Part shown: piece after piece, positions 1 to 64,000 of the stretch | How the letters are laid out: each line of letters opens with the position of its first letter | Position numbering within the stretch: position 1 is the first letter of the stretch | NCBI GenBank assembly: GCA_963832165.1 | Contig: CAWHTE010000002.1 | Coordinates: 352,001 to 416,000, forward strand | DNA length: 64,000 nt | Source: an uncultured delta proteobacterium | GTDB taxonomy: Bacteria; Myxococcota_A; UBA9160; SMWR01 | Direction: 5' to 3' | Translations under genes and position numbers: made by a program | The notes under the pieces: model-generated | The model's input: only the letters and a program-made list of their open reading frames with translations | Told to the model about the DNA's origin: nothing | Database searches by the model: none

Positions 1-360
1 GGCCGTCAGCAGTGCGCCGCGCAGCGGCTCATCGCTGCGGTCCTTCCGGTTCACCACCACCACGGGCGTCCCGAGCGCTCGAGCGAGCGCCGTTGGATCG
101 AGCACTGCGAGCCCCGCGAGCGTGATGCCGCCGAACAGCACCCCGTGCAGCGCGGGCGCGAAGCGCCGCGCGCGGATCCAGTCGGAGAGGAACTCCGTGA
201 CGCCGTCGCCGTCGACGGGGAAGTCGGTCACGGCGATCGCCTCGACGAGGTCGTGCCCCTCCATCATCACACCCACGATCGGTGCGCGTCCGTCGGTCCG
301 ATACTTCTCGAACGGCCCGTCGTCGACGCCGAGCACGTGGGGTCGAGCGGGTAGGGACAT
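1..360 (-). CDS. DUF99-family (endonuclease V/dU-like) protein, 3' end runs off window
   Basis: Manual translation from ATG at 360: MSLPARPHVLGVDDGPFEKY...IVGVMM...VDGDGVT...LFGGITIAGLAVLD, matching the DUF99 pattern GxDDGPF...GIT.aG; not in the ORF track because it is truncated. Confidence 0.75.
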   Translation of the reverse strand, partial: MSLPARPHVLGVDDGPFEKYRTDGRAPIVGVMMEGHDLVEAIAVTDFPVDGDGVTEFLSDWIRARRFAPALHGVLFGGITLAGLAVLDPTALARALGTPVVVVNRKDRSDEPLRGALLTA

Positions 361-382
361 CGTGGGGTCGATTCTACGAGGA

Positions 383-4078
<3,696 letters not shown>

Positions 4079-4107
4079 TTGGATCCTCTCGGCTCGCGCC
4101 GCCCGGC

Positions 4108-4138
4108 AGTATAGTTAAATATCAGCCTATCTCAATGT
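4108..4138 (-). promoter_or_regulatory. Sigma70-like promoter of metH (TTGAGA-16-TATACT) overlapped by an imperfect palindrome ACATT-N10-GATAT
   Basis: Minus strand reads acaTTGAGAtaggctgatatttaacTATACT, in an AT-rich patch just upstream of the metH RBS (AGAGGA). Confidence 0.6.
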
Positions 4139-4782
4139 CCTGATTCAATATCCCCTAGGGGATCTACCAGCCCCAGCAGCGCCGTGAGCTCAGCGAGTGC
4201 CTGCTCCGGCGTCTCGACGCGGATCGTCGTCATGCCGAGCGCGCGCGCGGTCTTGAGATTGCGCCCGATGTCGTCGAGGAAGACCGCCTCGGACGGGGCG
4301 ATCGCGAGAGCCGTGCACGCGTGCTCGTAGATGCGCGGGTCGGGCTTCTGCAGCCCTAACGCACTCGACTCGAAGAACGCGTCGAAGTGCCCGGAGAGCG
4401 AACGCGTGCCCGTGTCGCCTTCGTCGGAGGCCCAGTTGTTCGTGAGCGCGGCCACTCGCAGCCCGCGCGCGCGCAGCGATCGGATCGCCGCGAGCATCGC
4501 GGGGCGCGGCTGCGACTCCGCGGCGATCCTCTCCATCATCGAGCGCGCATCGATTGCGAAGCCCGCCGCGGCGCACTCGGCCTCGAACGCCGGGATGAAT
4601 TCCACGAAGCCGATCCGACCGCGCTCGAGGCGGCCCCACGCTCCCTCGGCTCCCGTATCCGCGACCACGCGGTTGATCGAGCCCGCGGCGATGCCGAGCT
4701 CGCGCTCATAGGCTGCGATCGCGTGCATGGGCGACCCGAGCACGACGCCGCCGAGATCGAAGATCACGGCGCGGATCGCCAC
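4132..4782 (-). CDS. HAD-superfamily phosphatase (epoxide hydrolase N-terminal/ACAD10-like)
   Basis: AVIFDLGGV, LTNN, KPDPRIY and FLDDIGRNL motifs. Confidence 0.9.
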   Translation of the reverse strand: MAIRAVIFDLGGVVLGSPMHAIAAYERELGIAAGSINRVVADTGAEGAWGRLERGRIGFVEFIPAFEAECAAAGFAIDARSMMERIAAESQPRPAMLAAIRSLRARGLRVAALTNNWASDEGDTGTRSLSGHFDAFFESSALGLQKPDPRIYEHACTALAIAPSEAVFLDDIGRNLKTARALGMTTIRVETPEQALAELTALLGLVDPLGDIESGH

Positions 4783-5865
4783 CTAACGCTCCGCGTTCGA
4801 TACGCGCACGATGCGGTCGCCCGCGAACGTGCCGATCAGGAGACCGCCCTCCACCTCGAGTCCCACGGTGCCCGCACCGCTCGGTGTACCCGGACCGCCC
4901 TCGTAGACCGTCTCGGTTGCCATCGTGTTCGGATCGAGTGCGACGATCGCGAACGGCATCGGGCAGGATCCGCCCTCGAGGCCATCGCACGAGAGCATCT
5001 CGCGCATCTCGCCGCGCAGCGAGGCCACGAGCAGTTGGCCGTCGCGTGTCCACGTGAGGTTGTCCGGCTGCATCACCTCGGCGCGCGCCTCGATCTCGCC
5101 CGTGCGGCGATCGATCCGCCGCACCTCGCTCGCGAGCGTGGCGTTCAGGAAGATCTTCTCGCCGTCGGCCGAGAGCTCGATGCCGTTCGGACCCGCTACG
5201 CGCGTGCCAGGCACTTCGGAGAATCCCTGCTCCCGACTCCACGCGTACACCCATCCCGTGTCACCGCCGAACAGCACGGCCTTCGCCGCGGCGAACATGA
5301 ACGCAGTGGACGAGATGGGCCCGAAGCGCGTGACGAGGAATCCGCCGTCGGGCAGCGCGACCACGTCGTTGAGACCGCCCTCCGGCGCCACGGCACAGCC
5401 GCGCCACACCAGCTGCCACGAGCCCTGCGCCGGGAGCACCTCGAACATCTCCACCGACTCGCGCTCGCCGTGCTGCACAACGAGCAGCTGCAGAAACCCG
5501 TCGGCGCGCTTCGCGAGGTAGATCCCGTGTGGACTGAACGCGGTCGACGGTCCGCTGCAGTCGGCCTCGCCCCAGGGTCCCGGGGCCGTAGGCTCACCGC
5601 CCGCGAACAAGCTCGTGTGTTCGCCCGACTCGAGGTCGAGCAGCGAGATCCGGCCCGAGCGCGCACCCGCCTCACCGAACCCACCGTACTCGCTCACGAG
5701 CACGTGGCGGCCGTCGGGCAGCAGCGCGAGATCCTCGGGGTTCTGGTAACCGCACAGCGGCGCCGCAGCGCCGATCGGATCGCACGACGCGATCGGCGGG
5801 GCCGAGCCGCACGCGACCAGGCCGAACGCGAACACGATGGCGGCAGAGACGGCGACGTGGTTCAT
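4783..5865 (-). CDS. Lipoprotein, SMP-30/paraoxonase-like beta-propeller hydrolase
   Basis: Start MNHVAV with lipobox LVAC; NPEDL, FSPHGI, LNDVV, GPNGI and QPDNL motifs. Confidence 0.8.
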   Translation of the reverse strand: MNHVAVSAAIVFAFGLVACGSAPPIASCDPIGAAAPLCGYQNPEDLALLPDGRHVLVSEYGGFGEAGARSGRISLLDLESGEHTSLFAGGEPTAPGPWGEADCSGPSTAFSPHGIYLAKRADGFLQLLVVQHGERESVEMFEVLPAQGSWQLVWRGCAVAPEGGLNDVVALPDGGFLVTRFGPISSTAFMFAAAKAVLFGGDTGWVYAWSREQGFSEVPGTRVAGPNGIELSADGEKIFLNATLASEVRRIDRRTGEIEARAEVMQPDNLTWTRDGQLLVASLRGEMREMLSCDGLEGGSCPMPFAIVALDPNTMATETVYEGGPGTPSGAGTVGLEVEGGLLIGTFAGDRIVRVSNAER

Positions 5866-5872
5866 CGATCCC

Positions 5873-6796
5873 TCACGGCGTGGGTTGGGCCGGGGAAGGC
5901 TCGCGCGTCGATCGCAGCGCGTCGAGGGTGAAGATCGAGAGCGCGACGGCCACGAACCCGAACGCGATCGCGTGATCGCGCGTGAACGGCTCGCGGTACC
6001 AGAGCACGGCGAGCAGCAGTGCCAGGCTCGGCGAGATGTACTGCAGGATCCCGATCGCGCTGAGCGGCAACCGCCGCGTGGCGCTCGCGAAGAACACGAG
6101 CGGCGCCGCAGTGACGAGCCCAGAGGCGGCGAGCCACGCGTCGACTCCGGCTCCCGCACCCGGAAGCGCGAGCGATCCGTCCGGCTGCGCGACCAGGAAC
6201 ACGGCCGCGAGCGGGGCGAGCAGCAGCATCTCGACCGCGAACCCCGCGAGCGACGAGACCGGTACGACCTTTCTCACGAGTCCGTAGAGCGCGAACGAGA
6301 TCGCGAGCGCGGCCGAGATCCAGGGCAGACCACCGAGGCGCGCGGTCCACCACGCGACGCCCGCGGTCGCGATGCCGACCGCGAGCCACTGCGCGGGGCG
6401 CAGTCGCTCGCGCAGCACGACGAAGCCGAGCGCGACCGAGACGAGCGGATTGATGTAGTAGCCGAGGCTCGTGTCGGTGATGCGCCCGGCCTGCACGGCG
6501 AGGATGAACACGAGCCAGTTCACGCCCAGCAGCGCTGCCGAGAACGCGATCGGGAGCAGGCTGCGGACGTCTCGCAACACGAGCGCCAGATCGCGCGCAC
6601 GGCGGGCGAGCAGCAGCAAAGCGAGGCCGAACGCGGCCGAACACAGCGCGCGCCACGCGGTCAGCTCCGCGGCGGGGATTTCCGCGAGCTGCTTCCAGTA
6701 GACGGGCATGAAACTCCAGAGCCCGTAGGCGGCGAGCGCGAAGGCGGTGCCCACGGCGGTGTTCATGGGGGCGGAGGGCGTGTGACCGGGCGGCAT
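5873..6796 (-). CDS. rarD: EamA-family permease RarD
   Basis: AYGLW, SLGYYINPLV, LRERL, YGLVRK and GILQYISP motifs; start may be 6766. Confidence 0.92.
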   Translation of the reverse strand: MPPGHTPSAPMNTAVGTAFALAAYGLWSFMPVYWKQLAEIPAAELTAWRALCSAAFGLALLLLARRARDLALVLRDVRSLLPIAFSAALLGVNWLVFILAVQAGRITDTSLGYYINPLVSVALGFVVLRERLRPAQWLAVGIATAGVAWWTARLGGLPWISAALAISFALYGLVRKVVPVSSLAGFAVEMLLLAPLAAVFLVAQPDGSLALPGAGAGVDAWLAASGLVTAAPLVFFASATRRLPLSAIGILQYISPSLALLLAVLWYREPFTRDHAIAFGFVAVALSIFTLDALRSTREPSPAQPTP

Positions 6797-6840
6797 CGGG
6801 GCGCGCCAGGATACAGGCCGCGGGCGCTACCGTGTCGCGC

Positions 6841-7764
6841 ATGGAGTTCGTCCGGTCTCGGGCCGGTGGCCTGCGCATCCTCCACCGACCCGACCTCGCG
6901 CCGGAGCACGTCGTGCGCGCGATCGAGGCGCATCGGTCCAACGCGGATCGGGGGCGCGAGTTCTGCGAGCACTGGGGCCCGGCGTCGTCGGTGAGCCGGA
7001 TCCTGCTGCGCCGCGACCAGGGCGATCTCGATCTCGCGGTGAAGTGGAACCACGCGCGCGGGCCGCGCGCTGCGTTCACCGAGTGGTGGCGCGGATCGCG
7101 CGCGGCGCGCGCCGTCACGGGGGCCGAGCAGCTGCGCGGCATCGGGATCCCGCATCCCGAGGCGGTCGCGATTGCGGAGAACCGGCGGCCGGGTCGCCTC
7201 TCCGAGAGCTATCTGCTCACGTGCTTCGTGGCCGGATCCACACCGCTTCCCGCGCTCATGCCGCAGCTGCTCGCCGCGCCGCGACGCCGGCGCGCCATCG
7301 CGTTCGAGATCGGCCGCGTGGTCGGTGCGCTGCACGCGGCCGGCCTCGATCACGCCGATCTCAAGCACTCGAATCTCCTGGTCACGGCCGACGACCGCAT
7401 CGCTCTGCTCGACCTCGACTCGCTGATTCCGCCGCGAGCGCCGACCTGGCGCCGGCGCGTGCGCGCGCTCGGGCAGCTCGAGGCCTATGCGAGCGACCTG
7501 TATCCCGAGCTTCCGCGCAGCGATCGCGCGCGCGTGCTGCACGCCTACTTCGAGCGCGAGCCCGCGCTGCGCGCGCGCCGCCGCGAGCTGGTGCGCGAGG
7601 TGCGGCGCTGGGTCGAGCATCGGCTCCAACGCTGGCTCGGACGCGACCGCGAGCTCCACATCTACTACCCGCTCGCGCCGCGCGCACCGCTCGCGCCGAC
7701 GCTCGTCGATCTGCGCGCGAGCGCGGACTCGAGAGTGCAGGGCGGGGGAGCGCGATGCGCATAG
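6841..7764 (+). CDS. Lipopolysaccharide kinase (Kdo/WaaP/InaA family)
   Basis: AVK, LHAAGLDHADLKHSNLL and LLDLD kinase motifs; coupled to a glycosyltransferase. Confidence 0.8.
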   Translation: MEFVRSRAGGLRILHRPDLAPEHVVRAIEAHRSNADRGREFCEHWGPASSVSRILLRRDQGDLDLAVKWNHARGPRAAFTEWWRGSRAARAVTGAEQLRGIGIPHPEAVAIAENRRPGRLSESYLLTCFVAGSTPLPALMPQLLAAPRRRRAIAFEIGRVVGALHAAGLDHADLKHSNLLVTADDRIALLDLDSLIPPRAPTWRRRVRALGQLEAYASDLYPELPRSDRARVLHAYFEREPALRARRRELVREVRRWVEHRLQRWLGRDRELHIYYPLAPRAPLAPTLVDLRASADSRVQGGGARCA

Positions 7765-8909
7765 CACTCACCCACCCGCGCGCGAGTGACCTGGGCGGCG
7801 TCGAGCGCCAGGCACATAGCGTGGCGCAGGCGCTGCTCGACGCAGGCCACGAGGTGCACTTCTTCTGCCAGCGCGCCGACGCGAGCATCGACCCGCGGAT
7901 CACCGTGCACCGCGTCTCGAATCCGCTGCGTCCCGTGCGCTGGTTCAAGGTCTGGTGGTTCGACCGCGCCTGCGAACGCGCCGTGGCAGCCTCGGGACCG
8001 TTCGATCTCGTGCACGGCTTCGGGAAGACGTCGCGTCAGGACGTGTATTTCGACGGCAGCGGCTGTCTCGCCGATTTTCAGACCTGGTCGGTCGACGGCG
8101 CGATCGCATCGGAGTGGCGACGCCGGCTGCGGCGCGCGAGCCCGCATCAGCGCGTGGTCGCGCGGATCGAGCGCGCGCGGTACACGCGCGGGAACTACCG
8201 CCGCGTACTCGCGATCTCCGAGCTCGTGCGCCAGCAGATCCTCGAGCGATACGCACTCGCGCCGCACGACGTCGAGACCGTCTACCCGGGCGTCGATCTC
8301 GAGCGGTTCGCGCCCGATCCATCGGCGCGCGAGCAGACGCGCCGCGTGCTAGGCGTGGCCCACGACGTGCCGCTGATCGCGTTTCTGGGCTCGGACTATC
8401 GCCGCAAGGGGATCCCGGTCCTGCTCGCAGCGCTCGCGCAGATCCCCGGCGCGCACGCATTCGTGATCGGGGCGGAGCGGGCCGCGCGTCGCGCGGCGTT
8501 CGAGAGCGAGGCGCGCGCGGCGGGGCTCGGCGAGCGGATCCACTGGCTCGGCGTCCAGCCCGAGCCGCAGCGCTGGCTCGCGGCTGCCGACCTGCTGCTG
8601 TTCCCGACCCGGTTCGATGCCTTCGGCAGCGCGGTGCTCGAGGCGCTCGCGTGCGGCGTCCCCGCGATCGTGAGCCGGCTCGCGGGCGCCGCGGAGCTGG
8701 TGTCGCCGGGGGAGACCGGGCTCGTGGTCGACGCGCACGCCGACGTCTCCACCTGGGCCGCGGCGGCGCGCCCGTTCCTCGACCCGGTCCGGCGTCCCGA
8801 GGTTCGCGCCCGCGCGCGCGCGACCGCCGAGCGCCATCCGTGGAGCCGCCATGCCCAGCGCGTGCTCGCGGTCTATCAGGAGCTAACCGGGGTCCCCAAG
8901 GGGGAATAG
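7755..8909 (+). CDS. Glycosyltransferase family 4 (WaaG-like)
   Basis: Start MRIALTHP; GGVERQ, RKG and DAFGSAVLEALACGVP motifs. Confidence 0.9.
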   Translation: MRIALTHPRASDLGGVERQAHSVAQALLDAGHEVHFFCQRADASIDPRITVHRVSNPLRPVRWFKVWWFDRACERAVAASGPFDLVHGFGKTSRQDVYFDGSGCLADFQTWSVDGAIASEWRRRLRRASPHQRVVARIERARYTRGNYRRVLAISELVRQQILERYALAPHDVETVYPGVDLERFAPDPSAREQTRRVLGVAHDVPLIAFLGSDYRRKGIPVLLAALAQIPGAHAFVIGAERAARRAAFESEARAAGLGERIHWLGVQPEPQRWLAAADLLLFPTRFDAFGSAVLEALACGVPAIVSRLAGAAELVSPGETGLVVDAHADVSTWAAAARPFLDPVRRPEVRARARATAERHPWSRHAQRVLAVYQELTGVPKGE

Positions 8910-9008
8910 CGGGTCGCCCGCGGGCATTCCATACTCGGGCGGGCCACGAATTTCCCCGGGCATCCCCCATTCCGCCCGGAACGCTGAGGCGAGGGGAAAA
9001 AGCCTTCG

Positions 9009-11183
9009 ATGGATTTCGAGCGGGCCTTCGACACCCTGGGGCTCACGCCCGGGGCGTCCGAGCAGGACGTCGACGCCGCCTATCGCCGTCTCTGCGTGGA
9101 CTTCGATGCGCGCATCGGGCGCGTGAACAGCCTCGCTCTGCGCGACCGCTATGCCGCCGCGCGCGCCGAGCTCGAAGGCGCGCGCGCGATCGCGCTCCAG
9201 GCGGCCAAGCTGAACACCGCTTCGCGGAACGTTCCCGAGAACTTCGCCACGCGCGCGTGGGCGGTGCTCGGGCTCGCCGTGGGTGCGTCGCCGCTCGAAG
9301 TGGCGTCGGCGTACGTCTCGCTGTGCGAAGAGCTCGATCGCGAGCTCGCGGAGGCTCCCACTGAAGCGCTGCGCCACCGCTGCCTCGAAGCGCGCGCCGA
9401 GATCGACAGCGCCTATCAACAATGCGCGGCCGCACCGCTCGCGGCGGAGACGGCCGGAGACGCGAACGCCAGGGCGGGCTACGAGACCCAGGTGGCGCGC
9501 GCGACCTTCGAGGCTCCGATCGCGGCGCCGCCGACCCCGGATGCTGCACTGATGCGGATCCTCGCCGAGCCCGACCCGCCCCAGACGCCGCGCCGGCGTC
9601 ACCGCCGCCGCCCGCTGCGCCGCTTCGCCGTCTCCTCGGCGCTGCTGCTGTTCGCCGCGGCCGGATCACTCGGCTACGTCTGGTGGAGCGATCCCGAGCG
9701 CGTGCACTTCCTCACGCGCTACATCCCGCTGCCGCCGGATCCGGAGCTGGTCGAATCCCAGACGAGCGCGGAGTATCTGCGGCGCCGCGTCGCGGAGGAA
9801 CGCCGCGACATCCAGCGCCGTGCGGAAGAGGCCGCCGCGCGCCTGGTGCGAATGCAGACCGAGCCCGCGCCGACAGCGGACGGCTCCGATCCGCACACGC
9901 GCACCGATGGCACGCTCGAGCAGGCGCAGGCCCGCTCCGAGCTCGCGAAGCATCTGTTCGAGCTCACCGAGCGGCACATCTTCTCGAGCAGCGCGCTCGC
10001 CGAGGCGTTCGGGCACATGGAGCTCGCCACCGAGCTCGCGGGCGCGGGCGAAACCGATCGCGCCGTGGCGGCCTACTCCGAGGCGCGCGCGAACCTCGAG
10101 GCCACGCTCGCCAATCTCGACGAGGCCGAGTCGGCGCTCGGTGCGCGCTACGAGGCGGTCGATGCGCGCGACGCCTGGGTCGCGCTCGCGGCATCGGCCG
10201 GGCTCGAGCCAGGCCAGTCCGTGCTCGACGGCGGACAGCGGCTGGACGAGGCCGATGCGCTGCTCGACGGGGGCAACTTCGCGACCGCGATTCCCGAGAT
10301 GCGCCTGGCCTCGCAGAATTTCCGCACGGCGATCGACGAGGCGCGGCGTGAGCTCGCGGCGCGACGGGAGGTCTTCGAAGCCGAGCGCAAGAGCGAGCGG
10401 GCGCGCGCAGAGGCGGATCGCCTCGCGCGCGCAGTGGAGCTCGGCTCGAGTGAGGACACGTCGCTGCCGCCGGTGTCGTCCGGGAACGCCACCGACGTCA
10501 AATTGGTCACGATCCCGGCCGGGAGCTTCGTCTATGGCTGCAACGGCGACGGAGGCCGCGAATGCCCGTCGTCGGAGTCGCCGGGTCAGCGCGCCGAGAT
10601 CTCCGCGTTCAAGATCGATCGCACCGAGGTGCGCGTGAGCGAGTACCGCCGCTGTGTCGACGAGGGCGCCTGCGCACCGCCCGGCGTGGCGAACGGCTGC
10701 AACTGGAGTGCGCCCGGTCGCGGTGACCATCCCGTGAACTGCATCGACTGGGAGCAGGCCGCGACTTATTGCGGCTGGGTCGGGAAGCGGCTTCCGACCG
10801 AACAGGAATGGGAGAAGGCCGCGCGCGGAACCGACGGCCGCGTCTATCCGTGGGGCAACACGAGCGCATCCTGCGACGTGGCCGTGATGAGCGGCGGTTC
10901 GGGAGCGGGTTGCGGCGGCGCCTCGACGGCGCCGGTGGCCAGCCGCGACCGCGGCCGAAGCCCCTACGGGTTGTTCGACATGGCCGGCAACGTGCTCGAG
11001 TGGACCGGAAGCGCGTTCGCGTCCGGCGCCGGCGCGCGCGTACTGCGCGGCGGATCCTGGAAGAACGACGCCGGCGCGGTCCGCTCCTCGCATCGCGAAG
11101 GAGCGCTGCCGAACGTGCGCGACCCAAGCATCGGGTTCCGCTGCGCACAGGGTGCGATCGTCGCCGAGATGCGCGCGCATTGA
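9009..11183 (+). CDS. Membrane-anchored protein with N-terminal J-domain-like repeats, coiled coil and C-terminal FGE-sulfatase (SUMF1) domain
   Basis: AFDTLGLTPGAS and AWAVLGLAVGAS repeats; one TM helix; HPVNCIDW, RLPTEQEWEKAARG, DMAGNVLEW, RGGSW and GFRC. Confidence 0.85.
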   Translation: MDFERAFDTLGLTPGASEQDVDAAYRRLCVDFDARIGRVNSLALRDRYAAARAELEGARAIALQAAKLNTASRNVPENFATRAWAVLGLAVGASPLEVASAYVSLCEELDRELAEAPTEALRHRCLEARAEIDSAYQQCAAAPLAAETAGDANARAGYETQVARATFEAPIAAPPTPDAALMRILAEPDPPQTPRRRHRRRPLRRFAVSSALLLFAAAGSLGYVWWSDPERVHFLTRYIPLPPDPELVESQTSAEYLRRRVAEERRDIQRRAEEAAARLVRMQTEPAPTADGSDPHTRTDGTLEQAQARSELAKHLFELTERHIFSSSALAEAFGHMELATELAGAGETDRAVAAYSEARANLEATLANLDEAESALGARYEAVDARDAWVALAASAGLEPGQSVLDGGQRLDEADALLDGGNFATAIPEMRLASQNFRTAIDEARRELAARREVFEAERKSERARAEADRLARAVELGSSEDTSLPPVSSGNATDVKLVTIPAGSFVYGCNGDGGRECPSSESPGQRAEISAFKIDRTEVRVSEYRRCVDEGACAPPGVANGCNWSAPGRGDHPVNCIDWEQAATYCGWVGKRLPTEQEWEKAARGTDGRVYPWGNTSASCDVAVMSGGSGAGCGGASTAPVASRDRGRSPYGLFDMAGNVLEWTGSAFASGAGARVLRGGSWKNDAGAVRSSHREGALPNVRDPSIGFRCAQGAIVAEMRAH

Positions 11184-11926
11184 TTCCGCTCCGCGACGAC
11201 AACCCCACGCTCGGCACGTCCACGGCGACGTTCGCCATCATCGGCGCGAACATCGCAGCGTGGATCTTCGTGCAGGGGCTCGGCACCGAGCCCACGCTCG
11301 CGCGCTCGGTCTGCGAGCTCGGTGCGATTCCGGGCGCTCTGCTCGGCAGAGTGGCGACGGGTGCCGCGGTTCCGCTCGGGCCCGGACTCGAATGCGTGGT
11401 CGGTCACGGGGGCTGGCACACGCTGTTCACCTCGATGTTCATGCACGGCGGCTGGTTCCACATTCTCGGCAACCTGTGGTTCCTGTGGGTGTTCGGAGAC
11501 AACGTCGAGGATGCGATGGGGCCGCTCCGGTTCGCGGTGTTCTATGTCGTGTGCGGCATCGCCGCGGCGCTCGCCCACGTCGCCTCGAGCCCGGACAGTG
11601 CAGTGCCGGTGGTCGGAGCGTCGGGAGCGATCGGCGGTGTGATGGGTGCATACGCGGTGCTCTACCCGCGCGCGCCCGTGCACATGCTCCTCGCGCTCGG
11701 CTTCTACTTCACGCGCGTCGTGGTGCCCGCGTATCTGATGCTCGGATACTGGTTTCTGCTCCAGCTCCTCGGCGGCATCCCGGCACTGCAGGGTACCGGA
11801 GGGGGTGTCGCATTCTGGGCACACGTGGGCGGATTCGCCGCTGGCATCGCACTGCTGCCGCTGTTCCGGGTTCCCGCGCGAGTCGAGGCCCATCGACGTC
11901 ACGTCGCGGAGCGCTTCGGCGCGTAG
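11180..11926 (+). CDS. Rhomboid intramembrane serine protease
   Basis: TTG start (IPLRDDNP); HGGWFHILGN, catalytic GASG and VAFWAHVGGF. Confidence 0.92.
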   Translation: MIPLRDDNPTLGTSTATFAIIGANIAAWIFVQGLGTEPTLARSVCELGAIPGALLGRVATGAAVPLGPGLECVVGHGGWHTLFTSMFMHGGWFHILGNLWFLWVFGDNVEDAMGPLRFAVFYVVCGIAAALAHVASSPDSAVPVVGASGAIGGVMGAYAVLYPRAPVHMLLALGFYFTRVVVPAYLMLGYWFLLQLLGGIPALQGTGGGVAFWAHVGGFAAGIALLPLFRVPARVEAHRRHVAERFGA

Positions 11927-11976
11927 TTTTGCGGCTATGATTCTCGTCCACTTCCCGGTGGAACATCGCTGGAGGA

Positions 11977-12273
11977 ATGCGCGTGGTCACGATCGGAATG
12001 AACTACTTCGTGCTGCCCGGGAAGGAGCAGATCTTCGAGGACGCCTGCGATCGCGTGGTGCAGACGATGCAGGGCATCGACGGCCACGACCAATCCCATC
12101 TCTATCGGCGGATCGGCGGAGACGACCGGGTGTATCTGATCGTGTCGCGCTGGCAGAGCGAAGCCGCCTTCGATGCCTTCGTCGCGTCCGATGCGTTCAA
12201 GAAGGTCACGAACTGGGGCAAGCAGAACATTCTCTCCGGTCCGCCGCGCCACACCACGTATCGCGAGGGGTGA
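11977..12273 (+). CDS. Antibiotic biosynthesis monooxygenase (ABM/IsdG-like) protein
   Basis: 98 aa; GKEQIFE and YLIVSRWQSEAAF; RBS GGAGGA. Confidence 0.8.
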   Translation: MRVVTIGMNYFVLPGKEQIFEDACDRVVQTMQGIDGHDQSHLYRRIGGDDRVYLIVSRWQSEAAFDAFVASDAFKKVTNWGKQNILSGPPRHTTYREG

Positions 12274-13190
12274 CCCGCTCGGCGCCCGCCGCGCGTCCCA
12301 CCGTCGTCGGGCTGGGCCTGTGCGTGGTCGATCACCTCTACGTGGTCGACGAGATCGCGAGCACGCGCGAGCGCTCGCGCTACACGCAGCGCAAGGTGCT
12401 CGCGGGTGGAATGGTGTCGAACGCGCTCGCTCAGGTCGCGCGCCTCGGTTGCCGCGCCGAGCTGATCTCGCTGGTCGGCAACGACGCAGACGGGCGCCTG
12501 GCCCGGCGCAGTCTGCGCGCGATGGGAGTGTCGACGCGCGGACTCCTGCTCTCGGACGCATTCCCGACCACGATCGCGGTGGTGATGATCGGTGCGCGCG
12601 ACGGCGAGCGCCGTTTCGTCACCGCGCATCGCGCGCGCTTCGAGCGGCGCGTGCCCGCGTTCGATCTCACGCCGGTTCGTCCTGGGCGCGTGTTGCTGAT
12701 CGACGGCCATTTCCCCGCGCAGGCGCTGCGCGCCGCGAAGCGCGCGCGCTCGCTCGGCGTTCCGATCGTCGCGGACTTCAGCGATCCGCGCCCCGACTAT
12801 CTCCGCCTGCTTCCCTGGGTGGATCACCCCGTGCTCCCCGAGGCATTCGTGCGGCAGTGGTCGCCGGGCGATCCCGCCGACGCGCTGCGCAGGCTGCGGC
12901 GCGAGTTCGGCGGCTCGCCCGTCGTGACGCTCGGCGCGCGCGGCGGTCTCTACTGGTGCAACGGGAAGGTGAGGCAGTACCGCAGCCCGCGTGTGCGCGT
13001 GCTCGACACGACCGGCGCAGGTGACGTGTTCCACGGCGCGTTCGCAGCGGGCCTCGCCTCCGGACTCGAGCTTCCCGAGATCGTCGCGCGCGCCGCGCGC
13101 GCGGGCGCGCTCGCGTGCACGGCGCTCGGCGCGACCGCGCGCCTGGCCTCGCGGCGCGAGTGGAAAGGCTTGGTTCCCGCGGGTCGTTGA
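12270..13190 (+). CDS. PfkB-family carbohydrate kinase
   Basis: GG.vsNA, VGND.DG, VTLGARG and DTTGAGDVFHGA motifs. Confidence 0.9.
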   Translation: MTRSAPAARPTVVGLGLCVVDHLYVVDEIASTRERSRYTQRKVLAGGMVSNALAQVARLGCRAELISLVGNDADGRLARRSLRAMGVSTRGLLLSDAFPTTIAVVMIGARDGERRFVTAHRARFERRVPAFDLTPVRPGRVLLIDGHFPAQALRAAKRARSLGVPIVADFSDPRPDYLRLLPWVDHPVLPEAFVRQWSPGDPADALRRLRREFGGSPVVTLGARGGLYWCNGKVRQYRSPRVRVLDTTGAGDVFHGAFAAGLASGLELPEIVARAARAGALACTALGATARLASRREWKGLVPAGR

Positions 13191-13451
13191 CCTCGCACAC
13201 TCTCGCAGGCTGCGCCCCGAGTACTGCCGAAGGCGGATCGTGCCGCCTGATCGATCCTGGCGCGCCCCCGCAGGTTCAGCTCGAGCTGATCGCATCGGTG
13301 GACGCGCGCCTGCAGGGCACCGTGCGGATCAAGCCAGACCTCGCTGGAAGTCCGCGATTTCATTGGACCTGGTTTCGGCGTCGAACTCGACACGATTCGC
13401 GGTCCTCGACCGAGCCCGAAACCCCGCGGGCGCACATTTAGTCAGGTAGCC

Positions 13452-13473
13452 GAACTGGATTCAAATCCAGTTC
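13452..13473. repeat. Perfect 10-bp inverted repeat GAACTGGATT-ca-AATCCAGTTC
   Basis: Direct inspection; lies at the distal boundary of the cassette array. Confidence 0.7.
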
Positions 13474-13564
13474 ACGGAAACGATCAGTGCGTTGGTGACT
13501 CCGGCCAGCGCATGTCACCCAGGACGAGCGCCGAGATCGTGACTCCTGTCGGACGACCCGAGCA

Positions 13565-13843
13565 TCACTTGCTGAAGTGTTTGACCAGAAAGAATCGGGC
13601 CAACTGCTCGCCTTCCTCGGTCAACACCACGGACTTCGACTTCGAAACAGGATCTGAGATCCAGCCTCTTTCGAATAGGAGATTCATGAGGTCCCAATCG
13701 AGCGCCTTCCAGACGCGCCCGCCGTGCAGGGTCAGGCCGAGCATGGCGAGCGCGACCTCCGCGAGCTTGTCCGAATCCAGCTCGTCGGGGAGGCGCGCAG
13801 GACGTTCATCATCGTGAGTCATCGTGGTGCTTGCATGTCGCAT
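13565..13843 (-). CDS. DUF6429-family small protein, last gene of the array
   Basis: LALAMLGLTLH...WKALDWDLMNLLFERGWISDPVSKSKSVVLTEEG; start may be 13822. Confidence 0.75.
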   Translation of the reverse strand: MRHASTTMTHDDERPARLPDELDSDKLAEVALAMLGLTLHGGRVWKALDWDLMNLLFERGWISDPVSKSKSVVLTEEGEQLARFFLVKHFSK

Positions 13844-13897
13844 GACGCTGTCACTCAGCCGCCGGCGGAGCCGGTCGGCTCCAGTGGCTGGTTAGAC
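13840..13897 (-). other. attC site 1 (58 bp, 59-be-like), R' degenerate (GTCATGC)
   Basis: Minus strand: GTCTAAC CAGCC ACTGGAGC CGACCGGCTCCGCCGGCG GCTGAGT GACAGC GTCATGC. Confidence 0.8.
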
Positions 13898-14199
13898 GGT
13901 CGTCGGGTTAGGCGCGACAGCAGATACCCCAATAGACGGTGCAATACGAAGACCGGACCCAGCGGAGCGCCGAGGAGCAGCGCCCAAAACAAATAGCCAG
14001 CTCGCGCTCCGGTATCCCAGATCTCACCGAACGGCGGCGCTAGACAGGCACGACGCGCATTGTCATACCCCACGCCAGCGTCCAGGCATGTATCCATGGC
14101 GTTGAGAATGTAGAACCACTGGCATATCCACACGTACAGCGCGAACATAATCAGGCCGAGTGTCACTTGAATGCCCCGGTGCATCTTCGTCATCCGCAT
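13855..14199 (-). CDS. Cassette-encoded hypothetical membrane protein (2 TM, CLDAG...C motif)
   Basis: ATG lies within the upstream core site GTT|ATGC; ORF reads into attC1. Confidence 0.7.
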   Translation of the reverse strand: MRMTKMHRGIQVTLGLIMFALYVWICQWFYILNAMDTCLDAGVGYDNARRACLAPPFGEIWDTGARAGYLFWALLLGAPLGPVFVLHRLLGYLLSRLTRRPSNQPLEPTGSAGG

Positions 14200-14353
14200 A
14201 ACGGATCGCGGTTGAGCTGCGGCCGCCCCGCGTGTCTCCCAGTATCAATCCGGCGGCTGCTGCGCGTCAACCACCGAACCGGCGGCCGCCGGCCGTGCGA
14301 CCCGGTACAGCAACCAAAGCGGGTCGGCCGTCAGCTGCAATCGATTGTTAGGC
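14196..14353 (-). other. attC site 2 (158 bp)
   Basis: R'' GCCTAAC-AATCG-L'' ATTGCAGC ... L' GCTCAAC-CGCGATCC-R' GTTATGC. Confidence 0.9.
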
Positions 14354-14382
14354 AGCGACTCGTTGCCGGCCGAAGCCGAACG

Positions 14383-14601
14383 TTACTGCTTGGCCGGCAA
14401 GCGACTGGAAATGGTCCAGGTAACAGCCGTGCCAAGGAAGCATGCTACGAAATAGAACCCCCACCTTGCAATTGGGCTCTCCGGGACTCCTCGCCCAAAG
14501 CGGATGATCTCGCCCGGAAGCACGAGATCAACGCAGCCGATGACAACCATCGCCGGGAAAAGGAAGCAAAGAGCTGCGAGATAGGTTCGTGCCGAGATCA
14601 T
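14383..14601 (-). CDS. Cassette-encoded small membrane protein (72 aa, 2 TM)
   Basis: Best ORF between attC3 and attC2, hydrophobic, in array orientation. Confidence 0.6.
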   Translation of the reverse strand: MISARTYLAALCFLFPAMVVIGCVDLVLPGEIIRFGRGVPESPIARWGFYFVACFLGTAVTWTISSRLPAKQ

Positions 14602-14636
14602 GGATTCTCGTTCGGGTGCCTCCGCTCTGCGTGGTC

Positions 14637-14794
14637 GCCTAACGGATCGGCGCTCAGCTGCGAGCGCGCTGACCGCATCGTAACACCACCGAAGCCGCCG
14701 CCAGGCTGCAAGAGCCGCTGGCGAGCGAAGCGAGCCTTAGCGGCGGTCCTTCGACATGCTGCTGGCGCTCGGCAGCTGCAGCGCCTTGTTAGCC
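14637..14794 (-). other. attC site 3 (158 bp)
   Basis: R'' GGCTAAC-AAGGC-L'' GCTGCAGC ... L' GCTGAGC-GCCGATCC-R' GTTAGGC. Confidence 0.92.
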
Positions 14795-15249
14795 GGCATG
14801 CCTGCATAGGCGCGCGCGACGAAGCCCGAGAACATCGCCATCACCGTTCCCATGAGAACGAGAAACACCGGGTTTGCAAAATTGGGAAATGGTGGTCCGA
14901 TGACAAACGCGACTAAAGCGGACAGGCTGGATGTTGCGTATGCCGCGCAGCTTAAAGCTAAGAGAGCAACGATTGTCTTAGTAGGTTGCGACGGGACGCC
15001 AACTCGAGATACGCGGAGCCGCGACGCAGCAGCAAACAGGTGGAGGGTAAGCAAGCCCGACCCAGCGAAGGATGCAGCAAGCGAACCCGTGCACCACAGG
15101 TTAACGCGTGGGTCTACGTTGCGTACCGCGAACGCGATGTGGGAGATGAGCAGTCCTGTTAGCAAGAGGACCATCACCCTGCCGCCCTTCGCCGAGCGGC
15201 CCCATCTTTCTAGTCTCGCCAGCCGTGAGTCGGACTCAATCCAAGTCAT
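14737..15249 (-). CDS. Cassette-encoded hypothetical membrane protein (about 4 TM)
   Basis: Hydrophobic ORF from ATG 15249 reading into attC3; cassette ends are 13-bp complementary (GTTAGCCGGCATG). Confidence 0.65.
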   Translation of the reverse strand: MTWIESDSRLARLERWGRSAKGGRVMVLLLTGLLISHIAFAVRNVDPRVNLWCTGSLAASFAGSGLLTLHLFAAASRLRVSRVGVPSQPTKTIVALLALSCAAYATSSLSALVAFVIGPPFPNFANPVFLVLMGTVMAMFSGFVARAYAGMPANKALQLPSASSMSKDRR

Positions 15250-15274
15250 CGCCAATCGCCTTTGTACCCATGCC

Positions 15275-15430
15275 GGCTAACGGATCGCGGTTCAGCTGCG
15301 GCCGCCCCGCGTGCCTACGAGTTTCAATCGGCGGCCGCCGCGCGTCAATCACCGGACCGGCGGCCGCCGGCCATGCGACTCAGCGCGGCAACCAAAGCGG
15401 GCGGCCGGCAGCTGCAACCGTTTGTTAGGC
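15275..15430 (-). other. attC site 4 (156 bp), close homologue of attC2
   Basis: R'' GCCTAAC-AAACG-GTTGCAGC ... GCTGAAC-CGCGATCC-GTTAGCC; aligns along its length with 14196-14353. Confidence 0.92.
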
Positions 15431-15868
15431 CGCGCCTCTGATGAGGCCGACGATTTGAAGAATGGCAATGAACAGAGCCGCGAAGCCAAAACCAATGGAC
15501 ATGGTCGCCTGGGTCGTGGCCATGCTGCCACTCGCGACTTTCTGCCGCCAGAGGACCCTGCAGCCAGGGGGCGGGAACTCGCCGAACCGAAGTGCCATTA
15601 CGCCAGTTCTGAGGAAGGCCATGCCACAAACAATGAGAACGCAGATCCCGGGCGACATAAGGAGAACTAGGCGTCGATGCAGGGACGCCGCGTATTGCTC
15701 AGACACTGCGCGGGCCTCGGGAACGGAGAGGCCACTAAGGAAGGGAGGATCTGGGAAAAAGGCCTCAGCGTAGTATCGGACCGAGATGAGCCAAGCCACG
15801 AACACCAACGCGGTGCCGATGACGACCGCTTGGTAAACCGGCTGGGGTTCAGAGTGCCTTGTGCTCAT
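15425..15868 (-). CDS. Cassette-encoded hypothetical membrane protein (3 TM, GEFPPPG motif)
   Basis: Stop TAA lies inside R'' (GCCTAAC); cassette ends share GTTAGGCCGC. Confidence 0.75.
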   Translation of the reverse strand: MSTRHSEPQPVYQAVVIGTALVFVAWLISVRYYAEAFFPDPPFLSGLSVPEARAVSEQYAASLHRRLVLLMSPGICVLIVCGMAFLRTGVMALRFGEFPPPGCRVLWRQKVASGSMATTQATMSIGFGFAALFIAILQIVGLIRGAA

Positions 15869-15996
15869 TCTGTGTGCGGCCTAACGGATCGGCGCTCAGC
15901 TGTCGGCTCGCGGCAACCTTCCGCAACCCCACCGAGCTGCCTTGCCAGACTCTACCAGATTCCGCTAAGGCGCAGGCCGGTCATCTGCAGCGCCTT

Positions 15997-16245
15997 CCAT
16001 GAGAAGGCCAGCCTCGTCAAGTGGCGAATAACATTATTTCGTCTCTTATCACGACGCGCAGGCTCCCGAGTCGAACCACCACCAGGCTTCCATCCGCACT
16101 CTCGATGACCTCGGTCTCGCGAGGTCGGTGCACACTGAGGTCCTTGGGCGTCGGGTGCTGCAATCTTGTTATCGACCTCTCCTTGCGAAGGGCCCGGCGT
16201 TATAACGCAGTCACCCGGACACGGCGGTCTCGATCCATCACGGCT
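15997..16245 (-). ncRNA. Putative bridge/seek RNA of the IS1111-type element
   Basis: Stem GGGTGaCTGC/GCAGCACCC encloses an internal loop containing TAACAAG (target left + core); downstream ATGGAAG equals the element circle junction; exact RNA ends unknown. Confidence 0.75.
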
Positions 16246-17304
16246 CTACGCAGCCTGCACGGAAGCGACTCGCACGGGCTCGTAGACCTCTCCCGTCGTC
16301 CACAGACGGTGCAAGAGGACGGCGAGCCGTCTCGCCACCGCGACGATCGCGCGCTTGCGGGCGATGCTCCCTCCGCGCTCCCCCATGCGAAGGCCCGCAC
16401 GTCGCAGATCCGTGTCGGGACCAAAGGGCCCGAGGATGTAGTGCGCAGCACTCACCAACAGACGCCGCAACAGTCGATCCCCTGCCTTCGTGATCCGTAG
16501 CTGGGGATTCTGTTCCCCCGAATCTCGTCGCTTCGGACGAAGCCCGACGTACGCTCCTACTGCGCGGCTCGTCGCAAATCGGCGCGGGTCCTCGATCGTG
16601 AGCACGTAGTACAGCGCCGTGATCGGCCCCACGCCCGGCACCTGGCGCAGCAGCTCCGTCTCCGGGTAGCGCTCTCGGCACAGCTGCTCCACCTCCCGGT
16701 CCATTTGCCGTATCGTCGCGGTGAGCTGCTCGATCGTGTCGAGGAGCGTCTCCAGCCCGGGGAACAGATCCATCGGCGTCGTCGCGCGCACCCGCTTTGG
16801 AAATGCCTCCGTCGAGCTCGCCGGAACACGCGTCCCCAGCGCCTTCGCGAAACCCCGCACCTGATTCACGAGCTGAGTCCGAGCCCGTACGAGCCCATCC
16901 CGCGTCTGGATCAGGATCCGGTCTCGCTGCGCCTGCGCCCCGCGGTGCACGATCGGCTTCAACAGCGACGGATCCATCCGCCCCAGGCGCGCCAACAGCT
17001 CCGCATCGACGCCGTCGCTTTTCGAGTCGTTCTCCGCGATCAGCCGCACTCGGCGCGGATTCGCGACGATCGCCTCGTGCCCGTGGCGAACGACACAGCG
17101 ACTAACCCATGGCGAGTGCGTCCCTACCTCGAGAACAACCCGACTTGGTGGGAACGAAGCCAACCGCTCCGTCATCGCCGGTTCCGTCGTGCGCACCCGA
17201 AATGCCTCGATCACTGCGCCCGCCGCGTCGAGCACCCGTCCCTCGGTCCACCGGTCGCCTAGGTCCAGACCGATCGTCAACCCGCTCGTGATACGATCAC
17301 CCAC
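16246..17304 (-). CDS. IS110-family DEDD transposase/bridge recombinase
   Basis: IGLDLG, VVLEVG, KSDGVDA (DEDD), VPGVG, RDSG catalytic Ser and RITKAGD; likely GTG start at 17304 after AGGAGG (ORF open to 17346). Confidence 0.95.
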   Translation of the reverse strand: MGDRITSGLTIGLDLGDRWTEGRVLDAAGAVIEAFRVRTTEPAMTERLASFPPSRVVLEVGTHSPWVSRCVVRHGHEAIVANPRRVRLIAENDSKSDGVDAELLARLGRMDPSLLKPIVHRGAQAQRDRILIQTRDGLVRARTQLVNQVRGFAKALGTRVPASSTEAFPKRVRATTPMDLFPGLETLLDTIEQLTATIRQMDREVEQLCRERYPETELLRQVPGVGPITALYYVLTIEDPRRFATSRAVGAYVGLRPKRRDSGEQNPQLRITKAGDRLLRRLLVSAAHYILGPFGPDTDLRRAGLRMGERGGSIARKRAIVAVARRLAVLLHRLWTTGEVYEPVRVASVQAA

Positions 17305-17403
17305 GCCAGCCTCCTGTTTGGGACCCACTCCGTGGTGAGCCCGCAATCGTTGCAGACCTTCACGGTACTGCGTTCAGGAGGCTGGCCTTCTCATCCCATC
17401 TTG

Positions 17404-17898
17404 TTAGGCCGCCGGCTCGCCGACAAGAAGTTTGCATTCCTCAATGATTGCGGTGTCGATCTCCGCGATCGAGTCTAGATCGTCGTCCTCGACGTCGTCG
17501 TAGTTGTAGAAGAGGCCCACCAAGCGAGCAATGCCGAAGGACTCGCCCAGGTACTCGCCGGGCGGTAGTAGCTCGTCGATCTCGCGAAACACCCGCTCGA
17601 CGATGAAACGTGCGCCCTGCCTAGGTGGGATCTCGCCACCGGCTACTTGAGAGGCATAGTGCCGCTTGAGGACCTCGCCTGCGTGGATTGGAGTGGGAAG
17701 AGGATGACCAAGCTCTCGGAGCGCAGACTCGAACAGGCTTCGGAGAAGGTGCGGATCGGAGCGGGATGTCTCGCCAGCGAGAACAGCGAGCGATTTCGAA
17801 TCAAGACCGCCCTCTAGCCATGCCGCAGCTACGCCTGGCAGCTTTTCAGGCGGCAAAAACCCGAGGACGTGGGCGGCGGTGGATTCGTTCAGGTGCAT
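17404..17898 (-). CDS. Cassette-encoded hypothetical acidic alpha-helical protein
   Basis: 164 aa; stop inside R''; cassette ends share GTTAGGCCGCC. Confidence 0.8.
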   Translation of the reverse strand: MHLNESTAAHVLGFLPPEKLPGVAAAWLEGGLDSKSLAVLAGETSRSDPHLLRSLFESALRELGHPLPTPIHAGEVLKRHYASQVAGGEIPPRQGARFIVERVFREIDELLPPGEYLGESFGIARLVGLFYNYDDVEDDDLDSIAEIDTAIIEECKLLVGEPAA

Positions 17899-17907
17899 TT
17901 TCAGGCG

Positions 17908-18021
17908 GCCTAACGGATGGCCGCTAAGCTGCGGCCGCGCGAAATGCTACCACGACCCGCAAGCGCACAGCTGGCCGAGCTGTTGAAGCCCGCGGCCGTC
18001 AGCTTCAGCGGCTTGTTAGAC
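17908..18021 (-). other. attC site 6 (114 bp)
   Basis: R'' GTCTAAC-AAGCC-L'' GCTGAAGC ... L' GCTTAGC-GGCCATCC-R' GTTAGGC. Confidence 0.92.
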
Positions 18022-18387
18022 GGCCACTCGCGCTGGTCGCCAGAACTCCACGAAGAACGACGTTCGGCCTGACAGTGCAACGTGGTGCTCTACCTCAGGC
18101 AGCACGATGCCCGGAGACGCCGGGGTGAGCCGCTGACATCGATTGAAAGGTGCATGCACATAATAGTCGATAGGGCCGTGAGTAATCTGGATGCGAGCCC
18201 AGATGCCTCGCTTCGTGGTGTGAAGCTTGAGGAGAGCTTCAGGAACTGAACTCTCATCGAAGTCTGGCGTTCGGTGGTAGGGCTCGTAGCCGAGTGGAAT
18301 CTCGCTGCGATCACATTGGACACAGTCGAGATCTGTTCCGATCCGCGATTGGCGGCCCTCGGTAGTGAGTACCCATCGTCGGTCGGA
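18016..18387 (-). pseudogene. 5'-truncated duplicate of the DUF3565/DUF1971 cassette gene
   Basis: 18009-18387 is near-identical to 18886-19264 (offset 877, about five substitutions seen). Confidence 0.9.
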
Positions 18388-18887
18388 TCAGAAGCGCGGC
18401 GACCCTACCTGCGTGCTGATCACGGCGCGGTCCGTCACGCAAAGAAGGCCAAGACAAACGAACGCGATGTCTGCGGAAACCTGGGCGCTCGAGCGAAAAA
18501 ATGAACGAGCGCGCGGTCACAACAAGGCGGCGGTCGCCCTGGCGAACAAACTCGCGCGGATCGTATGGGGGGTGTGGAAACACGACCGCGCCTACTGCAG
18601 TCCGTCTCAGAGCTAGAAACCCCATCGGCTGATTCGAGCGAACGACGATGATGGCGCACCGGTTCGGACCGGCGCAGGACCAGGCCGACAACAAGCATGG
18701 CCTCAGAGGCCGCTGTCCAGCGATTGGCCCCCTGCGCGCGACTTTCCATCATGGCCCGGAGCCGAGTGCTCCACACACGAGGCCGGAGATACGACTGCAG
18801 TCGAACCCAGCGCCAAAATCGTTCGAAAGGAGCTCCGAAGTAAAAGATCAGCGCGAAGAATCAGATTGACGGAGGAGTCCAGATACG
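18383..18887 (+). mobile_element. 5'-truncated remnant of a second IS1111-type (attC-targeting) element: frameshifted transposase C-terminus, 3' non-coding region and right end
   Basis: GRI.KRGDP...RGHNKAAVALANKLARIVWGVW* (stop at 18616); right end TTGACggaggagtccagata|CG abuts the attC stub gcttGTTAGAC. Confidence 0.85.
18617..18885 (+). ncRNA. Putative bridge/seek RNA of the second element
   Basis: Stem GCGCAGG/CCTGCGC (18672-18737) encloses AACAAGC and CAGCG, matching the two strands of the attC target; AGATACG (18787-18793) matches the element right end + core. Confidence 0.7.
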
Positions 18888-18898
18888 GCTTGTTAGAC
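18886..18898 (-). other. attC site 7 stub (R'' GTCTAAC + spacer only)
   Basis: Identical to the R'' end of attC6; the remainder is replaced by the IS remnant. Confidence 0.8.
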
Positions 18899-19366
18899 GG
18901 CCACTCGCGCTGGTCGCCAGAACTCCACGAAGAACGACGCTCGGCCTGACAGTGCAACGTGGTGCTCTACCTCAGGCAGCACGATGCCCGGAGACGCCGG
19001 GGTGAGCCGCTGACATCGATTGAAAGGTGCATGCACATAATAGTCGATAGAGCCGTGAGTAATCTGGATGCGAGCCCAGATGCCTCGCTTCGTGGTGTGA
19101 AGCTTAAGGAGAGCTTCAGGAACTGAACTCTCATCGAAGTCTGGCGTTCGGTGGTAGGGCTCGTAGCCGAGTGGAATCTCGCTGCGATCACATTGGACAC
19201 AGTCGAGATCTGTTCCGATCCGCGATTGGCGGCCCTCGGTAGTGAGTACCCATTGTCGTTCGGAGAAGGGCGGGCCGTGCCGCGTGTGTCGGCGGTGTCC
19301 GCACGCAAGCTCGGCAACCCATTCGGAATCGATGTCTTCGGCAAACGCGACGATCGGTCGATTCAT
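18893..19366 (-). CDS. First cassette: DUF3565 domain fused to a DUF1971 (TehB/YeaR-like cupin) domain
   Basis: EWVAELACGHRRHTRH.PP...LDC..C followed by YHRTPDFDESSVPEALL..HTTKRGIW...PEVEHHV...FFVEFW; cassette ends share GTTAGACGGCCA. Confidence 0.85.
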   Translation of the reverse strand: MNRPIVAFAEDIDSEWVAELACGHRRHTRHGPPFSERQWVLTTEGRQSRIGTDLDCVQCDRSEIPLGYEPYHRTPDFDESSVPEALLKLHTTKRGIWARIQITHGSIDYYVHAPFNRCQRLTPASPGIVLPEVEHHVALSGRASFFVEFWRPARVAV

Positions 19367-19383
19367 TGATTGTGGGAATGGCC

Positions 19384-19545
19384 GTCTAACTTGAATTCGA
19401 CAGGTCTGCGTAACACCCGGCACACAGCAGAGAAGCTGGCGTAACACGGGCGCAGGAGAGATATACCACGCGTGAAGCCGCCGTATCGCCAGCGTTTGCA
19501 AGCGGCAGCGGCGGTAGGTTCCGGCGTTGGGCAGGTCTGCGTAAC
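19384..19545 (-). other. attI-like site: core GTTAGAC preceded by three GTTACGC direct repeats
   Basis: No matching R''/L'' arm upstream; 14-bp repeat at 19401-19414 and 19532-19545; third GTTACGC at 19439-19445. Confidence 0.65.
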
Positions 19546-19636
19546 GCCGCCCGGGCAGGGGCGATCGCGTGTACTGCGCTCGGCGTGTCGCGCCCTCGTC
19601 GCGCCGGGAGTGGGAGGGGCGAACGAAGCCGCGGAA

Positions 19637-19657
19637 CGCGGGTTTCACCCGCCCTAC
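19637..19657 (-). repeat. GTAG-type REP-like hairpin GTAGGGCGGGTGAAACCCGCG
   Basis: GTAG + GC-rich hairpin overlapping the BolA stop codon; related to 31740-31854. Confidence 0.55.
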
Positions 19658-19923
19658 GCGGTCTCGGTGATCAACCGGTCGATCGCGTGAACGGGCGCAT
19701 CGTCGCCCTTCATGAGATGCGCGATCGCGGCATACACGCGCTGCTGCTGCACGACCCGGCCCTGCTGCGCGAACGTCGCCGATACGACGCGAATCTCGAA
19801 GTGTCCGCCGCCGTTCGCGCGCACCTCGACGCGCGCGTCGGGAAACGCCGCCGCGATCGCCCGCTCGAGATCGCGCGCCGTGTCGCCGGACGAGCTCGGT
19901 GAGGAGAGGATCTGGATCGGCAC
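19654..19923 (-). CDS. BolA/IbaG family protein
   Basis: GGGHFEIRVVSATF...QQRVYAAI...VHAI. Confidence 0.9.
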   Translation of the reverse strand: MPIQILSSPSSSGDTARDLERAIAAAFPDARVEVRANGGGHFEIRVVSATFAQQGRVVQQQRVYAAIAHLMKGDDAPVHAIDRLITETA

Positions 19924-19935
19924 TCGCCTCCCGGA

Positions 19936-21993
19936 CTACTGCCCGCCGCGAGCCACGGCCTCGGCGCCCGGTCCGTCGCGGTGGGTCAATGCGACCAGGT
20001 CGGCGAGCACCTCGACCGCCTCGGTGACCTGGGGATCGTTCTCTTCCTCGGGCTCCGGCTTCGCCTTCGCCTTGGCCTTCGAATCGCCGCCCTTCGCCTT
20101 GTCCTTCGCCTTGTCCTTGTCCTTGTTGCCGTTCGAGCCGTTGGCCTTGGCGTTCGAGTCCTCGCGCTCCTTGATGATGTCGGCGAGACGCACGATGCCT
20201 TCGTGGGCCTTCGCCTCCGCGAGCTTGGTGCGCACCTCTTCGAACTCCGAGCTCTTCGCGATGCGCTCCGACGAAGTTCGCACGAGCTCGGCGAGCGCGG
20301 GCCCCGAGACCTGGCTGTCGACGTCGGCGGGACCGATCGCGTTCGCGAAGCTGCCGTAGAGCGCGGGACGGCTCTCCCCCGAGAGCGCGAACGGCTGATG
20401 CCGCTCGCCGAGGTCGTCGGTGGCGAGCAGCGACGGAATCACCACGTCCGCGGCAACGCCGTCGTTCTGCGTCGAGCGCCCGCCCGGGCGGAAGAAGCGC
20501 GCCGTGGTGATCTTGAGCGCGCCGAGGCCCGGCGGAAGCGGAGTCACGGTCTGCACGGTGCCCTTGCCGAAGGTGTGGTCGTCGCCCGTGATCACGGCGC
20601 GGCGGTAGTCCTTGAGTGCGCCCGCGAGGATCTCCGACGCCGACGCGGACACGCGCGAGACGTGTACGACCATCGGCCCGGTGTAGAGAATCCGCTCGTC
20701 GCGGTCGGACAGCACGCTCATCTGTCGGCGCGCGTTCTCCACTCCCACGACTTCGCCCTTGCGGATGAAGAATCCCGAGATCTTGACCGCGTGCTCGAGC
20801 AGCCCGCCACCGTTGCGCGAGAGGTCGAGCAGGAGCCCATCCGCCTTCGCCTCCTTCACCTGCGTGAGGAGGTTCTCGACGTCGTCGGTGCACTGGCGCT
20901 GACCCGGGTCCGAGTCGCCGTAGAAGGAGGGGAGGTCGATGATCGCGAGCTTGAACGGCTTGCCGTTGCGCTCGCGCGTCTCGAAGCGCAGGCTGGCCGC
21001 CTGCTCAGCGAGATCGATCTTGTCGCGCACGATCGCGAGCGGGAAGCGCTCCGTCTCGTCGCCCTGGCGCAGCACGGTCAGGTGGACCTTGGTGCCTTTC
21101 TTGCCGCGGATCAGGCTGACCGCGTCGCGCAGCGGCATGTCCACGATGTTGACCGCCTCGCCGCCCTCTTCCGCGACCGCGATGATCTTGTCGTTGGGCT
21201 CGAGACCGTTCTCGATCCGGTCGGCGGCGCCGCCCGGGATGATCCGCTCGACCACCGAGTAGCCGTCGCGCTCGGACAGCGCGACGCCGATTCCCTCGAG
21301 CGAGAGCGACATCGAGATGCGGAAGTCCTCGACCGCTTCCGGCGACAGGTAGTTCGAGTGCGGGTCGAGGGCGGTCGCGAACGAATCGAGGAAGATCGAG
21401 AAGATCTCCCACTGCGGGATCTCGCGCAGGCGCTTGGTGCGCAGCTCGTAGCGGTGCGCGAGCAGTCGCTTCGCCTCGGCGAGCTTCTCTCCGGCTCCGA
21501 GATAGTTCGACATCTGGAAGTGGACGAGGCGCCGCCAGAGCTCGTTGCGCTCGTCCTCGTTCTTCGGATAGCCGCGCTCGTCCGGGTCGATCCGGATCTC
21601 GACGCTCTCGTCGAGCTTGAAGTTCTCGTCGGCCATGAGCGCCTTCGCGTGGACTTCCGACGCGGTCTGCAGCGCGATCAGTCGCTCGTGGACGCCCATG
21701 ATCTGGCTGCAGTTCCCGGCCTGGAGGTTCTCGAACACGCCCGCGAGCTTCGCGCGCAGCTCGCCGACCTCGTTCTCGAGCATCAAGCTGCGAGAGGTAT
21801 CGAGGCGGTGGAGATAGCTCTCGATGGCGCGCTGCTCGATGTCGGCGCCGAGCGCGCTCTGGGTCACGTGGTGTTTCAGGAACTCGCGCGCGAGCTGACC
21901 GATGCTCGGGCAGTCGAGCTCGGCGGCCGCGGGCGTCGCGACGACCAGAGCAGCGAGCAGGGCCAGGGAACGGCGAATTTGGCGCAGGATCAT
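19936..21993 (-). CDS. prc: Tail-specific (C-terminal processing) protease, S41A
   Basis: LDPHSNY, LEGIG PDZ domain, DLSRNGGGLL, SASASEILAGAL and TFGKGTVQ. Confidence 0.92.
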   Translation of the reverse strand: MILRQIRRSLALLAALVVATPAAAELDCPSIGQLAREFLKHHVTQSALGADIEQRAIESYLHRLDTSRSLMLENEVGELRAKLAGVFENLQAGNCSQIMGVHERLIALQTASEVHAKALMADENFKLDESVEIRIDPDERGYPKNEDERNELWRRLVHFQMSNYLGAGEKLAEAKRLLAHRYELRTKRLREIPQWEIFSIFLDSFATALDPHSNYLSPEAVEDFRISMSLSLEGIGVALSERDGYSVVERIIPGGAADRIENGLEPNDKIIAVAEEGGEAVNIVDMPLRDAVSLIRGKKGTKVHLTVLRQGDETERFPLAIVRDKIDLAEQAASLRFETRERNGKPFKLAIIDLPSFYGDSDPGQRQCTDDVENLLTQVKEAKADGLLLDLSRNGGGLLEHAVKISGFFIRKGEVVGVENARRQMSVLSDRDERILYTGPMVVHVSRVSASASEILAGALKDYRRAVITGDDHTFGKGTVQTVTPLPPGLGALKITTARFFRPGGRSTQNDGVAADVVIPSLLATDDLGERHQPFALSGESRPALYGSFANAIGPADVDSQVSGPALAELVRTSSERIAKSSEFEEVRTKLAEAKAHEGIVRLADIIKEREDSNAKANGSNGNKDKDKAKDKAKGGDSKAKAKAKPEPEEENDPQVTEAVEVLADLVALTHRDGPGAEAVARGGQ

Positions 21994-22126
21994 GGAGCGG
22001 TTATCGGACGGCGCGGTCCCATACTTTTCTTTTCTAACTCTAGCGGGGAGTCCCGACGCGGGAGTATCGCACGCCCCGCACCCCCCGATCCGCCTCGCGC
22101 CGCACCACCCACGGGGAGCGCCGCGC

Positions 22127-23575
22127 CTAGTACCGGTAGTGGTCGGACTTGTAGGGCCCCTCGACCGGCACGCCGATGTAGGCGGCCTGGTCCGCGGAGA
22201 GCTGGGTGAGCCTCACGCCGAGCTGACCGAGGTGCAGCCGCGCCACCTCCTCGTCGAGCGCCTTCGGCAGCACGTAGACCCGCTTCTCGTACTTGTCGTT
22301 GCGCTGCCAGAGCTCGAGCTGGGCGAGCACCTGGTTGGTGAACGAAGCGCTCATCACGAAGCTCGGGTGGCCGGTCGCGCAGCCCAGGTTGAGCAGGCGC
22401 CCTTCGGCGAGCACGAGCACCGAGTGGCCGTCCGGGAAGACCCACTCGTCGTACTGCGGCTTGATGTTCTCGCACCGGATGCCGGGGGTCTTCTTGAGGC
22501 CCGCGATGTCGATCTCGTTGTCGAAGTGACCGATGTTGCCGACGATCGCCTTGTCCTTCATGCGCGCCATGTGCGCCGCGGTGATGATGTCCTTGTTGCC
22601 GGTCGCGGTGACGAAGATGTCCGCGGTCTCCACCACGTCCTCGAGCGTCGCGACCTGGTAGCCCTCCATCGCGGCCTGGAGTGCACAGATCGGGTCGATC
22701 TCGGTGATGACGACGCGGCAGCCCTGGCCGCGCAGCGCCTGGGCGCAGCCCTTGCCCACCTCGCCGAAGCCGCACACCACGCCGACCTTGCCGCCGAGCA
22801 TCACGTCGGTGGCGCGCATCAGGCCGTCGGGCAGCGAGTGCCGGCAGCCGTAGATGTTGTCGAACTTGCTCTTGGTGACGGAGTCGTTCACGTTGATCGC
22901 GGGGAACGCGAGCGTGCCGTCCTTCTCCATCTGGTAGAGCCGGTGCACACCGGTCGTCGTCTCCTCGGAGACGCCCTTGATGCCGGCAGCCATGCGCGTC
23001 CAGCGCGTCGTGTCGCGCAGCTGCTCGCGGCGCAGTGTGTCGAGGATGATTCCCCACTCCTCGGGCTCCGAGTCGGGCTTGAAGTCGGGCACCTTGCCCG
23101 CGGCCTCGAACTCCGCGCCCTTGTGCACGAGCAGCGTGGCGTCGCCGCCGTCGTCGACGATCAGGTTCGGACCGCTGCCGTCGGGCCACACGAGCGCCTC
23201 GACCGTGCACCACCAGTACTCGTCGAGCGTCTCGCCCTTCCACGCGAACACGGCGATGCCCTGCGGATCTTCGGGGGTGCCGTTGGGACCCACCGCGACC
23301 GCCGCGGCGGCCTGGTCCTGCGTGGAGAAGATGTTGCACGACACCCAGCGCACGTCGGCGCCGAGGTGCGTGAGCGTCTCGATCAACACGGCGGTCTGCA
23401 CGGTCATGTGCAGGCTGCCCATGATGTTCGCGCCCGCGAGCGGCTTGCTGTTCCCGTAGCGCGCGCGCAGCGCCATCAGACCGGGCATCTCCTGCTCGGC
23501 GAGCCGGATCTCCTTGCGGCCGGCGACGGCGAGATCGAGGTCCTTCACCTTGAAGCGCGGGCGGGACTGCGACAT
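22127..23575 (-). CDS. ahcY: Adenosylhomocysteinase
   Basis: [48 protein letters not shown] and C-terminal HYRY. Confidence 0.98.
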
Positions 23576-23627
23576 GCGCGGAATCTCCTCAGCGAGGTCG
23601 TCCGCTGCGCGGGTCGCCTCTTCTATT

Positions 23628-23645
23628 CATCCGTTTATGCGGATG
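23628..23645. promoter_or_regulatory. Palindromic operator candidate CATCCG-N6-CGGATG upstream of ahcY (SahR/SamR-like spacing)
   Basis: Perfect 6-bp arms with ATC-N10-GAT spacing, 53 bp before the start codon. Confidence 0.55.
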
Positions 23646-23705
23646 CAGTGTTCCAAAGCTTGAGCCCGATGTCGAGGCCAATCTGTATCTGCCCCTCGGG
23701 GAGGC

Positions 23706-24095
23706 TCAGTGGAGGGCCTGGGGCTGTCGCAGATCGAAGCGCTCGATCTCGGCGTCGAAGTGCGAGCCGTCGTCGCGGACCATCTGATAGGTGCCCTCCA
23801 TCGAACCGAAGGGCGTGTCGAGCGGGCAGCCGGACGTGTACTCGAACGCGTCGCCCGGCTCGAGCACGGGCTGCTCGCCCACCACTCCGGGTCCGCGGAC
23901 TTCTTCGATGCGGCCCGCACCGTTGCGGATGATCCAGTGTCGCGAGACCAGCTGGCAGGTCCGCTCACCCTCGTTGCGCAACCGGATCGTATAGAGAAAG
24001 AACCACTGACTGTGTCCGGGATCGGAGTGCTCGGCCGAATAACGCGCCTCGACCTGCACGCGCAAGCCCTGCGTCACCGACTCGGACCGCGTCAC
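23706..24095 (-). CDS. apaG: ApaG protein
   Basis: QLVSRHWII, VRGPGVVGEQPVL and YTSGCPLDTPFGSMEG. Confidence 0.95.
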   Translation of the reverse strand: MTRSESVTQGLRVQVEARYSAEHSDPGHSQWFFLYTIRLRNEGERTCQLVSRHWIIRNGAGRIEEVRGPGVVGEQPVLEPGDAFEYTSGCPLDTPFGSMEGTYQMVRDDGSHFDAEIERFDLRQPQALH

Positions 24096-25009
24096 GTGGT
24101 CCAACGTGTGTCCTCCACGGCGACGCCCACCCAATCGCAGGAGAGGTTCCACAGCCGCCGCGCTGCGTCGCCGTCGCTCGCCGCGCTGCTCGGCTGATGC
24201 TCGCGGCACTCGGCGAAATAGCGCCCGCTCGTGTTCGCGAGCTCGGGCGACGTGGCGACGTAGAGCGACGTCGCCGCGCCCTGCTCGGGAGTCTTCCCGA
24301 ACAAGCGCATCGGGAGCTGGGCAATCTTCGCAAGCGCGCCCGTGTTCGTGCCGAGGCGCGTCGCCACGCCACCCGGGTGAACCGCGTTGGCCGTGACTCG
24401 CGTTCCCTCGAGGCGGCGCGCGAGCTCGGCCGTGAACAGGATGTTCGCGAGCTTGGACCGCCCGTAGACGCGCAAGCCCGTGACGACCGTCGGAAATCCG
24501 AAGCCGCGCTCGGCCATCGGATCGTCGAAGTCGAAGCCGCCCGTGAATTTGTGGGCATCGGACGCCACGTTCACCACGCGCGCGGGGCCGCTCGCGAGCA
24601 GCCGCTCGCGCAAGAGATGCGTGAGCAGGAACGGCGCGAGGTGGTTTACCGCGAGCGTCATCTCGTAGCCGTCGACAGTAAGGACCCGCTCTCTCATCAC
24701 GAGGCCTGCGTTATTCACGAGCAGGTGCAGCGCGGGGTACCGCTCGCAGAACTCGCGCGCGAGGCCGCGCACTGCCTCGAGCGAGGCGAAGTCCGCGAGC
24801 AGCACGTCGACGCGCGAGTTCCCGGTTCGCTCCGTCACGTCCTTGCGCGCGGCTTCCGCGCGCGCGCGATCGCGCCCGACCAGCACCACCTGGGCACCGC
24901 GCGCAGCGAGGCCGACGGCGGTCTCCTGTCCGATCCCCGAGGTCGCGCCCGTCACGAGCGCGATGCGCCCGTCGAGCGATCGCGCGTTGGAATCCTGCTT
25001 CGTCGTCAT
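24092..25009 (-). CDS. SDR oxidoreductase (retinol dehydrogenase-like)
   Basis: TGATSGIG, NNAG, YGRSK and HPGGVAT. Confidence 0.92.
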   Translation of the reverse strand: MTTKQDSNARSLDGRIALVTGATSGIGQETAVGLAARGAQVVLVGRDRARAEAARKDVTERTGNSRVDVLLADFASLEAVRGLAREFCERYPALHLLVNNAGLVMRERVLTVDGYEMTLAVNHLAPFLLTHLLRERLLASGPARVVNVASDAHKFTGGFDFDDPMAERGFGFPTVVTGLRVYGRSKLANILFTAELARRLEGTRVTANAVHPGGVATRLGTNTGALAKIAQLPMRLFGKTPEQGAATSLYVATSPELANTSGRYFAECREHQPSSAASDGDAARRLWNLSCDWVGVAVEDTRWTT

Positions 25010-25036
25010 CGGAGACCTCCTCGTCGACCGGCGATT

Positions 25037-27098
25037 CTACGCCCCGCGGAGCCCACACGCGAGGATCGCCACGAATTCGCCCGGCGACAGCACTCGCTCG
25101 GCGAAGAGATCGACGAGCGCATCGTGCAGCGCGAGAGTGCGCGCGCGGCGATTCGAGGTGCTCGCACCGAGCGCGTGAAGCCGATCCGCGATCGTGCAGC
25201 CCTGCGCGTCGGCGCGCTCGCGCACGTGTGAATCGCAGCTGTTCCAGACCACCGTCGGCGCGAACCGTGAAATCGGACACGCGTCGCGTGCATCGGTGCG
25301 GCCGTCGCCATCGCGGTCCGGAAAGAGGTCGACGAGCACGGGGTCGTGATCGGACGCGCGGAACGGATCGGGCGCAAACGCATCGGGCGGGTTGTCTTCG
25401 CGATAGTCGAACAGCGGCGGCTCGTCGGAGTTGGCGTGCCACACCGCGGCGCCGCCCGCGAGCCGTGCGAGGTCGGGGCTCGCGAGCGCGTGGTCGAGCC
25501 GGCCCGCCGCGGCGTCGAAGACGTAGCTGTAGGTGTCGGGTCCGCTGAATCGCGCGAGCAGATCGACGAAGCCCGCGGCGGAGAGCGCAGCGATGGGATC
25601 CTCGGCCGGGTAGCTGTTCAGGTCGCCCACGATCAGCGCGGACGCGCTGCCGGCGCGTGTGGGATCCGCAGCGAGCCACGCCGCCAGCGCCGTCGCTGCG
25701 CGCGTGCGCGTGAGATTGCAGTCGCCCTGGCCATCCCCTCGGTCGGGATCGCCGCTGCGCTCGCAGGACGATGCCTTCGACTTCCAGTGGTTCAACGCGA
25801 TGGTGAAGCGCTCGCGCGTACCCGCGTGCACGAAGCTCTGCGCGAGGCTCGGGCGATTGCGTGTGGAATCGAAGTCCGGGTGCGCGCGCTCGTCGAGCAC
25901 CGCGGGCGAGCCGAGCGGCGCGACGCGATCTCCGCGATAGAGGATGCCGACCGAGATCTCCTGATCACCGAGCGCGTTCGCTCCGGGATCGACCCAATCG
26001 ATCGGCGCGCCGATCCGATCCGCGAGCGCCGCCGCGAGCTCGCGCGCCGCGCTTCCGGGTGCGACGCCATCGTTCTCGAGCTCGGCGAGCGCGAACACGT
26101 CGGCGTCGGTGGCCGCGAGCATCGCGACGAGCTTGGCGCGCTGGCGCGCGAGCTCGCGCGCGTTCGCGGCGCCGCGCGTCGGAAACCCGCCGCCGGATCC
26201 GTCGCCGTTGAAGAAGTTCTCGACGTTCCAGGCCGCGACGCGCAGCGCGCCGCGCGGGCGCGCGCGGCTCGGGCCGCGCACCTGCGGACTCGAACCGGAT
26301 CGGCTGGGTAGGGTGGATCCGGAAGCTGCCGAACGCGAAGTCGACGACTCCCTCGATGCGCGCGAGTCGATCGCCGAGCCGCAGCGCGCGGCCCTGCGCA
26401 GTTTGGAGGTAGGGGGTTGGATCGGGCCAGCGCACGTGTCGGCCGTCGTCGAGGAGCAGACGGTGGCGCAGATTGCGCTCGTGCCACGCGCGTGCGGGGT
26501 TACCCGGCAGCGCGCGCTGCGTGGGCGCGAACAGGCGCTCGCCCGCGGCGAGCACGAGCTCGCCGAATCGGCCCAGCTGCTCCGCACCGCTCGCCACGAG
26601 CGGCTGCTCGATGCGCACGCGCATGCCCTCGATGCGCTCCCAGCCCAGAGCATCGACCGGGAGCTGCGCGATCACAGGGCTCGCCGCTCCGCGCGCGGGG
26701 CACCGCTGCACCCAGTCGATGCGGCCGATCTCGGTGAGACCGAAGAACTCGCGCACTTCGCCGCTCACGCGCACGGTTTCACCGGCCTGCACACCGCGCT
26801 GGTCGGGCGCGAATACGAACAGGCCCTCGGAGGAGAGCTCGCTCGCATCCGCGTCGAAGTCTTCTTCCTGCACGAAGAAGCCGCCGAGCCCGTCGGGGTC
26901 GGGGAAGTCGGCCACCGCGACCCCTTCGACGACGACGCCCGCAATCCCCGCGAGCGGACTCGATGCGCCGGTGCCCTGGATCGCGTGGATCGCAGTGGCG
27001 GGAGCGCCGCACTCCGAATCCGCAGCGGCGCACGGCGCGAGCGGCACAACCAGCCAGGCGGCGATCGGAATCGAGACGAGCGAGGCGCGCGTGCCCAA
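25037..27098 (-). pseudogene. ExeM/NucH-family extracellular endonuclease with one frameshift near 26255-26280
   Basis: N-half (IHAIQG, GFFVQE, EGLFV, EFFGLTE, ERIEGMRV) in one frame; EEP half (WNVENFFNG, ELEND, NHWKSK, GDLNSY, LDHAL, RASDHDPV) in another. Confidence 0.8.
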
Positions 27099-27264
27099 GG
27101 TTCCACCTCCGGCGGGTGCACGGCACCCGCAAAGTCGGGACCTCGAGCCAGTGATCGGGGTGAGCCGACGGCGCGAATGCGCCGTCCCTGCCTGACTAGC
27201 ACACGAGAGTCGCTACGGGCCCGCTCGTGTCGCTTTGATCGGGATCCGACGCAAACGGACCTTC

Positions 27265-28200
27265 TCAGGCGAACGCGGGTGCCACCTTCTCCGCGAACAG
27301 CCGCGCGGGCTCGCGCGTGTCGCGGCCGAAGAACTCGATCACGAAGAGGCTCACGCCGAGCGCGCGGTGGCGCTCGATGCGCTCGATCACGCCTTCGGGC
27401 GAGCCCCAGATGCCGTGCTCTTCGAGCGCGGCGCCCATGTGACCGCCGTAGATCTTCTTCGCCTTCTCGAGCGCGCCCTTCGCGGCGGCCTCGTCTTCCG
27501 CGATCACGACGACGCACTGCTGGGAGATCTCGATCGAGTCGGGATCGCGGCCCTGCTGCTCGCAGCGGCGCCGCAGCGCCTCGACCTTCTTCGGTAGCTG
27601 CGCCTGGAACACGGCCATGTTGTTCCAGACGTCGGCGTGGCGCGCGGCGATCCCCATGAGCACCTGCTCGCCGCCGCCGCCGATCAGGATCTCCGGGCGC
27701 GTCGTGGGCTTCGGCTCGCACAGCGCATCCTTCACATGGAAGTGTCGGCCCTCGAACGTGGCCTTCTCCTGGGTCCACATCCGCTTCAGGATCTCGACCA
27801 TCTCGTCGAGCGCGCGCAGGCGCTCGCGCGTGCTCGGAAACGCGCAGCCGGTCTGCTCGAACTCGGGCGGGAACCAGCCCGCGCCGAGTCCTGCGATCAC
27901 GCGCCCGGGTGCGATCTGATCGATCGTTGCGATCTGCTTGGCGAGGATCGCGGGGTTGCGGAAGAAGGGCGGCGTCACGAGCGTGCCGAGCTTCACGCGC
28001 TCCGTGATCGCGGCGACCGCGGAGAGCAGCGTCCACCCCTCGAGGATCGGCAGGTTGGGCAGCGGCACGCCGTACACGTGATCGCACACCCAGACCGAGT
28101 CGAAGCCGAGCGCGTCGACGTCGCGCGCGCACGCGGAGGTCTCCGCCCAGGTGCGTTTGATCTGCGGAAGGGTCACACCGAAGCGGACCGGTCGGGGCAT
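27265..28200 (-). CDS. LLM-class flavin/F420-dependent oxidoreductase
   Basis: GFDSVWVCDH, LGTLV, RNPAILAK and GLGAGW. Confidence 0.9.
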   Translation of the reverse strand: MPRPVRFGVTLPQIKRTWAETSACARDVDALGFDSVWVCDHVYGVPLPNLPILEGWTLLSAVAAITERVKLGTLVTPPFFRNPAILAKQIATIDQIAPGRVIAGLGAGWFPPEFEQTGCAFPSTRERLRALDEMVEILKRMWTQEKATFEGRHFHVKDALCEPKPTTRPEILIGGGGEQVLMGIAARHADVWNNMAVFQAQLPKKVEALRRRCEQQGRDPDSIEISQQCVVVIAEDEAAAKGALEKAKKIYGGHMGAALEEHGIWGSPEGVIERIERHRALGVSLFVIEFFGRDTREPARLFAEKVAPAFA

Positions 28201-28245
28201 GCATCCTCCGGGCGGCGAGAAGTCATTCTACTACTCTCGGCGGCG

Positions 28246-29067
28246 ATGCCGCTCGCGGTCGAGATCGACAGCCTCGACGATCCGCGCGTTGCCGCGTACC
28301 GCAACGTGCGCGACGCCGATCTTCGCGCGCGCGACGGGCTGTTCCTGACCGAGGGGCGGCTCAACGTGAAGCGGCTGATCATGGGGTCGCGCTTTCGCAC
28401 GCGCTCCGTGCTGGTGACGGAGACGGCGCTGCACGCGATCTCGCCCGCGCTCGAGCGGCTCGACACGGGCACACCCGTCTACGTGGCCGCGCATTCACTC
28501 GTCGCCGACGTGGTGGGCTATGCCATGCACCGCGGCTGCCTCGCCGTCGGCGAGCGCGGCGCCGAGCCGGAGCTCGCGCCCTTCCTCGCGAGCGCGCGGC
28601 CGCGCACGCTGCTCGTGCTCGAGGACGTCTCCAATCCCGAGAACGTCGGCGCGGTGTTCCGCAACGCGCTCGCGCTCGGCGCCGACGGTGTGGTTCTGAC
28701 ACGGCGTTGTGTCGACCCGCTCTACCGCCGCACGATCCGGGTGTCGATGGGCGCGTCGCTGCGGCTCGGCTATGCCCGCGCCGAGAACGGCGCGGCGGCG
28801 CTCGCGGAGCTGCGCGCGGCGGGTTTCACGAACGTCGCGCTCACCGCCTCGCGCGACGCCGCGCCGCTCGAGCGCGAACGCGTGGCCCCGCAGCGCCTCG
28901 CGCTCTGGCTCGGCAGCGAGGGCGACGGGCTCTCGCCCGACGTGCTCGCGGGCGTCGAGCGGCACGTGACGATCCCGATGGCGTCTGGCGCCGACTCGCT
29001 CAACGTCGCGACGGCGTCCGGAATCGCGCTGCATCACTACCGCGCGCTCGCGGAGGAGTCGCGTTGA
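28246..29067 (+). CDS. SpoU/TrmH-family RNA methyltransferase
   Basis: NPENVGAVFR, RVSMG, GSEGDGL and IPM..GADSLNVA. Confidence 0.92.
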   Translation: MPLAVEIDSLDDPRVAAYRNVRDADLRARDGLFLTEGRLNVKRLIMGSRFRTRSVLVTETALHAISPALERLDTGTPVYVAAHSLVADVVGYAMHRGCLAVGERGAEPELAPFLASARPRTLLVLEDVSNPENVGAVFRNALALGADGVVLTRRCVDPLYRRTIRVSMGASLRLGYARAENGAAALAELRAAGFTNVALTASRDAAPLERERVAPQRLALWLGSEGDGLSPDVLAGVERHVTIPMASGADSLNVATASGIALHHYRALAEESR

Positions 29068-29783
29068 GCCGCGTGCTGATCGTGAAGACGGGCGGCACGC
29101 TGCCCGAGGTGCGCGCGCAGCGCGGCGATTACGAGGCGTGGATCGCTGAAGGCATGGGGCTCACGCGCGGAGACGTCGACGTGGTGTCGGTTGCGCAGGG
29201 CGAGCCGCTGCCCGCACCCGAGTCGCCCGCGGGCGTCGTGGTGACGGGCTCGTCCGCGATGGTGAGCCACCGAGAGCCCTGGAGCGAGCGCCTTGCCGAG
29301 TGGCTCGCGAGCGCGGTGGAGCGCGCGACGCCCGTGCTCGGCATCTGCTATGGCCACCAGCTGCTCGCCCATGCGCTCGGCGGCGCGGTGGGCCCCAATC
29401 CGCGCGGCCGCGAGATCGGCACTGTGCAGGTGCGCAGCCTCGCGCCCGCGCAGCGCGATCCCCTGTTGAGTGTCTGGGGAGCCGCAGAGCCCGCGCACGC
29501 CACTCATTTCGAGAGCGTGCTCGAGCTGCCCGCGAGCGCGGTCCGGCTCGCCGAGAGCGATCTCGATCCGGTGCAGGCGTTCGCGGCCGGCGCGTGCGCC
29601 TGGGGCGTGCAGTTCCACCCCGAGTTCGACGCCGACACCACGCGCGCCTACGTCGCCGCGCGCCGCGACAAGCTGCGCGGTGAAGGGCTCGACCCCGACG
29701 CGCTGCTCGCGGATGTGCGCGAGTCGCCGGGTGGACCGCGCCTGTTGCGCCGCTTCGCGGAACTGCTTCGCAAGCCCGCTTGA
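29064..29783 (+). CDS. Class I glutamine amidotransferase
   Basis: VTGS, LGICYGHQ and VQFHPE. Confidence 0.9.
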   Translation: MSRVLIVKTGGTLPEVRAQRGDYEAWIAEGMGLTRGDVDVVSVAQGEPLPAPESPAGVVVTGSSAMVSHREPWSERLAEWLASAVERATPVLGICYGHQLLAHALGGAVGPNPRGREIGTVQVRSLAPAQRDPLLSVWGAAEPAHATHFESVLELPASAVRLAESDLDPVQAFAAGACAWGVQFHPEFDADTTRAYVAARRDKLRGEGLDPDALLADVRESPGGPRLLRRFAELLRKPA

Positions 29784-29816
29784 TGGTACGATGCGCGTTC
29801 CCACCAGGAGACCGCC

Positions 29817-30821
29817 ATGGCGACCATCTACCACGACTCCGACGCCGACCTCTCTGCGCTCTCGGGCCAGACCGTCGCGGTGGTCGGCTACGGCAACCAG
29901 GGGCGCTCCCAGGCGCTGAACCTGCGCGATTCGGGCGTCGACGTGGTGGTGGGCAACATCCGCGACTACGCGCTCGAGGCGGCCGAGGCCGACGGCTTCG
30001 CCGTGCAGCCGATCGCCGATGCGTGCGCGGCAGCGGACTGCGTGATGCTGCTGATCCCCGACGAGGTGATGCCCGAGGTCTACGCGCAGCACGTCGCGCC
30101 GCAGCTCTCGAACGGAAACCTGATCTCGTTCGCCTCGGGCTACAACGTGGCGTTCGGGCTGATCGAGGCCGCGCCCGAGCTCGACGTCGTGCTCGTCGCG
30201 CCGCGCATGATCGGCGTCGGCGTGCGCGACGCCTATCTCGGCGGTCGCGGCTTTCCCGCGTTCGTGGGCGTGCACCATGACGCGACGGGCACTGCGCACG
30301 CGCGCATGCTCGCGCTCTCGAAGGGAATCGGTGCCACGCGCGGCGGCTGCATCGCGATGTCGATGCACGACGAGGCCAGCCTCGACCTGTTCACCGAGCA
30401 GGGTTTCGGCCCCGCCTTCGGCCGTGTGATGATGAGCGCGGTCGAGCTGCTCGTCTCGGCGGGCTATCCGCCCGAAGCGGTGCTTGTCGAGCTCTATCTC
30501 TCCGGCGAGTTCGCGTACTCGCTCGAGAAGATCCGCGAGGTGGGCATGACGCGGCAGATGGACTTCCACTCGCGCACGAGCCAGTACGGCAGCATCACGC
30601 GCGGAGCGCGCTACCTCGGGCTCGACGCGGCGCTCAAGGAGAAGATGGGCGCGGTGCTCGAGGAGATCCGCTCGGGCGCGTTCGCCAAGGAGTGGTCGGA
30701 GCGGCAGGAGGAGGCGAACGAGATCTTCGAGAAGATCCGCGCGATTCGCGAGGAACTGCCGTTCACGAAGTGGGAGGACTCCGCGCGCAAAGCCTTCCGG
30801 ATCGGCAACGCCTCCGAGTGA
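29817..30821 (+). CDS. ilvC: Ketol-acid reductoisomerase (class I) or close paralogue
   Basis: GYGNQGRSQALNLRDSG, LIPDE, DLFTEQ, HSRTSQYG and IRSGAFAKEW. Confidence 0.8.
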   Translation: MATIYHDSDADLSALSGQTVAVVGYGNQGRSQALNLRDSGVDVVVGNIRDYALEAAEADGFAVQPIADACAAADCVMLLIPDEVMPEVYAQHVAPQLSNGNLISFASGYNVAFGLIEAAPELDVVLVAPRMIGVGVRDAYLGGRGFPAFVGVHHDATGTAHARMLALSKGIGATRGGCIAMSMHDEASLDLFTEQGFGPAFGRVMMSAVELLVSAGYPPEAVLVELYLSGEFAYSLEKIREVGMTRQMDFHSRTSQYGSITRGARYLGLDAALKEKMGAVLEEIRSGAFAKEWSERQEEANEIFEKIRAIREELPFTKWEDSARKAFRIGNASE

Positions 30822-31243
30822 GGGCGCCCCCCACACGCATCGTGCTCTACGACGGCGTGTGCGGCTTCTGCAACGGAAGCGTGCGCTGGCTGATCGACCA
30901 CGACCGCGGGGAGCGGCTCAGCTTCGCGCCGCTCCAGGGCGACACGGCTGCGGTGTTGCGCGCGCGCCATCCCGAGATCCCGACCGAGCTCGACACGATC
31001 GTGTTCGTCGAGGTGGCGGTTCCGTTTTCCGAGCGCGTCTGGCTGCGCTCGGCCGCCGTATTCCGCGTGCTGCGCGAGCTGCCCGCGCCGTGGTGCTGGC
31101 TCGCGCCGCTGCGCTGGCTCTTGCCGGGGCGGCTCTGGGACGTCGCCTATCATGCTTTTGCGAGCCGGCGCTACCGCTGGTTCGGTCAGCTCGAGGCGTG
31201 CCCGATTCCACCGCCGGCGCTGCGCGCGCGGTTTCTGGCTTAG
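30818..31243 (+). CDS. DCC (DUF393) thiol-disulfide oxidoreductase family
   Basis: LYDGVCGFC, FAPLQ and RRYRWFG...CPIP. Confidence 0.9.
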   Translation: MRAPPTRIVLYDGVCGFCNGSVRWLIDHDRGERLSFAPLQGDTAAVLRARHPEIPTELDTIVFVEVAVPFSERVWLRSAAVFRVLRELPAPWCWLAPLRWLLPGRLWDVAYHAFASRRYRWFGQLEACPIPPPALRARFLA

Positions 31244-31293
31244 GAACGGGCGGATTCGAATCTGATTTTCGACTACATCGAGGTGGAACGGCC

Positions 31294-31716
31294 ATCTCCT
31301 CGCTTCTCACTCCTCTTCGTTACTTGTATTTCAGGATCTACTGTTGGCTCCTTCGACGCTGGGGGCCGGAGGACTATCCGGAGGTCAGCGCACTCATCGC
31401 GACAGCGCTCCTGTTGACACTTAACGTGATGAGCATCCCTGTAATCGTGAATGTGCTGGGCGGCCCAGCTCTCGCTGATCAAGTCTTTCGTCCATTGACC
31501 ATATTCGTTGGGATCGGCGCACTTCTGTTGGGGTACGTAACGCTATACCGTGATGGGAGTTACACGAAGATCGCTCGCGAGTTTCAGGATGAGAACGATG
31601 TCGCCCGTCGACGAGGCACCATCCTGGTCTGCGTGTACATCATTGCGTCTTTGGCTGCTTTCTATGGAGTCATGCTCGCGACGATTCCTGATCCGCCTCG
31701 CTCGTCAGAATCGTGA
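31294..31716 (+). CDS. Low-GC hypothetical membrane protein; start codon uncertain
   Basis: Open frame with about 3 hydrophobic segments and atypical codon usage; ATC rather than ATG follows GAGGTGG. Confidence 0.55.
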   Translation: MSSLLTPLRYLYFRIYCWLLRRWGPEDYPEVSALIATALLLTLNVMSIPVIVNVLGGPALADQVFRPLTIFVGIGALLLGYVTLYRDGSYTKIAREFQDENDVARRRGTILVCVYIIASLAAFYGVMLATIPDPPRSSES

Positions 31717-31739
31717 TGCCTTAAGCCATAAGCCGATGA

Positions 31740-31854
31740 GTAGGGCGGGAGAGCGAAGCGATCCCGCCGTGGAACGGACGCAATGGCGGGATCATCCCGC
31801 AGCGGTGCTCCGTCGTTGTGCAAGAGCAGCGGTGGCGGGATTCTCCCGCCCTAC
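31740..31854. repeat. REPIN-like element: inverted GTAG-type REPs
   Basis: GTAGGGCGGGAGA...TCCCGCC, internal GGCGGGATCATCCCGC, and terminal GGCGGGATTCTCCCGCCCTAC, between convergent genes. Confidence 0.7.
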
Positions 31855-31869
31855 GCGTGGCGTGGCGGC

Positions 31870-32133
31870 TCAGTCGGCGCGCGGGACGTCGTTCCAGATC
31901 GCGCGCCACTGACTCGCGGCGGCCGTCGCGGCCTCGAGCGCGCTGTTGCCGAGCGCGAGGATCAGCTGTCCGCGCTGCGTCCCCCAACGCGGCGTGCGCA
32001 CCACGGCGATCCATGCGCGCGTGGCGTGGCGGCTCCGCGGCGTGCGGTACAATTCTCCGTCCACCGAGTGCAGCCAGCTCACCGCCTCTTCGATCGTGAA
32101 CGTTTCGGGGACTTCAGCGATGGCATCGGGCAC
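31870..32133 (-). CDS. Hypothetical protein (about 87 aa)
   Basis: Host-like codon usage; GTG start after GGAG. Confidence 0.55.
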   Translation of the reverse strand: MPDAIAEVPETFTIEEAVSWLHSVDGELYRTPRSRHATRAWIAVVRTPRWGTQRGQLILALGNSALEAATAAASQWRAIWNDVPRAD

Positions 32134-32260
32134 GGCGGGACTCCAATGCCATGAGAGTGGCGACCGGACGGGTCTGTGTGTCGAGCAAGCGTTTCGCTCG
32201 GACGGCAGCACGCCCGCAGCATGCCCGCAGGTCCACCCCCAGAGGCGCGGCCTCGCTGCG

Positions 32261-33010
32261 CTATTTCAGCGCTGCGGGCGGCGGCTCTTTTTCTTCGATC
32301 GCGGCGGCGATCAGCCTGCGAACGCGCTCGGTCAGTGCGCCCACGTCTTCGCCCGCGAACGCCGCGTAGGGCAGCGGATCGAGCACGGTGACGCGGATCG
32401 GGTGGCGGCCCTGGAGCACGAAGCCGCGCTTGGGCAGCGCGCGCGAGGTGCCCTCGATCGCGATCGGCAGGATCGGGCGCTTTGCCGCGAGCGCGATCTC
32501 GAACGCGCCGGTCTTGAACGTGCGCATCCTGCCGTCGGGGGATCGCGTGCCTTCCGGGAACATCATGATCGAGGAGCCGTTCGCGAGAGCCTCCTGACAC
32601 TGGCGCACCATCTGCACCACGCTCGCGCGGTCGCCGCGGCGCAGCTCGATGTAGTCGTTGAGCCGCATGTTCCAGCCGATGCACGGCACCCGGAAGTTCT
32701 CGACCTTCGACACCCACTTGTAGTGCGTGAACAGCCGGAACAGCACGAGGATGTCGAGCAGCGAGAGATGGTTCGCGACCATCACGTAGGCTTCGTCGCG
32801 CGCGATCTTCTCGCGGCCGATCACCGTGACGGGCCAGGCCGGGTTCGTCCAGGTGTAGAGCGATGCCCAGAAGCACGTGAACAGGTGCAGGATGCTCAGG
32901 CGCGGATCGAACGGGCGCGTGACCGCCCAGACGACCACGGCGACCGGGAAGAGCGCGATCGACGTCACCGTGAGGAAGGCCCAGAACGCCGCCGAGTGTA
33001 CGACCCGCAT
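32261..33010 (-). CDS. Lysophospholipid acyltransferase (PlsC family)
   Basis: NHLSLLD, FPEGTRS and FKTGAF. Confidence 0.92.
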   Translation of the reverse strand: MRVVHSAAFWAFLTVTSIALFPVAVVVWAVTRPFDPRLSILHLFTCFWASLYTWTNPAWPVTVIGREKIARDEAYVMVANHLSLLDILVLFRLFTHYKWVSKVENFRVPCIGWNMRLNDYIELRRGDRASVVQMVRQCQEALANGSSIMMFPEGTRSPDGRMRTFKTGAFEIALAAKRPILPIAIEGTSRALPKRGFVLQGRHPIRVTVLDPLPYAAFAGEDVGALTERVRRLIAAAIEEKEPPPAALK

Positions 33011-33018
33011 GGCACGAA

Positions 33019-33741
33019 TTATGATCCGTCACCAGCCGGTTTCACACCCGGCTGGCACGCGCGCACGAACGCGCCGAACAGCTGTTCGCGGTGGCCGGGA
33101 TCGAGCGATTCCGGGTGCCACTGCACGCCGATGGCGAAGCGCGCGCCCTGCAGCTCCACGGCCTCGGCGACGCCGTCTGCGCTGCGCGCGGTGATGCGCG
33201 CGCTGCCGGACGCCGCGACCGCCTGGTGGTGCCGGCTGTTCACGGGCACGCGTTCCGCGCCGAGCACACTGCGCAGCCGGCTCCCGGTCTCGACGCGGAT
33301 CTCGTGCCGAGCGCCCGGATCGCCGAGGTGGTGATCGGCCGCGCCGGGTACATCGGTGGCGACGTCGAAGTGCAACGCGCCGCCGCAGTGGATCGCGAGC
33401 AGCTGCATCCCGTAGCAGACGCCGAGCACGGGGCGGTCGCGTTCGAGCGCCGCCGCGAGCAGCGCCCGGTCGAACGCGAGCTGGCGTTCGGGCACGACGT
33501 CGAACGACACATCGGCGGGATACGCGCGATCGGGTGCGAAGTCTCCGCCGCCCGGCACGAGCAGTCCGTCGAGCCGTTCGGCGAGCGCCGCGACGTCGTC
33601 CTGCTGCGGGAGATAGACCGGGGTGCCGCCGGCCTCGGCTACTGCGCGCGCGTAGGCGGCATCGGCGTAGTGATATTCGCGAGCGGGACGCCAGCGGCCC
33701 CGATCGTCGAGACACGGCGGAATGCCGATGAGCGGCCGCAT
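33019..33741 (-). CDS. Gamma-glutamyl-GABA hydrolase family (peptidase C26)
   Basis: RPLIGI, GVCYGMQ, NSRHHQAV and VQWHPE. Confidence 0.9.
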   Translation of the reverse strand: MRPLIGIPPCLDDRGRWRPAREYHYADAAYARAVAEAGGTPVYLPQQDDVAALAERLDGLLVPGGGDFAPDRAYPADVSFDVVPERQLAFDRALLAAALERDRPVLGVCYGMQLLAIHCGGALHFDVATDVPGAADHHLGDPGARHEIRVETGSRLRSVLGAERVPVNSRHHQAVAASGSARITARSADGVAEAVELQGARFAIGVQWHPESLDPGHREQLFGAFVRACQPGVKPAGDGS

Positions 33742-33787
33742 CGCGCGAAGTATACCTTCGCGCCGCGATGAATCGGACTGCACGATC

Positions 33788-34642
33788 ATGTCGAACCTGC
33801 TGATCGCCGGATGCGGGTATGTCGGAGGCGCGCTCGCGCGGGTCCGCGTCTCGCGCGGCGACAACGTGTACGGTCTGCGCCGCAACCCGGTCGACCTCCC
33901 CTCCGGCGTCGTGCCGATCTCGGCGGATCTCGCCGTGCCGCGCTCGCTCGCGGATCTGCCGCCCGTGATCGACGTGGTGGTGTATGCGGCGTCGCCGGGC
34001 GGGCGCGATGACGCGTTCTACCGCACCACCTACGTCGAGGGCCTGCGCAACCTGCTTGCGGCGTTCCGGGCGCAGGGACAGAAGCCGCACCGGATCGTCT
34101 TCGTGTCGAGCACAGCGGTGTACGGCCAGACCCGCGGCGAGTGGGTCGACGAGACGTCGGAGACGGAGCCGTCGCACTTTTCGGGACAGCGTCTGCTCGA
34201 GGCCGAGGCGCTGCTGCGCGCGAGCGGACTGCCCGCGGTGGTCCTGCGGCTCGGCGGCATCTACGGACCGAAGCGCACGCGCCTGGTCGAGGAAGTGCGC
34301 CAGGGCCATGCGCGCATCGCGCGCGGCGGGCCGCGCTACACCAATCGCATCCACCGCGACGACTGCGTGGGTGCGCTCGATCACCTGATCGAGCACGCCG
34401 ATCCCGCGGACTGCTACCTGGGCGTCGACTGCGAGCCCGAAGACGAGGCGGTGGTGCTGCGCTGGATCGCGGGCACGCTCGGCGTGGTGGAGCCGATCGT
34501 CGCGGCGGCCGACGAGCGCCGCAAAGAGGTGCGCGGAGGCAGCAAGCGCTGTCGCAACGCGCGGCTCGTGACGTCGGGCTATGCATTCCGCTACCCGAGC
34601 TATCGCGAGGGATACACCGCCGTGCTCGCGGAGCGCCGCTGA
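33788..34642 (+). CDS. NAD-dependent epimerase/atypical SDR
   Basis: IAGCGYVG, SSTAVYG, LRLGGIYGP and TNRIHRDD. Confidence 0.88.
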   Translation: MSNLLIAGCGYVGGALARVRVSRGDNVYGLRRNPVDLPSGVVPISADLAVPRSLADLPPVIDVVVYAASPGGRDDAFYRTTYVEGLRNLLAAFRAQGQKPHRIVFVSSTAVYGQTRGEWVDETSETEPSHFSGQRLLEAEALLRASGLPAVVLRLGGIYGPKRTRLVEEVRQGHARIARGGPRYTNRIHRDDCVGALDHLIEHADPADCYLGVDCEPEDEAVVLRWIAGTLGVVEPIVAAADERRKEVRGGSKRCRNARLVTSGYAFRYPSYREGYTAVLAERR

Positions 34643-35790
34643 TGCCGCGGCCGCCGCGCTTCGCCCCGAGCACCGAAGCGATGCCGGGCGCCGTGTTCTC
34701 GCCGATCGCGGGCCGCATGCGCGAGGTGCCTGGCGGCGTGTGCCCGCTCCACATCGGCGACACCTGGATGGAGCCGTTCACGGGCGGCCGCATGCAGGAC
34801 CTCTCCGAGGCGGACCACCCGGGCCTGCACCGCTACTGCGAGACGCGCGGCGTTCCCGCGCTGATCGAAGCGGTGGTCGAGAAGGTGCGCGCGAAGAACG
34901 CCCTGCGCTGCGAGCCCGAGAACGTGCTGATCACCTCGGGCGCGACCGGCGCGCTGTGCGCGGCGATCGGTGCGATCACGAGCCCCGGCGACGAAGTGCT
35001 GATCCTCGCGCCCTTCTGGCCGCTGATCCGCGGGATCGTCGGCGCGTTTCGCGCGGATCCCGTCGAGGTGCCGTTCTACGACCGCGTCGCGAACGCGGAC
35101 GAGGCGGTCGCGGCGGTCGCCGCGCAGACTTCTGCGCGCACGGCCGCGCTCTACGTATCGTCTCCGTCGAATCCCACCGGACGCTTGTTGCCGGAGTCGT
35201 GGCTCGACGCACTGGCCGAATGGGCCGAGCGCGAGGGCGTGTGGCTGATCTCCGACGAGGTCTACGAGGACTTCGTCTACCGCGGTGCGCACATCTCGAC
35301 CGCGCGTTTCCGTCCCGAGCGCACGCTCACGGTGTTCTCGTTCTCGAAGGCCTACGGCATGGCCGGAAACCGCACGGGCTATCTGGTGGGTCCCGCGGCG
35401 GCGATCACACAGGCACAGAAGATCTCCACCCATACCTCCTACGCCGCGCCCACGTCGGGGCAGATCGCGGGGCTGCGCGCGCTGCGCGACGGCGCCGCGT
35501 GGATCGCGCGCGCGCGCGCGTGCTACGAGGAGGTCGGGCGCGGAGCGGCCGAGCGTCTCGGCGTTCCCGCGCCCGAGGGCTCGACGTTCTTGTTCCTCGA
35601 CGTATCCCACCGGCTCGACGAGCGCGGCATCTGGGGCTTTCTCGAGGACTGTGTCGCCGAAGGCGTCGCGCTCGCGCCCGGACCCTCGTGCGGCCGCGAC
35701 TACGAGCGCTGGGTGAGGCTCTGCTACACGTCGGCGCCGCCCGATCAGGTGCTCGCCGCGGTGGATCGCCTCGCGCCGCGACTGCGCTGA
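34642..35790 (+). CDS. PLP-dependent aminotransferase class I/II
   Basis: PSNPTG, SDEVY and SFSKAYGMAGNRTG. Confidence 0.92.
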   Translation: MPRPPRFAPSTEAMPGAVFSPIAGRMREVPGGVCPLHIGDTWMEPFTGGRMQDLSEADHPGLHRYCETRGVPALIEAVVEKVRAKNALRCEPENVLITSGATGALCAAIGAITSPGDEVLILAPFWPLIRGIVGAFRADPVEVPFYDRVANADEAVAAVAAQTSARTAALYVSSPSNPTGRLLPESWLDALAEWAEREGVWLISDEVYEDFVYRGAHISTARFRPERTLTVFSFSKAYGMAGNRTGYLVGPAAAITQAQKISTHTSYAAPTSGQIAGLRALRDGAAWIARARACYEEVGRGAAERLGVPAPEGSTFLFLDVSHRLDERGIWGFLEDCVAEGVALAPGPSCGRDYERWVRLCYTSAPPDQVLAAVDRLAPRLR

Positions 35791-36377
35791 GGGCCGAGTC
35801 CGTCGAGCATCGCTTCGATCGCGAGCGCCCAGCGCCGCTCGACCGATGCCTTCGAGGTGCCGAGCCAGCCGGCGATCTCGGTGGCGGCGAGGCCCTGCAC
35901 GAGCGCGACCAGCGCGTGCGCGACGTCGGTCTCGTCGCCGGCGAGGCGCCCTGCATCGATGCAGCGCCGGACCTGGCCGACGATCAGCTCGCGCACCGCA
36001 CTTCCGGCCTCGAGCTCCGCCGGGCCCGGGTCGAAGTCGGCGAAGCGCCGCAGGAACATCAGCTCGGCGAGGATCGGGTGTTCGCGGATGAATCCGCGGA
36101 ACGCCTGGAGCAGGCGCGCGAGATCGGCGCGCGGATCGGCCGTCTCCGCGAGCTCGTCGAAGCGCCGCCGCAGCATCCGGAAGCCCTCGAAGAAGATCTC
36201 GCGGACCAGCCCGCTCTTGTCGCCGAACAGTTCGTAGACGGCGGGCGTCGAGGTCTGTGCGTGCTGGGCGACCCTTCGCGTCGTGAGCTCTGTGGCTCCC
36301 TCGCTCGTGAGCAACGCCACCGCGGCGCGCAGTACACGGTCGCGCAGCTCCGGAGTGCGCTGCTTCGGCCTCGGCAC
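35745..36377 (-). CDS. TetR/AcrR-family regulator
   Basis: PRPKQRT...LTTRRVA...TPAVYELFGDKSGL HTH. Confidence 0.9.
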   Translation of the reverse strand: MPRPKQRTPELRDRVLRAAVALLTSEGATELTTRRVAQHAQTSTPAVYELFGDKSGLVREIFFEGFRMLRRRFDELAETADPRADLARLLQAFRGFIREHPILAELMFLRRFADFDPGPAELEAGSAVRELIVGQVRRCIDAGRLAGDETDVAHALVALVQGLAATEIAGWLGTSKASVERRWALAIEAMLDGLGPQRSRGARRSTAAST

Positions 36378-36382
36378 CGCCC

Positions 36383-37078
36383 CTACGCCACGAGCGCCGC
36401 GGCCATGTCGGCCTCGATCGCGCTGCGAATCGCGCGCAGCGCGTGGTCGCGCGCGCGCAGCTTGCTCGCGGCGTGCACGTCGCGATCGAGCCGCGCGAGC
36501 TGCGCGGCGACCTCGTGCGCGCTGTGCTCGACGTCGACGGCGGGCACGACGCGGTCGAGGAATCCGGCCGCGACGGCATCCTCGGGCGCGTACATCTCCG
36601 CGAGCGCGACGGCGCGATGGAAGTGCGCGGGCGCGAGGCGCTGCCGGCAGATCTCGACGCCGAAGCGCGGCATCGTGATGCCGATCGCGACCTCGTTCGC
36701 GCCGATCCGGTGCGCACCCAGTGCGCCGATCCGGTAGTCGCCCGCGAGCACGAGGAATACGCCCATCGCGATCGCGTGGCCCGTGCACGCGATCACGACC
36801 GGCGACGGAAACGCGAGGATCCGCTCCGCGAGCTCGAAGCCCGTGCGAACGAGCGCATTCGACTCGGCGCCGCCCGCGCGCAGCACGCGCAGGTCGAATC
36901 CGGCCGAGAAGACGCCCGGCCTGCCGCAGAGCACCACCACGGCGCGATCGGACTTCGCGCGATCGAACGCGGCGCCGAGCTCGGCGAACAGGTCGATCGA
37001 GAGCGCGTTGACCTTGCCGTCGTCCATGCGGATCTCGGCGATGGAATCCCGCAGCTGATAGGTGACGCGATCGGCCAT
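36383..37078 (-). CDS. Enoyl-CoA hydratase/crotonase family
   Basis: DDGKVNAL, FSAGFDL, GHAIAMG and NEVAIG. Confidence 0.9.
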   Translation of the reverse strand: MADRVTYQLRDSIAEIRMDDGKVNALSIDLFAELGAAFDRAKSDRAVVVLCGRPGVFSAGFDLRVLRAGGAESNALVRTGFELAERILAFPSPVVIACTGHAIAMGVFLVLAGDYRIGALGAHRIGANEVAIGITMPRFGVEICRQRLAPAHFHRAVALAEMYAPEDAVAAGFLDRVVPAVDVEHSAHEVAAQLARLDRDVHAASKLRARDHALRAIRSAIEADMAAALVA

Positions 37079-37173
37079 GTTCTCTGCTCCCGTCGGGCGC
37101 GTATCGAAACGTTGTTACGAAACGACGATACGATTCGGGTGGGCCGCCGTCAAGCACGCGAATCCCCAGCGGA

Positions 37174-37608
37174 TCAGCGCGCGGGCAGCGCCTCGAGCCA
37201 CGCGCACCACTCGCTCGGCAGCCCGTGTGCGCGCGCGCCCTCCACGATCCGCTGCTTGTACGCGGCCGCGGCCACCGGATCGGCCGTCTGCAGGTCCGAG
37301 CGATAGGTCTGCACCGATTCGCGCCGCGCGTCGAGCACGACCTCGATCTCGATCCGCTCGTAGTCGCGCTCGAACGCGTCGAGGCGCGGCCAGTCGTCGG
37401 GATCGAGCGCGTACACGGCGCCCCACACGACGCCGCCGGAGTCGGGGTGGATGTTGGCCTTCGCAGTGCCGTCTCTTCCGCGTTTGTCGAGCCGCAGCGT
37501 GAACCCGGGCGCGTGTGCGGCGCCCCGCGCGAGCGCGTACGGCGCGCGCTCGCGCAGCCGGTCCGCGCAGAGATTGGATCCGTACGCGAAGTAGAGGTTC
37601 GAGCTCAT
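37174..37608 (-). CDS. Gamma-glutamylcyclotransferase family
   Basis: YFAYGSNL, VWGAVY and LDAFE. Confidence 0.88.
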   Translation of the reverse strand: MSSNLYFAYGSNLCADRLRERAPYALARGAAHAPGFTLRLDKRGRDGTAKANIHPDSGGVVWGAVYALDPDDWPRLDAFERDYERIEIEVVLDARRESVQTYRSDLQTADPVAAAAYKQRIVEGARAHGLPSEWCAWLEALPAR

Positions 37609-37665
37609 CGGGGGGGCACTCGGGTTTCGCGGCGTTACTCTACCGGCCCATTCTAGGAGGCGGCG

Positions 37666-38322
37666 GTGTTCGCGAAACGAAGTCTGGCGGTGATCTGCGT
37701 CGCGAGCTTGCTCGCGGTGGCGGCCTACGCGGAGGGAAACAAGATGGCGGGACTCGCGGCAATTCAGCGCTACATCGAGCAACAGAAGATCGACAAGAAC
37801 AAGCCCGGCTGGAAGCTCAAGTTGCCCAAGCCGCCGCCCGACGCGGACTTCAAGGGCGTGAAAGTCACCTGGAAGCTCGAGACCAACGTCGGAGACATCT
37901 CGATCCAGCTGATGCCCGACGTCGCTCCGAAGCACGTCACCAGCACCGTCTATCTCACGCGGCTCGGCTTCTACGACGACACGCCGTTCCACCGCGTGAT
38001 CCCCGGGTTCATGGCGCAGGGTGGCGATCCGACCGGCCGCGGCACCGGCGGCCCGGGCTATCAGTACGCGGGCGAGTTCGACCCCAAGCTGAAGCACACC
38101 AAGGGCGGGCTGCTCAGCATGGCGAACGCGGGACCGAACACCGACGGCAGCCAGTTCTTCCTCACGTTCGTGGCCACGCCTTGGCTCGACGGCAAGCACA
38201 CGATCTTCGGCGAGGTCACCTCGGGCATGGATACGCTGAAGAAGCTCGAGGAGAAGGGGACGCAGGGCGGTCAGCCGACCGCGGCGCTCAAGATCGTGAA
38301 GGCGACGATCGAGGTCGAGTAG
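37666..38322 (+). CDS. Cyclophilin-type peptidyl-prolyl isomerase, secreted
   Basis: FHRVIPGFMAQGGDP, LSMANAGPNTDGSQFF and WLDGKHTIFG; signal peptide. Confidence 0.95.
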   Translation: MFAKRSLAVICVASLLAVAAYAEGNKMAGLAAIQRYIEQQKIDKNKPGWKLKLPKPPPDADFKGVKVTWKLETNVGDISIQLMPDVAPKHVTSTVYLTRLGFYDDTPFHRVIPGFMAQGGDPTGRGTGGPGYQYAGEFDPKLKHTKGGLLSMANAGPNTDGSQFFLTFVATPWLDGKHTIFGEVTSGMDTLKKLEEKGTQGGQPTAALKIVKATIEVE

Positions 38323-38329
38323 GGCTTCG

Positions 38330-38887
38330 CTAAGCGAACTTCTGCTCGAGCACCGCGATCACGCGCTTCTCCGCGTCGGAGATGCTCGCAATGCCGAGGA
38401 TCCCGCCCGCGGCCTGCGCGACTTTGCGCGCGCGCTCGACGATCTCTTCGCGAAGCGTGGTGCGCTCCTCGCGGCTGAGCTTCGCCACGAGACCGGTCGC
38501 GTAGGCGTCCCACGCGACGAACAGCGCACCGGGCGGCTGCGCATCGAGCCAGCTCTCGAGCATCTCGCGGCTCGGAGAGCCGGGCTCGATGCCGTGCCGG
38601 ACGGCCGCGGTGAGGATCGCGTCGCGCTCGCGGCGCGACATCGCACCGTCGGCCCACGCCACCTCGACGAGCGGCACGAGCGAGAGCGCGACCCAGCTCG
38701 CTGAATCGAGGCCGAGATCCACCAGCTTGGCGATCACCTCGGGGTCTCGGATCAGCGACACGCGCGCGAGGTCTTCACCGCGCTGCTTCTCGCGCTGTGA
38801 ACGCATGCCCTCGAGCGCGGAATTCCGCTTCGCGAAGAACGCCGCTTCGAGTGACTTCCGCTCTGCGCCGAGAGTCTCGGCCGACAT
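38330..38887 (-). CDS. TerB-like domain hypothetical protein
   Basis: LEAAFF and LVPLVEVAWADG...ERDAIL. Confidence 0.65.
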   Translation of the reverse strand: MSAETLGAERKSLEAAFFAKRNSALEGMRSQREKQRGEDLARVSLIRDPEVIAKLVDLGLDSASWVALSLVPLVEVAWADGAMSRRERDAILTAAVRHGIEPGSPSREMLESWLDAQPPGALFVAWDAYATGLVAKLSREERTTLREEIVERARKVAQAAGGILGIASISDAEKRVIAVLEQKFA

Positions 38888-38906
38888 GGCGTGCGGTGAC
38901 TCCAGC

Positions 38907-39377
38907 TCAGTCGTGAATCTGCTCGGCGAGATACTGTTCTTTGCCGATCTCTTTCACGATGTGGAGCTGCGCCTCGAGCCAGTCGGCGCCCTCCTCTTCA
39001 CCCGTGAGAATCTCGACGAGAAGCTCGCGCGAGCCGTTGTCGCCTTTGTCGCGGCATAGCGCGATGCCGGCGTTCAACCGCTTGATCGCCTCGGTCTCGA
39101 GCACGAGGTCGAGGCGGTGCTGCTCGACGGGATCCTCACCCACGCGCACCGGGTTCAGGCGCTGCACGTTCGGAATCCCCTCGAGATAGAGGATGCGCTC
39201 GATCAGCTTGTCGGCGTCCTTCATCTCGCCGATCGACTCTTCGTACTTCTTCTTGGCGAGGCGCTGATAGCCCCAGTTCTCGCACATCTTGTGGTGGATG
39301 AAGTACTGGTTGATCGCGGTGAGCTCCGCGGTCAACACGTCGTTGAGCACTTCGATCACGGCCGGATCGCCTTGCAT
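38907..39377 (-). CDS. bfr: Bacterioferritin
   Basis: ELTAINQYFIH, EMKDAD.LIERILYLEG.PN and YLAEQI. Confidence 0.95.
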   Translation of the reverse strand: MQGDPAVIEVLNDVLTAELTAINQYFIHHKMCENWGYQRLAKKKYEESIGEMKDADKLIERILYLEGIPNVQRLNPVRVGEDPVEQHRLDLVLETEAIKRLNAGIALCRDKGDNGSRELLVEILTGEEEGADWLEAQLHIVKEIGKEQYLAEQIHD

Positions 39378-39473
39378 GCCGCTCTCCCGTTGCGTCTGCG
39401 CGCAAGGCTAACGGCGATCGGCGAGCGTCCCCACCCAAACGAAAACGAAAATGAAAGTCGCGAAGCCCAGCGG

Positions 39474-39686
39474 CTAGCTGGCGGCGGCGACCGCGAGCTC
39501 GGTGTGGTCGGTTGCGGCGGCCCGCGCCGTCTCGTGCGCGATCAACTCTTTCACCATCGGAATGCAGCCGCCGCAGTTCCGCCCCGCGTGGCACGCGAGC
39601 GCGACCTCGCGCGGCGAGTGCGCCCCGCGCCGGATCACTTCACGGATCGCGCGGTCGCTCAGGGCCCGGCAGTGGCAGACGATCAT
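39474..39686 (-). CDS. bfd: Bacterioferritin-associated ferredoxin
   Basis: MIVCHC...CGGC; adjacent to bfr. Confidence 0.9.
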   Translation of the reverse strand: MIVCHCRALSDRAIREVIRRGAHSPREVALACHAGRNCGGCIPMVKELIAHETARAAATDHTELAVAAAS

Positions 39687-39740
39687 CGGGAGACTCTCCG
39701 CAGGCCCTGGTATCGGGCGACATTGCACCCTACCACAGCT

Positions 39741-39759
39741 GAAAATGAAGTTCAAAATC
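39741..39759. promoter_or_regulatory. Fur-box-like site upstream of bfd (second weaker site at 39441-39459 upstream of bfr)
   Basis: GAAAATGAAGTTCAAAATC matches GATAATGATAATCATTATC at 13/19; the second site at 12/19. Confidence 0.45.
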
Positions 39760-39832
39760 GTTTTCGCTTCCGCGGGAGGGACCCCTGGCTCGAATTTAGG
39801 AATTTATTCAATTAAATCAGACATTTGAGCGT

Positions 39833-42800
39833 GTGACCGCACCTGTCGCGGCCTGTGAGTACCCTGCGCGCCGTGTCGATGACGGTGTGGATCCGGCCGG
39901 CGCCCGCTTCGGGCATGGCCCGCGCGTGGTAGAGGCGGGCGTGCTCGCCGAGCTCGAGGCCGCGTGCGCACAGGCGGAGCGCGATCCCTCGCTTCTCGCG
40001 CATCCGCTGCGCGCGATCGTGCCGTCGCGCGCGCTGCGCGAGCAGCTCTGCTGCGCGCTCGTAGATCGCGGGCGTGCGCGCGTCGGGATCCGCGTTCAGA
40101 CATTGGACTCTCTCGCGCAAGAGGTCCTGGAACGCGCGGGTGAGTCGGGCGCGCCGGTGCTCTTGTTCGGCGAAGCCGTACGCGAGCTCGCTCGCCGCGA
40201 GCCTGCGCTCGCGAGCGAGCTCGATCCGCTCGACGACGGTCATGCTGCTGCCGTCGCGAGCGTCGAAGACCTGCTCGATGCCGGCTTCACCGAGTCGCAT
40301 ATCGACGTTCTGCTCGAGCGCGTTGCCGAGGTCGCGAGCGGTCCGGCGCTCGCACGCGCCCGTGCGCTGCTGCGCGTCGCGGCACACGTGGCGAGCGAGC
40401 TCGAGGAGCGGACGCTCGGGCATCGCTCTGCGGAGCTCGCGCGCGCGAGCGATCTCGTGCGCTCGGATCCGGCGATCCTGCCGACTCGCGCGCTCTGGAT
40501 TCACGGCTTTGCCGATGCGACCGGCGTCCAGCTCGACCTGCTCGAGACGCTCGCGCAGCGCTTCGAGAGCCGGATCTGGCTCGACCTCCCACGCGATCAC
40601 GAGCGCAGCGCGTTCGGTGCGCGGCTGCGCGAGCGGCTCGCGCCGGTTCCGGTCTTCGCCGCGCAGCCATCCTTCGAGACGCAGATCAGCGCCAGTCGCC
40701 ATGCCGATCCCGAGCACGAGGCGCGCGCCGCCGCGGCGTGGTCGCGCGAGCAGATCGCCGCCGGCACCGCGCCGGAGCGCATCGCGATCATCGCGCGTGA
40801 TCTCGCGCGACACCGGCTCGCGTTGCGCCGGCAGCTCGGACGCTTCGGCATTCCGTACTCGGGGATAGGGGAGCGAGGCTCGGTGACACCCGCTGGGCGC
40901 CACCTCGCAGCGCTGTGCGAGCTGCTCGATCGCCGCGGTGCGCTGCCCGCCGAGCGCTGGCTCGACGCGTGCGCTCGCGGCCCGGCCGCCGAGCCTGCGG
41001 ATCTGCGCGACGCGCTGCACAGGCTCGGGATCGCGACGTTCGGCGAGCTCGCGGCCGCGTCGCCCGAGCGGTGGAAGAGCGGCGTTCGGCTTCCGTCGCG
41101 CGTCGAGCTCAAAGTGGACGAGCAGGGCGCGCCGCGCGCGTCGCATCGTCTCGTCGGCGCCGTGCGGCTCGACCCGCTGCGCGACACCGCGATCGCGGTG
41201 CTGCGCCATCTCGAAGCCGAGCCCGCGCGCGCTCCGCTCGGCGTCCGCGCGGTGTTCCTGCTCGAGCTCGCCAGCCTGCTGCGCTGGAGCGAGGCGACGC
41301 CCGGGTACGTCGAGCTCTGCGCCGCGCTCGAGGAGCTCGAGCGCGCGGGCGATCGGGTCGTGCGGCGCGAAGACTGGACGCGCGTGCTGCGGCGCGCGCT
41401 TGCCGAGCCGTCCACCGATCCGCTCGGCGGCAGCGGCGGCGGCGTGCAGGTGCTGTCGGTGATGGAGGCGCGCGCGCGCGGCTTCGCGGCGCTGCGCGTG
41501 ATCGGCCTCAACCGGGGCGTGTTTCCGCGCCGCGTCTCCGACGATCCGTTGCTGCCCGACGCGCTGCGCCGCGCACTGCGAGACGTATTGCCGGATCTCC
41601 CGATCAAGGGCGAAGGTCACGAGGAGGAGCGCTTCCTGTTCGCGCAGCTCGTCGCGGCGGCGCCGCGCGTCCATCTCTCGTGCGCACAGCGCGACGCCAC
41701 CGGCCGCGCCACGCCGCCCTCGCCGCTGTTCGAGCGGACGCCGGCCGTCGTCGTCGAGGAGGGCGAGCCGGCGCTGCGCTCACCGCGCGATGCGCTGCTC
41801 GGCGCTGCGCTGCAGAGCCGTGCACCGTTCGCGGCGGCGCTGCCGGCCGCGCTCGCCGCTGCACGCCGTTCGCTGCGGCTCGGCGACGCGGACATCGCGC
41901 CGCTCGCGCGCGCGCGGCTCGCGGTGCTTCGCGAGATCGATCCGCGCGACGCGCGCCGCCACGAGCTCGGGCCGTTCCTCGGCACCGTCGGCGCGCCGCT
42001 TTCGCCGGCCGATCCGCGGCGCGCGCCGCTGTTCGTGACGCATCTCGAAGCCGCGGCTCGCTGCCCGTGGCAGGCATTCCTGTCGCGCGTTCTCGGCATT
42101 GCTCCCTCGCCGGACGCGCGCGGCGCATTGCCCGCCTCGCGCGACAAGCGCCTGCTCGGCAACGTCGTCCACGGCGCGCTCGCGCTCGCGGCAGCGGCGG
42201 GCGACTGGCCGCACTCGGTCGCGCCCGAATTCCTGCTCGAGGCCGCGCGTGAACAGATCGCCAAGGAGGGAGTGGCGCTGGCCGGTTTTGCGCAAGCGCT
42301 CGCGCGCTGTGCGGCACCCTATGTGGAGGTGGCGCGCCGGCTCGACGCGGCGGGGTCCGCGAAGATCGTGGGCATCGAGCAAGAGGGCGTCGTGCGAGTG
42401 TGCGACGCGGCCGGCGTCGAGCGCGAGCTGCATTTCCGGGCCGACCGCGTCGACGAGCTCGGCGGCACCGTGCGCCGCACCGACTGGAAGGCGGGCGGCC
42501 CGAAGAGCATTCCCGATCACCAGAAGGGTCTGGCACAAGGCACGCTGGTGCAGATCCACGCCTACGCCCAGGACGGCTCGCACGCGCGTTATGTGTATCT
42601 CGATCCCGAGCACGACGACGCCAAGCGCGTGATCGACGCGAACGCGATCGATCCCGGGCGCACCGCGTTCGACGCGGCCGTGGCGACGCTGCTCGCTGCG
42701 CGCGATGCGGGCGCATTCCCGCCGCGGCTGCGCAGGCCCGACCGCGACGAAGAGATCGGCGCGTGTCGCAGCTGCGAGCTGCGGCCCGCGTGTCTGCGCG

Positions 42801-42913
42801 GCGACAGCGGCGCGCGCATGCGGATCGCCGCGTGGGCGGAAGGGGCCGGCGCCGGCAGCGAGCTCGAGCGCGCTGCGCTCGCCGTCTGGCGTCTGCCCGA
42901 GGCGGGAACATGA
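39833..42913 (+). CDS. addB: AddB-like subunit (inactive helicase scaffold + PD-(D/E)XK nuclease with Fe-S cysteines)
   Basis: EARARGF..L.VIGLNRGVFP, EERFLF, RCPWQAFL, RADRVD..DWK and CRSCELRPAC; start uncertain. Confidence 0.75.
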   Translation: MTAPVAACEYPARRVDDGVDPAGARFGHGPRVVEAGVLAELEAACAQAERDPSLLAHPLRAIVPSRALREQLCCALVDRGRARVGIRVQTLDSLAQEVLERAGESGAPVLLFGEAVRELARREPALASELDPLDDGHAAAVASVEDLLDAGFTESHIDVLLERVAEVASGPALARARALLRVAAHVASELEERTLGHRSAELARASDLVRSDPAILPTRALWIHGFADATGVQLDLLETLAQRFESRIWLDLPRDHERSAFGARLRERLAPVPVFAAQPSFETQISASRHADPEHEARAAAAWSREQIAAGTAPERIAIIARDLARHRLALRRQLGRFGIPYSGIGERGSVTPAGRHLAALCELLDRRGALPAERWLDACARGPAAEPADLRDALHRLGIATFGELAAASPERWKSGVRLPSRVELKVDEQGAPRASHRLVGAVRLDPLRDTAIAVLRHLEAEPARAPLGVRAVFLLELASLLRWSEATPGYVELCAALEELERAGDRVVRREDWTRVLRRALAEPSTDPLGGSGGGVQVLSVMEARARGFAALRVIGLNRGVFPRRVSDDPLLPDALRRALRDVLPDLPIKGEGHEEERFLFAQLVAAAPRVHLSCAQRDATGRATPPSPLFERTPAVVVEEGEPALRSPRDALLGAALQSRAPFAAALPAALAAARRSLRLGDADIAPLARARLAVLREIDPRDARRHELGPFLGTVGAPLSPADPRRAPLFVTHLEAAARCPWQAFLSRVLGIAPSPDARGALPASRDKRLLGNVVHGALALAAAAGDWPHSVAPEFLLEAAREQIAKEGVALAGFAQALARCAAPYVEVARRLDAAGSAKIVGIEQEGVVRVCDAAGVERELHFRADRVDELGGTVRRTDWKAGGPKSIPDHQKGLAQGTLVQIHAYAQDGSHARYVYLDPEHDDAKRVIDANAIDPGRTAFDAAVATLLAARDAGAFPPRLRRPDRDEEIGACRSCELRPACLRGDSGARMRIAAWAEGAGAGSELERAALAVWRLPEAGT

Positions 42914-45900
42914 GCGACACGCTGCTCGCGAGCCGCTCGGCCGACGCGCGCAGCCGCACGCTCGCGCAGACCGAGTTCACGCGCCCGGTCGCGATCGAGG
43001 CCGGCGCGGGCACCGGCAAGACGGCGATCCTCGTGGCGCGCGTGCTCGCGTGGTGTCTCGGCCCGGGATGGGAGCTCGCGCGTACGCGAGAGCCCGAGGC
43101 CGAAGCCGCGCGGATCGCCGAGCGCGTGTTGCGCGGCGTCGTCGCGATCACGTTCACCGAGGCGGCTGCGGCCGAGATGGACACGCGGATCGAGCAGGCG
43201 CTCGCCGCGCTCGACCGCGGCGAGCGGCCCGTCGGCTTCGAAATGCCCGCACCGCTCGACCGGGTCGCTGCGCTGCGGGGCGCACTCGATCAGCTCGTCG
43301 TCGAGACGATCCACGCCTACTGCCGGCGTCTGCTGGCCGCGCATCCGATCGAGGCGGGTCTGCATCCGCTCTTCGAGGTGGATGCCGACGGCGCCTTCGC
43401 GGCGGAAGCGGTGCGCGACGCGGTGTCGGAGCAGCTCGGCGCCGCGTATTCGCGCGGCGACGCGCACGCGCTCGAGCTCGCGCGCCTGGGCATTGGACCG
43501 CTCGAGCTCGAGGCGGAGCTCATCGCGCAGCGCGGCGCCGGGGTCGCGGCCGCGGAGATCGCGAGCGATCCGCTCGCACCCGAGCGGATCGAGGCGCTGC
43601 GCGCGCGACTCGCCGCGGCGCACGCGGAGCTGGAGACCGCCGCTGCCGGTCGCCTCGCTTCGGTGCGCAAGGGGGGGAAGGCGTTGGTGGTAGCGGATGC
43701 GCTCCGCACCGCGCGCGGACTCCTCGCCGCGCAGGCGCGCAACCGCGAAGACCTCGAGCGCCTGCGCTCCGGCGTCGTCGAGGCCTGGCAGGGGACGGCC
43801 CGGAATGCCCTGCCGAAGTGGGCGAACGAAGACTTCACGCAAGCCGAAGCGGACGCTTTCGCCGAGCGCCGGCCAGAGATCGCCGCCGCCGCAGGCGGCC
43901 TCGCTCCACTGCTCGCGCACCTCGAGAAGATCGATCCCGCGGCGCTGGAGCCGCTCGCGCCGACGCTCGGGGCGCTCGCTGCCGATGTGGAGGAGCGTCT
44001 GCGCCGTCAGGGCCGCGTGAGCTTCGAGGACCTGCTCACGCGCTCCGCCGCGCTGCTCGCCCACCACCCGCGCGTGGCCGCAGAGCTGCGGCGCGGCATC
44101 GATCAGCTGCTCGTCGACGAGTTCCAGGATACCGACGCGCGCCAGTGTGCGATCGTCGACGCGCTCGCGCTCGAAGGTGCGGCGGCGGACCGGCCCGGGC
44201 TGTTCCTGGTCGGTGATCCGAAGCAGTCGATCTACGGCTGGCGCAATGCCGATCTCGAGGCGTACGAGCGCATGCTCGCGCGCGTGCGCGAGGCCGGCGG
44301 CAGCGTCGGCACGCTCAGCGTCAACCACCGCTCGGTGCCGGCGATCCTGCGCGAGGTCGAGCGCGTCGTGGCGCCGGTGATGGTGCAGGTCGCCGGTCTC
44401 CAGCCCGCGTTCGAAGCGCTCGCGCCGAGCGAGGAGCGCGAGGCGTCGCCGGGCTTTGCCGCGGGCGGTCGCGCTGCCGTGGAGTTCTGGCTGCCCGTGG
44501 AGTGCGACGACCAGGGCGCGCTTCGCAAGATGCGCGCGTCCGAAGCAGCGGCGGTCGAAGCGCGCGCGCTCGCGCGCGACCTGCGCGAGCTGCACGACGC
44601 GCACGGCCTCGCATGGGGCAGCTTCGGCGTGCTGTTCCGGAGCCGCGGCGATTGGGACGTCTACCTCGGCGCGCTGCGCGAGGCGGAGATCCCGTTCTCG
44701 GTCGAGGGCGATCGCACCTACTACCGGCGCCGCGAGATCGTCGACGCGGTCGGGCTCGTGTGCTGCGTGCTCGATCCGAACGATCAGCTCGCGCTGCTGA
44801 CGCTGTTGCGATCGAGTGTCGCGGGCATTCCCGACGCGGCGTGGATTCCGCTCTGGGTGGCCGGCTTCCCGAAGCTCGCCGCGAAGCTCGGATTCGATGC
44901 GAGCGCGCTCGCCGCGCTCGAGCCCATGCTGGGCGAGGTCGCGGGCGCGATCGACGGCACGGTGCCGGGCCTCGAGCGCATCTCCGACTGGCCCACGTCG
45001 GCGTTCGCGTGTCTCGAGGCGATCGATGCGCTGCGCCGCAGCTTCGAGCGCGATCCCGGGGACGTGTTCGTCGAGCGGCTGCGCGCGGCGCTGTGCTTCG
45101 AGGCGGCGGAAGCGGCGCGCTTCCTCGGCGCGTGGCGCGCGGCGAACCTCGAGCGCTTCTTCTGCGACCTCGCCGACGGGCTCGCCGCGGGCGAGCCCGT
45201 GGGTGCGCTGCTGCGGCGGATCCGGCGCGCGGTGGCCGAGGAGGAGACGCCGAGCGCCGAGCCCACCGCACCGGGGTCGCTCGATGCCGTCACCGTGGTG
45301 ACGCTGCACGGCGCGAAGGGCCTCGACTGGGATCACGTGTACCTGATGCAGCTGCACAAGGGTGCGGCGCGCCGCGCGACGCCGGGCGAGTGCGGTCGCG
45401 TCGACGGCGTGCTCGAGACGACCTGGTGCGGTGTTCCCACGCTCGCGTTCGACGCCGTGGCGGATCGGCGCGGCCGCGTCGCAGACGCCGAGCGCGTGCG
45501 CACCCTCTACGTCGGCATGACGCGCGCGCGCGAGCGGCTCGTGGTGTCGGGCGTGTGGCCCGAGTTCCTGCGCGCGGGCGAAGACTCGCACGCGGCGCTG
45601 CTCGTGGAGCGCAATCCGGCGCCGCCGGGCTGGAGCGCGGTGCTGGCGCAGGGGATCGACGGACGCGTCGAGGCCGCCGACGCGTGTTGGGTGCTCCCTG
45701 CGCTGCGCGCGGTCGCACCCTCCGCGACACCCGATCCGGTCGAGCCGGACGAGCCCGCCGAGTTCGCGCCGATCGCGGCGGCGGAGCCGATCGCGGACGC
45801 CGAGCAGCGCATGGCGCTGCCGATCGGAGCATCGGTGACGAAGCTGGTCGAGCCCGACGACGCGCAAGCGCAGGGTGCACGCACTCCGACGCCACGCTCC

Positions 45901-46473
45901 GCGGCGCGCTGGGTGGGCACCGCGATCCACGCGGCGCTCGAGCGCATCGACCTCGGCGCGAGCGCTGCCGAGTGGAGCGACCAGCGCGCGCGCATCGCCG
46001 CGCAGATCGCTGCCGCGGCGCCGCCCGACGAGCGCGCGCAGGCGACCGAGGACGCGCTCGCGTGCTGGGACGCGCTCGCGAGCGGTCCGATCGCGGCTCG
46101 GCTGCGCGCGCTCTCCGAGCGCGTCGTCGCGCGCGAGCTGCCCGTTCTGCTGGGGCCGACGCAATCACCGTGCAGCGAGCCGAAGGCGTATGCGACGGAG
46201 TCGCTCGGCTTCGTGGCCGGCAGCGTGGATCTGCTCTACCGCGGGGACGACGGGCGGCTCGTGGTGGTCGACTACAAGACCGATCGCGTCGATCCGAGCA
46301 CGGGCGATGCGCGCGTTCGCCGCGAGAGCTATGCGCGGCAGGGCGAGCTCTACTGTCGCGCGGTGGGCGAGGCGCTCTGCACCGAGCCACCGCGCTTCGA
46401 GATCTGGTGGCTGCGCAGCGGGGTGGTCGAGCAGGTTCCAGTGGCGGGCGCCGCGAGCGCGGCGGATCGGTAA
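42910..46473 (+). CDS. addA: AddA-like UvrD helicase-nuclease
   Basis: EAGAGTGKT, AITFTEAAA, VDEFQDT, VGDPKQSIYGWR, TLHGAKGL, LYVGMTRA and GSVDLL..VVDYKTD. Confidence 0.82.
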   Translation: MSDTLLASRSADARSRTLAQTEFTRPVAIEAGAGTGKTAILVARVLAWCLGPGWELARTREPEAEAARIAERVLRGVVAITFTEAAAAEMDTRIEQALAALDRGERPVGFEMPAPLDRVAALRGALDQLVVETIHAYCRRLLAAHPIEAGLHPLFEVDADGAFAAEAVRDAVSEQLGAAYSRGDAHALELARLGIGPLELEAELIAQRGAGVAAAEIASDPLAPERIEALRARLAAAHAELETAAAGRLASVRKGGKALVVADALRTARGLLAAQARNREDLERLRSGVVEAWQGTARNALPKWANEDFTQAEADAFAERRPEIAAAAGGLAPLLAHLEKIDPAALEPLAPTLGALAADVEERLRRQGRVSFEDLLTRSAALLAHHPRVAAELRRGIDQLLVDEFQDTDARQCAIVDALALEGAAADRPGLFLVGDPKQSIYGWRNADLEAYERMLARVREAGGSVGTLSVNHRSVPAILREVERVVAPVMVQVAGLQPAFEALAPSEEREASPGFAAGGRAAVEFWLPVECDDQGALRKMRASEAAAVEARALARDLRELHDAHGLAWGSFGVLFRSRGDWDVYLGALREAEIPFSVEGDRTYYRRREIVDAVGLVCCVLDPNDQLALLTLLRSSVAGIPDAAWIPLWVAGFPKLAAKLGFDASALAALEPMLGEVAGAIDGTVPGLERISDWPTSAFACLEAIDALRRSFERDPGDVFVERLRAALCFEAAEAARFLGAWRAANLERFFCDLADGLAAGEPVGALLRRIRRAVAEEETPSAEPTAPGSLDAVTVVTLHGAKGLDWDHVYLMQLHKGAARRATPGECGRVDGVLETTWCGVPTLAFDAVADRRGRVADAERVRTLYVGMTRARERLVVSGVWPEFLRAGEDSHAALLVERNPAPPGWSAVLAQGIDGRVEAADACWVLPALRAVAPSATPDPVEPDEPAEFAPIAAAEPIADAEQRMALPIGASVTKLVEPDDAQAQGARTPTPRSAARWVGTAIHAALERIDLGASAAEWSDQRARIAAQIAAAAPPDERAQATEDALACWDALASGPIAARLRALSERVVARELPVLLGPTQSPCSEPKAYATESLGFVAGSVDLLYRGDDGRLVVVDYKTDRVDPSTGDARVRRESYARQGELYCRAVGEALCTEPPRFEIWWLRSGVVEQVPVAGAASAADR

Positions 46474-46486
46474 CATCGCCGAGCAC

Positions 46487-47934
<1,448 letters not shown>

Positions 47935-47938
<4 letters not shown>

Positions 47939-49326
47939 GCGAGGTGGTCTCGGTGCGCAGCGTGCTCGCGCGCGAGCGCGCGGGCGGCAGCGTCACGGTG
48001 CGCGGATGGCTGCGCACGACGCGCCACTCGAAGGGCGTCTCGTTCCTCGAGGTCTCCGACGGCTCGTGCTTCGCGGGTCTCCAGGTGGTCGCAGAGCCCG
48101 CGCTCGCGAACTACGAGAGCGAGGTGAGCACGCTCGGCACCGGATGCGCGGTGTCGGTGACGGGAGAGATCGTCGATTCGCCGGGGCAGGGGCAGCGCTA
48201 CGAGCTGCGCGCGACGCGCGTCGAGCTCGTCGGCGGAGTCGCGGCCGACTACCCGCTCCAGAAGAAGCGCCACTCGTTCGAGTTCCTGCGCACGATCGCG
48301 CACCTGCGGCCGCGCACCAACACGATCGGCGCGGTGCTGCGCGTGCGCAACGCCGCGTCGGTGGCGATCCACCAGTTCTTTCAGGAGCGCGGCTTCCTGT
48401 GCCTGCAGACGCCCGTGATCACGGCGTCGGACGCGGAGGGCGCGGGCGAGATGTTCCGCGTCACCACGCTCGACGCGGGCAACCCGCCGCGCGACGCGTC
48501 GGGCCGCGTCGACTGGTCGGCCGACTTCTTCGGGCGCGAGGCGTTCCTGACCGTATCGGGCCAGCTCGAGGGGGAGATCGGCGCGCTCGCGATGACGAAC
48601 GTGTACACGTTCGGCCCGACGTTCCGCGCCGAGAATTCGAACACGAGCCGACACCTCGCCGAGTTCTGGATGATCGAGCCCGAGATGGCGTTCTGCGATC
48701 TCGCGGGCAACATGGACGTCGCCGAGGCGTTCCTGAAGTCGCTGTTCGCGGCGGTGCTCGAGCGCTGCCCCGACGACCTCGCGTTCTTCAACGAGCGCAT
48801 CGACGACACCGTGATCGCGACGCTCGAGCACATCGTCCGCGCGCCGTTCGAGCGCATGACCTACAGCGAGGCGATCGCGATCCTCGAGAAGAGCGGGCGC
48901 ACGTTCGAGTTCCCCGTGAAGTGGGGCGCCGATCTGCAGAGCGAGCACGAGCGCTTCCTGGCCGAGGAGCACGTCGGGCGGCCCGTGATCGTCACGGACT
49001 ATCCCGCGGCGATCAAGGCGTTCTACATGTACCTGAACGACGACGAGCGCACGGTGCGCGCGATGGACGTGCTCGTGCCGAAGGTCGGCGAGATCATCGG
49101 CGGCTCGCAGCGCGAGCACCGCGAGGAGGTGCTGCGCCGACGGATCGCCGCGTCGGGCCTCGACCCGGCCGACTACGGCTGGTATCTCGACCTGCGCCGC
49201 TTCGGCAGCGCGCCGCACGCGGGCTTCGGCCTGGGCTTCGAGCGCATCGTGCAGTTCATCACCGGCATGAAGAACATCCGCGACGTGATCCCGTTCCCGC
49301 GCGTGCCGGGTTATGCGGAGTTCTAG
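47935..49326 (+). CDS. asnS: Asparagine--tRNA ligase
   Basis: [34 protein letters not shown] and [11 protein letters not shown]. Confidence 0.97.
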
Positions 49327-49727
49327 TGGCGGTGCGGATCGTCCGGCTCGGCACCGATCGCAGCGACGGTGAGGGTCTGCGCATCGGGACCGTCCGCCGG
49401 CCGCCGCGCGGCGTGGCGAAGGCGGAGTTCGCGTCGCGCAACTTCTACGACGTCTGGTTTCCGAACCTGGCTCCGAGCGAGGATCTCCTGAAACGCGGTC
49501 AGCGCGCGCAGACCGAGCCCGAGTGGCGCGCGTTTGCGCGCGCGTACCGCAGGGAGATGGCGACGCCCGAGAGCCGGCGCACGCTCGACCTGCTCGCTGC
49601 GCTCTCGCACCACGCGAGCTTCTCGGTCGGCTGCTACTGCGAGGACGAGTCGCGCTGCCACCGGTCGATCCTGCGCGAGCTCCTCGTCGAGCGCGGCGCC
49701 GACGTCAGATCGCGCAAAGGGTTGTAA
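49326..49727 (+). CDS. DUF488-family protein
   Basis: RIGTVRRPPRGV, LAPS and CYCEDESRCHRS. Confidence 0.85.
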   Translation: MAVRIVRLGTDRSDGEGLRIGTVRRPPRGVAKAEFASRNFYDVWFPNLAPSEDLLKRGQRAQTEPEWRAFARAYRREMATPESRRTLDLLAALSHHASFSVGCYCEDESRCHRSILRELLVERGADVRSRKGL

Positions 49728-49881
49728 GAAAGGTCGCGGGATGGCGCGAATTGCAATTTCAGGGGCACGCTCGCGCGAATCTGAGCCAGACGCGATGGCA
49801 ACAATCCGGCGCGAATTTTGCACCAACCCCGGGCGCGAGACGACGCAGCACGCGCTCGTCTCCGACGACGCCAGGAGGGAA

Positions 49882-50121
49882 ATGATGCAAAACCAATCGA
49901 TCGCAGTCGTGGGTGCCTGCCTAACACTGCTCGCAACCGGCTGCGCGACGAGCGGGTCGGTGGACAAGCTCGACGATCGGATCGGCAATCTCGAACAGCG
50001 CCTGGGCGACATCGAGCGCCGGGCGGCTGCGGCCGAGAGCGCCGCGCAACAAGCCGCTGCGGACGCGCGCCAGAACACCGAGCGCTCCGAGGCGATGTTC
50101 AAGAAGTCGGTGACGAAGTAG
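49882..50121 (+). CDS. Lpp/OprI-like alanine-zipper lipoprotein with C-terminal Lys
   Basis: RBS AGGAGG; lipobox LATGC; coiled coil with AAAAESAAQQAAA; ends MFKKSVTK. Confidence 0.85.
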   Translation: MMQNQSIAVVGACLTLLATGCATSGSVDKLDDRIGNLEQRLGDIERRAAAAESAAQQAAADARQNTERSEAMFKKSVTK

Positions 50122-51007
50122 GTTTCGGCGCCGGAAGCGTTCCCACTCTCACCGGGAGACCGCGTGCCTCTTCGATCGCGCGGGTCACCAGCTCGAGGTC
50201 GAGATACTCGAGCACGCCCAGTGCGCGCGGGACGTCGAGGGCGCTCTGCCGGTCGCGTTTCAGACCGTAGAGATCGGGGTGCGCCTCCAGGTAGATGTGC
50301 GTCCCGTCGCTGCCCCACTTCGCCGTCTGGTAGACGATCTGCACGCGCGTTCCCTCGCGCACGCGGCCGTACAGGCGCCGGATGTCGTCCTCGTAGAGGC
50401 GCAGACATCCGTGCGTGGCCTCGCGCCCGATCGACCAGCGCACGTTGGTGCCGTGGATCCCGTACGAGGTGCCCCCGATCGATAGCCAGCGGCTGCCGAG
50501 CGGATTGTCGGGACCGGCGGGCACCTGCGCGGGCAGCTCGGGCTTCTCGGCGCGGATCGACGCCGGCACGTTCCAGACCGGGTCCTCGCGTTTCGCCCCC
50601 ACCTTGAAGTCGCCCAGGATCGAAGGGTCGGCCTGGTCGCCGACGGCGAGCGCGAACACCTCGGGGCCGGGGCGGTAGCGCACCGTGTAGTCGAACAGGC
50701 GCATCTCGGGGATGTTGACGACGAGCCCCTCTTCGTCGGTATCCGGCAGGATGTACTGGGTCGGAAGGAGCACCTGGGTTCCCGCGGCTGGAATCCAGGG
50801 ATCGACGCCCGGATTGAGGCGCTCGATCGCCAGGTATCCGACCCTGCGCCGATAGGCGACGTCGAGCAGCGTCTCGCCCTGCGCGACGACGGTGCTCTCT
50901 TCGCGGCCCAGCACCGGACGCAGCCCGGGTGTCTGCCCGCCTCCGGGCACGGGTGCGGCGATTGCGATTGCAATCAGCCACCCGAGTGCAAGACTCCCGC
51001 GCCGCAT
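50099..51007 (-). CDS. L,D-transpeptidase, ErfK/YbiS type (LysM + YkuD)
   Basis: GETLLDVA...NPGVDPWIP, NIPEMRL, PAGPDNPLG and IHGTN...THGCLRL. Confidence 0.92.
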   Translation of the reverse strand: MRRGSLALGWLIAIAIAAPVPGGGQTPGLRPVLGREESTVVAQGETLLDVAYRRRVGYLAIERLNPGVDPWIPAAGTQVLLPTQYILPDTDEEGLVVNIPEMRLFDYTVRYRPGPEVFALAVGDQADPSILGDFKVGAKREDPVWNVPASIRAEKPELPAQVPAGPDNPLGSRWLSIGGTSYGIHGTNVRWSIGREATHGCLRLYEDDIRRLYGRVREGTRVQIVYQTAKWGSDGTHIYLEAHPDLYGLKRDRQSALDVPRALGVLEYLDLELVTRAIEEARGLPVRVGTLPAPKPTSSPTS

Positions 51008-51629
51008 GGTTGGGCACAGAGTACGGGACCTCGGACCGATCTTCGCCGCGGCAATCTTCGCGTGCGCCCCGACTACATCGCCGCCGCCGCTCGCGGTGCT
51101 GTCTCCCGCTCCTCCGCCTCGCGTGGAGGCGCCGGCGGCCTGCGAGCGGATCGTCGCGATCGCGGTGAGCAAGCGGGAGCGGCGGCTGCGCGCAGAGTGC
51201 GAGGGCGGAGCGCTCATCGAGATGGTGGTGGCGCTCGGCCGTGGAGACGAGGGCCCCAAGCTGCGCGTCGGAGACTCGCGCACGCCCGAGGGTCGGTATC
51301 GGGTCAGCGGACCGCCGCGGCAGAGCCGCTTCCACCAGTTCATTCCGATCGACTACCCCTCGCTCTCCGACGCCGAGGCGGCGCATGGCGAGGGTCGCCT
51401 TTCCGACGTCGAGTATCGCCGGATCGCGGCCGCCCATGCGCAGGGACAGCCGCCGCCCGCGGACACCGCGCTCGGCGGCTACCTCGGCCTGCACGGCGAG
51501 GGCAAGCGCTGGCACGGCGACTCGCGCCTCCTCGACTGGACCCTGGGCTGCCTCGGGCTCGCGGACGCGGACGTCGAATTCATCGCGGCACGCCTCGCCG
51601 TCGGAACGCCGGTATCGATCTTCCCCTGA
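51006..51629 (+). CDS. YkuD-family protein (YafK/DpaA-like)
   Basis: GPKLRVGDSRTPEGRY, IDYP and LGGYLGLHG...DWTLGC. Confidence 0.85.
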   Translation: MVGHRVRDLGPIFAAAIFACAPTTSPPPLAVLSPAPPPRVEAPAACERIVAIAVSKRERRLRAECEGGALIEMVVALGRGDEGPKLRVGDSRTPEGRYRVSGPPRQSRFHQFIPIDYPSLSDAEAAHGEGRLSDVEYRRIAAAHAQGQPPPADTALGGYLGLHGEGKRWHGDSRLLDWTLGCLGLADADVEFIAARLAVGTPVSIFP

Positions 51630-51633
51630 CGCG

Positions 51634-52638
51634 TCACGCGGCGCAGACGTAGTCGCGGCCTTCGCAGAAGCCGCGCTGGGTGAGATCGGCGCGGATCAGC
51701 GCGCGCGCCTCGGCGCCCGCGACCGACACGACGAGCGGAAGTGCGCCGGGTGCGCCGAGGTCGCCCGGCGCGATCACGCGCGCGCCCTGGATGCGCTGGC
51801 CGATCCGGCGCGGGTGCAGCTCGACGATTGCCTCGGGGTGCCGGCCGTGCGCGCGCAGCGCCTTCGCGAGCGCGCGTCCGGTGCCGCCGTAGCCCCAGAG
51901 CCAGTAGCCGCGCCCGCGCGCGAGCGGCCCGCTCGCGAGGTAGTGCGCCCTGCACGCGGTGAAGCGATCCGGCGCGTACACCGCGCTGCGCTGCGAGAGC
52001 CGACCGGGTGTGTGACGCCACGCGAGCAGCCGCCGCGGGACGACGCCGAGCTCGCGCCCCGCGCACAGCAGGCGTAACACGAGGTCGTAATCCTCGGGCC
52101 AGCCCGCGTCGCGGTAGCCGTGTGCGCGCAGCACGTCGCTGCGCAGCACGAGCGATGGATGTGCGAGCGGGCATTCGACGAACGCCTCGCGGCGCACGTC
52201 GGCGGGAGTGCGCACGCTCGCGAGCCAGCGCTCGTAGGCGCGCATGCCCGGCCCGAGCGCGCCGCGCGGGAACAGGCGCACGTGGCAGCCGACGCCCGCG
52301 AGCCCTGCATCGCCATCGAGCGCGGCGACCTGAAGCGCGAGGCGATCGCGGTGCATGCAGTCGTCGGCGTCGTGGCGTGCGACGAGCGCCGCGCCGCACT
52401 CGGCGAGGCCGCGCTCGAGCGCGGGCACGAGGCCGAGCGCGGGCTGCGCGATCACGCGGAAGCGCGGATCGCCGCGCGCGTGGCGCTGCGCGATCGCGAG
52501 GCTCGCGTCGCGCGATCCGTCGTCGACCACGATGCACTCGAGATCGGCGAGGCGCTGGCGCGACACGCTGCGCAGGCTCGCCGCGAGCGTCGCGGCGGCG
52601 TCGCGCACGGGCAGGAGCACGGAGACGCGCGGGTTCAT
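51634..52638 (-). CDS. Glycosyltransferase family 2
   Basis: VSVLLPVRD, VDDGSRD, RHDADD and PEDYDL. Confidence 0.9.
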   Translation of the reverse strand: MNPRVSVLLPVRDAAATLAASLRSVSRQRLADLECIVVDDGSRDASLAIAQRHARGDPRFRVIAQPALGLVPALERGLAECGAALVARHDADDCMHRDRLALQVAALDGDAGLAGVGCHVRLFPRGALGPGMRAYERWLASVRTPADVRREAFVECPLAHPSLVLRSDVLRAHGYRDAGWPEDYDLVLRLLCAGRELGVVPRRLLAWRHTPGRLSQRSAVYAPDRFTACRAHYLASGPLARGRGYWLWGYGGTGRALAKALRAHGRHPEAIVELHPRRIGQRIQGARVIAPGDLGAPGALPLVVSVAGAEARALIRADLTQRGFCEGRDYVCAA

Positions 52639-54686
52639 CGAGATCCACCTTTCGACTTCGCTCGCCCACGGGATGGACTTCGCTTGCCCACCCGATGGTC
52701 TTCGCTCGCCTTCGGCTCGCTGCGCGAAACTTGCGCTGGCTCTCCGATGTAGATCGGGCTCGACCACGCGGCGCCGCCGTCGGATTGCAGCACGCGCACG
52801 TAGACGTACTCGCCCGGAGCCAGATCGGAGAGCTCGCTCGCGAGCTCCGCGTCGTCGCGTCCCTCGAGCGATATTGCGTCGGCGACGGCTCCGCTGCGCA
52901 CGAGCTCGAGCCGCTCGAGCGGCGCGCTTCCGATCGCGCGCACGTACAGCGTCTCGCGGAGCGTCGCCCCGGGTGCGAGCGGAACGACGCCGCCGATCGG
53001 CGTGCTGCCGAGTGCCACGCGCAGCACGATCCGCGCGCCGTTGGTCGCGTACACGCGCCGCTCGCGCAGCGCGCGCAACACGCCCTCGCGCGTGCGATCG
53101 TCGGACAGGATCGCCGCGAGGCCGCCCTCGGGCGGATCGCGCGTGAACGCGCCCGGGTGTCCGTCGTGGCGATCGCCGCTGCCGATGAATCCGAGCCGGT
53201 AGCCGCGCGCGAGCGCGTCGCGCGCGAAGTGGCCCGCGACCGGCTCGTGGATCACGGCCGGCGAATCGGGCGCCTCGCTGCTGCCGTGGATCGACGCGAT
53301 CTCGGCCACGGGCTCGAAGTGCGGGTTGGGCGCGACGTCCCAGTCGATCGCGATCGGGCCGCCCGCCGGATGGTGCGGGATCGTGAGCGCGCGGCGATCG
53401 CGGAGCGCACCCCAGAGCTCGGTCGGCGTGTCGGTGGCCTCGGCGAGCGAGTCGATCACGGGCCCGTCGTCGTCGAAGTAGAGCACGTGGCGGTGGCCGT
53501 GGATCCAGCTCGTCCACTCGAAGCCCAGCAGGGTCACGAAGCGGCCCGGCGCGTGGAAGCGGCGCGTCTGCTCGCGGATCTCCCGCCAGAGCTCGGGATG
53601 ATCGACGAGCGGGAGGATCCCCCAGCGGTCGTGATCGGTGAGCGCCACGACGTCGAGCGCGGAGACGTCGCGTGCGTAGACGAAGTAGTCCTCGGGCAGG
53701 CCCGTGCCGTCGGAGAAGGCCGAATGCCCGTGCAGATCGCCCCAGAGCACGCGCGGGCCCTCCGCGGACACGAGCAGCGGGTTGCTGCGCGCGCGCAGCT
53801 CGCCGGCCTGCACGTCGAGACGGTAGACCCCGGGCTCGCGCGCGACGACCTCGATCGCGCGGCGCCCGCCCTCGCTGCCGTCGAAGTGCACCGTGCGGGG
53901 CAGTGCGAGGCCGGCGGGCGGGTCGACGAACACCGCATCGCCCGCGAACGCGACGCCGGTGTCCCCCGCGCTGTCGACCGCGGCGAGCACGGCGCGGACC
54001 TTCTCGCCGGGCCGAGCGACACTCGGAAGTGTCAATAGCAGCGCGGCGGGCGGACCCGGGTGCACGTCGATCGCGGGTGGATCGGGCAGGAAGGCGCGCA
54101 CGCCGTCGCCGTCCCCGTCGACGGCGATCCAGAACCGCGAGCTGCGCTCTGCGTAGCGGTCGGTCAGCGCGCGCGCGGGTCCAGCGCCGTACACGATCTC
54201 GAGTCGGTCGCCCGCGACGAGCGGCCGGCCGGTCACCTCGATCCCGAGCAGCTGCTGGTCGAGCGTCTCGGCGCGCAGCGCGATGTCGGAGGGCTCGGCG
54301 CGGACTTCGGTGAAGCCCGGAGCATCGGGATCGGTGACCTGCGGTGTGCTCCAGTCCCAGAACGGCGACACCTGGAGCTGCACGGAGCCACGTGTCGCGA
54401 TGCCGAGCGGACCCACCTCGTAGACGATCCGGAACCGGTCGCGCGATGCGCGCATCGCAAACGGCGCCTGGTCCGGGTCGCGCACGAGCCGCGCGCGGCC
54501 GCCGCCGTCGGCGGAATGGGGCACCGCGGCGACCCCCGCGCGCATCGTTTCGACCACGTCCCAGCGCGCGGTCGGCGGACCCGGGCGGGTCGGCGGCGCC
54601 GGGTCGCGCGCGGCGGGGGGCTCCCCGCGCTCGCAGCCGGTCAGGACGGCTGCTGCGAGCAGGGCGGCGGCGAGCGCGCGTCGCAT
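52635..54686 (-). CDS. PHP-like metallohydrolase lipoprotein (DUF3604/CehA-McbA-like)
   Basis: Lipobox LTGC; WGDLHGHSAFSDG, LTDHD, GFEWT, GHRHV, GSGDRHDGHPG and YATNG. Confidence 0.8.
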   Translation of the reverse strand: MRRALAAALLAAAVLTGCERGEPPAARDPAPPTRPGPPTARWDVVETMRAGVAAVPHSADGGGRARLVRDPDQAPFAMRASRDRFRIVYEVGPLGIATRGSVQLQVSPFWDWSTPQVTDPDAPGFTEVRAEPSDIALRAETLDQQLLGIEVTGRPLVAGDRLEIVYGAGPARALTDRYAERSSRFWIAVDGDGDGVRAFLPDPPAIDVHPGPPAALLLTLPSVARPGEKVRAVLAAVDSAGDTGVAFAGDAVFVDPPAGLALPRTVHFDGSEGGRRAIEVVAREPGVYRLDVQAGELRARSNPLLVSAEGPRVLWGDLHGHSAFSDGTGLPEDYFVYARDVSALDVVALTDHDRWGILPLVDHPELWREIREQTRRFHAPGRFVTLLGFEWTSWIHGHRHVLYFDDDGPVIDSLAEATDTPTELWGALRDRRALTIPHHPAGGPIAIDWDVAPNPHFEPVAEIASIHGSSEAPDSPAVIHEPVAGHFARDALARGYRLGFIGSGDRHDGHPGAFTRDPPEGGLAAILSDDRTREGVLRALRERRVYATNGARIVLRVALGSTPIGGVVPLAPGATLRETLYVRAIGSAPLERLELVRSGAVADAISLEGRDDAELASELSDLAPGEYVYVRVLQSDGGAAWSSPIYIGEPAQVSRSEPKASEDHRVGKRSPSRGRAKSKGGSR
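52656..52723. repeat. 2.5 copies of a 22-bp tandem unit plus a GCGAGCCGAAGGCGAGCGAAG element
   Basis: cttcgctcgcccacgggatgga / cttcgcttgcccacccgatggt / cttcgctcgcc. Confidence 0.7.
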
Positions 54687-54829
54687 GAAGGGGCCGAAGA
54701 TAGCCCTGCAACGGCGCCCGATTGCACACGCAGACGATCGGTGGACTCCCGCGAATTTACTCAAGTGTGGGCCGCCCCAGGCCGTTGAGATGAGGCACAC
54801 CCGCGGCAGCGCGAGGCGGGGCGATCACC

Positions 54830-56815
54830 ATGACGCGTCAGAGCCGACCCACCTCTACTTCGCTCCCGTGGATCTCCACGCTGCTGCTCGCGTCGTTCGT
54901 CGCGTTCAGCGTGTACGCGCGCGTCCAGTACGCCACGGAGGGCCGCGAGGGAATCGCCGCGATCGATGCAGCGCAGGACTACCTCCTCGCGCATCCCTAT
55001 CTCACCGCACCGCCCGCGCTGCGCGCGCGTCTCGATCCGGAAGCAGTGCGGCGGGCGCGCGCTGCCTACGAGCAGCGGCTGGCCACCGAAGAGGTTCCGA
55101 CGCCGCCCGGCGTGATGCGGCGCCAGCAGGGAGAGCTCGACGCGAAGGTCGAGGCGGCGCTCGCGCGCGATCTTCCCGCGAGGCAGGTCGCGTTCGCTCC
55201 GGGCGCGAGCCCGCCGCTCTCCTGGCTCGCCTATCCGCTGCTGCACGTGGGCAACCTCGTGCTGATCGGCAACGGACTGCTCTTGATCTATTTCGGGATG
55301 TACCTCGAGCGCTCGCTCGGGCGCGTTCCGTATGCCGCGCTGCTCGTATTCCTCGCGCTGGCTGGCGCGATGGGATGGGTGGTCGCGGCGCCGCCCGCGG
55401 CCACGCACGGACTCGTGGGCAGCACGCCGCTCGTCGCGGGACTCCTGGGCGCGTTCGCGGTTCGCCTCGGGAACCACCGCAGCGAGGGCTTCTACGTCGT
55501 GGGGCTGGTCGCGGGTGCGCTGTGGATCGCGCTGCAGCCTTTCATCGGCCCGACCTGGTCGTTCGCGACGCTCGATCTCATCGCCACGAGCCCGGCGCCC
55601 GCGCCCGACGCGGTGTATTTCCCGTCCCTCGCAGCCGTGGTCGCGGCGCTGCTCGCGTCGGGGCTTGCGTGGGTGGCGCGGGTCGACGGCGAGACGCCCA
55701 CCACGGCCGCGCCGGTCGAGACGCGCGACCCGCGCTTCCGGGGCGCGCTGCGCGCGCGCCAGGCCGGGCGTCCGCGCGAAGCGCACGAGCTGCTCGCGCA
55801 GGTCCTCGTTGCCGAGCCCGACTCCTACGAGGCCGCGCTCGCCGCATGGGAAGTGGCGCGCGAGGTGGGTCGCGAGTCCGAGATCAGCGCGTCGCTCCAG
55901 CGCGTGATCCGGATCGAGATGCGGCGCGGGCTCGCGGGTGCGGCGATCGACCACTGGCTCGAGCTCGTGCGCGGCGGCATTCCCGAGCGCACCGAGCCCT
56001 CGCTGCTGATCCAGATGGCTCTGCTCCTGCGCGAGCACCACCACAAGCCCGAGGCCGTGCGCGCGCTGCGCTTCGCACTCGAGCACTCGGAAGACCGCGA
56101 GAACCACGTGATCGCGGCGCGCATCGCGCGCGCGGCGCGCGGTCTGGATCCGGGCACGAGCGAGTCGGCGGCCTGGCGCGCGCTCGCGAGCCTCGATCTG
56201 TCGATGCCGGAGCGTCAGGCGCTCGAAGGCCTGATCGGGGAGCTGCTCGCGACGCCGGACGCGCGCACCGCGTCGCTCGCGCGCGTGGAGGACGAGGCCT
56301 TCGCGACTTCGCCCGCCGCGGATGCGCCCACGGTCACGGGACCGCGCCCCGCCGCGATCGAGATCCAGACCAACGACCGCGTGCTCGACGCCGTGCACGC
56401 CGTGCCAGTCGAACTCGGGGAAGACGGCATCGAGATCCAGACGCGCTCGGGCAACAAGAAGCTCGTGCGCTACGAGCGCATCGAGGCGGTGTCGGTGGCG
56501 GCGGTGTACGGCATGGCCGAAAAGCCCGTGATCCTCATCGACCTCGTGCTCAACTGGATGACGCCGACGACGGAGACGCTGCGCGTGATCCGGATGCGCG
56601 GCGATCGATTCGATCCGCGCCGGGTGATCCCGGGCCACGCATCGGCTGCCGACGCGCTGCGCGCGTTCGTGAAGACACTGCTCGAGCGCTCGGACGCGAT
56701 CCCGCTGCCGGATCCGGAAGCCGCGCTCGGTCGGCCGTTCGCCTCGTTCGCCGAGCTCGTGATCTACCAGCGCGCCGTGCTGCTCGTGGAAGGTCCGGCG
56801 CAGCAGACCGAGTGA
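54830..56815 (+). CDS. Rhomboid-like membrane protein with degenerate active site and C-terminal TPR-like/soluble domains
   Basis: LLHVGNLVLIGN, LERSLG and LVGSTP in place of HxGwxHxxGN/GASG. Confidence 0.7.
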   Translation: MTRQSRPTSTSLPWISTLLLASFVAFSVYARVQYATEGREGIAAIDAAQDYLLAHPYLTAPPALRARLDPEAVRRARAAYEQRLATEEVPTPPGVMRRQQGELDAKVEAALARDLPARQVAFAPGASPPLSWLAYPLLHVGNLVLIGNGLLLIYFGMYLERSLGRVPYAALLVFLALAGAMGWVVAAPPAATHGLVGSTPLVAGLLGAFAVRLGNHRSEGFYVVGLVAGALWIALQPFIGPTWSFATLDLIATSPAPAPDAVYFPSLAAVVAALLASGLAWVARVDGETPTTAAPVETRDPRFRGALRARQAGRPREAHELLAQVLVAEPDSYEAALAAWEVAREVGRESEISASLQRVIRIEMRRGLAGAAIDHWLELVRGGIPERTEPSLLIQMALLLREHHHKPEAVRALRFALEHSEDRENHVIAARIARAARGLDPGTSESAAWRALASLDLSMPERQALEGLIGELLATPDARTASLARVEDEAFATSPAADAPTVTGPRPAAIEIQTNDRVLDAVHAVPVELGEDGIEIQTRSGNKKLVRYERIEAVSVAAVYGMAEKPVILIDLVLNWMTPTTETLRVIRMRGDRFDPRRVIPGHASAADALRAFVKTLLERSDAIPLPDPEAALGRPFASFAELVIYQRAVLLVEGPAQQTE

Positions 56816-57579
56816 TGAGCGCTGTGCTCGCGCGTATCACCTCGGGAATCTCGCGTCGACTGCGGCCGTGGATCGACCCCTGGCACCACCTCGACCGCAA
56901 CGTCCGCGAGCTGCGCAGCTACGCCCAGCTCGCGCTCGCGTTGGGCTGGTCGCGCGAGCCGATCCTCGAGGGGGACCACCTCCATCTCGTGCTGGGTCCC
57001 GAAGACTGGAACGAGCGCCGGCTGCGCGACGCCGAGGTGATCGGCGGCGCGTGCGCGAACGAGGCGCACAAGATCGCGCTCGAGATCGGCACCGCGCACG
57101 GTCTCGCCACGGTGCTCATGGCCGAGAACGCGCCGAGCGCACACGTGTACACCGTGAACATTCCGCCCGAGGAGATCGCGGCGGGTGTGGGCGGCGTGCA
57201 CACGACGTTTGCGCCCGAGCGCACCGAGATCGGGCGCGCGTGGCGCGAGCGCGAGCTCGGCAACGTGACGCAGATCCTCGCGAACACGGCGTACTGGGAG
57301 CCGGACTTCGGGCCGATCGACGTCGCGTTCATCGACGGCTGTCACGACGAGGAGTTCGTGTACGGCGACACTTGCCGTGTCCTCGCGCGCTGCCGCGCGG
57401 GCGCGATCGTGCTCTGGCACGATTTCCACCCGGGTCTCGTGCGCGCGTACCCGTGGATCGGGTCGGTGTGCCGCGGTGTGGAGCGCCTGTATCACGACGG
57501 CGTGTTGCGCGGGCCGATCCTGCACCTGCAGGACTCGTGGGTCGGGCTCTACCGCGTGCCCGCAGGCGGTGCGCCGTGA
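56815..57579 (+). CDS. Class I SAM-dependent methyltransferase (Methyltransf_24-like)
   Basis: LEIGTAHG, FIDGCH and VLWHDF. Confidence 0.85.
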   Translation: MSAVLARITSGISRRLRPWIDPWHHLDRNVRELRSYAQLALALGWSREPILEGDHLHLVLGPEDWNERRLRDAEVIGGACANEAHKIALEIGTAHGLATVLMAENAPSAHVYTVNIPPEEIAAGVGGVHTTFAPERTEIGRAWRERELGNVTQILANTAYWEPDFGPIDVAFIDGCHDEEFVYGDTCRVLARCRAGAIVLWHDFHPGLVRAYPWIGSVCRGVERLYHDGVLRGPILHLQDSWVGLYRVPAGGAP

Positions 57580-59195
57580 AGATCGTGCTCGGTCACATGG
57601 CGTGGTCGGAGGAGGCGCTCGGCTGGCATCGCGCGCTGGCCGAGCGCGCGCGCGGGTTCGGCGTCGAGGTGGAGCCGCTGTGCCTGGTCCCCGATCCCCC
57701 TGCGCCGCGCTGGAGCTTCGAGGAGCTCGACCGCCGCTGGCGTCAGCGCGATCGCTCGCTGCTCCAGATCCGAGAGCAGTTGATCGAGGCGACCCGCGGT
57801 GCGGACGTGTTCTGGAACTTCAACGGCGCCAACGTGCATCCCGAATGGCTGGCGGATCTGCCCACGCTGAACGTGTACGGCTGCTTCGACGATCCCGAGA
57901 GCACCGAGCAGCTCTCGGAGCCGGTCGCGCGTTATTTCGACGCGGCGCTCGTGGGCAATCTCGGCTGCCTCCCGCTCTATCGGAGCTTCGGGCTGCGCCG
58001 GGTCGCGTGGGCGCCCAACGCGTTTCTCGGCGAGGACTGCCACGCGGATCTCACGCCCGAAGCGGTGCGCTCGAGCGACCGCCCGATCGACGTCGTCTTC
58101 TTCGGCGAGCGCGGGCTCCCGTGGCGGCGCGAGCGGCTCGACCAGCTCGCGAAGGCGTTCCCGAGCGCGGTGTTCCACGGGCACGGCTGGCCCGCGGGCT
58201 TCGCGAGCAACGCCGAGCGCCGCCGCATCTACCGCAGCGCAAAGATCGGCTGGAACGTCCACAACTCGGTCGGGCCGGTCAACCTGCGCACGTTCATGCT
58301 GCCCGCCGCGGGCGTGCTCCAGATCGGCGACAACAAGTGCCGCTTCGGTGAGGTGTTCCGGCTCGGTGAGGAAGCCGTGGGGTTCGACTCGGTCGGCGGC
58401 TCGATGGACGAGTGCATCGAGCTCACGCGCTACTACCTCGAGCACGACGAAGAGCGCCGCCGGATCGCCGCAAACGGCCGCGAGCGTTATGCGCGCGACT
58501 ACGCCGAGCCGCGGCTCTGGGACTACTACCGGCGCCGGCTCGCGGAGTGGATGAGCGCAGTGCGCGAGGTGGGGTCCGAGGCTCCGCGCTGGGAGCCCAC
58601 GCGACGTCCGGCGCTGTTGCAGAGGCTCGCGCGCGGCGCCGTCCGGCGCGTGCGCGAGCGCGCGGGGCTCGAGGTGCGCACCGAGCGCACCCGGTCCCAC
58701 GCTGTGCGCGATCCCGAGGTGATCGGCGGGGCGGTCGCTGCGCTCGTCGGCGACGCGGCGAGCATCGCGGCGATCGGACCCGGCGCGGATGCGTTCGCGC
58801 GCGAGGCCGCCGCGGATCCCGATCGCACCGTCGTGTGCTCGCTTCTCGATGCGCGCGCGATCGATGCGGCGCTCGGGCATCGCGCGCGCCCCAACCTCGC
58901 CTACGCCGAGCACCCGATCGGTGTGGCGGATGGGCCGTTCGATCTCGCCGTCGTCCTGGATCTCGAGCGCTTCGACGACGTGCTCCGCGACATCCGGCCG
59001 TTCGTCGCGCTCGCGCCGCGCCTGCTCGTCACGGCGCGCATTCGCGCGCACGAGCTCGACGCGGTCCTCCGCAGCTTCTACTCCGAGGTCGATCTGTACG
59101 CGCTTCCCGACGCGCGGATCCCGCAGCTCGCCAGAGCGGGCCTCGATACCGCGTGCTCGCCGCTGGTCGCCGAGTGTCGCGGGCCGGTCCGCTGA
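57576..59195 (+). CDS. CgeB-like glycosyltransferase with a degenerate methyltransferase-like C-terminal region
   Basis: FDDPE, DVVFFG, IY.SAKIGWN, NLRTF and ERRRIAANG. Confidence 0.75.
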   Translation: MKIVLGHMAWSEEALGWHRALAERARGFGVEVEPLCLVPDPPAPRWSFEELDRRWRQRDRSLLQIREQLIEATRGADVFWNFNGANVHPEWLADLPTLNVYGCFDDPESTEQLSEPVARYFDAALVGNLGCLPLYRSFGLRRVAWAPNAFLGEDCHADLTPEAVRSSDRPIDVVFFGERGLPWRRERLDQLAKAFPSAVFHGHGWPAGFASNAERRRIYRSAKIGWNVHNSVGPVNLRTFMLPAAGVLQIGDNKCRFGEVFRLGEEAVGFDSVGGSMDECIELTRYYLEHDEERRRIAANGRERYARDYAEPRLWDYYRRRLAEWMSAVREVGSEAPRWEPTRRPALLQRLARGAVRRVRERAGLEVRTERTRSHAVRDPEVIGGAVAALVGDAASIAAIGPGADAFAREAAADPDRTVVCSLLDARAIDAALGHRARPNLAYAEHPIGVADGPFDLAVVLDLERFDDVLRDIRPFVALAPRLLVTARIRAHELDAVLRSFYSEVDLYALPDARIPQLARAGLDTACSPLVAECRGPVR

Positions 59196-59203
59196 GGCGC
59201 GCC

Positions 59204-60289
59204 ATGCGAGTCGCCATCCATCCCGATGACTACAGCAGCCCGGGGCATGCGGGGGAGGACGCCTCTGCGCCGCGCTGGGCGAAAGCGCTCGAGGCCGCCG
59301 GCCACGAAGTGCACTGGGTCGACGTGTATCGCGCCGACATCCTCGATCAGCTCGACGGCTGCGATGGCTTCATGTGGCGACACGGGCACAGCTTGGAAAT
59401 GCAGCAGGTCGCGCGCCGCCTGCTTCCCGTCATCGAGCGCGAGCTCGGGCTCGCCGTCTACCCGGATCAGGCGACGGGATGGCACTACGACGACAAGATC
59501 GCGCAGGCCCATCTGCTGCGCGCGCTCCGCCTCCCCACACCGCAAACCTGGGCGTGGTTCGATCGCGCCGCGGCCGAGCGCTGGGCGCGCAGCGCGGACT
59601 ACCCCGTCGTGATGAAGCTCTCGAGCGGGGCGGGATCCGAGAACGTGCGGCGAATCGACAGCCCCGAGCAGGCGCTCGATCGAATCGCCGTGCTGTGGAC
59701 CAGCGGTGTCGGCGATCTGTCGGACGCGTCGCTGCGGCCGGCGCCGTGGCTCGGGCGGGTGCGCGACGCGGCGCGCGCGTTGGTCCGCGGTCGGCCGCCC
59801 CACCAGCACGGTCTTCGCCAGGGGCTTCACTACGGATACGCGCTATTCCAGGAGTTCCTCGCCGGCAACGAGTGGGACACGCGCGTCACCGTGATCGGCA
59901 AGCGCGCGTTCGCATTCCGGCGCTTCAACCGGCCCGGCGACTTCCGCGCGAGCGGCAGCGGCGCGCTCGATCCGAACCCGGATGCGATCGATCTGCCGAC
60001 CGTGCGTCTCGCGTTCGAGGCGGCGCGCCGCCTGGGATCGCAGTCGGTGGCGATCGACGGACTGCGCCGCGGCGACGAGCGGCTGATCGCCGAGGCCAGC
60101 TACACGTACATGAGCTCGGCAGTTGCGGACTGCCCCGGTCACTGGGAGCTGCGAGGAGATCCGCGCTCCGGCGATCTCTCCTGGGTGTCGGGTCGGATGT
60201 GGCCCGAGGACGCGCAGATCGAGGACTTCATCGAGCGCCTCGTACGGCGTGCACCGCGCCGTTTCGCGAGTTGGGCGCACCATGCGTAA
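59204..60289 (+). CDS. ATP-grasp (RimK-like) ligase
   Basis: YDDKIAQ, YPVVMKLSSGAGSENV, FQEFL and DFRASGSG. Confidence 0.85.
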   Translation: MRVAIHPDDYSSPGHAGEDASAPRWAKALEAAGHEVHWVDVYRADILDQLDGCDGFMWRHGHSLEMQQVARRLLPVIERELGLAVYPDQATGWHYDDKIAQAHLLRALRLPTPQTWAWFDRAAAERWARSADYPVVMKLSSGAGSENVRRIDSPEQALDRIAVLWTSGVGDLSDASLRPAPWLGRVRDAARALVRGRPPHQHGLRQGLHYGYALFQEFLAGNEWDTRVTVIGKRAFAFRRFNRPGDFRASGSGALDPNPDAIDLPTVRLAFEAARRLGSQSVAIDGLRRGDERLIAEASYTYMSSAVADCPGHWELRGDPRSGDLSWVSGRMWPEDAQIEDFIERLVRRAPRRFASWAHHA

Positions 60290-60932
60290 TGCGATCCATC
60301 GGCTCGCGCGTGCGCTCGTGCCGGCCCCGTGGCAGCCGCCCGCGGGCGTGACGCTCGGAGCCGGGTGTCGCGTGCTAGGCGACCCGCGCGTGCTCGTCGC
60401 CGACGGCGCGAGCGTGACGCTCGGAGCCGGTGTCGTGCTCAACTCGCTGCCCGACGGCTACCACGCGGCGATGACGTCGCCCGTGACGCTGCTCGCAGAC
60501 CGCGCGGGCGCGCGCATCAGCGTCGGAGACGGCACGCGGCTGCACGGCTGCTTCGTCCACGCCTGGTCGAGCGTGAGCCTGGGCCGCGGTTGCCTGGTGG
60601 CCGCGGGTGCGCAGCTGATCGACGCCCACGGTCACGCCACCGAGATGCGCTTCGCGCGCGTGCGCGCTCGCCTGCAAGACGAGCCCGAGCCGATCTCGCT
60701 CGGCGACCACTGCTGGATCGGCCTGGGCGCGCTCGTGTTCAAGGGCGCGCGCCTCGGCGAGGGATGCGTGGTGGGCGCGTACAGCGTGGTCGGTGCGGGC
60801 GAGTATCCGCCGTTCAGCGTGCTCGCGGGTGCTCCCGCGCAGGTGGTCCGCACCGCCGACCCCGCGGAAGTGTTGCCCGAGGACCATCCGCTCACGGGTC
60901 TCGGCGTCGATCATCGCATCTATCGCTATTAG
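60282..60932 (+). CDS. Hexapeptide-repeat acyltransferase
   Basis: LbH repeats; WIGLGALV.KG and LAGAPA. Confidence 0.85.
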   Translation: MRNAIHRLARALVPAPWQPPAGVTLGAGCRVLGDPRVLVADGASVTLGAGVVLNSLPDGYHAAMTSPVTLLADRAGARISVGDGTRLHGCFVHAWSSVSLGRGCLVAAGAQLIDAHGHATEMRFARVRARLQDEPEPISLGDHCWIGLGALVFKGARLGEGCVVGAYSVVGAGEYPPFSVLAGAPAQVVRTADPAEVLPEDHPLTGLGVDHRIYRY

Positions 60933-60947
60933 GCGAGCCAGGCGACC

Positions 60948-61778
60948 ATGGAAACTGAGCCCCGCGAACTCGTGATCGAAGCCGGACGGCACGACCGGCA
61001 GTACTGGGCCGACCTGTGGCAGTACCGGGAGCTGCTCGCGTTCCTCGCGTGGCGCGATATCGCCGTTCGCTACAAGCAGACCGCGATCGGTCTCGCGTGG
61101 GCGGTCGTCCGACCCGTACTCATGATCGCGATCTTCACGCTCGTGTTCGGCCGGCTGGCGCAGCTGCCCTCGGGCGGAGCTCCCTACGCGCTGCTCGTGT
61201 GCGCGGCGATTCTGCCGTGGCAGCTGTTCGCGAGCGCCTTCTCGGAGGCGGGCAACAGCCTGATCCACAACTCGAACCTGATCTCGAAGGTGTACTTCCC
61301 GAGGATTCTGCTGCCCGCGAGCGCCATGGCCGTGAGCCTGGTCGATTTCATCGTGTCGTTCGGGATCCTCGTGGGGCTCATGTCGTGGTACGGCGTGCAT
61401 CCGGATTGGAGGATGCTCACGCTGCCCGTGTTCGTCGGCGTCGCGCTGCTCGCGGCGGCCGGAGCGTCGCTCTGGATTGCCGCGCTGAACGTCCGGTTCC
61501 GCGATTTCCGCCACGTGATCCCGTTTGCAGTGCAGATCGGCGCCTACCTCTCGCCCGTCGGATTCAGCAGCTCGATCGTTCCCGAGCAATGGCGCCTCTT
61601 GTACTCGCTCAATCCCATCGTTGGCGTGATCGACGGGTTCCGATGGGCGGTGCTTGGGGATGGCGCGGGAATCCACGTGCCCGGCTTCATCGCATCGATC
61701 GGGATGTGTCTGCTCGTGCTCGTCACCGGGGTCTGGTTCTTCCGGCGGACCGAGCGCGGCTTCGCCGACGTGATCTGA
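60948..61778 (+). CDS. wzm: Polysaccharide ABC transporter permease
   Basis: RDIAVRYKQT.IG, LISKVYFPR and LNVRFRD...FADVI. Confidence 0.92.
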   Translation: METEPRELVIEAGRHDRQYWADLWQYRELLAFLAWRDIAVRYKQTAIGLAWAVVRPVLMIAIFTLVFGRLAQLPSGGAPYALLVCAAILPWQLFASAFSEAGNSLIHNSNLISKVYFPRILLPASAMAVSLVDFIVSFGILVGLMSWYGVHPDWRMLTLPVFVGVALLAAAGASLWIAALNVRFRDFRHVIPFAVQIGAYLSPVGFSSSIVPEQWRLLYSLNPIVGVIDGFRWAVLGDGAGIHVPGFIASIGMCLLVLVTGVWFFRRTERGFADVI

Positions 61779-61789
61779 TCGGAGCACCC

Positions 61790-63070
61790 ATGTCGATCGC
61801 GATCACCGTCGAAGGGCTGGGCAAGAGCTACGAGCTGCGCCACCGCGCAGAGCCCTACCTCACGCTGCGGGACGCGATCGCGGGCAGGGCCCGCGAGATG
61901 GTGGGTCGGTTGCTCCAGCGCGGGGAACGCAAGCGGCCCACGCGCGAGAGCTTCTGGGCGCTGCGCGACGTCAGCTTCGAGCTCGAGTGCGGCGAGCGCC
62001 TGGCCGTGGTGGGACGCAACGGCGCCGGGAAGTCGACTCTGCTCAAGATCCTGTCGCGCATCACCGAGCCCACGCGCGGCCGCGCCCGCATCCGCGGACG
62101 CGTCGCGAGCCTGCTCGAGGTGGGAACCGGATTCCACCCCGAGCTGTCCGGACGCGAGAATGTATTCCTCTACGGCGCGATCCTGGGCATGAGTCGGCAC
62201 GAGATCCGGCGCCGATTCGACGAGATCGTCGACTTCGCCGAAGTCGAGCGCTTCATCGATACGCCCGTGAAGCGTTACTCGTCGGGGATGTACCTGCGGT
62301 TGGCGTTCTCGGTCGCCGCACATCTCGAGCCAGAGATCCTGGTCGTCGACGAAGTGCTCGCGGTCGGAGACGCCCAGTTCCAGCGCAAGTGCCTGGGGCG
62401 GATCGATCAGGTGAGCAGCAGCGGGCGGACGGTCCTGTTCGTGAGCCACAACATGCAGGCCGTGAAGCAGCTGTGCCCGCGCGCGATCTGGCTCGACCAG
62501 GGGCAGATCGTCGCCGCGGGCGATACCGAGAACGTCATCCACGCCTACATCGCCTCGGGCTCGTCGGAGAGCGGGCAGGACGTCGAGAAGCGGATTCGCA
62601 GCCTGCCCGAAGACCCGGTGCTCCGGCTCGAATCGGTGAAGCTCTTCCAGAACGAGCAGGAGATCGGCGACGTCGTCGAGAACGGCGAGTCGATCCGCCT
62701 GCAGATCCGCTTCCGGATTCTCGAGCGCGTCACGGGACTGCGGCTCTACTTCGATCTGTGCGACGACTACGACACGGTCCTCGTCCGGAGCTTCCACGAC
62801 GAGGATCGCGACGGCATCCCGGTGTTGGAGCCCGGCAGCTACCTCACGACCGCGACGATCCCGGCGAATCTGCTCGGGCCGATCTCGTACCGGCTGCGGA
62901 TCCTGGCCGGAATCCACAACGTCCGGAGCTGCCTGCCCTACGACGGTGTCGTCATCCCGCTCACGGTGGTCCACACCGGAGCGCACAACCGCGCCTATTC
63001 CGGCGACAGCTTCCGCGCGCGCCTCGCGCCCGCGCTTCAGTGGACGACCACGCAGCTGGAGGAGGCCTAG
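61790..63070 (+). CDS. wzt: Polysaccharide ABC transporter ATPase with C-terminal Wzt_C domain
   Basis: GRNGAGKST, YSSGM, VDEVLAVGD and FVSH; C-terminal extension. Confidence 0.92.
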   Translation: MSIAITVEGLGKSYELRHRAEPYLTLRDAIAGRAREMVGRLLQRGERKRPTRESFWALRDVSFELECGERLAVVGRNGAGKSTLLKILSRITEPTRGRARIRGRVASLLEVGTGFHPELSGRENVFLYGAILGMSRHEIRRRFDEIVDFAEVERFIDTPVKRYSSGMYLRLAFSVAAHLEPEILVVDEVLAVGDAQFQRKCLGRIDQVSSSGRTVLFVSHNMQAVKQLCPRAIWLDQGQIVAAGDTENVIHAYIASGSSESGQDVEKRIRSLPEDPVLRLESVKLFQNEQEIGDVVENGESIRLQIRFRILERVTGLRLYFDLCDDYDTVLVRSFHDEDRDGIPVLEPGSYLTTATIPANLLGPISYRLRILAGIHNVRSCLPYDGVVIPLTVVHTGAHNRAYSGDSFRARLAPALQWTTTQLEEA

Positions 63071-63961
63071 ATGGGAGCCTCCTCGGCGGCCGCGCGCGTC
63101 TTTCGGATCCTGGCTGCGCCGTTCTCGCGGCTCGCGCGAGCGCTGGAAGCGGCCGAGGTGCGGTCTCGCCTCGTCGAAGCGGGCGTCCCGCGCTCGCTCT
63201 ACCGGACACGGAGCGGTCAGCTCTTCTGGCTCGATCCCTCGAGCTATATGGACCGGTGCATCGCGGATCAGGGCGTGTTCGAGACGGACGCCGTCGCCGT
63301 CATGCAGCGGCTGGTCCAGCCCGGGCACACCGTACTCGACGTGGGTGCGAACATCGGGTTCCACACCGTGTTGTTGTCGCGGCTCGTCGGCCCGAAGGGG
63401 CGGGTACACGCGTTCGAGCCCACCGCGCGCTACCGGTCGATCCTCGAGCGCAACGTGCGCGCCAACAGTCTCGACAACGTCGCGATCCATCCGTTCGGAT
63501 TGTCCGACCGCAGTGCCGTTCGGACGATCCAGATCGGCGAGTCCTCCGCCACGCTGCATGCTCCGGGCCCTGCAGAGGTGCGCGCGCACGAGGAGATCGA
63601 GCTCGTGCGGCTCGACGACCTCGAGCCGCGGCTGGGTCTCTCACGGCTCGACTTCATCAAGGTCGACGTCGACGGCCACGAGCCGGCGTTCCTGCACGGG
63701 GCGGAGCGCGTCCTCGAGAGATGGGCGCCGCCGGTTCTGCTCGAGGTCAGCCATCTCCACTATCTCGAGGCCGGCTGGACCGCCTGGGACTTCTACCGCG
63801 AGCTCAAGAAGCAGGGCTACCTCGTCTACGACGAGGGCGGGCTCGTGGAGATCCGCAGCGAGACAGACTTCCTGATCCGCTGCGGAAACTTTCGCGAGAG
63901 CCGCAACATCGTGATCTCGCGGGAGCCGCTCCCGGCCGAATTGGAGGGGACAGTTCGATGA
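63071..63961 (+). CDS. FkbM-family methyltransferase
   Basis: LDVGANIG, AFEP and FIKVDVDGHE. Confidence 0.9.
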   Translation: MGASSAAARVFRILAAPFSRLARALEAAEVRSRLVEAGVPRSLYRTRSGQLFWLDPSSYMDRCIADQGVFETDAVAVMQRLVQPGHTVLDVGANIGFHTVLLSRLVGPKGRVHAFEPTARYRSILERNVRANSLDNVAIHPFGLSDRSAVRTIQIGESSATLHAPGPAEVRAHEEIELVRLDDLEPRLGLSRLDFIKVDVDGHEPAFLHGAERVLERWAPPVLLEVSHLHYLEAGWTAWDFYRELKKQGYLVYDEGGLVEIRSETDFLIRCGNFRESRNIVISREPLPAELEGTVR

Positions 63962-64000
63962 TCACGCGCATGCGTTCCCTGGCCCGTCGCGCACTGCATG

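Follow-up and report, generated by a model that had tools for sequence, protein, structure and literature searches.

A cassette array led by an attI region without an adjacent integrase gene in an uncultured delta proteobacterium

The window analysed here (the whole 64-kb stretch of DNA from an uncultured delta proteobacterium) contains an array of gene cassettes that is headed by an attI region and has no intI beside it. We put at roughly one in two the probability that this array derives from an integron of the reverse type, was served from a distance for a time and is now decaying.

attC sites, cassettes and insertion sequences

The evidence for the attC sites rests on a covariance model, R1, trained on 20 attC sites that come from loci with intI in relatives, this genome contributing none. 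With the filters off, R1 gave 19 matches in the 64 kb, of which the top six (E 4e-14 to 7e-4) are the attC sites, while the best match outside them has an E-value of 0.23. They are all minus-strand sites: four intact, one interrupted by an IS110-family element and one short. attC 1 (17908..18021, E 4e-14) is an intact copy that closes a partial duplicate of cassette 1, and none of 200 shuffles folds as well (z -3.6). The main part of attC 2 lies at 15879..15997 (E 7e-12), with its R'' end past the inserted element at about 17398-17409. It is followed by attC 3 (15275..15430, E 5e-10), attC 4 (14637..14794, E 1e-10) and attC 5 (14196..14353, E 2e-5, also recognised by its fold). attC 6 (13840..13897, E 7e-4) is short and has a degenerate R' (GTC for GTT), and its hairpin (z -2.1) was equalled in 6 of 200 shuffles. 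Two stubs are weak under R1, namely the R'' end of attC 2 (E 1.6) and the attC stub of cassette 1, recognised by its sequence (R'' plus spacer, 18886..18898, minus strand, E 2.3), which is cut by an IS remnant. The first-pass annotation had claimed six attC sites plus a stub and had named failure of an attC covariance model as a refutation; R1 recovers all six, the stub is present, and the claim stands. A CALIN (cluster of attC sites lacking an integrase) comprises two or more attC sites, and here R1 matches six.

Two home-made scans were also run. One proved over-strict (four matches, no real site among them); the other gave 53 matches including four of the real sites, versus 250 in a shuffled genome, and, not being evidence alone, served as a source of candidates only. 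The segment 16026-16174 shows TAAC/GTTA pairing but is part of the IS and drew no match from R1, and was therefore rejected as an attC site. Rfam yielded no matches over 13000-19800.

The cassettes are all encoded on the minus strand. Cassette 1 (18893..19389) carries an ORF with DUF3565 plus DUF1971 (TehB-like), and it is followed by ORFs without any family match in cassettes 2 (17404..17898, 164 aa), 3 (15425..15868, 147 aa), 4 (14737..15255, 172 aa) and 5 (14383..14601, 72 aa), and without a Pfam or NCBIfam match in cassette 6 (13855..14199, 114 aa). Past the last attC lies a DUF6429 ORF (13565..13843, minus strand; PF20008, E 4e-22), which has no attC of its own, there being no R1 match behind it. 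The GC content of the cassettes (0.585-0.61) is lower than that of the flanking genes (0.68-0.73), as had been claimed. The reported complementarity of cassette ends over 10-13 bp holds for cassettes 1-4, where it is perfect over 12, 11, 10 and 13 nt, respectively, but not for cassettes 5 and 6 (7 and 4 nt). Each of the cassettes 1-4 has a start that pairs best with its own end, beginning at G|TT; because of these complementary ends we infer that they entered by an IntI-type crossover at that point.

The element within attC 2 (15998..17397, minus strand) belongs to the IS110 family (NF033542 over the cut-off; PF01548, PF02371); it encodes a recombinase (16246-17346, minus strand) and has subterminal inverted repeats at 15999-16020 and 17373-17394. 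A second IS110-family element is represented by a remnant (18377..18885, plus strand, i.e. opposite to the cassettes) comprising a C-terminal piece of the recombinase (NF033542 positions 286-342, E 3e-9) plus the right end. Each occurs as a single copy in the assembly. Both inserted 3-6 nt into the spacer of an attC; their sole effect was to split the sites, two of seven in all, and they are passengers of the array. Next to the remnant lies a partial duplicate of cassette 1 (18016..18376, minus strand), covering its 3' two thirds, with 3 substitutions in 368 nt (99.2% identity). The duplicate is thus near-identical, as had been noted, but it is partial, and its junction falls where 15 nt match the IS imperfectly, so that unequal crossover at this microhomology would account for it without IntI.

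The leader and the missing integrase

The array is preceded by a leader of 165 bp (19384..19551, minus strand), whose crossover G|TT (19390) forms the head of cassette 1. Ahead of it, on the same strand, are an L-box-like heptamer (19395-19401), two direct repeats GTTACGC at 19408-19414 (-24) and 19439-19445 (-55), a conserved TGGTATA block (19462-19468), which is a candidate -10 element, and a palindrome (19526-19545). From the crossover G to the stop codon of bolA we count 264 bp, in agreement with the claimed distance of about 260 bp. In relatives, regions homologous to the leader lie downstream of an intI that is co-oriented (reverse type), at a distance of about 95-115 bp. The one in G017 (contig C441) is 71% identical (E 3e-9), the intI-adjacent region on contig C5 of G043 is likewise homologous, and so are those of the metagenome loci L089/L106 and L091 and, more weakly, L094. 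The simple site (L box, short spacer and G|TT) is kept in nine aligned leaders, three of them linked to intI, and the TGGTA(C/T)A block is invariant in all nine; the divergent integron of G035 has the same L heptamer ahead of its crossover. In our leader the simple site and both repeats are intact, and its 4-nt spacer recurs in the intI-linked L089 and L094. A sigma-70 consensus promoter found no match in the leader. Searches of metagenome and viral contigs with a longer leader pattern gave no loci, and the palindrome patterns gave 32, of which 24 are unrelated. The leader had been called attI-like; it is homologous to what lies downstream of intI where the integron is complete, which, together with the spacing, bears this out, and judged by these sequence features it is a genuine attI region.

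No intI or remnant was found in the assembly (5.5 Mb on 11 contigs, 89% complete). The best match to TIGR02249 in the whole assembly scores 72.6 bits against a cut-off of 265, the two best being XerC/XerD-like, and a profile of the relatives' IntI recovered no fragment. At the leader itself there is no intI remnant at the protein or DNA level; a pfkB remnant and bolA lie upstream instead. None of the eight PF00589 matches in the genome is on the 493-kb contig of this locus, in line with the claim that the 64 kb contain no tyrosine recombinase. The locus is accordingly a CALIN, with six R1 matches, no PF00589 on the contig and no intI over the TIGR02249 cut-off. It has neither an intI adjoining attI, as in a complete integron, nor one upstream and transcribed towards attI, as in the reverse integrons of the relatives that carry a homologous leader. 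intI may be absent merely from the assembly, given its completeness of 89%; no public run matched more than 22% of the words, and the locus is not spanned by the contigs from four of these runs.

Altogether the genome has seven clusters of cassettes, and its orphan leaders, also seven in number, are of two types. Among 37 leader loci in relatives, the upstream intI is essentially full-length in nine (one frameshifted), represented by a C-terminal piece in three and absent from 25, for 20 of which the upstream sequence extends over 1,500 nt. A single reverse intI accompanied by several orphan docks is a common arrangement in the family, with intI present in seven of the eight relatives that have two or more leader matches. 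Multiple docks are not universal in the group, since G001 and G035, whose intI is divergent, each have an attI region in single copy. An integrase-free state occurs as well, since G023 (96% complete) has three leaders and keeps only intI remnants. 3' remnants of intI at several orphan leaders of relatives point to truncation as one route of origin. No cassette ORF is common to the arrays of this genome, which share only IS copies (99.5-99.8% identical) and attC sites, and the same is true of the docks in G046 and G018, which both have intI. Two apparent exceptions were rejected. In G017 one sequence behind three attI sites looked like a cassette loaded thrice, but its translation has a cysteine-rich motif that we take to be that of an IS91-type transposase, and it was therefore dropped as evidence for action in trans. 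In G046 the 1.3-kb segments common to the master and orphan arrays start inside attC and have the size of an IS, and were taken for IS copies.

Insertion at pfkB and origin of the array

To the left of the array lies an intact pfkB-family kinase gene (12291..13190 by query range, start approximate; plus strand; PF00294, E 6e-35), whose 3' end (13091-13163) is repeated beyond the array at 19545..19613, plus strand (78% identity over 73 nt). This diverged remnant, fused to the leader at G|TT, encodes the same residue in 12 of 14 codons, has six of its eight differences at third positions, and is then frameshifted. On the right flank is bolA (19654..19923, minus strand; PF01722), a convergent neighbour of pfkB in relatives. 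The first-pass annotation had named an intI at this place in relatives as a refutation; in all five same-genus genomes pfkB and bolA are neighbours without intI, and this refutation fails. With the site empty in relatives and two copies of the pfkB 3' end flanking it, the array is an insertion. Of six other arrays, four gave no sign of a similar flanking duplication, and the remaining two have only short matches. The neighbours of typA differ among four relatives and are uninformative.

Between pfkB and the array lies a dispersed repeat (13172..13473, plus strand), composed of a block T, about 260 bp long, and, behind it, a palindrome P of 22 bp (13452-13473). Block T also precedes intI-less leaders in three other arrays of the genome and in two metagenome loci. 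A GTT triplet at 13491..13493 (plus strand) follows P with the spacing that the first GTT of the leader has in L087 and L114, these being the only three of 36 P copies with GTT at the leader position; the chance of such placement together with the spacer similarity is about 0.003. The leader is fused at its 5' edge exactly at G|TT, and this triplet could be the left joint of an inversion of 13492-19544 between G|TT joints on opposite strands, which at p ~0.003-0.01, estimated post hoc, is only suggestive. A further prediction of the inversion, that pfkB homology continues beyond the putative joint, failed, the homology there not being significant (p 0.06-0.6; 497 and 669 of 2000 controls as good). 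Inversions by IntI between inverted GTT sites are documented (PMC10127599).

The reading we prefer starts from the arrangement of the family, in which intI often lies upstream of attI and points at it. Loss of intI from such an integron would leave attI, a probable promoter and the cassettes intact as a portable module. A module of this kind was inserted at the 3' end of pfkB. The duplication of cassette 1 and the possible inversion may both be later than the loss of the adjacent intI. Two attC sites were split by two IS110 elements, and pieces of one IS and of the duplicate were lost through a deletion, probably after these events. A bolder version, to which we lend limited credence, has one reverse-type integrase serve scattered promoter-attI docks and cut or flip them at the upstream G|TT palindrome, so that this array was loaded and inverted from afar by an integrase encoded perhaps in the unassembled part.

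That an intI in the unassembled tenth of the genome still loads this and other orphan attI sites is conceivable but doubtful. The presence of intI in most multi-leader relatives, the intact simple site and repeats, the spacer shared with intI-linked leaders and the near-identity of the duplicate all suit it; the lack of any intI trace on the 11 contigs, the integrase-free G023, the absence of cassettes common to arrays and the two IS-broken attC sites do not. The earlier inference of an IntI acting in trans at present is not upheld, and the duplicate may also stem from unequal crossover; copy-paste duplication by IntI into the first position is documented (PMC8024014). It is unlikely that IntI did all its work beside a donor intI and that the array arrived whole and has been frozen since. 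In that case the duplicate would stem from unequal crossover, from a mosaic of strains or from faulty assembly, and chance would account for the G|TT joints. Such a history finds parallels in the truncated intI of several relatives' orphans and in the CALIN origins named by Cury et al. (PMC4889954), which include integrase loss, rearrangement and IS activity, and it fits the microhomology at the duplicate junction, but our leader has no intI remnant, and its fusion exactly at G|TT, with a second G|TT at the expected distance behind P, speaks against chance. The suggestion that attC-targeting bridge recombinases of IS110 elements reshuffle the array in place of IntI is highly improbable. Two different elements of this family sit in attC sites here, IS copies moved recently between other arrays of the genome, and RNA-guided attC targeting is documented (in the cited part of PMC11187229), but cassettes 1-4 match their own ends best from the IntI crossover point, the insertions inside the spacers merely split the sites, and no attC joined where an IS had inserted was noticed in an informal look.

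CALINs are more numerous than complete integrons and are usually regarded as broken leftovers or passive stores of cassettes. An array that keeps attI plus a promoter region could still take in further cassettes and express them as long as an integrase is available. Should the family's pattern of one integrase and many docks prove functional, capture and expression would take place at several independent points of a chromosome, and counts of integron capacity would change, because current tools miss such attI sites. Action in trans stays a proposal here. As material for tests the locus supplies its well-delimited leader of 165 bp, to be paired with a cognate IntI from a relative.

Comparison with known systems

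In the sections cited, half of the CALINs are in genomes without intI (PMC4889954), and mobilisation of CALINs in trans has already been proposed (PMC4889954, PMC9668308, 10.1101/2025.06.18.660453). attI matching in IntegronFinder is described there as covering classes 1-3, and the CALIN definition as worded there ignores attI (PMC4889954), whereas here attI plus the upstream region is kept, in several copies per genome. In Treponema, intI of the reverse integrons is directed towards attI (Wu et al. 2013, PMC3607928), as in the relatives with our leader, and T. phagedenis kept attC sites after loss of intI; the cited text assumes one attI per integron, while here several attI regions head separate arrays in one genome. 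For attI1, binding sites are given at -50, -30, -7 and 0 (PMC2117344) and the DR1 heptamer as GTTACGC (PMC3146285). The leader resembles it in having a simple site plus two upstream direct repeats with the same heptamer, and differs in the position of the repeats (-24/-55 rather than about -30/-50), an extra palindrome at -155 and the lack of an adjacent intI. SALIN cassettes inserted at attG sites likewise lie apart from any integrase gene (Loot et al., 10.1101/2022.09.11.507474), but as described there they have no attI in front, whereas a full attI region precedes this array, which is thus not a SALIN; the same source reports that recombination between attI and genome sites does not reach a significant rate. 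Both IS elements, like ISKpn4 and ISPst6 among the attC-targeting IS1111/IS110 elements, sit at one attC end, and the intact one shares with them inverted repeats in subterminal position and non-coding sequence downstream, as far as the cited account goes (PMC11187229). The array is a CALIN retaining attI, and as such a modest variant of something already known.

Array organization and attC sites

The array runs along the minus strand of the window, with the pfkB kinase gene on one side and bolA on the other. At its head stands the leader (19384-19551), directly followed by cassette 1 (DUF3565 plus DUF1971), an attC stub and the remnant of an IS110-family element on the strand opposite to the cassettes. 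Next come an incomplete second copy of cassette 1, which ends in an intact attC, and cassette 2, whose attC is interrupted by an intact IS110 element. Of the attC sites of cassettes 3-6, three are intact and one is short and degenerate; a DUF6429 ORF without attC forms the tail. The GC content is 0.585-0.61 in the cassettes versus 0.68-0.73 in the flanks.

Because two initial heuristic attC scans were uninformative, we built a covariance model (R1) from 20 attC sites of relatives' intI-bearing loci, none from the genome of the window (G000; other G numbers denote relatives' genomes, L numbers extracted genome or metagenome loci); its E-values are rough. With filters off, the top six of its 19 matches in the window are the six attC sites of the array (E 4e-14 to 7e-4), the best match outside them has E 0.23, and two stubs are matched at E 1.6 and 2.3. 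The attC sites are genuine, and this ranking confirms the six sites of the first-pass annotation. The ends of cassettes 1-4 are complementary over 12, 11, 10 and 13 nt, each cassette's own end being the best match, and those of cassettes 5 and 6 match over 7 and 4 nt only. Such complementarity is the pattern expected of circles integrated at G|TT, an established mechanism (PMC4889954).

The intact IS110 element, co-oriented with the cassettes, scores over the NF033542 cut-off, and both IS elements of the array are inserted 3-6 nt within the attC spacer, splitting the site; attC targeting by IS110-type elements is already known (PMC11187229). Near-identical IS pairs (99.5-99.8%) occupy attC sites of different G000 arrays (C7:814957-816537 and C5:195355-196936; C1:234286-235533 and C11:96667-97915), which reveals recent attC-directed transposition in this genome; the same probably holds for G046 (L174-L176). 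The array gives no indication that IS elements move cassettes, as had been speculated for their bridge recombinases.

The leader as an attI region

When 41 genomes were searched at the DNA level, long leader matches came up in G002, in G017 (two) and in G000 itself (73%, on the same contig at a distance of 98 kb); three others were short and weak. The match in G017:C441 lies ~100 bp downstream of an intI that points towards it and whose product scores 449 bits with TIGR02249. Palindrome-pattern searches returned three genome loci (two being the G017 matches again) and 31 metagenome loci; eight of 32 examined are related. In L089, L106, L091 and L094 a co-oriented intI ends 93-112 bp upstream of the leader (L089 and L106 are probably one locus), and in L086, L087, L100 and L114 no intI was found by tblastn. 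A co-oriented layout is already known for Treponema integrons (PMC3607928). Five further metagenome loci (L095, L102, L110, L115, L116) carry the palindrome and further similar repeats with no full leader or intI match.

Nine aligned leaders have a palindrome at the 5' end and a TGGTA(C/T)A block in common, along with two direct repeats; in each, an L-box-like heptamer lies 4-5 nt ahead of GTT. The known attI1 has sites at -50, -30, -7 and 0 (PMC2117344), and its DR1, GTTACGC (PMC3146285), is also the repeat heptamer of the window leader, where it stands at -24 and -55. A sigma-70 scan of the leader found no promoter, so Pc is only putative. Homology to intI-adjacent regions now backs the attI-like leader claimed earlier, which by its sequence is an attI region. 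Partial leaders also occur inside arrays (L185, from G023:C27, 47-120; G000:C4:693112-693266); the G023 piece begins directly after an attC, at the G|TT of a direct repeat, suggesting that attI pieces can move in cassette fashion.

Orphan leaders, dispersed repeats and the insertion locus

G000 contains seven cassette clusters, R1 giving 16 matches with E of 1 or less. The window's type of leader (A) heads two arrays, type B is present in five copies at four arrays, and one array has no leader; type B is homologous to a stretch downstream of intI in G005 and G018. Sequence-only models of types A and B matched 7 and 11 of 44 family genomes, respectively, G002, G005, G017 and G018 by construction, as their sequences were built into the models. 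Loci were obtained for 37 of the relatives' 41 leader matches: upstream, intI is essentially full-length in nine (one frameshifted), a C-terminal piece only in three, and absent in 25, for 20 of which 1,500 nt of upstream sequence are present and for five fewer than 600 nt. The last 60-70 nt of intI stand at the start of G017:C396 and L100. Where intI is transcribed towards attI, its loss would keep the promoter region, attI and cassettes whole, which may be why attI-led orphans are common in the family.

A dispersed block, T, of ~260 bp with CCCGCGGG motifs at its bounds usually has a 22-bp palindrome, P, behind it and is found ahead of orphan leaders of both types (copies: window 13172-13473; G000:C1:630321-630629, C4:531918-532060, C4:697322-697582, C7:813975-814242, C11:95681-95941, C11:224626-224878, C11:776905-777109; L087, L114). 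The hairpins of T are conserved but show little covariation, Rfam gave no match, and the stop codon of pfkB apparently comes from the window copy. P also occurs in pairs around a ~360-aa gene with a C-terminal HNH-like motif by eye (L065:200-1574, L074:1403-2788; G000:C7:798970-800029, C11:398369-399468, C3:51922-53860), for which no NCBIfam match was obtained at 1e-5; P may mark the terminus or the target site of a mobile element not yet described.

In all five same-genus genomes searched, pfkB and bolA are convergent neighbours, with match-end gaps of about 4-16 nt in three, ~195 nt in G003 and ~720 nt in G002. None of these gaps holds an intI, which is at odds with the scenario of an ancestral integrase simply deleted at this locus. 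The window has two copies of the pfkB 3' end, one in the intact gene and one in a frameshifted remnant (19545-19613) adjoining bolA; the copies are 78% identical over 73 nt, with the same residue at 12 of 14 codons and six of eight differences in third positions. Judged from these comparisons the array locus is an insertion, and the interval between the two genes looks like a hot spot of insertion. The ~720-nt insertion (L052, G002:C55) has a VapBC-type toxin-antitoxin look by eye. The motif of a REP-like palindrome directly after the bolA stop (19638-19657) recurs at two places: behind a gene end that lies upstream of the L086 orphan leader, and upstream of the C11 array's T block (G000:C11:95620-95639).

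Integrase absence and service in trans

TIGR02249 gave five matches in the G000 assembly, all far below cut-off, the best two being XerD-like and XerC-like genes, and none of eight PF00589 matches lies on the window's contig. No intI remnant was found in G000 among the listed tblastn/blastn matches to 15 relatives' intI genes, by profile over all six frames, or by a DNA profile that covers the 3' end of intI and the spacer. The integrase-less state is thus borne out for this assembly (89% complete, 11 contigs). IntI is over cut-off in 22 of 40 relatives, including three of six of the genus, and intI is present in seven of eight relatives with at least two leaders, the exception being G023 (96% complete); G001 and G035, unlike the multi-leader relatives, have their attI region in a single copy. 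From the seven of eight and the 89% completeness we put the chance that intI is present yet unassembled at roughly one in three.

An IntI acting in trans at present, as initially proposed, is unsupported. What the G000 arrays share is confined to leaders, attC-like sequence, the T repeat and two IS elements (99.5% and 99.8%), with no cassette ORF among it; the arrays of G046 and G018 gave the same outcome. This lack of sharing counts against service in trans. An apparently shared first cassette in G017 was rejected as a sign of such activity, since it looks like a transposase, presumably the start of an IS91-like one. The same element stands at the crossover of three attI sites there (L184, from G017:C19; L037 end; L040 start), possibly as an attI-targeting IS.

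The duplicate of cassette 1 (three substitutions in 368 nt) fits copy-paste by IntI, which is documented (PMC8024014), with later IS insertion and deletion; an unequal crossover of two alleles, one with and one without the IS, fits equally well, because the junction lies within an imperfect 15-nt match. The outer joints of the array count in favour of service in trans. In L087 and L114, T and then P precede an intI-less leader, and the spacing from P to GTT is constant; in the window, T and P are found at the end of the array opposite to the leader, GTT shows the same spacing, and the junction of leader and pfkB remnant falls exactly at G|TT, on the other strand. GTT is so placed in just these three of 36 P copies; the probability by chance is ~0.012 if GTT is counted by itself and ~0.003 once similarity of the spacer is included. 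IntI inversions between inverted GTT sites are documented (PMC10127599), and we give about even odds, the idea being post hoc, that the joints are the signature of one, which would have occurred without room for intI upstream of the leader. A further prediction failed, pfkB homology across the joint not being significant. Service in trans in the past is plausible.

The literature already describes CALINs, how they originate and how they might be used in trans (PMC4889954, PMC9668308, 10.1101/2025.06.18.660453, 10.1101/2022.09.11.507474). Several attI-led integrase-less arrays per chromosome were not found in the accessible text of the literature, a weak negative, as subscription journals fall mostly outside it and supplements could list some. 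The array as first described is confirmed as a whole: by definition it is a CALIN, and the retained attI is its variant feature.

What the first reader, a model, noticed from the sequence alone, without database searches (positions are those of the whole stretch)
15997..16245. Readable bridge-RNA guides programming an IS110 recombinase to an integron attC site
Seen: on the minus strand the 3' non-coding region can fold GGGTGaCTGC (16216-16207) with GCAGCACCC (16161-16153). This encloses a large internal loop and an inner hairpin. The 3' side of the loop carries TAACAAG (16171-16165), identical to the target R'' end plus core (GCC-TAAC-AAG). Further 3', ATGGAAG (16093-16087) is identical to the element's circle junction (TC-ATGG-AAG), and CCCA is complementary to the left-end TGGG. 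Both 7-mers have the same NNNN+AAG form. Established: IS110/IS1111 elements use a non-coding bridge/seek RNA whose loops base-pair with target and donor. Inference: these are the target- and donor-binding loops of an intact, potentially reprogrammable system with an AAG core. The opposite-strand target guide (ATAACGC versus GCGCTGC) matches only partly.
Basis: partly seen in the sequence, partly recalled or inferred. Interest (0 to 1): 0.85.

Follow-up and report, generated by a model that had tools for sequence, protein, structure and literature searches.

The report
Bridge RNA of an attC-targeting IS1111 element
The non-coding tail of this insertion sequence encodes a guide RNA of the published bridge/seekRNA kind that directs the element into an integron-type attC site, so it is a real but ordinary example from a previously undescribed lineage.

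Summary
All strings sit at the stated coordinates, and TAACAAG is far above chance (5 in the window against 0.29 expected). The element is an IS1111-type IS (body 17399-15996, minus strand) inserted in an attC-like site. Its 3' non-coding region shares a conserved RNA scaffold with 58 genome and 53 metagenome relatives. Stems show compensatory changes (97.3% of cells paired; 0 of 500 shuffles reach this).

Both sides of the target loop covary with the DNA flanking each relative. The 3' side matches the left flank (87 of 133 identities, 0 of 20000 permutations). The 5' side is complementary to the right flank (130 of 153, 0 of 5000).

Three corrections apply:
- The shared core is AG, not AAG.
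A better, unproven candidate is CUCA at 16139-16136.
- This copy's 5' target guide has two mismatches to its own site.

The donor guide ATGGAAG and the right end are invariant, so that pairing fits but cannot be tested by covariation.

The kind is published: seekRNAs of attC-targeting ISKpn4 and ISPst6, and the IS621 bridge RNA. This is a new lineage (35% identity or less to any plasmid-borne homologue). RNA expression and activity are untested.

The parts
15996..17399 (-). Body of the IS1111-type insertion sequence (ATGGGATGAG...CTCATGGA), 1404 bp. It is flanked on both sides by the core AG (17401-17400 and 15995-15994).
   Evidence: Junctions were read. The ends are conserved in relatives. 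The own genome holds a single copy.
16246..17346 (-). Transposase ORF (366 codons from TTG). The likely true start is GTG at 17304, behind AGGAGG (352 aa). It carries a DEDD RuvC-like domain and a Transposase_20 domain with the motif GLRPKRRDSG.
   Evidence: Pfam PF01548 (E 2e-14) and PF02371 (E 1e-19). Translation. IS621 and ISCro4 transposases are the only PDB sequence matches. Relatives start with ATG at the equivalent codon.
15999..16020 (.). Right sub-terminal inverted repeat. Its partner is at 17373-17394 (22 nt, 91% complementary; 17 nt perfect).
   Evidence: the repeat finder.
17373..17394 (.). Left sub-terminal inverted repeat.
   Evidence: the repeat finder.
16070..16230 (-). Approximate extent of the bridge/seekRNA. 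The closing helix P1 pairs 16225-16223 with 16083-16081 and is extended in the MFE fold. The RNA ends are inferred, not mapped.
   Evidence: Alignment A1 and consensus fold, pair counts, MFE fold.
16153..16220 (-). Target-binding stem-loop. P2 5' strand GUCC is 16220-16217. The stem is 16216-16207 with 16161-16153. The inner hairpin is 16194-16174.
   Evidence: Stem pairs are 100% kept in 22 sequences, with compensatory changes (GGGUG/CACCC to GGGCG/CGCCC and others).
16196..16204 (-). 5' target guide UAUAACGCC. It is complementary to the top strand of core-G plus the right flank (15994-15986, GGCGCTGCA): 6 Watson-Crick pairs, 1 G-U pair and 2 A-C mismatches.
   Evidence: The same loop position in relatives scores 8-9 of 9 (L002, L003, L009, L016, L027).
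16165..16171 (-). 3' target guide UAACA plus core AG. It is identical to the top strand of the left flank (17406-17400), so it would pair with the bottom strand.
16134..16139 (-). Candidate 5' donor guide CUCAGU. CUCA is complementary (with one G-U pair) to TGGG at positions 2-5 of the left end. Covariation is not significant.
Evidence: and alignment A1.
16096..16131 (-). Donor-region hairpin: GCAC with GUGC, plus a variable inner stem.
   Evidence: The outer 4 pairs are invariant. All 4 inner pairs show compensatory changes.
16087..16093 (-). 3' donor guide AUGGA plus core AG. It is identical to the last 5 nt of the right end plus the core (16000-15994).
   Evidence: It is invariant in every relative examined.
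16015..16020 (-). TTGACG. This is the putative -35 box of a promoter completed only in the circle junction (17-nt spacer, then GAAGAT across the junction).
   Evidence: TTGAC lies 24 nt from the end in 69 of 79 relatives and 25 nt in 7. The -10 box and promoter function are inferred.
17403..17409 (-). R'' box GCCTAAC of the interrupted attC-like site.
   Evidence: Compared with the intact sites at 14794-14637, 15430-15275 and 18021-17908.
15879..15993 (-). Rest of the interrupted attC-like site, from GCGCTGCAG to R' GTTAGGC (15885-15879).
   Evidence: The intact neighbour folds as a long imperfect hairpin.

Best explanation
Window 17399-15996 (minus strand) is an IS1111-group insertion sequence. 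Its 3' non-coding region encodes a bridge RNA (seekRNA) of about 150 nt.

The RNA has these parts:
- A closing helix.
- A target-binding stem-loop. [quoted passage not shown] Its 5' side (UAUAACGCC) pairs with the top strand just right of the core.
- A donor region. AUGGA+AG pairs with the right end plus core of the circularised element. A short CUCA segment probably pairs with the start of the left end.

Bound to the DEDD/serine transposase, the RNA would bring the circle junction and the attC site together. The element would then recombine at the AG dinucleotide in one orientation, between R'' and L''.

Shown here: the anatomy, structural covariation of the RNA, and covariation of both target guides with insertion sites across relatives.

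Inferred from published IS1111/IS110 work: that the RNA is made, binds the transposase and is required for insertion, the circle intermediate, and the junction promoter.
For: Pfam finds both IS110-family domains. The GL-P----SG motif and the DEDD residues are present. The sub-terminal repeats span 22 nt, 17 of them perfect.

RNA structure. In 22 sequences of distinct lineages, 31 pairs are 97.3% paired against 89.0% shuffled (0 of 500). There are 67 compensatory cells against 20.9 (0 of 500). Slid controls give 28-41% paired. G-U pairs in the stems fit an RNA of the transposase-sense strand.

Target loop, 3' side. The 7 nt before the core match the left flank at 87 of 133 positions in 19 units with distinct guides. 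The permuted mean is 38.8 and the maximum 68 (0 of 20000).

Target loop, 5' side. The best 9-nt complement to the right flank sums to 130 of 153 in 17 units. The permuted mean is 96.9 and the maximum 115 (0 of 5000).

Within the attC-type clade. The guide base Y tracks the target base: T/T 19, T/C 1, C/T 5, C/C 8 (Fisher p = 0.0007). The 5' guide sum is 233 of 304 against a permuted maximum of 227 (0 of 5000). Named compensatory cases are L003 AGUGCC with GGCACT, L005 AGCGGC with GCCGCT, and L016 GGUCGCGGC against L027 AGUCGCGGC with CCGCGACC against CCGCGACT.

Conservation. Guide columns are the variable ones (majority-base fraction 0.43 and 0.59). Stems score 0.89-1.00.

Independent insertions. 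All 29 complete 24-nt left flanks are distinct.

Donor side. ATGGAAG is present in 88 of 88 relatives. The right end CTTCTCATGGAAG is present in 73 of 79.

Literature. seekRNAs of attC-targeting ISKpn4 and ISPst6 co-purify with the transposase, with the top-strand match 5' of the bottom-strand match (PMC11187229, sections read). IS1111 bridge RNAs lie in the right end, with donor nucleotides in a multi-loop (PMC11208160, passages).
Against: - No RNA data exist. No listed sequencing run holding this stretch is RNA.
- Rfam has no matching family (0 hits at E<=1).
- The whole non-coding region does not fold better than shuffles (z = -0.80).
- This copy's 5' guide is weak: 6 of 9 in the best window, against 8 of 9 in L002 and L003. 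It has two A-C mismatches.
- The element is single-copy, although an equally good empty site lies at 14791-14777.
- Exceptions among relatives: the L008 left flank matches 0 of 7, L017 2 of 7 and L036 3 of 7. Several attC-clade right flanks match only 4-5 of 8.
- The donor pairing cannot be tested by covariation, because both partners are invariant. That invariance is partly built in, since loci were anchored on a 16-nt motif with up to 2-3 mismatches.
- The candidate 5' donor guide shows no significant association with the left end (Fisher p = 0.61).
- Permutation tests ignore relatedness of the elements, although the flanks are host DNA.
Confidence: 0.9

Rival explanations
1. The RNA is of the bridge/seekRNA kind, but this particular copy is a decaying, no longer mobile element. 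The guides are readable relics rather than a working system.
For: The own genome holds a single copy. The 5' target guide has two A-C mismatches to its own site. At both positions the close relative L002 has G. An equally good empty attC site 2.6 kb away (14791-14777) is unoccupied.
Against: The ORF is open, with all catalytic motifs. The inverted repeats are perfect over 17 nt. Every invariant scaffold position of the family is kept. The nearest relative is 92% identical in protein, which suggests recent spread. Imperfect 5' guides are common in the attC clade.
Confidence: 0.25
2. The transposase protein alone recognises the target, or DNA-DNA pairing of the non-coding region does. The matching segments act as DNA or are by-products, not as RNA guides.
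For: Sequence covariation alone cannot tell RNA-DNA pairing from DNA-DNA pairing. No RNA evidence was obtained here.
Against: The segments sit in the loops of a structure kept by compensatory changes and G-U pairs that work only in the sense-strand RNA. About 14 different target types each match their own guide pair on one scaffold. Published experiments on IS1111 relatives show the RNA is bound and required (PMC11187229, sections read).
Confidence: 0.04
3. The 7-mer matches are chance, or leftovers of attC sequence carried into the element.
For: Each match is only 7 nt. ATGGAAG is not enriched in the window.
Against: TAACAAG is found 5 times against 0.29 expected. The same loop position holds other targets' sequences in relatives. 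The permutation tests gave 0 of 20000 and 0 of 5000.
Confidence: 0.01

Closest known systems
seekRNAs of the attC-targeting IS1111 elements ISKpn4 and ISPst6, and the predicted one of ISPa25 (Siddiquee et al. 2024, PMC11187229)
   Same: The non-coding RNA lies downstream of the transposase. The guide complementary to the top strand lies 5' of the guide complementary to the bottom strand. The target is one end of an attC site. The ISKpn4 and ISPst6 non-coding regions printed in that paper's Supplementary Table 1 contain GATAACAAT, the same GAUAACAA as here.
   Different: No plasmid-borne homologue is more than 35% identical to this transposase (4243 records matched, 737 of them Klebsiella). I did not compare it with ISKpn4 directly. 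The RNA scaffold motifs of this family (GGGUGACUGCG, GAGUGCGGAUGGAAGC) are not in the printed ISKpn4 or ISPst6 regions. The base after GAUAACAA is G here and U there.
IS621 bridge RNA (Durrant et al. 2024, PMC11208160; structure paper PMC11208158, seen only as a search listing)
   Same: There are two guide-bearing regions, one for the target and one for the donor circle junction. Each has one segment per DNA strand, and the segments overlap a shared core dinucleotide. The donor side is more conserved than the target side. The transposase is of the DEDD plus serine type.
   Different: The RNA is 3' of the gene, not in the left end. The order of the two guides in the loop is reversed. The donor nucleotides sit in a multi-branch junction closed by P1 and P2, not in a simple internal loop. 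The sub-terminal repeats are long (17-22 nt). The core is AG in the element's orientation, against CT in IS621.
ISEc11 and ISXne4, a natural re-direction by replacement of the guide segments (PMC11187229, section read)
   Same: Close relatives keep the stems and differ in the loop segments, and their targets differ accordingly. The same is seen here for L016 against L027, for L006, L008 and L009, and for L003 against L007.
   Different: This family offers many more steps: about 14 guide types in 25 distinct loops. None has been tested experimentally.

Membership tests
IS110 family, IS1111 group | An N-terminal DEDD (RuvC-like) domain and a C-terminal Transposase_20 domain | tested here: met
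   PF01548 (54.1 bits, cut-off 29) and PF02371 (71.1 bits, cut-off 21.3). KSDGVDA aligns with KTDTVDA of IS621.
IS110 family, IS1111 group | The GL-P----S(T)G motif in the C-terminal domain (as given in PMC11187229, section read) | tested here: met
   GLRPKRRDSG is in the translation. It aligns with the ESG region of IS621.
IS110 family, IS1111 group | Sub-terminal inverted repeats of 7-17 bp with short terminal extensions | tested here: met
   Arms at 15999-16020 and 17373-17394, with 17 nt perfect. Extensions are ATGGG on the left and GGA on the right.
IS110 family, IS1111 group | The long non-coding region lies downstream of the transposase gene | tested here: met
   249 nt lie between the stop codon (16246) and the end (15997). 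Only about 95 nt lie upstream of the start.
Bridge RNA / seekRNA | A conserved secondary structure with guide-bearing loops | tested here: met
   31 pairs, 11 with compensatory changes, 0 of 500 shuffles.
Bridge RNA / seekRNA | Target-loop segments covary with both strands of the insertion site | tested here: met
   0 of 20000 and 0 of 5000; Fisher p = 0.0007 and 0 of 5000.
Bridge RNA / seekRNA | Donor segments complementary to the element's ends across the circle junction | tested here: inconclusive
   AUGGA+AG equals the right end plus core in all relatives, but neither side varies. The 5' candidate CYCA is 4 nt and shows no significant covariation (p = 0.61). One compensatory case exists (L108).
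Bridge RNA / seekRNA | The RNA is expressed, binds the transposase and is required for transposition | not testable with these tools
   No RNA run holds the stretch. Laid contigs were fragmentary.
IS1111-attC group (ISPst6, ISKpn4, ISPa21; name from papers cited in PMC11187229, which I could not read) | Insertion at a fixed position and orientation in attC sites | tested here: met
   The window plus attC-type relatives insert after [C/T]AACA-AG, before GCGCTGCAG-like sequence. An R' box was found downstream in 11 of 21 testable loci.
IS1111-attC group (ISPst6, ISKpn4, ISPa21; name from papers cited in PMC11187229, which I could not read) | A transposase closely related to ISPst6 and ISKpn4. 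The source-data row for ISPst6 lists 86-89% identity to ISKpn4 and ISPa21 and 76-79% to the next six IS. | tested here: inconclusive
   No direct comparison was made. The best identity to any of 72,556 plasmid records is 34.9%, which argues against membership.
Integron attC site | R'' RYYYAAC and R' GTTRRRY in inverse orientation. The folded single strand forms an imperfect hairpin with unpaired bases. | tested here: met
   GCCTAAC and GTTAGGC. The fold of the intact neighbour has dG -48.6 and z = -2.39, pairing R' with R'' and leaving bulges.
Integron attC site | The site belongs to an integron with an intI integrase | tested here: not met
   No TIGR02249 match above the cut-off in the own genome (best 72.6 bits against 265). 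The assembly is 89% complete. The cluster of about 5 sites therefore looks like an attC cluster without an integrase.

The most novel reading that the evidence does not exclude
The R''-AAG position of attC sites is a shared address used by several deeply diverged bridge-RNA IS lineages. In this one genome a second IS110-family element is only 25-28% identical in protein and has a simpler target loop. It carries the same UAACAAG target guide and the same AUGGAAG donor guide, and it occupies two further attC-like sites. Insertion regenerates the left half of the address, so elements can stack: relative L105 sits directly against the left end of such a second element. If guide modules or whole RNAs are exchanged between IS lineages, attC clusters would act as landing pads that spread these elements across phyla.
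Probability: 0.3. Interest if true: 0.5.

Novelty: new member of a known kind. Interest (0 to 1): 0.35.

Why it matters
This adds no new mechanism. Its value is as a clean natural data set for a mechanism discovered in 2024. One invariant scaffold carries about 14 different guide pairs, each matched to its own insertion sites, with a well-defined AG core and short (6-7 nt) donor guides. That is useful for learning the pairing rules and mismatch tolerance of IS1111-type bridge RNAs, which are less studied than IS621. It also shows that attC-like sites outside clinical integrons, in soil and sediment bacteria, are targeted by lineages other than the described IS1111-attC group. These insertions split R'' from the rest of the site, so they would probably disable it as a recombination substrate.

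Tried and rejected
- Rfam scan of 13000-20000 at E<=1 gave no family.
- Sequencing-run search listed no RNA holder.
- Laying contigs of four runs on 15700-17700 gave only short fragments. There was no joint across the element and no circle junction, so it says nothing either way.
- My first attC finder, which required L''/L' complementarity, returned nothing and was dropped. A motif scan replaced it.
- The Tetu and Holmes 2008 paper on the IS1111-attC group is not held. The exact insertion point of that group is therefore not compared from its source.
- The ISKpn4, ISPst6 and ISPa25 protein and non-coding sequences appear in the supplements of PMC11187229. I did not enter them in any tool, so identity to them and RNA homology are unmeasured.
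- The protein tree is the unfinished 'quick' version. About 10 rows have aberrant composition, probably from wrong-frame extraction in GC-rich DNA. I use it only for three local statements.
- The association of the CYCA base with left-end position 4 is not significant.
- An integron integrase was sought and not found.

Full report
**What is there.** A 366-codon ORF (17346-16246) lies on the minus strand. It carries both IS110-family domains, PF01548 and PF02371. Its only sequence matches among solved structures are the IS621 and ISCro4 transposases. The translation shows the DEDD positions and the motif GLRPKRRDSG. That is the GL-P----SG signature given for IS1111 transposases in PMC11187229 (section read). 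The likely true start is GTG at 17304, behind AGGAGG. Relatives have ATG at that codon.

The element is bounded by GGCGGCCTAACAAG|ATGGGATGAG on the left. On the right the boundary is CTTCTCATGG|AAGGCGCTGCAG. It has sub-terminal inverted repeats at 17373-17394 and 15999-16020 (22 nt, 17 of them perfect). It occurs once in its 5.5-Mb, 11-contig genome.

Every string is at the stated coordinates. The MFE fold reproduces the stem, the large loop and the inner hairpin. The region as a whole does not fold better than shuffles (z = -0.80). TAACAAG occurs 5 times in the window against 0.29 expected. ATGGAAG is not enriched (4 against 2.77).

**Relatives.** A scan of one genome per species returned 58 loci encoding relatives at 86% down to 39% identity. 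Multi-copy elements occur in three acidobacterial MAGs. Downstream of the gene they share a scaffold: CCGNGUYC-GGGUGACUGCG, a variable segment, an inner hairpin, a variable segment ending in AG, AUN-GCAGCRCCC, GGACCYCA, a GCACC hairpin, and GAGUGCGRAUGGAAGC.

I aligned 22 sequences of distinct lineages (A1). The consensus fold has 31 pairs in 7 helices. On that structure 97.3% of cells are paired against 89.0% in shuffles (0 of 500 reach it). There are 67 cells with changes on both sides against 20.9 (0 of 500). Sliding the partners by 1-3 columns leaves 28-41% paired.

The structure was predicted from the same alignment, which favours it somewhat. G-U pairs in several stems fit an RNA of the sense strand. 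The two variable segments are the least conserved columns (majority-base fraction 0.59 and 0.43). Stems score 0.89-1.00, and the AG scores 0.98.

**Guide and insertion-site covariation.** I located the ends of each element by their conserved termini. I then compared loop segments with flanks. A target loop was found in 53 of 59 sources, giving 25 distinct loops. One of these (L053) was a false call on a degenerate copy and was dropped.

*3' side against the left flank.* In 19 units with a left flank, the 7 nt before the core are identical to the flank at 87 of 133 positions. The permuted mean is 38.8 and the maximum 68 (0 of 20000).

*5' side against the right flank.* In 17 units with a right flank, the best 9-nt window complementary to the flank sums to 130 of 153. 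The permuted mean is 96.9 and the maximum 115 (0 of 5000).

*Exceptions.* The L008 left flank matches 0 of 7, L017 2 of 7 and L036 3 of 7. The permutations ignore relatedness among elements, but the flanks are host DNA and the target types differ.

*Compensatory cases.* These include L003 (AGUGCC with GGCACT), L005 (AGCGGC with GCCGCT), and the pair L016 and L027. In that pair, GGUCGCGGC/CACAGAG tracks CCGCGACC/TTCAGAG and AGUCGCGGC/UACUGAG tracks CCGCGACT/TTACTGAG.

*Re-targeting among close relatives.* In the unfinished quick tree, L006, L008 and L009 form a supported clade (99) with three different guide pairs. L007, which has a non-attC target, is nested (100) among attC-type elements.

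**The attC-type clade.** A metagenome scan with the degenerate 3' half of the target loop gave 53 more loci. Because the pattern fixes the 3' guide, only its Y position and the 5' guide are informative.

- The Y position tracks the target base: T/T 19, T/C 1, C/T 5, C/C 8 (Fisher p = 0.0007).
- The 5' guide sum over 38 de-duplicated units is 233 of 304. The permuted mean is 208.3 and the maximum 227 (0 of 5000).
- All 29 complete 24-nt left flanks are different, so these are independent insertions.
- An R' box complementary to R'' lies 35-175 nt downstream in 11 of 21 testable loci. The same pattern occurs in 4 of 21 upstream controls, which may themselves be neighbouring attC sites.

1. *The core is AG, not AAG.* On the target side the preceding base varies (AAG, TAG, GAG, CAG, TGG) and is copied in the guide. 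On the donor side it is always A. The element is therefore ATGGG...CATGGA plus AG.
2. *CCCA at 16148-16145 is not a donor guide.* It lies in a linker whose columns are not conserved. The conserved segment next to helix P2 is CYCA (16139-16136 here). It can pair with TGRG at positions 2-5 of the left end. In many relatives a C or U two bases on could pair with the core G. The association with the left-end variant is not significant (p = 0.61). One relative (L108) has a compensatory change, ATAGG with CCUA.
3. *The donor guide ATGGAAG cannot be tested by covariation.* It is present in 88 of 88 relatives, and the right end CTTCTCATGGAAG in 73 of 79. Neither varies. The invariance is partly built in by my 16-nt anchor, which allowed 2-3 mismatches.
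4. *This copy's 5' guide is weaker than its relatives'.* UAUAACGCC (16204-16196) pairs with GGCGCTGCA (15994-15986) through 6 Watson-Crick pairs, one G-U pair and two A-C mismatches. L002 has G at both mismatched positions.

**Context.** The target is attC-like, with R'' GCCTAAC (17409-17403) and R' GTTAGGC (15885-15879). Similar sites follow small ORFs at 18021-17908, 15430-15275 and 14794-14637, and there is a partial one near 14351. The single strand of an intact neighbour folds as a long imperfect hairpin that pairs R' with R'' (dG -48.6, z = -2.39). No integron integrase reaches the family cut-off in the 89%-complete assembly. This is therefore best called an attC cluster without a detected integrase.

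TTGAC lies 24 nt from the right end in 69 of 79 relatives. In a circle junction it would stand 17 nt before GAAGAT. This matches the junction promoter cited for ISEc11 in PMC11187229. That reading is an inference.

**Comparison with what is known.**

- PMC11187229 (sections read) shows that IS1111 elements make a seekRNA from the downstream non-coding region. These include the attC-targeting ISKpn4 and ISPst6. The RNA co-purifies with the transposase and is essential and programmable. The top-strand match lies 5' of the bottom-strand match, as here.
- The paper's Supplementary Table 1 prints ISKpn4 and ISPst6 non-coding regions containing GATAACAAT.
- PMC11208160 (passages) predicts bridge RNAs in 93% of IS1111 elements. 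They lie in the right end, often with donor nucleotides in a multi-loop, as in the P1/P2 junction here.
- The present transposase is at most 34.9% identical to anything in 72,556 plasmid records.
- Two literature searches found no paper on this lineage.

It is therefore a new member of a known kind.

**Verdict.** The finding is real and its core interpretation is right, with the corrections above. Activity of this copy and existence of the RNA remain untested.

Noticed in passing
Own genome, L116 (C7:814700-816600) and L117 (C5:195300-197200): The same genome holds a second, different IS110-family element in two copies. They are identical except for one base in a T run, which breaks the frame in the C7 copy. 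The C5 copy has an open 366-codon ORF. Its protein is 25-28% identical to the window's transposase. It is also inserted at CCTAACAAG|...|AAGGCGCT in attC-like sites. Its 3' region contains AAUAACAAG and GAUGGAAGC in a simpler loop without an inner hairpin.
   Followed up: partly
L105 (metagenome contig), right flank: The window element's closest relative (92% protein identity) is followed not by attC sequence but by GCATCATAAGTAGG. This resembles the left end of the second element type (GGATCATAAGTAGG). It suggests that one IS inserted directly against another at the regenerated TAACA-AG address.
   Followed up: no
window 17375-17386 and 17305-17316: A perfect 12-nt inverted repeat pairs the inner part of the left end (GCCAGCCTCCTG on the minus strand) with the ribosome-binding site and the bases up to the start codon (CAGGAGGCTGGC). 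A run of 10-12 nt is kept in 9 of the 24 distinct left ends examined, including the window's own. L048 has a different but still complementary pair. It would hide the ribosome-binding site in transcripts that include the left end.
   Followed up: partly
window 18009-18308 and 18886-19185: A 300-nt direct repeat (99% identical, 877 nt apart) covers the 3' part of a cassette ORF plus GTCTAACAAGCCG. The upstream copy is followed by unrelated sequence instead of the rest of an attC site. This suggests a rearrangement at or next to the same attC position.
   Followed up: no
L016-L034, L047, L049, L050 (two Terriglobia MAGs): Relatives are multi-copy: 12 and 8 loci share one target loop. All are inserted in a repeated host sequence, GTT[TA]C[AT]GAG|CCGCGAC[CT]GT, that is not attC-like. 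It is probably a REP-like repeat.
   Followed up: no
L009, junctions: One relative has the guide CGUAUGG and flanks GTATGG|...CATGGA|GGCCGG. The core is GG at both junctions, while its donor guide still reads AUGGAAG. This is a natural example of a non-AG core on the target side.
   Followed up: no

What the first reader, a model, noticed from the sequence alone, without database searches (positions are those of the whole stretch)
18383..18898. Second, different attC-targeting IS1111 remnant with its own guide set: two RNA-guided elements converge on the same attC arm
Seen: a plus-strand transposase C-terminus, a 270-nt non-coding region and a right end fused to CGgcttGTTAGAC. The intact sister site attC6 gives the pre-insertion target ttCAG-CG-GCTTGTT. 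Inside the stem at 18672-18737 the loop holds AACAAGC (18690-18696, reverse complement of GCTTGTT) and CAGCG (18718-18722, target left + core). AGATACG (18787-18793) equals the element's right end + core (18881-18887). The guide order is the same as in the intact element, but the strand and core (CG versus AAG) differ, and the equivalent cores are only a few nt apart in the R''-L'' spacer. Inference: the conserved TAACAAG end of these attC sites is a shared landing pad for two bridge-recombinase lineages.
Basis: partly seen in the sequence, partly recalled or inferred. Interest (0 to 1): 0.72.

Follow-up and report, generated by a model that had tools for sequence, protein, structure and literature searches.

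The report
Two guided insertion sequences sharing attC
The reported 'remnant' is the tail of a known type of RNA-guided jumping gene that lands in integron recombination sites, and it probably looks broken only because of an assembly error; the less ordinary part is a distantly related neighbour that lands five bases away in the opposite direction using the same two guide words in swapped order.

Summary
All quoted motifs are at the stated coordinates. The element (A) belongs to the known IS1111-attC group. Full-length relatives encode transposases about 50% identical to those of ISKpn4, ISPa21 and ISPa25. They share the ISPa25-type ends, the same insertion point (after attC base 13, antisense) and an alignable RNA; the model scores 60-82 bits on the named elements. 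The left end is TGATG(A/G)(G/A), so TTCCATCA does complement it. The 'CG core' is not duplicated (0 of 31 elements with both ends). The 'remnant' status is probably false. Bases 18378-~18505 are a blend of transposase and the neighbouring cassette, beside a 370-bp near-exact duplication, and another run holds a near-identical copy without those indels. attC6 may therefore be the empty allele of the same site, not a sister. The convergence claim holds, but the new part is the neighbouring intact element (B, 15996-17401). It is ISAcp5-like, 26-32% identical to A and to the named elements, and its guides covary with diverse targets. One branch inserts after attC base 8 in the sense orientation, with the two guides in mirror order. 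No RNA or activity data exist.

The parts
15879..15995 (-). Body of the attC site interrupted by element B (L''-side arm to R')
   Evidence: Joined in a script to 17402-17409 it folds as an attC-like hairpin, -25.5 kcal/mol
15996..17401 (-). Element B: intact ISAcp5-like IS1111-family element, 7-nt left extension, subterminal inverted repeats, 3-nt right extension; inserted after attC base 8, sense to the cassettes
   Evidence: Inverted repeat I15; ends conserved in relatives
16246..17304 (-). Transposase of B, 352 aa
   Evidence: PF01548 and PF02371; 26-28% identical to ISKpn4, ISPa21, ISPa62 and ISPa25
16077..16237 (-). Predicted bridge/seek RNA of B: right-target guide at 16196-16205, left-target guide TAACAAG at 16165-16171
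   Evidence: Alignment A3, 14 of 35 pairs with a two-sided change; guide-flank covariation; model R2
17402..17409 (-). R'' box plus one spacer base left beside B's left end
   Evidence: Sequence
17908..18021 (-). attC6, uninterrupted; gives the pre-insertion target of A; either a sister site or the empty allele of the site at 18886
   Evidence: Hairpin -33.0 kcal/mol; its last 13 nt equal 18886-18898
18022..18387 (-). Partial second copy of the first cassette (3 substitutions against 18899-19264, two of them non-synonymous)
18378..18505 (+). Blended stretch: transposase of A with 7 small deletions and 4 small insertions against its closest relative, colinear also with cassette bases from 19255 on; probable consensus artefact
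   Evidence: loose end and gap count of X1 record 8
18506..18616 (+). Clean 3' end of the transposase gene of A, stop at 18614-18616
18655..18808 (+). Predicted bridge/seek RNA of A
   Evidence: Consensus fold; model R1 hits ISPa25, ISPa62, ISKpn4 and ISPa21
18690..18696 (+). Right-target guide (complement of GCTTGTT)
   Evidence: Covaries with right flanks, 0 of 5000 permutations reach the observed match
18718..18722 (+). Left-target guide (CAG plus the target's CG)
   Evidence: 30 of 39 left flanks end in CAG; two retargeted relatives change guide and flank together (L197, L203)
18744..18751 (+). Donor guide complementary to the left end
   Evidence: 38 of 39 left ends begin TGATG; ISKpn4 and ISPa62 have a different left end and a matching different guide
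18787..18793 (+). Donor guide equal to the right end plus the target's CG
   Evidence: same layout in ISPa25, ISKpn4, ISPa62
18871..18885 (+). Right subterminal inverted repeat and 3-nt extension ATA
   Evidence: 64 of 67 right ends read ATA; same as ISPa25 but for one base
18886..18898 (-). attC R'' box, 5-nt spacer and first L'' base left beside A's right end
18893..19366 (-). First cassette gene (DUF3565 plus DUF1971, about 157 aa), stop codon in R''
   Evidence: Pfam hits inside the long frame 18893-20893; translation
19384..19390 (-). Core site opening the array (attI-like; no attC hairpin, no intI beside it)
   Evidence: no TIGR02249 match over the cut-off in the assembly

Best explanation
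18378-18885 is the 3' part of an ISPa25/ISKpn4-type IS1111-attC element (A). Its downstream RNA has a target loop (right guide, then left guide) and a donor loop (left-end guide, then right-end guide). By analogy with ISKpn4 and ISPst6, the RNA binds the DEDD transposase and places the circular element after base 13 of attC, antisense to the cassettes, with no target duplication. The apparent truncation is most likely an assembly consensus that merged cassette and transposase reads, so the real element is probably full length, and attC6 is either the empty allele or a tandem sister. The neighbouring element B comes from a distant, ISAcp5-like IS1111 lineage in which one branch was retargeted to the same attC arm. 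B's RNA carries the same two guide words, pairing with the same DNA strands, in reverse order, so it inserts in the opposite orientation, after base 8. Either insertion splits the other's target. Shown here: ends, junctions, guide-flank covariation, RNA-family membership, lineage distance, the blended stretch. Inferred: RNA expression and binding, circle formation, activity, the cause of the blend, the direction of retargeting.
For: Full-length relatives of A lie in attC: 30 of 39 left flanks end in CAG, and 51 of 67 right flanks match a strict R-box pattern. Named elements have the same junction geometry: ISPa25 TTGAG|CG, ISPa62 TTGAA|CG. Transposases are 50-52% identical to the named ones. 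Model R1 scores ISPa25 82, ISPa62 62.5, ISKpn4 61 and ISPa21 59.6 bits and does not hit B. Natural guide variants follow their flanks in A (54 pairs, 0 of 5000 permutations) and in B (19 right and 21 left guide pairs, 0 of 5000 each). Blend: alignment score to the cassette continuation 37, against 8.5-19.5 for 22 relatives, 0 of 2000 random-indel simulations in each of 4 sets, and 0 of 3104 other window stretches. X1 record 8 differs from 18434-18822 by 1 substitution and 12 gap letters, and its 5' loose end reads like L071. The window has exactly 12 gap letters against L071 in 18434-18520. B: 13 of 52 distinct left-junction strings follow an R'' box; the four attC-targeting rows sit inside clades with other targets.
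Against: No raw reads of the source sample were available, so neither the artefact nor the 18885/18886 junction is directly tested. X1 has depth 2-5 and covers none of the cassette genes, so it need not be the same organism. The 30-nt block comparison did not separate the blended from the clean part (16-23 matches per block throughout), and only 14 of 21 non-IS positions match the cassette. The tree is the quick one, midpoint-rooted, with SH-aLRT of only 84-87 on the branches that nest attC targeting, a long-branch warning, and 16 loci left out, among them three attC-targeting B loci. Relatives are kin, so permutation counts overstate independence. Sixty-eight A loci were found with an exact pattern of the donor loop, so that loop's invariance among them is by construction. 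Model R2 weakly hits two A-type RNAs (22.6 and 15.7 bits), so the scaffolds may share distant ancestry.
Confidence: 0.75

Rival explanations
1. The remnant is real: the cassette was duplicated in tandem, A inserted in the middle attC, and a deletion through a short microhomology removed the element's 5' part, followed by decay.
For: The copies differ at 3 positions. There is about 10 nt of similarity between cassette and transposase at the junction. Truncated A copies occur in relatives (L006, L007, L015). No other copy of A is in the assembly.
Against: Decay would not put 11 indel events in 130 nt while the next 370 nt carry about one substitution against X1. It would not make the stretch resemble the colinear cassette continuation.
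Confidence: 0.15
2. A and B share attC specificity by descent or by exchange of the RNA's target loop, as was proposed for ISPa25 and ISKpn4 (recalled from Post and Hall 2009, not read here), and not by independent retargeting.
For: Both RNAs contain ATAACAA-like words. R2 weakly hits two A-type RNAs. Both lineages occur together in several genomes (G049, G163, G011).
Against: The shared word sits in opposite guide slots (5' in A, 3' in B), and the stems, ends and donor loops differ. R1 does not hit B. B's close relatives at 59-69% identity have non-attC guides in the same scaffold.
Confidence: 0.1
3. The guide matches are incidental and both elements find attC through its folded single strand or through protein contacts.
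For: attC sites fold into hairpins. A preprint abstract indicates specificity beyond base pairing for another IS110 element (10.64898/2026.03.19.712850, listing only). Several A flanks depart from their guide at 1-2 bases.
Against: Guides change with targets in both lineages, including non-attC targets. The RNA was shown essential and reprogrammable for ISEc11, and bound with matching guides for ISKpn4 and ISPst6 (PMC11187229).
Confidence: 0.05

Closest known systems
ISPa25 (IS1111 family, attC-targeting; L066)
   Same: Left end TGATGG plus the same subterminal repeat, right end nearly identical, same insertion point and antisense orientation, same order of four guides, best named hit of model R1 (82 bits).
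   Different: Transposase only 48-51% identical to lineage A; left-target guide TGAACG against CAGCG, tracking the different L'' boxes; hosts are GC-rich environmental genomes rather than clinical plasmids.
ISKpn4 / ISPa21 / ISPa62 / ISPst6 (IS1111-attC group and its seekRNAs; PMC11187229)
   Same: Same site in attC, downstream non-coding region, top-strand match before bottom-strand match, 7+3 terminal extensions, no duplication; R1 hits at 60-62 bits; transposase about 50% identical.
   Different: Different left end and donor guide; lineage A forms its own clade (SH-aLRT 98).
ISAcp5 / ISCARN52 subgroup (diverged IS1111-family elements)
   Same: B's transposase shares long C-terminal stretches with ISAcp5 as printed in supplement file 6 of PMC11187229 (compared by eye; not aligned by a tool). 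That file gives ISAcp5 24-26% identity to ISPst6, ISKpn4 and ISPa21.
   Different: No attC targeting by this subgroup turned up in my searches; B inserts in the sense orientation, whereas the known elements are described as antisense (PMC3001079).
Group IIC-attC introns
   Same: A further RNA-guided element class that inserts near the 5' end of attC on the bottom strand (PMC3001079, passages).
   Different: Retrohoming by a ribozyme and reverse transcriptase, not a DEDD recombinase.
IS621 bridge RNA system (PMC11208160, PMC13626964)
   Same: Two-loop RNA with target and donor guides.
   Different: IS621 has the RNA upstream and a CT core at both boundaries; lineage A has TG at the left and target-derived CG at the right.

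Membership tests
IS1111 family (element A) | DEDD plus PF02371 transposase of 330-350 aa | tested here: met
   Relatives encode 342-345 aa proteins about 50% identical to the ISKpn4 and ISPa25 transposases; the window itself holds only the 3' end
IS1111 family (element A) | Subterminal inverted repeats with 7-nt left and 3-nt right extensions | tested here: met
   39 left ends and 67 right ends among 84 rows; only the right end is in the window
IS1111 family (element A) | Long non-coding region downstream of tnp with top-strand match 5' of bottom-strand match | tested here: met
   order as described in PMC11187229
IS1111-attC group (element A) | Insertion at the fixed point in attC, antisense to the cassettes, no duplication | tested here: met
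   Same position as ISPa25 and ISPa62; 0 of 31 duplications
IS1111-attC group (element A) | Close transposase identity to the ISKpn4 subgroup (ISKpn4, ISPa21, ISPa62 are 76-90% alike) | tested here: not met
   About 50%; A is a separate branch, as ISPa25 is
IS1111-attC group (element A) | RNA expressed and bound; circle formed; transposition | not testable with these tools
   No RNA holder listed
IS621-type bridge system (element A) | Identical core dinucleotide at both boundaries | tested here: not met
   Left TG in 39 of 39; right CG 50, CC 7, CA 7, other 3 of 67
IS1111 family (element B) | Transposase domains, subterminal repeats, 7+3 extensions, downstream RNA | tested here: met
IS1111-attC group (element B) | Same lineage, site and antisense orientation as ISKpn4 and ISPa25 | tested here: not met
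   26-28% identity, site 5 nt nearer R'', sense orientation, no R1 hit
ISAcp5 subgroup (element B) | Transposase clusters with ISAcp5 | tested here: inconclusive
   Compared by eye with the supplement text only; ISAcp5 was not in the tree
Integron cassette array | attC hairpins with co-oriented genes and an adjacent intI | tested here: inconclusive
   Five sites folded, four as full hairpins closing at the R boxes; no IntI over the cut-off in an 89%-complete assembly, so a CALIN as assembled

The most novel reading that the evidence does not exclude
A and B are a natural mirror pair. Two IS1111-family lineages under one third identical were aimed independently at the same 15-bp attC arm, with the same two guide words in swapped loop positions, giving opposite orientations 5 nt apart and mutually exclusive occupancy. 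B would be an attC-targeting IS in the sense orientation, which I did not find described. If the blend marks an empty and a filled allele, A was moving in the sampled population. The pair would let one test whether guide order alone sets orientation, and how A-type elements recombine with unmatched TG and CG cores.
Probability: 0.55. Interest if true: 0.55.

Novelty: new variant of a known kind. Interest (0 to 1): 0.36.

Why it matters
attC-targeting elements freeze cassettes and reshape integron arrays. Finding an unrelated lineage on the same arm in the other orientation shows how readily programmable IS110-family RNAs are retargeted to this abundant site, and it gives a ready comparison for what sets orientation and core tolerance in bridge recombination. 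The principle is published, so the gain is a new variant and a test case. There is also a practical caution: polymorphic IS insertions in long-contig metagenome assemblies can be rendered as false remnants beside false duplications.

Tried and rejected
Rfam: no family at gathering score in the window. Other copies of A in the assembly: none by blastn or end motifs, and none at E 1e-60 by protein. Pfam on the open frame P0001: no hit. Sequencing runs: no RNA holder listed, and no run held half of the words. No listed piece spans the stretch, so the junction could not be tested; X2-X4 contigs are mostly relatives. Whole non-coding-region fold: z -2.04, and it pairs part of the guides, so the consensus fold was used. 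The 30-nt block test of the blend was uninformative. Alignment A1 had one mis-cut row (L079) and was used only for display. The careful tree did not finish; the quick tree was used. 'CG core' rejected. Natural homology between cassette and transposase rejected: relatives score at background. Tetu and Holmes 2008 is not held and Post and Hall 2009 was not requested; both were seen only as citations or summaries. Earlier scan notes: nothing by place or by B's sequence. Protein-wide homolog searches, structure prediction and complex prediction were not run, because family membership did not depend on them.

Full report
Setting. The window is G000:C2:352001-416000 of an 11-contig, 70% GC assembly, 89% complete. 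Between about 13.9 and 19.4 kb lies a minus-strand cassette array. Five attC sites were folded, four giving full hairpins closed at the R boxes. No integron integrase passes the TIGR02249 cut-off in the assembly, so as assembled it is a CALIN.

Observation. Every motif is at the stated place. The stem folds with z -2.58, and the two guide words appear in order in 34 of 200,000 shuffles. No other copy of the element is in the assembly.

What element A is. A DNA search found matches in 9 of 61 genomes, the own one included, and a donor-loop pattern gave 68 metagenome loci. Among 84 non-redundant rows, 39 had a left end and 67 a right end. The left end was not part of the pattern, so this is an independent check; the invariance of the donor loop among those 68 loci is by construction. 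Thirty of 39 left flanks end in CAG, and 51 of 67 right flanks match a strict R-box pattern. None of 31 elements with both ends repeats its first two bases, so CG is target sequence and not a duplicated core. Right guides follow right flanks (54 pairs, mean 6.37 against 5.67, 0 of 5000 permutations; kin are not independent), with clear variants such as L080/L092, L084/L118, L104/L130 and L197.

A is of a known kind. Its best plasmid matches include ISPa21, ISKpn4, ISPa62 and ISPa25 at 48-51%. The fetched copies show the same geometry: ISPa25 has the same left-end start and repeat, a right end differing by one base, and the same insertion point after base 13 of attC, antisense to the cassette. 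Their non-coding regions align column for column with the window's. A covariance model built from A rows only scores ISPa25 82, ISPa62 62.5, ISKpn4 61 and ISPa21 59.6 bits and does not hit element B. Siddiquee et al. (PMC11187229; parts 1-5 of 9 read; passages of supplement files 1 and 6; file 5 was unreadable and figures are not held) report seekRNAs for ISKpn4 and ISPst6, the same guide order, and ISPa25 sharing the site with a 46%-identical transposase. They also assign apparent duplications to the element's ends.

The remnant is probably an artefact. Against its closest full-length relative L071 (80% nt), the window has 7 deletions and 4 insertions between 18378 and about 18505. The same stretch aligns colinearly with what follows the same point in the intact cassette copy. 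The score is 37, against 8.5-19.5 for 22 relatives, none of 2000 random-indel simulations in each of four sets, and none of 3104 other window stretches; without the first 14 nt it is 29.5, with none of 3106 reaching it. Run X1 holds a contig matching 18434-18822 with 1 substitution and 12 gap letters, with a 157-nt 5' loose end whose 30 shown letters match L071 at 29. The window has 11 extra letters and 1 missing letter against L071 in 18434-18520, the same 12. I know no biological process that interleaves two unrelated templates in patches of a few bases, whereas a consensus over mixed reads does (own knowledge). The true locus is then either two alleles (empty attC6; attC6 with full-length A) or a tandem cassette with A between. 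Against this: no source reads were available; X1 is shallow and lacks the cassette genes; the block-wise test was uninformative, and 14 of 21 non-IS positions matching the cassette is weak on its own.

Element B and the convergence claim. B spans 15996-17401 on the minus strand. Its transposase is 26-28% identical to the named attC elements and 27-32% to lineage A; its best plasmid matches are 31-35%. By eye it resembles ISAcp5 in the supplement. Matches were found in 28 of 193 genomes of the order, the own one included, and at 58 loci of the genome collection. Ends and RNA scaffold are conserved (14 of 35 pairs with two-sided changes), while guides vary with flanks: right guide 6.21 against 4.15 (19 pairs), left guide 4.62 of 7 against 2.05 (21 pairs), 0 of 5000 each. 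Thirteen of 52 distinct left-junction strings follow an R'' box (one of the 52 is a spurious internal match), and 6 of 34 right junctions read as attC. In the quick tree the four attC-targeting rows sit, with one non-attC row, inside clades with other targets. Support on the nesting branches is 84-87, and 16 loci without an extractable frame were left out. B inserts after attC base 8, in the sense orientation; A after base 13, antisense. Both RNAs hold an AACAA word that pairs with the attC bottom strand and a CAGCG- or AGCGCC-type word that pairs with the top strand, but in reverse order. In B the dinucleotide AG usually appears at both junctions, unlike in A.

Mechanism. Shown: geometry, covariation, family relations. 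Inferred from PMC11187229 and from PMC11208160 and PMC13626964 (passages only): the transposase binds the RNA, the element excises as a circle, and the four guides hold target and donor for strand exchange. Swapping which target half is read by the 5' guide reverses the orientation. Each insertion separates the two halves the other needs, so occupancy of one attC should be exclusive. Open: A's donor guide ends in CG, matching the integrated right junction rather than the predicted circle junction with TG; ISPa25 and ISPa62 show the same.

Novelty. PMC3001079 (passages) states that IS1111-attC elements and group IIC-attC introns both insert near the 5' end of attC, antisense, so a shared landing arm is known. 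Tetu and Holmes 2008 and Post and Hall 2009 were seen only as citations and summaries. PMC12444791 (passages) adds nothing specific. Six searches found no report of an ISAcp5-like or sense-oriented attC element; most subscription papers and ISfinder entries were not searchable, and unseen supplements of Durrant et al. may list such targets. Unchecked notes of this scan describe other attC-targeting lineages in other genomes, so repeated retargeting to attC looks common.

Verdict. A is a new member of a known group and probably not a remnant. The convergence is real, and B is a new variant. Interest 0.36.

Noticed in passing
window 15996-17401 and 18434-18822; run X1: One soil run holds four contigs of element B with no differences and one near-identical contig of element A, but none of the cassette genes, suggesting both elements are multi-copy and recent in that sample.
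   Followed up: partly
L008 (G018:C150): A short non-autonomous copy of lineage A: left end fused to a right end through the repeat before the start codon, sitting in an attC.
   Followed up: no
L002, L010, L014, L017, L019 (G056): One relative genome carries at least five A copies, two in neighbouring cassettes of one array, which indicates recent expansion.
   Followed up: partly
L151-L169, L182-L185: Acidobacterial members of lineage B occur in many copies per genome, aimed at a short repeated motif rather than attC, some in tandem.
   Followed up: no
L038, L063: B relatives whose left junction starts GG instead of AG; in L038 the right junction and the left-target guide change as well while the donor guide keeps AG, so the first core base may come from the target.
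   Followed up: no
L200 (G011:C415): An IS1111 element 39% identical to A with the same RNA scaffold (44 bits) whose guide matches a non-attC flank: a same-scaffold outgroup.
   Followed up: partly
G000 C4:694976 and 695773, C5:197573 and 198149, C7:817023, C11:96583: Further attC-like arms elsewhere in the genome; the two on C4 carry A's full target and are empty; those on C5 and C11 lie next to other IS110-family genes.
   Followed up: no
window 18893-19366 (-): The first cassette encodes a DUF3565-DUF1971 fusion; run X2 holds 210 nt of it (19177-19386) with no differences.
   Followed up: no
L008 and L011 right flanks: The same downstream sequence with short direct repeats follows the attC arm in two genomes, and a similar start follows L071; possibly another mobile element that uses R''.
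   Followed up: no
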